Made by a program: the position numbers and the translations under genes
Notes under the pieces: model-generated
Seen by the model: only the letters and a program-made list of their open reading frames with translations
What the model was told of the DNA's origin: nothing
Database searches by the model: none
In this document: positions 1-34,374 of the stretch, piece by piece
Layout of the letters: every line of letters starts with the position of its first letter
Numbering within the stretch: position 1 is the first letter of the stretch
DNA from: an uncultured Clostridia bacterium
GTDB lineage: Bacteria > Bacillota > Clostridia > Oscillospirales > CAG-272
DNA: 34,374 nt
NCBI GenBank assembly: GCA_946618395.1
Contig: CAMOLD010000002.1
Coordinates: forward strand, 1 to 34,374
Direction of reading: 5' to 3'

Positions 1-93
1 TGGCGGAGAGGGCGAGATTCGAACTCGCGGTCGGTTATTAGCCGAACACACGATTTCCAGTCGTGCGCCTTAGACCAGCTCAGCCACCTCTCC
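1..93 (-). tRNA. tRNA-Ser (anticodon GGA), class II with long variable arm, CCA encoded
   Basis: Reverse complement of 1-93 reads GGAGAGG..CGA-CT-GGA-AA-TCG..long variable arm TGTTCGGCTAATAACCGACC..GCGAG-TTCGAAT-CTCGC-CCTCTCC-G-CCA. This gives a 7-bp acceptor stem, a canonical T-loop and anticodon loop CTGGAAA. The 3' end sits at the window edge. Confidence 0.93.
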
Positions 94-107
94 GTGCCGA
101 CTTGTAT

Positions 108-136
108 ATCATACCATATTCCGCGCGCGTTGTCAA
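108..136 (-). promoter_or_regulatory. sigma-A-type promoter for tRNA-Ser
   Basis: Minus strand reads TTGACA (136-131), 17-nt spacer, TGg-TATGAT (113-108), ending 14 nt upstream of the mature tRNA 5' end. T7/A7 tracts at 143-160 lie just upstream and are UP-element-like. Confidence 0.65.
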
Positions 137-172
137 TACTTTTTTTCAAAAAAATCAAAGGGGAGCCGGGAA

Positions 173-385
173 GCCGCAATTTCCACAGGGAATTGCGGCA
201 ACTGAATCAATCCTTCGGATTGGTGATGTTCGGCTATCGCCGAGTGATGTTGCCTTGCGGCAGTGATGTTTGCCTTGCGGCAAGTGAAGGATTGATTCAA
301 CATCACTTGCAAACGTAGTTTGCAATCATCACGCAAGCGCCAGCTTGCTCATCACTTTCAGCCGCATGGCTGAAAACATCACCCT
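173..385. other. Multi-hairpin element with GTGATG/CATCAC hexamer array; function and strand unknown
   Basis: Hexamers: GTGATG at 223, 244 and 263, GTGAAG at 284, CATCAC at 301, 327, 350 and 377. Perfect hairpins: 173-199, 208-222, 230-243, 251-262, 270-283, 307-325, 333-348 and 356-375. Details are in the findings. Confidence 0.6.
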
Positions 386-471
386 CCTCTTTATGGACGA
401 AAATAGCGCACGATACTTTTGCTTTTTTAAAAATCCCTATGGAACCGACAGGAATACCGGTCCCCATTGTT

Positions 472-3168
472 TTAATATCCTGTTTTTTTGCCCCGGGCAC
501 GCCAAAGCAATTTGCGAATGAAATCTGCCGGAAAGACCGCGAGCGAAAAAAGCATGGTCAGTCCCAGCTCGCGCGGCAAAAGCGGCGTCGTTCGCAAAAC
601 GCTCCCGCCAAGATAAACAAACACGATTTGCAGGGTCAACACCGCCAGCATAATCACAATGAAAACCGGATTTTTGAAAAGCCCCGCAAACAGTTTGATG
701 CGATCGGTGCGCGCATTGAAGCAGTTGAAGACCGAACAAAAGATGAAAAAGGCAAAAAAGGCGGTGAAAAGATAGATGTTGTCGGGCGCATAGCGGAACA
801 GGGAGGTGACCAGCGGATTTTTCAGGAACAGCAGGGAGATTGCCACCGTAAAACCGCTGAGCCCGGCAATTTGGTTGACCATATAACGGTTCAAAATGCT
901 TTCCTCCCGCTTTTTGGGCGGTTCCTTCATGTAGTCTTTTCGCGGTGGTTCTCCCGCAAAGGCAAGGCCGCCCAGCGTATCCATAATCAGGTTGATCCAA
1001 AGCATTTGCACCACCGTGACCGGCGAATCGATTCCCAAAAAGGGGCAAATCATGGTCACCCCCACCGCCGAAAAGTTCATGGTGAGTTGCAGGGTGATGA
1101 ATTTGCGAATGCTTTTGAAAATGGTCCTGCCGTAAAGAACGGCGCGAACGATGGATGCCAGATTATTATCCAGAATGATGATGTCGCCGGCATCCTTTGC
1201 CACCTGCGTTCCCGAGCCCATGGCAAAACCGATGTCCGCACGGCGCAAAGCCGGCGCGTCATTGATTCCGTCCCCGGTCATTCCCGTTACCAGTCCCGCG
1301 TCCTGCGCAACGCGCACCAGCCGGCTTTTATCGGTTGGCAGTGCGCGCGCAACAACCGCCAGCCGCGGCAAAAGATCCCGCAGGCGAACATCCGAGAGGC
1401 GTGCGAGCTCGGCGCTATCCAAAATCAAGTCGATTTTCTTTCCCAAAATGCCGCAGGAGGCGGCAATTGACGCCGCGGTTTCGCGGCTGTCCCCAGTAAT
1501 CATCACAACATGGATTCCGGCATCCTGCAAGGCGCGAACCGAGGACGCCGCCTCTATGCGAATGGGGTCCGAAAGGCGCAACAGGCACAACAGGGTGAGC
1601 GTTCCGCAAATGTTACCTGCATGGGAAGGCGCCGGAATATCCTCGTTGGAAATAGCGACCGCAAGCACACGCGCTCCGCTTTTTGTCCATGTTTCCACCT
1701 GCTTTTGCGCGCTTTGCCGTTGAAAAGGAATGCGTCTTCCATCGGAGTTCACGGCGGCTTGCACAAACGGGAACAGCTTTTCCGGCGCGCCTGTTAAAAT
1801 GGTCATGTTTTGCGCTCCCCGGTAGGTAACGGCGGTATATTTTCGCGCGCTGTCAAAGGGCAGCCGGGAAGCAATGTGTGCGTTTGCGGGTGGGGCTTCC
1901 CCAATCACCGAAAGTAAAAGGGCGCGGTCGGTCGCGTTTCCGCCAAGCGGAACAGGAAGCCCTTTTTCATCGGTTCCGAGCGTGCTTTCTCCCCCATGCA
2001 TGGCAAGAAGAAAGGGAAGGTAGGCACCGCTTCGCCGCTCCAAAAAGGTCATTGGCGGCATGGCGCTTCCATCGGCAAACCAAAGCTCCCCGATGCGCAT
2101 TTTGCCCTCGGTCAGCGTCCCGGTTTTATCGGTGAACAAAAGGTTCATGCTCCCCGCTGCCTCAATTCCGACGGGACGGCGCACAAGCACCTGGTCTTTG
2201 ACCATGCGCCGGATATTGGAGGAAAGCACCACCGCCACCATCATGGGCAGTCCCTCCGGCACCGCGGTCACCACAACGGTCAGCCCCAGCGTAAAAGCAT
2301 GGAAAAGTTTGGAAAGCAGATAGGGGGTATCGGTAATTTTCATCAAAATGATTTCGCGGCGCATACCGCTGTCAATGAAAAACACGTGGAAAAGGTATGC
2401 CAGCGCAACCAGAACGGCGGCGATATAGCCCAGAACGCTGATTTGTTTTGCAAGTTTTGCCAGGCGGAGTTTGAGGGGGCTGTCGCGTTGTTCCAGCTGG
2501 ATCTCCTTGGTAATCTCGCCTAAAAAAGTTTGATCGCCGACTTCCAGAACGCCCATTTCCCCCGACCCGGAGGTGACGGTGGATCCCCGAAAGAGCGCGG
2601 ACGGGGAATCGGGCAGGAGTTTTTCATCCTGCGCGGGATATTTTGCTACGTCGTGGCTCTCCCCGGTCATGGAGGATTGGTCGGCGGTCAGGTTGCCGCG
2701 CAAAAGGAATCCGTCCGCTGGAATCAGCTCACCGGGGGAGAGCAGAACAACGTCCCCGACCACAATCTCGCCCAGTGGAATTTCCGATACCCTGCCGGAG
2801 CGGCGGACGCGGCAACGCACATTTGCCGTTTGCGCCGAGAGGCGGGCAAACGCCCGCTCGGAGGAGCGCTCCGAGAGCGTGGAAATCAAGGTTGCCAAAA
2901 AGACGGCGGCGGCAATGCCGACGGTTTCCACCCAATCCGCCGTTTTGAACAGCAAAATCAGGTTGACCGCAAGCGCCGCCAGCAGGATGCGGATGACGGG
3001 ATCGGATAAATTTCCGAAAAACTGGCGCAGAAAGGATTTTTGCGGCCGGCGGGAAAGCAGGTTGTTGCCGTGTTTTTCGCGCGAGGCAAGAACCTCGTGC
3101 GCCGAAAGTCCGTTTTCCGAAAAATCGGAAGCGCGGCGGGGTTCCGTTTTTGGTATCGTTACATTCAA
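472..3168 (-). CDS. Cation-transporting P-type ATPase, P2A (Ca2+-ATPase-like)
   Basis: 898-aa ORF. P-type motifs read in the translation: TGES (MTGESHDV), phosphorylation site DKTGTLT, PEGLP in TM4, hinge TGDGINDAPAL, and an N-terminal GLSAHEVLASREKHGNN cation-ATPase-N-like segment. TTG start at 3168 with GGAGG 9 nt upstream. Confidence 0.9.
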   Translation of the reverse strand: MNVTIPKTEPRRASDFSENGLSAHEVLASREKHGNNLLSRRPQKSFLRQFFGNLSDPVIRILLAALAVNLILLFKTADWVETVGIAAAVFLATLISTLSERSSERAFARLSAQTANVRCRVRRSGRVSEIPLGEIVVGDVVLLSPGELIPADGFLLRGNLTADQSSMTGESHDVAKYPAQDEKLLPDSPSALFRGSTVTSGSGEMGVLEVGDQTFLGEITKEIQLEQRDSPLKLRLAKLAKQISVLGYIAAVLVALAYLFHVFFIDSGMRREIILMKITDTPYLLSKLFHAFTLGLTVVVTAVPEGLPMMVAVVLSSNIRRMVKDQVLVRRPVGIEAAGSMNLLFTDKTGTLTEGKMRIGELWFADGSAMPPMTFLERRSGAYLPFLLAMHGGESTLGTDEKGLPVPLGGNATDRALLLSVIGEAPPANAHIASRLPFDSARKYTAVTYRGAQNMTILTGAPEKLFPFVQAAVNSDGRRIPFQRQSAQKQVETWTKSGARVLAVAISNEDIPAPSHAGNICGTLTLLCLLRLSDPIRIEAASSVRALQDAGIHVVMITGDSRETAASIAASCGILGKKIDLILDSAELARLSDVRLRDLLPRLAVVARALPTDKSRLVRVAQDAGLVTGMTGDGINDAPALRRADIGFAMGSGTQVAKDAGDIIILDNNLASIVRAVLYGRTIFKSIRKFITLQLTMNFSAVGVTMICPFLGIDSPVTVVQMLWINLIMDTLGGLAFAGEPPRKDYMKEPPKKREESILNRYMVNQIAGLSGFTVAISLLFLKNPLVTSLFRYAPDNIYLFTAFFAFFIFCSVFNCFNARTDRIKLFAGLFKNPVFIVIMLAVLTLQIVFVYLGGSVLRTTPLLPRELGLTMLFSLAVFPADFIRKLLWRARGKKTGY

Positions 3169-3345
3169 GGCGGTATTCCTCCAAAGAGATTTCGCCTCAT
3201 TATATGCCCGTAGCCCCGCAAAAAAGAACAGCCCGGAAACGAACTTTTCGCCAAGCGCAAACCTACATTATATATAAAAAATGCCAACTTTATGAAAAAA
3301 AGATTGAAAAGTTTTATTTTTTTGGAAAAAATTGCAAAAACACCC

Positions 3346-3374
3346 TTGACAAAACGCAAAATACGTGATACAAT
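3346..3374 (+). promoter_or_regulatory. sigma-A-type promoter upstream of rpoB
   Basis: TTGACA (3346-3351), 17-nt spacer, TGa-TACAAT (3366-3374). An A/T-rich tract lies upstream (3290-3340). Confidence 0.6.
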
Positions 3375-3613
3375 TATAAACTGCATTATAATCGCCTATC
3401 ATAGCGTTTTCCAATCTTTTTTCGGTATTTTTCGCCGTTTTTCGCCCCTGAAAAACAGGGGAAAAAGCCGGTGAAAAATTGCGGGATTTCAAACGGCTCC
3501 GAGCGTCTTTCCAAAAGGCTTTTCGGCAAAATTTGACCCGTGCCGGAAAATGCGGAAAACGGCAATGGTTTGGCGAGTTGTGACGAAATTTTTGAATGGA
3601 GTGATTGAATCAA

Positions 3614-7537
<3,924 letters not shown>

Positions 7538-7557
7538 GCAAGAACAGGAGAAAAACC

Positions 7558-10500
7558 GTGGAGAATAAGGATTTTTATTCAATCAGAATCGGATTGGCGT
7601 CCCCGGAAATGATCCGGGAATGGTCCTACGGCGAAGTTACCAAGCCGGAAACCATCAACTACAGAACGCTCAAACCCGAACCGGGCGGACTGTTCTGCGA
7701 GCGCATCTTTGGCCCAACCAAGGATGGTGCTTGTGCCTGCGGAAAATATAAAAATTCCCATAGCAAAGAAGTTCGCAAATGCGAAAAATGCGGCGTAGAT
7801 GTCACCACCAAAAAGGTGCGCCGCGAACGCATGGGGCATATTGAACTTGCAACCCCCGTTTCGCATATCTGGTATTTCAAAGCCGTGCCTTCCCGCATGG
7901 CGTTGGTGCTGGATATGTCGCCAAAGGCGCTGGAGCAGGTGCTCTATTTTGCCGAAAACGTCGTGCTGGATCCCGGACATTCCGATCTGGTGCGCGGCGC
8001 CGTTCTTTCCGAAAAATCCTATCAGGAATATAAGGAAAACTGGGGCGACGAGATTCGCTTTGGAATGGGTGCCGAGGCAATTAAAGAGCTTTTGCAGGGC
8101 ATTGACGTAGAGCAAACCTGCGAATCGCTGCGCGAAGAGCTCAAAACCGCTACCGGACAAAAGAAAACCCGCCTGATTAAGCGGTTGGAGGTTATGGAAT
8201 CCTTCCGCCGTTCGGGTAACCACCTGGATTGGATGATTTTGGATGTCATTCCGGTCACCCCTCCGGACATTCGCCCCATGACCCAGTTGGACGGCGGCAG
8301 ATTTGCCTCCTCCGACCTCAACGAGCTTTACCGCCGCGTCATCACGCGTAACGCGCGCCTGAAAAAGCTGATGGAAAGCCGGATGCCGGAAATCGTCATT
8401 CGCAACGAGAAGAGAATGTTGCAGGAAGCTGTTGACGCGCTGATCGATAACGGCAAGCGCGGCAAGCCGGTCACCGGCGCTTCCAACCGCCCGCTCAAAT
8501 CGCTTTCCGAAATGCTGCGCGGTAAACAGGGACGTTTCCGCCAAAACCTTTTGGGTAAACGCGTGGACTATTCCGGCCGTTCGGTTATCGTCGTTGGTCC
8601 GAACCTGAAAATTTACCAGTGCGGTCTGCCCAAGGAAATGGCAATCGAGCTGTTTAAGCCGTTCGTCATCAAACGCCTGGTGGAAATGGGCAAGGCAACC
8701 AACGTCAAAGACGCGCAAAAGAAGATTGACCGCGCTTATGACGCCGCAAACGAATGCGTTTGGGACGCTTTGGAAAATGTGATTAAGGAGCACCCGGTGC
8801 TTCTCAACCGCGCGCCCACGCTGCACCGCCTCTCCATTCAGGCATTTGAGCCGGTTTTGGTAGAGGGACGCGCCATCAAGCTGCACCCGCTGGTTTGCCC
8901 GGCGTTCAACGCCGACTTTGACGGCGACCAGATGCCGGTTCACGTTCCGCTTTCGGCGGAGGCGCAGGCAGAGGCAAGATTCTTGATGCTTTCTGCAAAC
9001 AACCTGCTCAAACCGATGGATGGTAAAGCAGTTACCGTTCCTTCGCAGGATATGATCCTTGGCGCATACTATCTGACTATGGAAAAGGACGGCGAGGCTG
9101 GCGAAAACGGCCGCTACCGCGACTTTAACGAGGCAATGTGCGCTTACCAGAACGGCGTTCTCGGTCTGCATGCCAAAATTTGGGTGCGCGTGGAAAAGGA
9201 GATCAACGGCGAGAAAAAGACCGCCGTTATCCACACCACGCTGGGTAGATTGATTTATAACAACGTCATTCCCCAAAACCTTGGCTTTGTGGATCGCTCC
9301 AAGCCCGAAAACCAGTTCAAACTGGAAATCGAGTTCGTTGTCAAGAAGAAAGAGCTGGGACAAATCATCGACCGTTGCATTCGCAACAACGGTCCGGCGA
9401 TTTGCGCCGACATGCTGGATGAAATCAAAGCGCTCGGCTACAAGTATTCCACCCGCGCATCTCTCTCCATTTCGGTTTACGATATGACCATTCCGAAAGA
9501 GAAGACCCCGCTCATCGAGGCGGCGCAAAAGCAGGTGGACGTTCTGAACGAGTATTACAAACGCGGTCTGTTCTCGGATGAAGAGCGCTACAACGCGGTC
9601 ATCAAACTTTGGAACAAGACCACCGACGACGTTACCGAAAAGTTGCAGGAAAGTTTCAGCAACTACAACCCAATCAAAATCATGTCGGATTCCGGTGCCC
9701 GTGGTTCGGTTGCGCAAATGCGTCAGCTCGCAGGTATGCGCGGATTGATGTTTGCAACCAACGGACGCACCATCGAAATCCCCATCAAATCCAACTTCCG
9801 CGAAGGCTTGAACATCCTGGAATATTTTATGGGTGCAAAAGGTTCGCGTAAGTCCCTGTCGGATACGGCGCTCCGCACCGCCGACTCGGGATATCTGACC
9901 CGCCGTCTGGTCGACGTTTCGCAGGATGTGATCGTCCGCGAGATCAAGTGCGACACCAAAGAGGGTGCATGGGTCACCGATATTATGGATGATAAGAACG
10001 TTCTGGAATCGCTCTCCGAGCGCATTCTGGGCAGATTCACCATGGGCCCCGTAGTGCATCCCGAAACCGGCGAAGTGCTGGTGGAGGACGACACCATGAT
10101 TACAGAGGAAATGACCAAAGCCATTGAGGCGGCGGGCATTAAGAGCGTTTGCATCCGCACGGCAATTCAATGCCATGCGCGCCACGGTATTTGCGCGCAC
10201 TGCTACGGTGCCGACCTTGCAAACGGCAAGCTTGTCAACGTTGGCGAGGCGGTTGGTATCATTGCGGCACAGTCCATTGGTGAACCGGGCACGCAGTTGA
10301 CCATGAGAACCTTCCACTCCGGCGGCGTTGCTGGTTCGGATATCACGCAAGGTCTGCCCCGTGTTGAAGAATTGTTTGAGGCGCGCCAGCCCAAAAAACC
10401 GGCGGTCATTACCGAAATTGACGGTAGCGCGCACATCAACATCGGCGAGAACATGATTCACTATGTCACCATCAATCCGGATGACACAGAGCTTTCGCCG

Positions 10501-11112
10501 CGCGAATATCAAATTCCGTATGGCACCAAACTTGCCATCATTGAAGGACAGCACCTGGCAAAGGGCGAGTCCATTACCGAAGGCAGCAAGGCTCCCGCAG
10601 ACGTGATGAAAGTGCTTGGTTTGGATGCTGTTTACGAATACCTGATCAAGGAAATTCAAAAGGTTTACCGTTCGCAGTCCTGTAACGTCAACGACAAACA
10701 CGTTGAGATTATTGCACGTCAGATGACGCGCAAGATCCAGGTGGACGACGCCGGCGATACGGAATTGCTGACCGGTTCGCGCGTGGATAAAACCACGTTT
10801 GAGGACGCAAACAGAGCCGTTCAGGAGCGGATTGACGCCGGCGAAGAAGGTCTGCGTTTCGCAACCGGAACCGTTGTGCTTCTTGGCATTACCAAGGCGG
10901 CGCTGCAAACCGAATCCTTCCTTTCGGCGGCTTCCTTCCAGGAGACCACCAAGGTGCTTACCGAGGCGGCGATCGACGGCAAGGTCGACCACTTGATCGG
11001 TTTGAAAGAAAACGTAATTATCGGCAAACTGATTCCTGCCGGAACCGGTATGGAATGCTATAAAAACATTGGCGTTCACCGCGCAGATGACGCCGATTCG
11101 GTTGCCGGATAA
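7558..11112 (+). CDS. rpoC: DNA-directed RNA polymerase subunit beta'
   Basis: GTG start with AGGAG 8 nt upstream, 20 nt after the rpoB stop. N-terminal Zn-finger CACGKYK..CEKCGV, catalytic NADFDGDQM, and C-terminal [17 protein letters not shown]. Confidence 0.97.
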
Positions 11113-11127
11113 TCCAATTTCAAAGCA

Positions 11128-11165
11128 AAAAAGAGCCGTTCGCAAGTCGGGCGGCTCTTTGCATA
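11128..11165 (+). terminator. Hairpin terminator after rpoC
   Basis: AAGAGCCG (11131-11138) pairs with CGGCTCTT (11152-11159). It is preceded by an A-run and followed by a short T-rich stretch, so the U-tract is weak. Confidence 0.55.
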
Positions 11166-11290
11166 TTTCGGCAAAAATTGGGAAATATAATTAAATAAGA
11201 TAAATATTCATTATTTTATAAAAAAAATAGGTTATTAAACATATAAAATTGTGCATAATGTAGAAAAATTGTTGGCTGAATTTGTTTCGC

Positions 11291-11319
11291 TTGACAAATT
11301 TCGGGTAGAATGCTATAAT
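11291..11319 (+). promoter_or_regulatory. sigma-A-type promoter of the rpsL-rpsG-fusA-tuf (str) operon
   Basis: TTGACA (11291-11296), 17-nt spacer, TGc-TATAAT (11311-11319). A very AT-rich 120 bp lies upstream. Confidence 0.7.
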
Positions 11320-11452
11320 TATATGTAATCTGTTGAACTATGCCCTAACTATGCAATTTTGCAAAAGCGGGCAATTCTAATGGCAGCCCCACGCGGCGAA
11401 AGTCGAGTGTCTGTAATATAAACATTAAATTCTGGAAGAAGGAGGAAAAAGA

Positions 11453-11872
11453 ATGCCAACATTCAACCAACTTGTCAAACAAGGTCGCGGCGAAAAGGTG
11501 TATAAATCCAAGGCACCGGTTCTTCAAAAGGGTTTCAACTCGCTTAAGAACAGCGCGATCGACCAGTCGGCACCGCAGAAGAGAGGCGTTTGCACCAAGG
11601 TTTCTACCACCAGCCCGAAGAAGCCGAACTCCGCAATGCGTAAAATTGCAAGAGTCCGCCTGACCAACGGTTTGGAAGCAACGGTCTACATTCCCGGCAT
11701 CGGACACAACCTGCAAGAGCACTCGGTTGTTCTGATTCGCGGAGGAAGAGTCCGTGACCTGCCTGGTGTGCGTTACCATATCATCCGCGGAACGCTGGAT
11801 GCACAAGGCGTTGCCAACCGGCAACAAGCCCGCTCCAAATACGGAGCAAAAGCCGCTAAAAAGAAGAAGTAA
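11453..11872 (+). CDS. rpsL: 30S ribosomal protein S12
   Basis: MPTFNQLVK.., [56 protein letters not shown] lies upstream. Confidence 0.97.
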
Positions 11873-11947
11873 TTCCGAGGTTTAGCAAAACAAAAACCGA
11901 AAGCATCATTTCCGAATAGCCCGTTTGTTGTGAATTCCATAATTTAA

Positions 11948-12508
<561 letters not shown>

Positions 12509-12544
12509 TATCTGCCATAGCGAAAGCCAAGGAGATAATCATTC

Positions 12545-14629
12545 ATGCCAAGAGAATATTCACTTGAAAATACCAGAAACATTGGTATCATGGCGCATAT
12601 CGACGCGGGTAAAACCACAACCACCGAGCGTATCCTGTTCTACACAGGCAAAACGCACAAGTTGGGCGAAACCCACGACGGCAGCGCAACCATGGACTGG
12701 ATGGCACAGGAGCAGGAGCGCGGAATTACCATTACTTCTGCCGCAACCACCTGTTTCTGGAAAGGGAACCGTATCAACATTATTGATACCCCCGGCCACG
12801 TGGACTTCACCGTTGAAGTGGAGCGTTCCCTTCGCGTGCTGGACGGCGCAGTTACCGTTCTTTGCGCAAAGGGCGGCGTAGAGCCGCAGTCTGAAACCGT
12901 TTGGCGCCAGGCTGATAAATACAAGGTGCCCCGTATGGTGTATGTCAACAAAATGGACATTACCGGCGCGGACTTCTACCGCGTTGTGGATATGATCCAT
13001 ACAAGATTGCATGCCAACGGTGTTCCGATCCAATTGCCAATCGGCAAGGATATGACTTTCCGCGGCATCATTGACCTGATGACCATGGAAGCCGACATTT
13101 ATTACGATGATCTTGGTAAGGATATGCGCGTAGAGCCGATCCCGGCGGATATGCTCGAACAGGCGCAAACCTACCGCGAACAAATGGTGGAGGCAATTGC
13201 CACCACCGATGACGCGCTGATGGAAAAATACCTGGAAGGGGAAGAAATTTCCATTGACGAATTGAAAGTCGCTTTGCGTAAAGCCTGCATTGCAAACCAA
13301 ATTGTTCCCATTGTTTGCGGCACATCCTACCGCAACAAGGGCGTTCAAAAATTGCTGGATGCAATTGTAGACTTTATGCCCAACCCGACCGATATTCCCG
13401 CCATTCGCGGCACCAACCCGGACACCGGCGAGGAAGAGGATAGACACTCCTCGGATAGCGAGCCGTTCTCCGCGCTGGCATTCAAGATTATGACCGACCC
13501 GTTTGTGGGCAAGCTTTGCTACTTCCGCGTCTATTCCGGCGTGATCAATGCAGGCGACACCGTTTATAACTCCACAAAGGGCAAAAACGAGCGTTTGGGA
13601 CGCATTCTGCAAATGCATGCAAACGAACGCAAAGATATTGACTGCTGCTATTCTGGCGATATTGCCGCCGCAATCGGTGTCAAGAACACCACCACGGGCG
13701 ACACTTTCTGCGATGAAAAGCACCCGGTCATTCTCGAATCCATGGAGTTCCCGGAACCGGTTATCCGCGTTGCCATCGAGCCCAAGACCCGCGCGGGTCA
13801 GGAGAAGATGGGCATTGCGCTGGCAAAACTTGCCGAGGAAGACCCGACCTTCCGGACCTACACGGATGAAGAAACCGGTCAAACCATTATTGCCGGTATG
13901 GGCGAGTTGCACTTGGAAATTATCGTTGACCGCTTGCTCCGCGAATTCAAGGTGGAAGCAAACATCGGTAAACCCCAGGTTGCCTACAAAGAAACCATCC
14001 GCAAAAAGGTTGACCACGAATGCAAATATAAGAAGCAGTCCGGTGGTTCCGGTCAGTATGGTCACGTTAAGATCATTCTGGAGCCGAACGAACCCGGCAA
14101 GGGCTACGAGTTCATCAATGCCGTTACCGGCGGCGCAATTCCGAAGGAATTTATTCCCGCGGTTGATGCCGGTATCCAGGGCGCAATGCAATGCGGCGTT
14201 CTGGCGGGCTACAACGTTGTGGACGTGAAGGTCACGCTTTACGACGGCTCGTATCACGAAGTCGACTCTTCCGAAATGGCATTCAAGATTGCAGGTTCCA
14301 TGGCATTCAAGGAAGCAATGCGCAAAGCCGATCCGGTTCTGACCGAGCCGATGATGAAGGTGACCACCATTGTTCCCGACGATTACATGGGCGCAGTCAT
14401 TGGCGATTTCAACAGCCGCCGCGGTCAGATCCTCTCGCAGGAAGCGACCCAGAGCGGTGTGCAGGAGATCATCGCCTATGTTCCGCTTTCCAATATGTTT
14501 GGTTACGCAACCGACCTTCGTTCCAAAACGCAGGGCCGCGGACTCTATACCATGGAGCCGAGCCACTTCGCCGAGGTGCCGAAGTCGATTCAGGAAACCA
14601 TCATTAAGGAACGCAGCAACAGAAACTAA
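12545..14629 (+). CDS. fusA: Elongation factor G
   Basis: G-domain motifs [17 protein letters not shown] and NKMD. 694 aa, with AAGGAG RBS. Confidence 0.97.
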
Positions 14630-14694
14630 TTTACCCGAAAGCTTTAAAAATTAAAAAATAAAAAAAGAAATTTATTAAACGGAGGAAATTCAAA

Positions 14695-15900
14695 ATGGCA
14701 AAGGCTACATTTGAACGCACCAAACCGCACGTAAACATTGGCACCATCGGTCACGTTGACCATGGTAAAACCACCCTGACCGCCGCGATCACCAAGACCC
14801 TGGCGCTCAAAAACGGAAACGTTGAATTCCTGGCTTATGACCAGATCGACAACGCTCCCGAAGAAAAAGCAAGAGGTATCACAATCAACACCAGACACGT
14901 TGAGTATGAGACCGAGAAACGCCACTATGCACACGTTGACTGCCCCGGCCACGCTGACTATGTTAAAAACATGATCACCGGTGCCGCACAGATGGACGGC
15001 GCTATCCTGGTTGTTGCAGGAACCGACGGCCCTCTGCAGCAGACCCGCGAGCACGTTCTGCTCGCTCGTCAGGTCGGCGTTCCTGCCATCGTCGTGTTCC
15101 TGAACAAGACCGACTTGGTTGACGACCCCGAACTGCTTGACTTGGTTGAAATGGAAGTTCGCGATCTGCTTTCTTCCTATGACTTCCCGGGCGACGATAT
15201 TCCGATCATCCGCGGCTCCGCTCGCGATGCTCTGGAATCCACCAACACCGATCCGAACGCTCCCGAGTACAAGTGCATTTGGGAACTGATGGATGCTGTT
15301 GACAGCTATATCCCCACTCCCGAGCGTCAGTCCGATCTGCCCTTCCTGATGCCTGTTGAGGACGTGTTCTCCATTTCCGGTCGTGGCACCGTTGCTACCG
15401 GTCGTGTTGAGCGCGGAACCGTTAAGGTATCTGACGTGGTTGAAATCGTTGGTCTGTCCGAAGAGAAGAAGCAGACCACCGTTACCGGTGTTGAAATGTT
15501 CCACAAACTCCTGCCGCAGGCAGAAGCTGGTGATAACATCGGCGCTCTGCTCCGTGGTATCGCAAAGGACGAGATCGAAAGAGGTCAGGTTCTTGCAAAA
15601 CCCGGTTCGGTTCATCCGCACACCAAGTTTGTTGGACACGTTTACGTTCTGACCGAGAAAGAAGGCGGCCGTAAAAAGCCCTTCTTCGCTGGCTACCGTC
15701 CGCAGTTCTATTTCAGAACCACCGACGTTACCGGCACCATCGAACTGCCTGCCGGCGTTGAGATGTGCCGTCCCGGCGACAACGTAGATATGACCGTTGA
15801 ACTCATCACCCCCATCGCTTGCGAAGAGGGTCTGCGCTTCGCTATTCGTGAAGGCGGCAGAACGGTTGGATCCGGCGTCGTTTCCAAGATCATTAAATAA
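14695..15900 (+). CDS. tuf: Elongation factor Tu
   Basis: [17 protein letters not shown] and NKTD motifs. 401 aa, with GGAGG RBS. Confidence 0.98.
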
Positions 15901-15925
15901 TCTCGGAAAAAAACCGAAAACAACA

Positions 15926-15951
15926 GGGACGGGGGAGAAATCCCCCGTCCC
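15926..15951 (+). terminator. Strong stem-loop after tuf, an atypical terminator with no downstream T-tract on the + strand
   Basis: 11-bp perfect stem GGGACGGGGGA / TCCCCCGTCCC with a GAAA loop. It is flanked by A-runs on both sides on the + strand. Confidence 0.4.
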
Positions 15952-15974
15952 AAAAAACAAAATAACAGTTCAAA

Positions 15975-16108
15975 AATTCTTTGGGGAATGGTGTAATTCC
16001 ATACCGGCAGTATAGTCTGCGAACGCAAATTCGGAAAATGCCGAATTGCGCCGATCGGGTGCAACTCCCGAACCGACGGTAACAGTCCGGATGAGAAAAG
16101 AAAGAACA
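15975..16108 (+). promoter_or_regulatory. FMN riboswitch (RFN element) aptamer
   Basis: Conserved RFN blocks are present: TTCTTTGGGG..GGTGTAATTCCATACCGGCAGTATAGTCTGCGA..GATCGGGTGCAACTCCCGAACCGACGGTAACAGTCCGGATGAGAAAAGAA. It lies directly upstream of a RibU-type transporter gene. Confidence 0.88.
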
Positions 16109-16203
16109 AACGACCGCAGTTTGCGCCCCGGGGCTATTTTTGCCGCGGGACTTTTCTTTTCTCCAATTCAAATCAAAAATTGATTTCAATTAGGAGATTT
16201 TCT

Positions 16204-16887
16204 ATGGTAAACACGAATGAATTGCAAAAAGCGCGCCTGCTCCGCTTGGTTGGCGTGGCGCTCTTTACGGCTTTGGCGTATGTTGTCATGCTGCTCATTC
16301 ATTTCCCGGTGTCGTTTTTGACGCTGGATTTGAAGGACGCGATCATTGCGCTTTGCGGGCTTTGCTTTGGCCCGATCTCGGCGCTTGTCTCTTCGGTCAT
16401 CGTTGCCCTTTTGGAAATGGTGACCGTTAGCACCACCGGGATTTACGGATTTGTGATGAATGTGCTGGGAACGGCGGCGTTCTCGGTAACGGTCAGCTTG
16501 ATTTACAAGTATAAAAAGAACTTTTTGGGCGCCGTCATTGGGTTGCTTTCGGGCGTTTTTGCCGTTACGGCGGTGATGATGATTTTCAATCTGATTGTCA
16601 CACCTCGCTATATGCACGTGGAAGTTGCGCAGGTGGCAAACATGATTCCAACGCTATTGTTGCCCTTCAACCTGGTCAAGGCAACCTTTAACGCCGCGGT
16701 GGTATTGCTTTTGTATAAGCCAATCTCTACTGTTTTGCAAAAAACTGGCTTTCTGCCAAAATCCAAAGCCGCGCTCAAACTGGACCGCAGAACCATTCTG
16801 GTCAGCGTTGCGGCGGTGGTGTTGATTGCCGTTTCGCTGGTGATCGTTTTCCGCGTTTTGCACGGCTCATTCCGCTTTGGCGTGTAA
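16204..16887 (+). CDS. ribU: Riboflavin transporter RibU-like ECF S-component
   Basis: Multi-TM protein downstream of the FMN riboswitch, with RibU-like LDLKD and LPFNLVKA segments. ATG 16204 has AGGAG 7 nt upstream. The ORF-track start 16180 is a TTG inside the leader. Confidence 0.8.
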   Translation: MVNTNELQKARLLRLVGVALFTALAYVVMLLIHFPVSFLTLDLKDAIIALCGLCFGPISALVSSVIVALLEMVTVSTTGIYGFVMNVLGTAAFSVTVSLIYKYKKNFLGAVIGLLSGVFAVTAVMMIFNLIVTPRYMHVEVAQVANMIPTLLLPFNLVKATFNAAVVLLLYKPISTVLQKTGFLPKSKAALKLDRRTILVSVAAVVLIAVSLVIVFRVLHGSFRFGV

Positions 16888-16895
16888 ATCAAATA

Positions 16896-16921
16896 AAAAA
16901 CGGGGGAAACCCCGTTTTTTA
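16896..16921 (+). terminator. Intrinsic terminator after ribU
   Basis: AAAACGGGG-GAAA-CCCCGTTTT followed by a T-run. Confidence 0.8.
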
Positions 16922-16950
16922 TTGACAAACCGCATTTGTTTTTGTATAAT
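16922..16950 (+). promoter_or_regulatory. sigma-A-type promoter
   Basis: TTGACA (16922-16927), 17-nt spacer, TG-TATAAT (16943-16950). Confidence 0.7.
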
Positions 16951-16984
16951 AAAGGAAAGAAACGAAACGAGAGGAGCCGAAAGA

Positions 16985-17476
16985 ATGCGCGAGGCGATTG
17001 CCGATTTCTTTTTGAATAAAGTCGGGCGCGAGCTCTGCGTCTTTTTCTGCTCGCTCATCCCGGTCATCGAGTGCCGCGGCGCCGTTCCGCTGGGGTGCGC
17101 TTTGGGGCTCCCGTGGTGGCAGACCTTTCTTTTGGCCGTTGCCGGAAACCTGTTGCCGGTGCCGTTCATCCTTTGGTTGATCCGCGCCATCCTCAAAGGG
17201 ATGACAAACAGCCGCGTCAAGTTGTTCAACCGCATTGCCGGCTGGCTGAACCGCAAAGTGGAAAAGCACAAAGGAAAAATCGAAAAGTATTCCTATTGGG
17301 GCGTGGTGCTGTTTGTGGCAATTCCCATTCCGGGCACCGGCGCCTGGACAGGCTCGCTGATTGCCGGCGTTTTGAAGCTGGATTTCAAAAAATCCCTGCT
17401 GGCGGCAACGCTGGGCGTTTTGATTGCCACAACCATTATGACCATTCTTTCCTACGCCATCAAAGCGGTGGTATAA
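16985..17476 (+). CDS. Small membrane protein, COG2426 / putative small multidrug export family (Sm_multidrug_ex-like)
   Basis: IPVIECRGAVPLG..LLAVAGNLLPVPFILWLIR resembles this family as I remember it. ATG 16985 has GAGGAG upstream. The longer ORF from 16877 overlaps the terminator and promoter. Confidence 0.6.
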   Translation: MREAIADFFLNKVGRELCVFFCSLIPVIECRGAVPLGCALGLPWWQTFLLAVAGNLLPVPFILWLIRAILKGMTNSRVKLFNRIAGWLNRKVEKHKGKIEKYSYWGVVLFVAIPIPGTGAWTGSLIAGVLKLDFKKSLLAATLGVLIATTIMTILSYAIKAVV

Positions 17477-17477
17477 A

Positions 17478-17518
17478 CAAAACCGGGATTTGAACTCTTC
17501 AAATCCCGGTTTTCTTTT
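17478..17518. terminator. Bidirectional terminator between 16985-17476 (+) and sdaA (-)
   Basis: 14-bp stem AAACCGGGATTTGA / TCAAATCCCGGTTT (17480-17512), with an A-run on the 5' side and a T-run on the 3' side. Confidence 0.8.
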
Positions 17519-18734
17519 ATTCTTCTATCTTTTCAATGGGGTAGTATTTTGCAAGACCGCCGGTAGAGGTCTCTTTATAGCCCAGCGGCAGGTCCATGCC
17601 GGTATTATACATGGTTTTTACAATCAAATCAAAGCTGATTTTTCGCGAGTCGGCAAGAAAGTTGGCAATGGAAAGCGCGTTGATGGCGCGCATTGCCGCA
17701 ACGGCGTTGCGCTCAATGCAGGGGATTTGCACCAGCCCGCCAATCGGGTCGCAGGTCAAGCCCAAATGGTGTTCCATGGCAACCTCGGCGGCGTAATCCA
17801 TTTGGTCAAAGCCCATTTCAAACAGCTCGGCAAGGGCAACCGCCGCCATGGAGCAAGCGGAGCCGATTTCCGCCTGGCAGCCGCATTCCGCGCCGCTGAT
17901 GGAGGCGTTCGTTTTGATCACGTTGCCGGCAATGCCCGCGCTGGCGAGCGCATGAACAATTTGCAAATCGGAAAATCCGCGTGCCTCCTGCATATAGCGG
18001 AGCACGGCGGGAACAACGCCCGAAGCGCCACAGGTGGGAGAGGTGACAATCACGCCGCCGGCGGCATTCTCCTCGCCAACGGCAAAGGCGTAGGCGGAAA
18101 CCAGGCGGTTCTCTTTGGTTTGCGGCGATTCGTCAATGTGCCGCCCCTGGTAAATAATTCTTGCGCGCCGCTGGGTGCCAAGTCCGCCGGGCAGAATGCC
18201 GCGCGCGGTAATGCCGCGGTTGATGGCGGCTTTCATCGTTTCCCAAACTTCGGCAAGAAAGTCTAAAATTTCAGGCCCTTCTTTTTCCACCACGTATTGC
18301 CAAAGCCGGATGTTTCGGCGCGCGCATTCGGATGTAATCTCGGCAAAGGTGGAAAGGTCATAAATGTCCGGCGCAACTGCTGCGGGCTGTTCGCCGTCCC
18401 AGACGATGGCGCCGCCGCCCACGCTCCAAACGCGCTTTTTGCAAAGCGTTTTTTCGCCGGCAAACAGAGTAATATCCATCATGTTCGGATGGCGGACGGT
18501 GGGCGTTTCGCGGTCAAAAATCACCTCGCCGGCAAGGGGCTCCAAGGTTTCCCGAATCACGCGGTCGGTGCCGTGCCCGGAGCCGGTCATGGCAAGCGAA
18601 CCGTATAAAACGACCTGGTATCGGTCGGCGTTCGGAAAGCGCTCCTTGATTTGTTTGCAAGCCCGTTCTGGTCCCATGGTATGGGAGCTGGAAGGTCCGC
18701 GCCCGATGCGGTAAATTTCACGAATGGATTGCAT
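17517..18734 (-). CDS. sdaA: L-serine dehydratase (iron-sulfur dependent, fused beta+alpha type)
   Basis: N-terminal IGRGPSSSHTMGP and central SGAECGCQAEIGSACSMAA motifs typical of L-serine ammonia-lyase. GAAAGGA RBS. Confidence 0.85.
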   Translation of the reverse strand: MQSIREIYRIGRGPSSSHTMGPERACKQIKERFPNADRYQVVLYGSLAMTGSGHGTDRVIRETLEPLAGEVIFDRETPTVRHPNMMDITLFAGEKTLCKKRVWSVGGGAIVWDGEQPAAVAPDIYDLSTFAEITSECARRNIRLWQYVVEKEGPEILDFLAEVWETMKAAINRGITARGILPGGLGTQRRARIIYQGRHIDESPQTKENRLVSAYAFAVGEENAAGGVIVTSPTCGASGVVPAVLRYMQEARGFSDLQIVHALASAGIAGNVIKTNASISGAECGCQAEIGSACSMAAVALAELFEMGFDQMDYAAEVAMEHHLGLTCDPIGGLVQIPCIERNAVAAMRAINALSIANFLADSRKISFDLIVKTMYNTGMDLPLGYKETSTGGLAKYYPIEKIEE

Positions 18735-18779
18735 GGCAAAAATCCTTTCCCAAAGGTTTTTTGATGGATTTACACGTTT

Positions 18780-18808
18780 ATTCTATCATTCTTTCGCTTT
18801 TTCGTCAA
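18780..18808 (-). promoter_or_regulatory. sigma-A-type promoter of sdaA
   Basis: Minus strand reads TTGACG (18808-18803), 17-nt spacer, TGa-TAGAAT (18785-18780). Confidence 0.6.
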
Positions 18809-18855
18809 GCTTTTTTCGGGAAAATATAAAAAGCGGATAAAAATTTTCAAACCCC

Positions 18856-18884
18856 TTGCAATTTTTTTCTTTCTATGTTATAAT
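18856..18884 (+). promoter_or_regulatory. sigma-A-type promoter of the SAM riboswitch/metK unit
   Basis: TTGCAA (18856-18861), 17-nt spacer, TGt-TATAAT (18876-18884). Confidence 0.7.
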
Positions 18885-18902
18885 ATAGCAGTAAATTGAA
18901 TC

Positions 18903-18991
18903 ATTCTTATCAAGAGTAACGGAGTGACCGGCACGATGATGTTACAGCAACCTGCCCGCGCGGTAAGGTGCTAAATCCGAGGAGATGAGAG
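18903..18991 (+). promoter_or_regulatory. SAM-I riboswitch (S-box) aptamer
   Basis: TTCTTATCAAGAG..GGAG.GAC.GGC.CGATGA..CAGCAACC..GGTGCTAAATCC..GATGAGAG matches the S-box consensus. The P1 helix is TTCTTATC/GATGAGAG. Confidence 0.9.
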
Positions 18992-18992
18992 C

Positions 18993-19022
18993 AAAAAGGC
19001 TCCGTCTGCGGAGCCTTTTTTA
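18993..19022 (+). terminator. Riboswitch-controlled intrinsic terminator
   Basis: GGCTCCG-TCTG-CGGAGCC (18998-19015) followed by T7. Confidence 0.85.
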
Positions 19023-19097
19023 TGTCCGAAAACAGGAAAGAATGATCCATGCCCGAGCCGCTTTTGCGGACGGGAAAAAGGAAGGTGTAAAAAATAC

Positions 19098-20282
19098 ATG
19101 AAAACAAAACTTTTTACCAGCGAATCGGTTACCGAGGGGCATCCCGATAAGATTTGCGACAAGATCTCGGACGCGATCCTGGACGAAATGCTCCGCCAGG
19201 ACCCCATGTCCCGCGTTGCCTGCGAGACCTTCGTTACTACGGGAATGGTTTGCGTGATGGGGGAAGTGACCACACACGCTGACGTGGACATTCAGGCGGT
19301 GGTGCGCGAAACCATCCGCGGCATTGGCTACGACCGCGCCAAATACGGCTTTGACTGCGATAGTTGCGCCGTCATCACCTCGCTGCACGAGCAGTCGGCG
19401 GATATCGCTTTGGGCGTGGACAAATCGCTGGAAGCCAAGAACGGCGAGAGTGACGGGATGGACACCGGCGCGGGCGACCAAGGGCTGATGTTTGGCTACG
19501 CCTGCAACGAAACGCCGGAGCTGATGCCCCTGCCCATCTCGCTGGCGCACCGTCTTGCCAAACGGCTGACCGAAGTGCGCAAAAACGGCACGCTCTCCTA
19601 TCTGCGGCCGGACGGCAAAACGCAGGTGACTATTGAATACGACGAAAACAATACCCCCCTGCGCGTGGACACCATTGTCATTTCCTCCCAGCATAGCGAC
19701 AAAGTGGACCTTGCCACCATTCGCGAGGATATCATTCGCGAGGTGATTGCCCCCGTCATTCCCAAAGAGATGATGGACGAGAAAACCAAAATTTTCGTCA
19801 ACCCCACCGGGCGGTTCGTCATCGGCGGACCTGCCGGCGACACCGGCTTGACCGGCAGAAAGATTATTGTTGACACTTACGGCGGCTATGCGCGCCACGG
19901 CGGCGGCGCTTTCTCGGGCAAAGACCCGACCAAGGTGGACCGTTCGGCTTGCTATGCCGCGCGTTACATCGCCAAAAACGTGGTCAAGGCCGGGCTTGCC
20001 GACCGTTGCGAGGTGCAGGTTGCGTATGCCATTGGCGTTGCCAAGCCGGTTTCCTTGCGCATTGACACCTTTGGAACGGCGACTGTGCCCGAAGAGAAAA
20101 TCGAAAAAGCCGTTTCGGCTTTGGTGGATCTGCGCCCGGCGGCAATCATTCAAAAATTCGATTTGCGCCGCCCGATTTATTGCGATCTTGCCGCTTACGG
20201 ACACATGGGGCGCGAGGATTTGAACGCGCCTTGGGAGAGTTGCGACCTTGTGGAATCGCTCCAAAAGGCGGTTCGCGCATAA
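19098..20282 (+). CDS. metK: S-adenosylmethionine synthetase
   Basis: [28 protein letters not shown] and [16 protein letters not shown] motifs. 394 aa. Confidence 0.97.
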
Positions 20283-20326
20283 CAGGTGTAAAAATTACAA
20301 AAAACAGATAAAGGAGGGACGGAACA

Positions 20327-22585
20327 ATGCCATTGGACGAATCGTTTATGCAATCTCCGATTGACGAAAACGACGAAGCGGGCTTGCTCCGTCTTTTCGG
20401 TTCTGTGGAGCATGTCATTTACCAAAACGAGGAAAACGGATACAGCATTTGCGATTTTTCAACCGACCGCGGTGAACTTCTCACCATTGTTGGCACCATG
20501 CCGGAGGTTGGCGAGGGCGATTTGCTTGCCGTTTCCGGCAGGTGGGTGCACAATCCCAAATACGGCAGGCAATTCCGCGTGGAGTTTTGCGAAAAGAAGA
20601 TGCCTGTTGGCAGCGCGGCAATTTTGCGCTATCTTTCCTCCGGCGCCATTCACGGCATCGGCCCCAAAACCGCGCGCCGGATTGTGGACCTTTACGGTGA
20701 CGAAACCTTTGAGGTGATGGAGAATCACCCCGATTGGCTTGCCGAAATTCCGGGCATTACCCTCAAACGCGCCCGTGCCATTGCCGAGGATTTTCGCAAA
20801 AAAGCCGATATTCGCGCGGCAATGCTCTTCTTCCGCGATTTTTTCGGGCCGACCGCAACCGTCCGCATCTATAAAAAATGGGGCAGTGCCGCCATCGATC
20901 TGGCAAAGCGTAACCCCTACCGCCTTTGCGAGGAGATTGACGGCATCGGCTTTGAGCGCGCCGACCGCATGGCGCTCCAAATCGGGCTAAAAGCCGACTC
21001 CCCCGAGCGTTTGGAAAGCGGAATTTGCTACCTGCTCGGCGTGAACGCCCAGCAAAACGGTCATGTTTGCCTGCCGCGCGAGGTTGCCGAGGAGAACGCC
21101 GCGGCGCTTTTGGGCGTTTCCCGGGAGCAGGCAAAGCAGACGGTTGACAACCTGCTTGCCACCAAAAAACTGCACCGGGAAGTTTTCTCGGGGCAAACGT
21201 TTTTGTATTTGCCCAAACAATATGAGGCGGAAACGTATATTGCAAAAAAAATGATCCTTTTGGATCAAGTTTGCCCGGCAATGGACACCGCCAACATTGG
21301 CGCTATTTTGCACCGCGAGGAGGCCGAGAGCGGAATTGCATACGCTGCTTTGCAAAGAAAAGCCATCAAGGGGGCGCTGGAAAACGGCGTTTCGGTTCTG
21401 ACCGGTGGTCCCGGAACCGGCAAAACAACGGTTGTGCGCGCCCTGTTGCACATTTTTGAGGGCATGGGCGAGCGCCCTGTTTTAACGGCTCCCACCGGGC
21501 GCGCCGCCAAGCGGCTTTCGGAGGCGACCTCCTGCGAGGCAAAAACCATTCACCGCCTGTTGGAATACGGCGGCGAGGAGGGCGACCGCGCCGCATTCCG
21601 CCGCAACGAGAACGCGCTTTTGGAGGAAACCGTCATCATCGTTGACGAATCCTCCATGGTGGATAACGCTTTGCTGTGCGCGCTTCTCAAAGCCGTCAAA
21701 CCAGGTGCGCGGCTGATTTTGATTGGTGATAGCGACCAGCTTCCATCGGTTGGCGCCGGGAATATTTTGCACGATGTGATTGAAAGCAACCGCTTTTTCA
21801 CCGTCCGCCTGGATGAAATTTTTCGGCAGGCGCAAAAGAGCTTGATTGTTACCAACGCCCATGCCATCAACCGCGGCGAAATGCCGGATTTGACGGTTAA
21901 GAATAACGATTTCTTCTTCCTTCCCCGGTCAGATGACACGGCAATCGCCGCAACCGTTTCCGAGCTTTGCGCAACCAGGCTTCCCAAAACCTACGGGGAA
22001 ATGGGAACGGCGGGGGTTCAGGTCATCGCGCCCTCCCGCAAAGGCGAGGTCGGAACCGAAACGCTCAACCGCGTCTTACAGGAGGCGCTGAATCCTGCCG
22101 GAGAGGGAAAAGTGGAACACCGCTTTCGCGAAATCGTTTTCCGCGAGGGCGACCGTGTCATGCAAATTCGCAACAACTACGATCTGGAATGGACGCAGAA
22201 CAACGGCGTGGAAGGCACCGGCGTTTTCAACGGCGATATTGGAACTATTTTGGAAATCCGGGGGCACGATTCCTGCATGATCGTTCGCTTTGACGAGAAA
22301 ACCGTTCAATACGACCTGAACCTGCTGGAAGATTTGGAGCCCGCCTATGCCATTACCGTTCATAAAAGCCAGGGGAGTGAGTATCCCATTGTCATTATGC
22401 CGGTAGGCGACCGCACGCCGCCCATGCTCCTTTCGCGCAACCTGCTTTACACGGCGGTCACGCGCGCGCAAACCATGGTGATTTTGGTGGGCAGCGAGGC
22501 GGCAATTCGCCGCATGGTGGCAAACAACCGCCAAACCAAACGATATACAGGGCTTTCGCAATGGCTTCGGGGGACAGAGTTATGA
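20327..22585 (+). CDS. recD2: SF1B ATP-dependent RecD2-like DNA helicase
   Basis: 752 aa. Walker A GGPGTGKTT and DESSMVD (Walker B), with C-terminal YAITVHKSQGSEYP. N-terminal helix-hairpin-helix-like region IHGIGPKTARRI. AAGGAGGG RBS. Confidence 0.88.
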   Translation: MPLDESFMQSPIDENDEAGLLRLFGSVEHVIYQNEENGYSICDFSTDRGELLTIVGTMPEVGEGDLLAVSGRWVHNPKYGRQFRVEFCEKKMPVGSAAILRYLSSGAIHGIGPKTARRIVDLYGDETFEVMENHPDWLAEIPGITLKRARAIAEDFRKKADIRAAMLFFRDFFGPTATVRIYKKWGSAAIDLAKRNPYRLCEEIDGIGFERADRMALQIGLKADSPERLESGICYLLGVNAQQNGHVCLPREVAEENAAALLGVSREQAKQTVDNLLATKKLHREVFSGQTFLYLPKQYEAETYIAKKMILLDQVCPAMDTANIGAILHREEAESGIAYAALQRKAIKGALENGVSVLTGGPGTGKTTVVRALLHIFEGMGERPVLTAPTGRAAKRLSEATSCEAKTIHRLLEYGGEEGDRAAFRRNENALLEETVIIVDESSMVDNALLCALLKAVKPGARLILIGDSDQLPSVGAGNILHDVIESNRFFTVRLDEIFRQAQKSLIVTNAHAINRGEMPDLTVKNNDFFFLPRSDDTAIAATVSELCATRLPKTYGEMGTAGVQVIAPSRKGEVGTETLNRVLQEALNPAGEGKVEHRFREIVFREGDRVMQIRNNYDLEWTQNNGVEGTGVFNGDIGTILEIRGHDSCMIVRFDEKTVQYDLNLLEDLEPAYAITVHKSQGSEYPIVIMPVGDRTPPMLLSRNLLYTAVTRAQTMVILVGSEAAIRRMVANNRQTKRYTGLSQWLRGTEL

Positions 22586-23379
22586 GCCGTCTTGCCGATC
22601 TTCTGTTTCCCCCAAAATGCGCCTGTTGCGGCGAGCTGTTGGAGTTTAACGGCTTTTTCGGGAGCAAATCTGCCCAAAAAGACGCCCTTTGCCAAGCATG
22701 CCGCCTGGTTTGGGAAAAGGAAAAAGAAACGCAATGCAACCTTTGCGGCGAGAAAGTCGCCAACTGTGCGTGCTCTACCAGAATGATGAATTCGGCGGGG
22801 TGCCGGGTTCATTGCAAGCTGGTTTACTACCGCCCCGGGAACCGGGAAACTGTTGGCAACCGCGTCATTTACCGCATCAAGGACCATGCCGACCGCAGGA
22901 CCGTCCGCTTTTTGGCAGATGCGCTTGCGCCCGGCATTTTGGCAAATATGGAGCGGCAGGAATGGAAGGGAAAATCCTTTTTTATTTCCTGGTTGCCCCG
23001 GCGTTCCGGCGCAGTCCTCAAAAGCGGAACCGACCAGGCGAAGGAACTTGCCGTCCTGTTGGCAAAGCGGCTGGAGCTTCCGCTTCTCCCGCTGATCGGC
23101 AGGCGGCGCAAAAGTCAAACGCCGCAAAAGTTTTTAACGCCAACGGCGCGGCTTTCCAATGCAACAGGTGCGTTTTATTTGCGCGAAAAGCGGAAAGAGG
23201 AGGCCAAAGGAAAGGTTGCCGTTCTAGTGGATGACATTGTCACCAGCGGCGCCAGCATGACGGCAGGGGTTCGTCTTTTGCGCCGCGCGGGAGCCAAAGG
23301 CTTTTTGGCGGTCTCGGTCGCCAGCGACGAATGCAACCGGAACCCGGTGCTTCCTGCCTTTTCAAAGTCAGAAATATAA
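22582..23379 (+). CDS. comFC: ComF family protein (ComFC-like phosphoribosyltransferase-fold protein)
   Basis: N-terminal Cys clusters (PPKCACCGE; CNLCGEKVANCAC) and PRTase motif VLVDDIVTSGAS. ATG 22582 overlaps the recD2 stop as ATGA. Confidence 0.8.
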   Translation: MSRLADLLFPPKCACCGELLEFNGFFGSKSAQKDALCQACRLVWEKEKETQCNLCGEKVANCACSTRMMNSAGCRVHCKLVYYRPGNRETVGNRVIYRIKDHADRRTVRFLADALAPGILANMERQEWKGKSFFISWLPRRSGAVLKSGTDQAKELAVLLAKRLELPLLPLIGRRRKSQTPQKFLTPTARLSNATGAFYLREKRKEEAKGKVAVLVDDIVTSGASMTAGVRLLRRAGAKGFLAVSVASDECNRNPVLPAFSKSEI

Positions 23380-23415
23380 ATGATACCGCATTTTTTGAAG
23401 CAGAAAGGATGTTTT

Positions 23416-24879
23416 ATGGAATATCTGATTCAAAACAGAGAACCAGCCTCGGTTTTTCACTTTTTTGAGGAGATTTGCGCCATTCCCCACGGCTCTTTTC
23501 ACGAAGAAAAGATTGCCGATTATCTTGTCCGGTTTGCACAGGCGCGCGGACTTTTCTTTACCCGTGACGCCATGAACAATGTGTTCATCAAATTGCCGGC
23601 GTCCCCCGACCGCGCGGATGAAGAGCCCATTCTCTTTCAGGGGCATACCGACATGGTGTGCGAAAAGAACAGCGACGTCAAACATGATTTTCTTACCGAT
23701 CCGTTGGAATTATATTTGGACGGTGACCTGCTTCGCGCACGCGGCACCACGCTGGGCGCCGACGACGGAATTGCCGTTGCCATGATGCTTGCGCTTTTGG
23801 ACGGCGCAATTCCTTCCCACCCCGCGTTTGAATGCCTGTTCACCACCGCCGAGGAAGTCGGGCTGGACGGCGCAAAAGCGTTTGATTACAGTCAGGTTAC
23901 CGCCACCCGAATGATGAATTTGGATAGCGAGGAGCTGGGAATTGTTACAGCCGGATGCGCCGGCGGCGTGCGGACAGATTTGACGCTTTCTTACCAAGCG
24001 CTTCCGTTTTCCGGCAGTTGTTTGCGCGTTTGTGTGCGCGGTTTGGCGGGCGGACATTCGGGCTCCGAGATTAACCGCGGGCGCGCCAACGCAAACCGGC
24101 TGATGGGGCGGATCCTTTGCGGGCTGGCAAAAAGTCAGAACATTCATCTTGTCTCCCTTTCGGGCGGTTCCAAAGATAATGCTATTCCGCGCGAATGCGA
24201 GGCGACAATTGCTGTTACCGATGCGCAAAAAGCAATCAATTGGTTGCAGGCGGCAGGCAAAGAACTTGCAAAAGAGCTCTGCCGCGAGGATTCCGGCTTT
24301 GCCCTTTTGGTCGAGCCTGCGGCGGCGCCCGAAAAAATGCTCTCGTTTGAGGATACCGAGCGCGCGCTTGCGGTTTTGACCTGCGCGCAAATCGGCGTGC
24401 TGGAAATGAGCAAACACATCGACGGTCTTGTGGAATCTTCCCGCAACCTGGGCGTTGTGCGCCATGAAGAGGGAAAACTGGTTTTCGTTTTTTCCAGCCG
24501 TTCCTCGGTGGAGGCGCAGTTGGACGCCATGCAGAACGAATTGGATTTGTTTGCCAAGCTGACAGGATGCGCTGTGCGCCACCACAGCCGTTATCCCGGT
24601 TGGGATTACGCACCCGACTCGGCAATTCGCGCCGCCTATTGCAAGGCGTTTCAAGCCGTTACCGGCAAGGAAGCGGCGGTTAACGTCATTCATGCCGGCC
24701 TGGAATGCGGCATCATCCGCTCCCATCTTCCCAATTTGGATATGATTTCCATCGGCCCGGATATGCACGATATTCATTCCCCCAACGAAACGCTGGTGCT
24801 TTCCTCGGTGGAGGTATTCTGGCGCGTTCTTGAAGAGCTGATTGCTTCCATTTCGTCGAAAAGGCAAGAAAAAGAATAA
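23416..24879 (+). CDS. pepD: Aminoacyl-histidine dipeptidase (Xaa-His dipeptidase)
   Basis: M20-family PepD signatures: FEEICAIPHGSFHEEKIADYL, FQGHTDMVCEK, GTTLGADDGIAVA, FTTAEEVGLDGA. ATG 23416 has AAAGGA upstream. Confidence 0.88.
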   Translation: MEYLIQNREPASVFHFFEEICAIPHGSFHEEKIADYLVRFAQARGLFFTRDAMNNVFIKLPASPDRADEEPILFQGHTDMVCEKNSDVKHDFLTDPLELYLDGDLLRARGTTLGADDGIAVAMMLALLDGAIPSHPAFECLFTTAEEVGLDGAKAFDYSQVTATRMMNLDSEELGIVTAGCAGGVRTDLTLSYQALPFSGSCLRVCVRGLAGGHSGSEINRGRANANRLMGRILCGLAKSQNIHLVSLSGGSKDNAIPRECEATIAVTDAQKAINWLQAAGKELAKELCREDSGFALLVEPAAAPEKMLSFEDTERALAVLTCAQIGVLEMSKHIDGLVESSRNLGVVRHEEGKLVFVFSSRSSVEAQLDAMQNELDLFAKLTGCAVRHHSRYPGWDYAPDSAIRAAYCKAFQAVTGKEAAVNVIHAGLECGIIRSHLPNLDMISIGPDMHDIHSPNETLVLSSVEVFWRVLEELIASISSKRQEKE

Positions 24880-24899
24880 TTCTTATTCTAAATATTCAA

Positions 24900-24947
24900 A
24901 AAAAGAATCTCCGCAAATCCGGCAATCGGACTTGCGGAGATTTTTTA
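24900..24947. terminator. Bidirectional terminator between pepD (+) and tmk (-)
   Basis: 11-bp stem AATCTCCGCAA / TTGCGGAGATT (24906-24942), flanked by an A-run and a T-run. Confidence 0.8.
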
Positions 24948-25565
24948 TGATTGCAAAAGCGAATCTACAATTTTTCGGATCTCGGCCTGCACCTCGTCAA
25001 TCGGGCGCGCCGCGTCCACAATGCGGACCGATTGCGGATCAAATGTTTGCAAAACCGCATGGAATTGTGCTCTCACACGTTCCAGCCGTTCGCTCGTTTC
25101 ATAAATCTCGCGCGTTTCGGTGCGTCTGTTGATGCGCTTCATGCTTTCTTCGGGCAAAAGATCCAAAAAAATGCAAAGGTCGGGGTGGCGGATCTCGGGG
25201 CAGTTCAGGTTCATACTGCGTACCCATTCAGCGTCGGTTTCCGCTCCCTGATAGGCAAGGGTGGAATAAAAATACCGGTCGCAAATCACATCGTTCCCGT
25301 TCTTCAAAAGTGCGGTAATTCCAACCTCGGGCTGGATGTTATGGGCAATGCGGTCAAGCGTGAACAGCGCGGCAAGCTCGCAGGGCGTTTTTTGCTCCTC
25401 GCCGGAAAGCGCACGGCGCAATGCCTTGCCGGAGGGAAGATCGGTTGGCTCGGCGGTGCAAACCACCGGGCGTCCTTTTTCCTTCAAATAGCCTTCCAAA
25501 AGGCGGATTTGCGTTGTTTTGCCCGCACCGTCAATCCCTTCAAAAACAATCAGTTTTCCGGTCAT
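24945..25565 (-). CDS. tmk: Thymidylate kinase
   Basis: P-loop FEGIDGAGKTTQ and DRYFYSTLAYQGA. Start is ATG 25565 (MTGKLIVFEG) or ATG 25580 (MNKEAMTGK..). The 281-aa ORF-track version runs through the cysE 3' end and is not credible. Confidence 0.88.
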   Translation of the reverse strand: MTGKLIVFEGIDGAGKTTQIRLLEGYLKEKGRPVVCTAEPTDLPSGKALRRALSGEEQKTPCELAALFTLDRIAHNIQPEVGITALLKNGNDVICDRYFYSTLAYQGAETDAEWVRSMNLNCPEIRHPDLCIFLDLLPEESMKRINRRTETREIYETSERLERVRAQFHAVLQTFDPQSVRIVDAARPIDEVQAEIRKIVDSLLQS

Positions 25566-25572
25566 GGCTTCT

Positions 25573-26271
25573 TTATTCATCGGTTTTCGGTTGCAACGCG
25601 GCAAGCTGCTTTTCCAATTCTTCAATGCGGTGTTTGAGGTGATTGATTTCCAGCTTTGTCGGGTCGGGGATGTGGCATTGATCCATCTGATCATAAACGC
25701 GGACGCCGCCGCGGCGGACGACCTTTGCGGGAATGCCGACTGCGGTGCTATCCTCCGGAACTTCGTGAATGACAACGGCGTTGGAGGCAATTTTGCTGTT
25801 GGAGCCGATTTTCACGGGTCCAAGCACCTTTGCGCCCGCGCCGATCATCACATTGTCGCCAATGGTGGGGTGGCGCTTGCCAACGTCTTTTCCGGTTCCG
25901 CCCAGGGTAACCCCTTGGTAAATGGTGCAGTTATCGCCAATCTCGGTGGTCTCGCCAATCACAACGCCCATGCCGTGGTCAATGAACAGCCCTTTGCCAA
26001 TCGTTGCGCCGGGGTGAATTTCAATTCCGGTTAAAAAACGGGAAAACTGGCTGATTGCGCGGGCAGGGAAATACCATTCTTTTTCATAAAACCGGTGGGC
26101 AATCCGGTGCGCAAAAATTGCGTGCACGCCCGAGTAAAGAAGCAGGATTTCGGCTTTGCTTCGCGCGGCAGGATCCCGGCTTTTCACCGTTTGAATCGTA
26201 TCCGAAAGGTCTTCGCGCAACTGCGAAATCAGCGCAAGGACGGCATTCGGCTTTTTCTCTTGTTCTTCCAT
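25573..26271 (-). CDS. cysE: Serine O-acetyltransferase
   Basis: ILLLYSGVHAIFAHRIAH plus hexapeptide-repeat core GIEIHPGATIGKGLFIDHGMGVVIGETTEIGDNCTIYQGVTLGG. ATG 26271 has GGGAGG 8 nt upstream. Confidence 0.9.
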   Translation of the reverse strand: MEEQEKKPNAVLALISQLREDLSDTIQTVKSRDPAARSKAEILLLYSGVHAIFAHRIAHRFYEKEWYFPARAISQFSRFLTGIEIHPGATIGKGLFIDHGMGVVIGETTEIGDNCTIYQGVTLGGTGKDVGKRHPTIGDNVMIGAGAKVLGPVKIGSNSKIASNAVVIHEVPEDSTAVGIPAKVVRRGGVRVYDQMDQCHIPDPTKLEINHLKHRIEELEKQLAALQPKTDE

Positions 26272-26314
26272 TTTTGGTGCCTCCCTTCGGTGGGAATGAA
26301 AAACTCTATTAACC

Positions 26315-26343
26315 ATTATACAGGAAAAAAGCGGATTTGTAAA
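26315..26343 (-). promoter_or_regulatory. sigma-A-type promoter of cysE-tmk
   Basis: Minus strand reads TTTACA (26343-26338), 17-nt spacer, TATAAT (26320-26315). Confidence 0.6.
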
Positions 26344-26414
26344 TAGATTTTTTGTTTTTCTTTTCGTTTTCGGCTTTTTGCAAGGATTTTTTACCGAAAA
26401 ATGCCGCCGGATGA

Positions 26415-26443
26415 TTGACAGAAACGGTTTTATATGATATAAT
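26415..26443 (+). promoter_or_regulatory. sigma-A-type promoter of alaS
   Basis: TTGACA (26415-26420), 17-nt spacer, TGa-TATAAT (26435-26443). Confidence 0.7.
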
Positions 26444-26497
26444 TCTTTTATCTATGTGTAGATCGGAAGAACCGATCACGAAAGGAATTTTTGAACC

Positions 26498-29128
26498 ATG
26501 AAATGGACAGGATTGAACGAACTGCGCGAAAAGTATCTTTCTTTTTTTGAATCCAAGGGGCATCTCCGCCTTCCTTCTTTTCCGCTCGTTCCCATCAACG
26601 ACAAATCTCTTTTGCTCATCAACTCCGGCATGGCGCCCATGAAAAAGTTTTTCACGGGCGAGGAGGAACCGCCGCGCCACCGCGTGACCACCTGCCAGAA
26701 GTGCATTCGCACGCCGGACCTTGAACGCGTGGGCCACACCGCCCGCCACGGCACCTTTTTTGAGATGCTGGGCAACTTCTCCTTTGGCGATTATTTCAAG
26801 GAAGACGCCATTCCGTGGGCTTGGGAATTTTTGACCAAAACGCTGGAAATTCCCGAGGACCTGCTTTGGCCGTCGATTTATAAAGAGGACGATGAAGCCT
26901 ACGATATTTGGGTCAAAAAGGTGGGGGTAAACCCCGCCCATGTTGTGCGCCTGGGCAAAGAGGACAACTTCTGGGAGCACGGCACCGGCCCCTGCGGTCC
27001 CTGCTCGGAAATTTACTTTGACCGCGGCGAAAAATACGGTTGCGGCAAGCCGGATTGCAAACCCGGATGCGATTGCGACCGCTATATGGAAATTTGGAAC
27101 AACGTCTTCTCCCAGTTCAACAACATGGGCGATGGGACCTACACCGAGCTGGCGCAAAAGAATATTGATACCGGCATGGGTCTGGAACGCCTTGCCTGCG
27201 TGATGCAGGGTGTGGACAACCTGTTTGAGGTGGACACGGTGCGCAAAATTTTGGACACCGTTTGCTCCATTGCCGGCAAGAGCTACGGCAAGGACGCAAA
27301 GGACGATATTTCCATCCGCGTGGTCACCGACCATATCCGCTCGGCAACCTTTATGATTTCGGATGGCGTCATTCCCTCCAACGAGGGGCGCGGCTACGTT
27401 TTGCGCCGCATTTTGCGCCGTGCCTGCCGCCATGGCAAACTGCTGGGCATCAATCGCTCCTTCCTGCCCGAGCTTTGCGAGGTCGCCATTGGCGAATCCA
27501 AGGATGCTTACCCCGAGCTTGCCGAGAAGAAGACCTACATTCTCAAAGTGATCGCCATGGAAGAGGAACGCTTTGACGCAACCATCGACTCCGGGCTTTC
27601 CATTCTTTCCGGGCTGATTGAAGAGGCAAAGAAGACCAATCAAACCACCCTTGCCGGCAAAGAGGTCTTCAAACTTTACGATACTTTCGGTTTCCCCATC
27701 GACCTAACGCGCGAGATTGCCGCCGAGGCGGGGTTGGAAATTGACGAAGCGGAATTTGAGGCTTTGATGAAAGAGCAAAAGGTTCGCGCACGCGAGGCGC
27801 GCGCAAACATCAGCGGTTGGTCGGGAACGGCAAAAACGCTGTTTGCCGATCTTCCCAAAACCAATTTTACCGGCTACAACACCACCAGCGATACCGGCAT
27901 GATCCTTGCCATCCTTTCGGAGGATAGCCCGGTGGATGCGGTCAGCGAGGGTGAATGCACCGTCATTCTGGATAAAACGCCGTTCTACGGTGAGGGCGGC
28001 GGTCAGATCGGCGATACCGGCATCATCACCTGCCATGGAGCGGTGCTGAACGTTTTGGATACCAAAAAGACCGACGGCATTTATTTGCACCTGTGCGCTG
28101 TTGCCGAGGGGACTTTCCATACCGGCGACGTCGTTCAAACCGAGGTGGACGCGCACCGTCGCGCCGCCATCATGCGCAACCATTCGGCGGCTCACCTCTT
28201 GCAAAGCGCGCTTCGCCGCGTGCTGGGCAACCATGTCGAGCAGGCGGGCTCCTATGTTTCGGATACCGTTTGCCGCTTTGACTTTACCCATTTCGCGCCC
28301 CTGACGGCCGAGGAAATTGCCAAAGTGGAAGCCTTGGTCAACGAAGATATTTTTGAAGCCGCTCCCGGCACCATGACCGAAATGCCCATCGACGAAGCCA
28401 AAAAGCTGGGCGCCACCGCGCTCTTCGGCGAAAAATACGGCAAAATCGTCCGCGTGGTGCGCATGGGCGAACACTCGGTCGAATTCTGCGGCGGAACCCA
28501 TGTGGATAACACCGCGCGCATCGGTCTGTTCAAGATCCTTTCCGAGTCCTCGGTTGCCGCGGGAGTGCGCCGCATTGAGGCAACCACCGGCGAAGGGGTG
28601 CTCAAACTGCTGGCAGAGAAAAACGCTCTGCTTGCCGACGCTTCCAAGGCGCTCAAAGTGCAAAAGCCGGGCGATCTGGCTCCGCGCGCAACCCAGCTCC
28701 ATGCCGAGCTTGCGGCAATGAAGAAAGAGCTGGATTCGCTCAACGCAAAAATGGCGGCTTCCAAGCTGGATGACCTGATGGCCAATGCCGTTGCGGTCGG
28801 ATCGATCAAATTGGTCACCGCCGACCTCGGCGAAACCGCGGCAGACGCCGCACGCTCGCTGGGCGACGAAATCAAGGCGCGGTATGAGGACGCCGTTGCG
28901 CTTCTTGCCATTCGCCGCGAGGGAGCGGTGCAGTTCCTCTGTGTTGCCGGAAAGAAAGCGGTGGAAACTGGCGCACACGCCGGCAAACTGGTCGGCGCGG
29001 TTGCGGCAATTACCGGCGGCAAGGGCGGCGGACGCCCCGATAACGCCATGGCAGGCGGCAAAGACGCCGCAAAAATTGCCGAGGCACTCGCCGCGGCAAA
29101 AGAGATGCTTCAATCTATGATCAAGTAA
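26498..29128 (+). CDS. alaS: Alanine--tRNA ligase
   Basis: 876 aa. FFEMLGNFSFGDYFK, HSAAHLL editing-domain motif, and a C-terminal DHHA1-like GGKGGGRPD. Confidence 0.97.
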   Translation: MKWTGLNELREKYLSFFESKGHLRLPSFPLVPINDKSLLLINSGMAPMKKFFTGEEEPPRHRVTTCQKCIRTPDLERVGHTARHGTFFEMLGNFSFGDYFKEDAIPWAWEFLTKTLEIPEDLLWPSIYKEDDEAYDIWVKKVGVNPAHVVRLGKEDNFWEHGTGPCGPCSEIYFDRGEKYGCGKPDCKPGCDCDRYMEIWNNVFSQFNNMGDGTYTELAQKNIDTGMGLERLACVMQGVDNLFEVDTVRKILDTVCSIAGKSYGKDAKDDISIRVVTDHIRSATFMISDGVIPSNEGRGYVLRRILRRACRHGKLLGINRSFLPELCEVAIGESKDAYPELAEKKTYILKVIAMEEERFDATIDSGLSILSGLIEEAKKTNQTTLAGKEVFKLYDTFGFPIDLTREIAAEAGLEIDEAEFEALMKEQKVRAREARANISGWSGTAKTLFADLPKTNFTGYNTTSDTGMILAILSEDSPVDAVSEGECTVILDKTPFYGEGGGQIGDTGIITCHGAVLNVLDTKKTDGIYLHLCAVAEGTFHTGDVVQTEVDAHRRAAIMRNHSAAHLLQSALRRVLGNHVEQAGSYVSDTVCRFDFTHFAPLTAEEIAKVEALVNEDIFEAAPGTMTEMPIDEAKKLGATALFGEKYGKIVRVVRMGEHSVEFCGGTHVDNTARIGLFKILSESSVAAGVRRIEATTGEGVLKLLAEKNALLADASKALKVQKPGDLAPRATQLHAELAAMKKELDSLNAKMAASKLDDLMANAVAVGSIKLVTADLGETAADAARSLGDEIKARYEDAVALLAIRREGAVQFLCVAGKKAVETGAHAGKLVGAVAAITGGKGGGRPDNAMAGGKDAAKIAEALAAAKEMLQSMIK

Positions 29129-29140
29129 CAATCAAAAATC

Positions 29141-29186
29141 AAAAAGACCGTGTCAAGGAATACTCCTTCACACGGTCTTTTTTTCA
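29141..29186. terminator. Bidirectional terminator between alaS (+) and the EIIC-like gene (-)
   Basis: AAGACCGTGT / ACACGGTCTT (29144-29179) with inner AAGGA/TCCTT pairing, flanked by A5 and T8. Confidence 0.85.
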
Positions 29187-29193
29187 TTGTCTT

Positions 29194-30264
29194 TCAATCC
29201 TGCAATTTCAAATCTCCGGGTTTGATCCATTTAACTTTGTAGAGCAGTTCGCTGACGCCGAGGGAAATTGCGGCGGGGAGGATGAAACAAATCAGGAAGA
29301 GCCCAACCCAATCCAAAGCCGTTACCTGTTCCGGGTAAACACCGCCGAACCAGCCGAGGATCATTCCAATCGGGCCGAGAAGTCCGCAGGTTCCCATGCC
29401 CGAATTGATGGCGGCACCATACATTTTCAGCCCGAATGCGCAGGTGGAAAGCGGACCTGTAATTGCCGAAGCAACAATGGTGGGAATCCAGATGCGCGGA
29501 TTGCGCACAATGTTGGGCATTTGCAACATGCTTGTTCCAAGCCCCTGGGAGATCAGCCCGCCCCATTTGTTTTCCTTAAAACTCATCACGGCAAAGCCAA
29601 CCATTTGCGCGCAGCATCCGGCAATCGCCGCGCCGCCTGCCAGGGCAAGCCCCGCGTGGTTGCTTTGCAACGCGATACCCGAAAGCCCGATGGCGGCGCA
29701 AATTGCCGCCGAGCTGATGGGAAGCGTCAGCGCAATTCCAACGACGACAGAAACAATTAATCCCATCCAAAACGGTTGTTGCAGGGTTGCCCAACCGATA
29801 AATTTGCCAACCGCGCTTGCCGCAACGCCAATGGGCGGCGCGATCAAAACGCTCAACAGTCCGCCAACCAGAATGGTGACAAACGGCGTTACCAAAATGT
29901 CAACCTTCGTTTTTTTGGAAACCAGCATTCCAATCTCGCTTGCGGCAATGGCAATCACCAAAACGGCGAGCGGCCCTCCGGCGCCGCCTTTTTCGTTTGC
30001 CATATAGCCCACCAAAACGTTGGAAAATATGACCAGCGGGTGCGCTTTGAGCGCATAGGCAATGGCAACCGCCATGGCAGGTCCGGCAATTTTTGCACCG
30101 TAGCCGCCAAGCTCGGTCAAAAAGTCGCTCACCTTGGGAATGGGAATCATTCCCAGCGCCTTGAAAATGGTGCCGATGAGGAGCGAGGCAAACAGACCCA
30201 GCGCCATGGCTCCCATCGCGTCAATGAAGTATCGCTTTGAATATTTTTTCAGTATTTCTTTCAT
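29194..30264 (-). CDS. PTS EIIC-like membrane protein (PTS_EIIC_2 / PfoR-like family)
   Basis: 356-aa polytopic membrane protein. N-terminus MKEILKKYSKRYFIDAMGAMALGLFASLLIG and Gly/Ala-rich helices resemble the PfoR-type EIIC family, assigned from memory rather than from a search. GGAGG RBS. Confidence 0.55.
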   Translation of the reverse strand: MKEILKKYSKRYFIDAMGAMALGLFASLLIGTIFKALGMIPIPKVSDFLTELGGYGAKIAGPAMAVAIAYALKAHPLVIFSNVLVGYMANEKGGAGGPLAVLVIAIAASEIGMLVSKKTKVDILVTPFVTILVGGLLSVLIAPPIGVAASAVGKFIGWATLQQPFWMGLIVSVVVGIALTLPISSAAICAAIGLSGIALQSNHAGLALAGGAAIAGCCAQMVGFAVMSFKENKWGGLISQGLGTSMLQMPNIVRNPRIWIPTIVASAITGPLSTCAFGLKMYGAAINSGMGTCGLLGPIGMILGWFGGVYPEQVTALDWVGLFLICFILPAAISLGVSELLYKVKWIKPGDLKLQD

Positions 30265-30385
30265 AAAATGCCTCCAAACGGAAACTTTTCATAGCCACAT
30301 GGGCATAGTATATCACTTTTTTTGAAAAAAAGCAACAGTCAATCTCAACAAAAACCGCCTTTTTTGCTTTTTTAGGCGCGCAAAA

Positions 30386-30424
30386 GGGCAAAAAAAGAAA
30401 TGTCCCGCCCAAATTGGGCGGGAC
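30386..30424 (-). terminator. Intrinsic terminator downstream of the SASP gene
   Basis: Minus strand reads GTCCCGCCC-AATTT-GGGCGGGAC followed by ATTTCTTTTTTT. Confidence 0.75.
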
Positions 30425-30521
30425 ACCCACACTTTTACTCAATTTGCCTTGAATAAAAATGTGGTTTTGCCTGATCTTCGGAAATCAACATTCAAAAGCC
30501 GGGCAACGAATGAAGGAAACC

Positions 30522-30743
30522 TTATTTCGAGAGACTGTTCTCGTAGGACTCGATCATTTTCTTGACCATCTGTCCACCAACGGAACCGGCATCCTTCGCG
30601 GTGATGTCACCGTTGTAGCCCTGTTTGAGGTTCACGCCGACTTCGTTAGCGGCTTCCATCTTGAATCTCTGCAGTGCATCTTTGGCCTGAGACTTGGTGC
30701 TTTTCTGCGTCCCTTTGGCCTGAGACTTGTTGCTTGCTGCCAT
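30522..30743 (-). CDS. Alpha/beta-type small acid-soluble spore protein
   Basis: 73 aa: MAASNKSQAKG..FKMEAANEVGVNL..GDITAKDAGSVGGQMVKKMIE, matching the two conserved SASP blocks. AAGGAG RBS. The 161-aa ORF-track version is an upstream extension. Confidence 0.85.
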   Translation of the reverse strand: MAASNKSQAKGTQKSTKSQAKDALQRFKMEAANEVGVNLKQGYNGDITAKDAGSVGGQMVKKMIESYENSLSK

Positions 30744-30992
30744 TGTGTTTTTCTCCTTTTCCGAACGGTCCGCTATTCTGCGAACCGTTCCGGGAACGAA
30801 ACACAGATTGGCAGCCATTCGATTATCTATATCATTGAGCAACGGCAAAGAACCGCGCTCTGATACTATTGTGCGCCGGAGCAATTTGATTATGAATGGT
30901 AATAGTTGGTCGATTTTGCACCAATCTGCTCTGTTCAAAAAGACGGAAAAAGGGAACCCTAATATTGCACGAATCAGGAAAGGAGAACAGCA

Positions 30993-31634
30993 ATGAAAAC
31001 AATTCAAAAAGGACTCTGCTTTGTGCTTTTTGCGGCAATGTTATGCGGCGCGTTGCCGCTTTTTGCAACGGCAAACGACGAAATCCCATGCGCCGTCAAC
31101 ACCGTTGCGCATACCGTTGTTTCGGGCGACACCATGTGGAAAATGGCGGTGCGGTATCATGTGGGGCTTTCCGAAATCATTTCGGCAAATCCGCATATCA
31201 AAAATCCGGATCTGATTTACCCCGGCGACACACTCTATATTCCCCTGACCGATACCGACGTTACCAATTTTGAAGAAGAGGTCGTCCGACTGGTCAACGA
31301 GATCCGCAAAAAGAACGGGCTTTCGGCTCTTTCCGAGAACTGGGAGCTTTCCCGCGTGGCGCGCTACAAGTCGCAGGATATGCACGATAAAAACTATTTT
31401 TCGCATACCAGTCCCACGTATGGCTCGCCGTTTGACATGATGAAAAGCTTTGGCATTTCCTACCGGACGGCAGGGGAGAACATTGCAAAAGGTTACCGGA
31501 CGCCGCAGGCGGTTGTGGACGGTTGGATGAACTCGGAAGGGCACCGCGCCAATATTCTGAACGCCTCCTTCAAGCAAATCGGCGTTGGATATTACGCAAA
31601 CGGATATTACTGGACGCAAATGTTCATTGGCTGA
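30993..31634 (+). CDS. Secreted LysM domain + CAP/SCP (YkwD-like) domain protein
   Basis: Signal peptide MKTIQKGLCFVLFAAMLCGALPLFA. LysM segment HTVVSGDTMWKMAVRYHVGLSEIISANP..IYPGDTLYIP. CAP block GENIAKGY..GWMNSEGHRANILN..IGVGY. AGGAG RBS. Confidence 0.8.
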   Translation: MKTIQKGLCFVLFAAMLCGALPLFATANDEIPCAVNTVAHTVVSGDTMWKMAVRYHVGLSEIISANPHIKNPDLIYPGDTLYIPLTDTDVTNFEEEVVRLVNEIRKKNGLSALSENWELSRVARYKSQDMHDKNYFSHTSPTYGSPFDMMKSFGISYRTAGENIAKGYRTPQAVVDGWMNSEGHRANILNASFKQIGVGYYANGYYWTQMFIG

Positions 31635-31635
31635 A

Positions 31636-31662
31636 ACAAGCGGCGGGAAACCGCCGCTTTCG
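31636..31662 (+). terminator. Hairpin terminator after the LysM-CAP gene
   Basis: AAGCGGCGG-GAAA-CCGCCGCTT followed by a short T-stretch. Confidence 0.6.
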
Positions 31663-31809
31663 ACATTCTGTGCAGACATTTTTTGTCTATTCTTTCAAAA
31701 AAGACATTTCTATATGATAAAATGATATATGTAGAAGTTTTGCTATTTTTTGCTATAAATCAAAATGCAGAAGCGCCGCACCTGAAAGAAACGACGATAG
31801 AGGGGTTCA

Positions 31810-33021
31810 ATGAACGATCAATTGAAAATTCTTGTCATTTCTCAATATTATTATCCGGAGCCTTTTCGCGTGCACGATATTTGCGAGGAATTGGTGAAGC
31901 GCGGACACGAGGTAACCGTTGTTACCGGCGAGCCGAACTATCCGGAAGGGGTTATTTATCCGGGATACGAGAAGCATCAAAAGGCAAACGAGGTCAAAAA
32001 CGGCGTTGTCATCCATCGTTGCCCCATTCAGCCGCGCAAAACGGGTGCTTTTCATCGCTTTTTGAACTATTATTCCTATTCGCGCATGGCAAAAAAATAC
32101 GTCAAGCGCCTCAAAGCATCGGATGGAAAACCGTTTGACGTTGTTTTCGTCAACCAGTTAAGCCCGGTTATGATGGCGGAGCCTGCCATTACATATCGGA
32201 AGAAATACAAAACCCCGGTTGTGTTGTATTGCCTGGATTTATGGCCGGAAAGCCTGGTCACCGGCGGAATCAAACGGAACTCCACGGTTTATAAAATCTT
32301 CCATGGAGTCTCCAAGCGCATCTATCGGTCGGTAGATCGGATTTTGGTTACCAGCCGGTCTTTCCGGGAGTATTTCCGGGATCAATTCGGAATGGCTGAC
32401 GTTTCCCAAATCGGGTATCTTCCGCAATATGCCGAAAGCCTGTTTGAAAAATTGCCCTACCATCAGCCTGATGAAACCATCAACCTGTTGTTTGCAGGGA
32501 ATATCGGCGCGGCGCAAAGCGTGGATACGATTATTGAAGCCGCAAAGCGCATGCAGGATCAAAACGTCCGGTTTCATATCGTTGGAGGAGGGACCGAGTT
32601 GGAAAACCTGCAAAAAGAGGCAAAGGAACTCCCCAATGTCATCTTTTACGGCCGCCGGCCCGTGGAGGAAATGTCGGAGTTTTACGCCAAAGCCGACGCC
32701 ATGTTGGTAACCTTGGTAAAAGACCCCGTTTTAAGCTACACGCTGCCCGGCAAGGTGCAATCCTATATGGCGGCGCAAAAACCGGTCATCGGAGCCGTTG
32801 ACGGCGAGACCGCAAAAGTGATCCGCGAGGCAAACTGCGGCTATTGCGGCGGCGCGGAGAACGTGGACGAACTGGTGGCAAACATCCAAGCGTTTATCCA
32901 ATGCCAGGAGAAAGAGCAGTTGGGCTTGCATGCGCGCGCCTACTATGAAGCCCATTTTGCCAAGCAGATTTTTATGGATCGTCTCGAATCCTTCTTGCGG
33001 CAAAATTCTTCCAAGCAATAA
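31810..33021 (+). CDS. Family 4 glycosyltransferase (WbuB/WcaI-like)
   Basis: 403 aa. N-terminus KILVISQYYYPEPFRVHDICEELVKRGHEVTVVTGEPNYPEG is typical of Glyco_trans_4-type enzymes. C-terminal GT1 domain (FAGNIGAAQ.., LVTL..LPGKVQSYMAAQKPVIG). Confidence 0.8.
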   Translation: MNDQLKILVISQYYYPEPFRVHDICEELVKRGHEVTVVTGEPNYPEGVIYPGYEKHQKANEVKNGVVIHRCPIQPRKTGAFHRFLNYYSYSRMAKKYVKRLKASDGKPFDVVFVNQLSPVMMAEPAITYRKKYKTPVVLYCLDLWPESLVTGGIKRNSTVYKIFHGVSKRIYRSVDRILVTSRSFREYFRDQFGMADVSQIGYLPQYAESLFEKLPYHQPDETINLLFAGNIGAAQSVDTIIEAAKRMQDQNVRFHIVGGGTELENLQKEAKELPNVIFYGRRPVEEMSEFYAKADAMLVTLVKDPVLSYTLPGKVQSYMAAQKPVIGAVDGETAKVIREANCGYCGGAENVDELVANIQAFIQCQEKEQLGLHARAYYEAHFAKQIFMDRLESFLRQNSSKQ

Positions 33022-33040
33022 TATTATCCAGTCTATTTTC

Positions 33041-33075
33041 AAAAATCTCCCGCGTTCTTTGCGGGAGATTTTTTA
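33041..33075 (+). terminator. Intrinsic terminator after the glycosyltransferase gene
   Basis: AATCTCCCGC / GCGGGAGATT (33044-33070) followed by T-run 33069-33074. Confidence 0.8.
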
Positions 33076-33179
33076 ACTTTGCAAGTCAGAAAACAGGCAG
33101 AATATGCCCAAAAACGCGAGAAAACGGGAGAAAAGCGGGCGCTAAATTAAAATTTGCAAAAAAAGTTTTTCAAAACCCC

Positions 33180-33208
33180 TTGACAAAGGTTTGGGGCTAT
33201 GCTATAAT
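33180..33208 (+). promoter_or_regulatory. sigma-A-type promoter of rplM-rpsI
   Basis: TTGACA (33180-33185), 17-nt spacer, TGc-TATAAT (33200-33208). Confidence 0.7.
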
Positions 33209-33252
33209 AGGCAAGCATGAAAAAGATATACTAATTTTTGGAGGAATTTCAA

Positions 33253-33681
33253 ATGTCCACATTTATGCAGAAAAAAGAAGCTGTGGTCCGCAAGTGGTAC
33301 ATTCTGGATGCAGCCGGAAAGACCCTTGGCGCAACCGCCGTTGCCGCCGCCGATCTTTTGCGCGGCAAGAACGCTCCCGAATTTACCCCCCATGTTGACT
33401 GCGGAAACTTCGTTATCATCGTCAACGCCGAAAAAGCAGTTCTCACCGGCAAAAAGATGGAGCAAAAATACATGATCCACCATTCCGGTTATATCGGCGG
33501 TCTCAAAAAGGTTCAATACAAAACCTTAATGCAGGAAAACCCCGCGCTGGCTATGGAGAAGGCTGTTAAAGGCATGCTTCCCAAAAACTCCCTGGGCGCG
33601 CAGGCGTTCACCCGCTTGAAGGTTTATGCCGGCGAAGCTCATAAGCATGAGGCGCAAAAGCCGGAAGCTTACGAGTTTTAA
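33253..33681 (+). CDS. rplM: 50S ribosomal protein L13
   Basis: MSTFMQKKEAVVRKWYILDAAGKTLG..LRGKNAPEFTPHVDCGNFVIIVNAEK. ATG 33253 has GGAGG 8 nt upstream. Confidence 0.95.
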   Translation: MSTFMQKKEAVVRKWYILDAAGKTLGATAVAAADLLRGKNAPEFTPHVDCGNFVIIVNAEKAVLTGKKMEQKYMIHHSGYIGGLKKVQYKTLMQENPALAMEKAVKGMLPKNSLGAQAFTRLKVYAGEAHKHEAQKPEAYEF

Positions 33682-33706
33682 TTGAGAGAAAGGAAGGAAA
33701 ACACGA

Positions 33707-34108
33707 ATGTATACCAGTGCTAAACCCTATTTCTACGGAACCGGCAGAAGAAAAAAATCCATCGCCCGTGTCCGCATCATTCCGGGAACCGGTGTCATCA
33801 CCATCAACGGAAGAGATATTGACGAATATTTCGGACTGGAAACCCTGAAACTCATCGTCAACCAGCCCTTTGGCGTTACCGAAACCATGGGCAAGTTTGA
33901 CATTATTGCCACCGTTAAAGGCGGCGGAATCTCCGGCCAGGCAGGCGCTGTCCGTCATGGACTTGCACGCGCGCTCCTCGCCGCCGATCCCGAATACAAA
34001 CCGGCCCTTAAAGCCGCAGGACTGCTGACGCGCGATCCTCGTATGAAGGAAAGAAAGAAATACGGCCTCAAAGCCGCACGCCGCGCACCGCAGTTCTCGA
34101 AGAGATAA
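33707..34108 (+). CDS. rpsI: 30S ribosomal protein S9
   Basis: [15 protein letters not shown].., ending ..[38 protein letters not shown]. Confidence 0.96.
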
Positions 34109-34374
34109 GAAAAGAAGCCCCCGCATGGGGGCTTTTTTCTTATCCCGGTCGACCTTGGCGGTCAACCGGGCATAGCCCAATTGATTGCCGCTAAAAACGC
34201 CCCACCGGGGCGTTTTCTATACGCGTCAACAGTTCTCGAAGAGATAAGAAAAGAAGCCCCCGCATGGGGGCTTTTTTCTTATCCCGGTCGACCTTGGCGG
34301 TCAACCGGGCATAGCCCAATTGATTGCCGCTAAAAACGCCCCACCGGGGCGTTTTCTATACGCGTCAACAGTTC
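34091..34374. repeat. Perfect 139-bp tandem repeat, 2 full copies plus the start of a third, truncated by the window end
   Basis: 34091-34229 and 34230-34368 are identical base for base by eye. 34369-34374 (CAGTTC) restarts the unit. The unit begins with the last 18 nt of rpsI. Confidence 0.9.
34108..34140 (+). terminator. Intrinsic terminator after rpsI; a second identical copy lies at 34247-34279
   Basis: AGCCCCC-GCAT-GGGGGCT followed by T6. Confidence 0.8.

Follow-up and report, generated by a model that had tools for sequence, protein, structure and literature searches.

Structured intergenic repeats such as the REP/BIME elements of enterobacteria, pneumococcal BOX and bcr1 of Bacillus cereus are multi-copy sequences that lie mostly at gene 3' ends. 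Repeats of this kind are mosaics of palindromic units in alternating orientation, are patchily distributed among close relatives and form stacks of hairpins once they are transcribed. Short motifs are also displayed repeatedly by the ends of Tn7, Mu and Ac/Ds and the MITEs derived from them, which carry inverted sets of multiple subterminal binding sites, and by CsrB and RsmZ, sponge RNAs for CsrA that present a repeated motif in the loops of a hairpin scaffold. CRISPR arrays consist of direct repeats of 24–48 nt that alternate with unique spacers, usually near cas genes.

Closest to the element analyzed here is Gut-1 (Rfam RF01706), which was reported as a certain RNA, not cis-regulatory, from the human gut only (Weinberg et al. 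2010, PMC2864571). Gut-1 has remained an orphan ‘certain RNA’ since 2010, known from metagenome fragments alone and modelled as three hairpins, and a literature search for Gut-1 found nothing after that publication. We analyzed a 34,374-nt stretch of DNA from an uncultured Clostridia bacterium (contig CAMOLD010000002.1), referred to below as the window, in which a preliminary description had noticed a ladder of hexamers and hairpins at positions 173–385.

The element in the ATPase–tRNA-Ser spacer

The element lies between a P-type (Ca-type) ATPase ORF of 898 aa, which ends at 472, and a tRNA-Ser(gga) gene on the minus strand (93..1). The tRNA-Ser promoter (94..136, minus strand; TTGACA at 136–131, a 17-nt spacer and TATGAT at 113–108) is a flanking landmark outside the element and is conserved at orthologous loci that have no element. 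All hexamers were found where the preliminary description had placed them, with GTGATG at 223, 244 and 263 (all within GTGATGTT), GTGAAG at 284 and CATCAC at 301, 327, 350 and 377. By chance, 213 nt of this base composition should contain 0.05 copies per strand, and hexamer totals across the entire 34-kb window were 11 and 13 copies. The six interleaved and two flanking hairpins were likewise all present as described, except that the stem at 173–199, given as 9 bp, has 12 pairs (11 Watson–Crick and one G.T).

On the plus strand, this 12-pair hairpin, P0 (173..199; GCCGCAATTTCC-ACA-GGGAATTGCGGC), is the first and largest of the element. It is followed by AACTGAATC, without the U tract of an intrinsic terminator, and is therefore not a canonical terminator. 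Downstream lies X (203..216; TGAATCAATCCTTC), the 5' strand of a long-range helix and the perfect 14-bp complement of X' (286–299; GAAGGATTGATTCA). The local hairpin hp0 (208..222; CAATCC-TTC-GGATTG; pair probability 0.70 in the window copy) has as its 5' arm (208–213) the 3' part of X, so that hp0 and X:X' are mutually exclusive. The left array (223..283) contains three linkers, all GTGATGT (L1 223–229, L2 244–250 and L3 263–269), and the hairpins hp1 (230–243), hp2 (251–262) and hp3 (270–283). It is joined to the right array by the dinucleotide GT and X', the 3' strand of the long-range helix (together 284..299); the GTGAAG at 284, previously counted as a fourth hexamer, is this junction GT plus the start of X' instead of a linker. 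The right array (300..382) has the linkers R1 (300–306, ACATCAC), R2 (326–332, TCATCAC), R3 (349–355, TCATCAC) and R4 (376–382, ACATCAC), with the hairpins hpA (307–325), hpB (333–348) and hpC (356–375) between them.

A scan of 137–471 for canonical terminators returned nothing but a chance site within the array, which agrees with the earlier remark that no such terminator follows the ATPase gene and that the element is what occupies this position. A 16-aa ORF following AGGAGG (minus strand, 395–330) was dismissed as spurious, given that this flank is missing in relatives.

When the window was scanned against Rfam at the gathering thresholds, no Gut-1 match was returned; matches at this level were to tRNA, FMN and SAM only. 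The permissive scan placed Gut-1 on the left half of the element at 199–274 (+), with 41.5 bits (E = 1.1e-6) compared to a gathering cut-off of 50 bits, and the cmscan alignment covers all 77 model positions. Gut-1 is defined by at least three short hairpins on one strand that are spaced by conserved linkers of the GUGAAAU/GUGAUAU type, and window 208–283 has four hairpins and three GTGATGT linkers. At related loci the left half is a bona fide match to Gut-1 (52–63 bits), and an nhmmer profile built from bona fide Gut-1 loci recovered window 223–382 (+) with an E value of 1.6e-14. A covariance model (CM R1) trained on A-type members alone (n = 45, window copy left out) scored window 221–383 (+) at 63.2 bits (E ~1e-11) and the minus strand at 29 bits. 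The stems of the window copy deviate from the family consensus yet still pair.

The likeness to Gut-1 thus comprises tandem short hairpins with GUGA(A/U)(A/G)U linkers on the same strand, homology by both profile HMM and CM, hosts among the gut Clostridia and, in the flanks of the published seed, an extended layout in which a terminator-like hairpin and an X:X' helix are followed by an array of complementary heptamers. The window copy differs in its sub-threshold score, in an X:X' sequence that is wholly unrelated and in having GUGAUGU/ACAUCAC in place of GUGAUAU/AUAUCAC; a search of the 2010 seed file for GUGAUGU and ACAUCAC found zero copies. From sequence homology, we take window 173–382 with high confidence to be one copy, divergent and sub-threshold, of the Gut-1 element family. 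The preliminary description had recognized no described RNA family here, which a divergent relative of RF01706 overturns, but it was right that the element is non-random and is no tRNA, riboswitch or CRISPR array.

Several other identities were considered and rejected. In the case of a CRISPR array, the constant parts are only 7 nt long and recur every 19–27 nt, the halves are inverted relative to each other and the variable segments can pair with themselves. Rfam matches to C/D-box or K-turn RNAs were at chance level (E = 0.56 and 8.5), GUGAUG has no CUGA D box partner and the heptamers lie opposite perfect Watson–Crick complements. Finally, the heptamers may resemble parS or CRP half-sites, phiX/pC194 nick sites or the 16S 3' tail, but this likeness is not conserved across linker types.

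Layout and linker types of the Gut-1 family

The flanks in the Stockholm file of 2010 show that seed members run on into a second array of complementary heptamers (AUAUCAC, four copies), that a helix UAUAUUCGCC...GGCGAAUAUA closes the left half and that a terminator-like hairpin is also visible. We then scanned one genome per species for three GTGATRTT motifs spaced 8–26 nt apart and found at least 120 loci with the family pattern. Roughly 90% of the matches listed came from gut or rumen Clostridia, including Clostridia metagenome-assembled genomes (MAGs), with Oscillospiraceae, Acutalibacteraceae, Ruminococcus, Christensenellaceae, Roseburia and Butyrivibrio among the carriers; cultured carriers in this set include Roseburia sp. 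AF12-17LB and Butyrivibrio crossotus. Many of these listed loci had matches on both strands 30–50 nt apart, and several contigs carried more than one copy.

Read on the Gut-1 strand, the common layout is P0–L0–hp0–L1–hp1–L2–hp2–L3–hp3–GT..–X' in the left part, continuing from X' into R1–hpA–R2–hpB–R3–hpC–R4 in the right part, and the window is collinear with all of it. Every family member has a long hairpin equivalent to P0 directly 5' of the left array, and the right array comprises three hairpins and near-invariant heptamers complementary to the left linkers. The anatomy is that of two inverted arrays of one unit, a 7-nt linker plus a variable hairpin, in which X pairs either locally, in hp0, or with the central X', the latter closing a three-hairpin domain. 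Because the Rfam model contains the three left-hand hairpins only, the right array, P0 and X:X' fall outside the described family; what Rfam models as Gut-1 covers just the left half of a larger, two-part module. Left arrays without any right array also occur.

The linkers fall into types. A metagenome scan for GTGATGTT..GTGATGTT..AACATCAC yielded 72 stretches, about 17 of which were true elements. In one G-type group X reads GATGTTTGCCC and X' reads GGGCAAACATC, and another has X = TAAGTTTGCC and X' = GGCAAACTTA; the latter shares with the window the layout AACT-X ... GTGAA-X'-ACATCAC. The 2010 seed file contains a third linker type, GUGAAAU (54 copies), together with AUUUCAC (33 copies), as exemplified by BAAV01002358, in which four copies each of GUGAAAU and AUUUCAC occur together with X = UGAAAUUUGCCC and X' = GGGCAAAUUUCA. 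There are therefore three linker types (AUAU, AUGU and AAAU), each with its matching complement in the right array. All linkers of one element switch type together, and complementarity is kept in each of four unrelated X/X' sequences.

The two arrays behave differently. R linkers are almost invariant in the family, whereas L linkers drift (GTTATAT, GTTCTAT, GTGGTAT and GTGAAGT) and do so without compensation, so that pairing does not explain the near-invariance of the R heptamers.

Local hairpins, the X:X' helix and the ladder

We assessed the competing folds by covariation in a 65-sequence alignment (A1). The local hairpins were strongly supported, with 90.9% of cells paired compared to 68% in shuffled alignments, 32 of 37 pairs changed on both sides and a covariation score of 0.506 (0.149 in shuffles). 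The hp0 helix is paired in 98.8% of the family and also covaries. These results bear out the earlier suggestion of selection for hairpin formation: the linkers are constant, the stems vary and the stems covary.

The preliminary description had also noted the 14-bp helix 203–216:286–299, correctly and as a perfect helix, and had treated it as a competitor of a nested ladder. In the family, however, X:X' was paired in 94.7% of cells (83.8% in shuffles), with 6 of 11 pairs changed on both sides and a covariation score of 0.317 compared to 0.118, a value not reached in any of 500 shuffles. A single X:X' pair, for example, occurs as A-U in 36 sequences, U-A in 13 and C-G in 12, and controls in which the helix was slid were just 36–49% paired. 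RNAalifold chose X:X' enclosing hp1–hp3, and zero ladder rungs. Three-way covariation links X and X' to the 3' arm of hp0 and implies two mutually exclusive pairings. Both the MAFFT and the CM alignments placed the 5' end of the window one unit out of register, and X:X' of the window was therefore checked by eye and stands outside the pair counts. We conclude that, as far as sequence comparison can indicate, X:X' is the best-supported long-range pairing of the element.

The ladder rests on a different kind of evidence. Single-sequence folds of 160–400 recovered the nested ladder on both strands (z = −7.3 on the plus and −6.1 on the minus strand), and none of 200 shuffles was as stable. Its innermost rung, 284–289:301–306, contains an A.A mismatch at 288:302. 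In the window copy the ladder is the thermodynamic optimum (−103.4 kcal/mol compared to −95.9 kcal/mol with X:X' enforced), with rung pair probabilities of 0.93–1.0. These values favor the possibility that the ladder is the native functional fold, in which pairing of L1:R4, L2:R3 and L3:R2 (plus 284:306) would draw the arrays together as a stack of four-way junctions and X:X'/hp0 would be an intermediate or switch state. Other observations fit as well: of 64 relatives, 56 have minimum free energy (MFE) folds that pair L with R linkers, the heptamers of the two arrays complement each other in every one of the three linker types, the commonest L variant, GTGGTAT, keeps a G.U pair (17 G.U compared to 7 unpaired cells in L2 and L3) and the three-way covariation around X implies two alternative states.

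Compensation specific to the rungs is nevertheless absent. Rung cells (L1:R4, L2:R3 and L3:R2) were 94.7% paired, but already 91.7% in shuffles; 7 of 21 pairs changed on both sides, with a covariation score of 0.131 (0.077 in shuffles), and nearly all of these double changes are a single family-level A-U to G-C switch common to the G-type sequences. At two positions of L1:R4, 17 and 11 cells are unpaired and uncompensated, and whole arrays of GTTATAT or GTGAAGT stand opposite unchanged R linkers. The register is ambiguous too, since most relatives with L–R pairing use another one (L1:R3 in 24 MFE folds, L1:R4 in only 6), and a ladder is at odds with left arrays that occur without a right array. 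We conclude that the L and R linkers are genuinely complementary, that this complementarity is conserved and that a ladder-like state is possible, but the four-rung ladder as specified is not established, and we find it quite improbable as the native fold.

Dispersal, genomic context and possible roles

We next asked how the element is distributed among relatives of the host. In two relatives whose ATPases are 87% and 80% identical, gene order around the orthologous ATPase–tRNA-Ser spacer is kept and the element is absent; one of them has a canonical terminator alone in that spacer, and a CM search of 22 kb around these loci gave zero matches. In a third relative (90%), the tRNA-Ser is inverted and 2.4 kb away, and an A-type element directly follows the tRNA-Ser terminator. 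The 34-kb window holds a single family copy, which we regard with high confidence as a lineage-specific gain in the ATPase–tRNA-Ser spacer. Across the family, 16 copies have an almost identical P0, and homologous upstream flanks were found in none of 120 pairs. The family is thus a dispersed, dispensable repeat at non-homologous sites, patchy between relatives, and is not specific to this locus. Upstream genes are mixed (GroEL, PPDK, phosphoglycerate mutase, glycosidases and membrane proteins), a heterogeneity that leaves the element without a link to one pathway or expression class, and we do not regard it as regulating specifically the ATPase or tRNA-Ser gene.

Family copies have a preferred orientation. 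Each of the 14 copies next to a tRNA is found on its downstream side and in the same orientation. The raw ORF call gave 37 of 52 copies a co-oriented upstream gene, and a hand recount raised this to about 42 of 52, because a co-oriented tRNA intervenes in several of the ‘opposite’ cases. The upstream stop codon often lies 17–55 nt before P0. One copy closes an rRNA operon. In A-type copies the P0 stem leads directly into UUAUAUU and is scored as an intrinsic terminator, and in G-type copies, as in the window, P0 has no U tract. The window copy itself has the minority orientation, with a divergent upstream neighbor and a convergent ATPase.

Two signals bear on the strand and on the nature of the molecule. 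First, G.U pairs on the forward strand outnumbered A.C pairs (51 compared to 25, p = 0.004), an asymmetry that was modest after removal of one ambiguous helix (36 compared to 21) and was also seen inside X:X' (12 compared to 3); this excess favors the Gut-1 (+) strand. Second, loops of the C-GNA-G or C-GNNA-G (GNA/GNRA) form occur on the ATATCAC strand in both halves, to which the window conforms, and loop polarity is thus opposite between the left and right arrays. This opposition fits a strand-symmetric function, either DNA-level or bidirectional, better than a single RNA strand. Loops of the C-GNA-G type include GCGAAGC, a hyper-stable DNA mini-hairpin.

The second signal is among the reasons to consider an element that acts as DNA, with the inverted heptamer arrays serving as recombinase or transposase sites or as single-stranded DNA hairpin signals, in a MITE-like or recombination module whose linker types reflect co-evolution of protein and site. 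As in the transposon ends described above, there are two inverted sets of three to four copies of one short motif, which switch type coherently on both sides. Dispersal to non-homologous sites, with P0 carried along, and indel polymorphism among close relatives are also as expected for such a module, and adjoining repeat modules are found in either orientation. At one locus (L054), a 3.4-kb block of genes lies between two mirror-image arrays, with no transposase between or beside them. Against this reading, neighbor-gene clustering found no recurrent protein, transposase or recombinase nearby except a small four-helix-bundle ORF at 4 loci, the linker spacing of 16–27 bp has no helical phase and the arrays are just ~15–35 nt apart with covarying hairpins in every gap. 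The alignment of filled to empty spacers (the window compared to its orthologs) is too diverged to define a target-site duplication. Covariation of the variable stems and the excess of G.U over A.C are those of a folded RNA, and a preferred orientation with respect to upstream genes and tRNAs would not be expected of a symmetric DNA site. The element is also rare in mobile DNA, with one real case among 119 pattern matches in viral collections, one unannotated phage record and zero matches in a plasmid collection. On balance, we consider a DNA-level role unlikely.

A stand-alone, trans-acting small RNA is the second possibility, in line with the Rfam type of Gut-1 (Gene; sRNA). Heptamers left single-stranded between the hairpins would act as a sponge or scaffold for an RNA-binding protein that forms oligomers, in the manner of CsrB/RsmZ, to which the family is similar in showing a short motif many times on a hairpin scaffold. 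The strong conservation of the heptamers next to variable stems, and the covariation that backs a folded RNA on the plus strand, are consistent with this role. Terminator-like hairpins bracket many copies on both sides and could delimit a short transcription unit, and some A-type copies have a central promoter-like site (TTGAAA-17-TG-TATTAT). That site, however, is on the opposite strand and is missing from the window, from G-type copies and from locus L074, and a conserved promoter upstream of P0 is absent. The Gut-1 motifs sit in linkers instead of loops, a sponge would have no need of complementary heptamers in a second array, and no associated protein gene emerged from neighbor clustering. 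Variable presence among close relatives at non-homologous insertion sites is moreover atypical of a core regulatory sRNA, whose locus would be conserved. We therefore see a trans-acting sRNA as improbable.

The reading that we prefer, at about even confidence, is that the window copy belongs to a family of structured intergenic repeats that resemble REP/BIME and act as folded RNA, a function that we infer. Like REP/BIME, family copies are many, intergenic, located at non-orthologous sites, for the most part behind genes, and variably present in relatives; they too are mosaics built from palindromic modules of either orientation and would form stable stacks of hairpins once transcribed. They differ in that stems vary and short linkers are constant, the reverse of REP, and in that neighbor clustering linked no RAYT-type or other transposase to them. 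We know of no repeat of the REP, BOX or bcr1 type with a counterpart to the long-range X:X' helix or to three linker types that switch together.

As such a repeat, the element would work as a folded single-stranded nucleic acid, most likely RNA, transcribed by read-through, either from a neighboring gene or past the P0 hairpin. Stable hairpins stacked compactly at the 3' end of a gene may block 3' exonucleases, and the same stack may insulate adjacent transcription units. The constant heptamers could be zipper sequences that pair the two arrays, with the ladder as an alternative state to X:X', or could instead be repeated sites for a putative factor. A more elaborate version, which we think has only a slim chance of being right, is a hitherto unrecognized class of bistable device in gut Clostridia, in which the inverted arrays would toggle between an X:X'-closed ‘clover’ and a multi-rung ladder. 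The arrays would be read by a heptamer-specific factor whose specificity would have switched at least twice, along with all linkers of an element, and the device would belong to a mobile mosaic of intergenic modules.

What this means in practice for the window is modest, namely that the element is no dedicated regulator of the ATPase or tRNA-Ser. For Gut-1, these results indicate that the described motif is half of a larger bipartite module, that it is found in named and cultured gut Clostridia and that it is a dispersed, dispensable repeat and not a fixed gene. The family has at least three linker types with matched complements, the type of the window being missing from the original description, and the current Rfam model and threshold overlook whole sub-families.

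A small ORF, the P0 hairpin and a central promoter-like site

On the minus strand of the window, at positions 395-330, AAAGAGGAGGGTGATG looks like a strong Shine-Dalgarno site with a start codon, and a 16-codon ORF (MFSAMRLKVMSKLALA) begins there and crosses the right array. Read on the plus strand, the bases of AAAGAGGAGGGTGATG resemble the 3' tail of 16S rRNA. Relatives lack a flank of this kind.

One widespread P0 hairpin, GCGTGATACTC-loop-GGAGTATCACGC, was found in 16 loci (for example, L074 at 5155-5188 and L154 at about 801-835), its stem consisting of a linker-like GTGATAC paired with GTATCAC; G-type elements, too, keep this hairpin unaltered. Many A-type copies carry at their centre, on the reverse strand, a near-consensus promoter directed into the left array (TTGAAA-17-TG-TATTAT or TATTTT; for example, minus strand of loci L015 at 7541-7513 and L003 at 6297-6269), and this site has no counterpart in the window. 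Two riboswitches scored above their Rfam gathering thresholds on the plus strand of the window, one for FMN (15973-16106, 101 bits) and one of the SAM-I class (18904-18991, 69.5 bits). Taken with the names of the homologues, they fit a Firmicutes/Clostridia chromosome.

Contig ends, the tRNA-Ser neighbourhood and phage-labelled copies

The first base of the window contig coincides exactly with the encoded CCA end of tRNA-Ser (window 1-4). A second contig with an ATPase identical to that of the window (L121, element part 3283-3405) breaks within the element and differs from the window at two positions: L121 has GCA in place of GTA in the hpA loop, and R2 begins with G in place of T. These two contig breaks suggest that repeats or hairpins disrupt assembly in this region. 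In the relative with 90% ATPase identity, an element is located just past the equivalent tRNA-Ser end.

The relative with 80% ATPase identity has, 2.3 kb past tRNA-Ser, genes for an integrase of the phage type and for a REP_ORF2-G2P replication protein (L127, 15004-16601); these genes are a small integrated element in the same tRNA-Ser neighbourhood. Copies of the array element were also seen in one human faecal 'Bacteriophage sp.' record that carries no annotation (GenBank MT835815.1, 5074-5174) and on a 4.2-kb IMG/VR contig (L221, 1375-1558), the latter being a full copy with a covariance model score of 166 bits. Both records may be mis-binned host DNA.

Mirror arrays and modules beyond R4

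Locus L054 contains two single left-type arrays, at 3734-3792 (plus strand) and 7321-7379 (minus strand), that are true mirror copies of one another (for example, TGCAAACGGTGGTTTGCA and TGCAAACCACCGTTTGCA). The genes in the 3.4-kb block between them are ordinary metabolic ones, with two ORFs resembling nucleoside phosphorylases, one amidohydrolase and one RluA-like synthase; the block has no transposase.

Directly after R4, four unrelated loci (L007, L008, L020 and L072) carry a small ORF of ~130 aa, co-oriented with the element, whose product, judged by eye, looks like a four-helix-bundle protein of the 23S rRNA intervening-sequence type. In ten loci (L014, L058, L062, L061, L111, L116, L182, L047, L100 and L038), downstream modules lie 0-200 nt past R4, comprising a further hairpin that resembles a terminator, AGAGAGAG..CTCTCTCT followed by a run of T, the second such hairpin of these loci, and after it another conserved module of ~120 nt, composed of GGGC-TWA-GCCC, GCATTTGT-loop-ACAAATGC and, further along, ATTCTCCGMTAAGAACATCAC. 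Because the ~120-nt module can face either way with respect to the arrays, the region looks like a mosaic of repeat modules.
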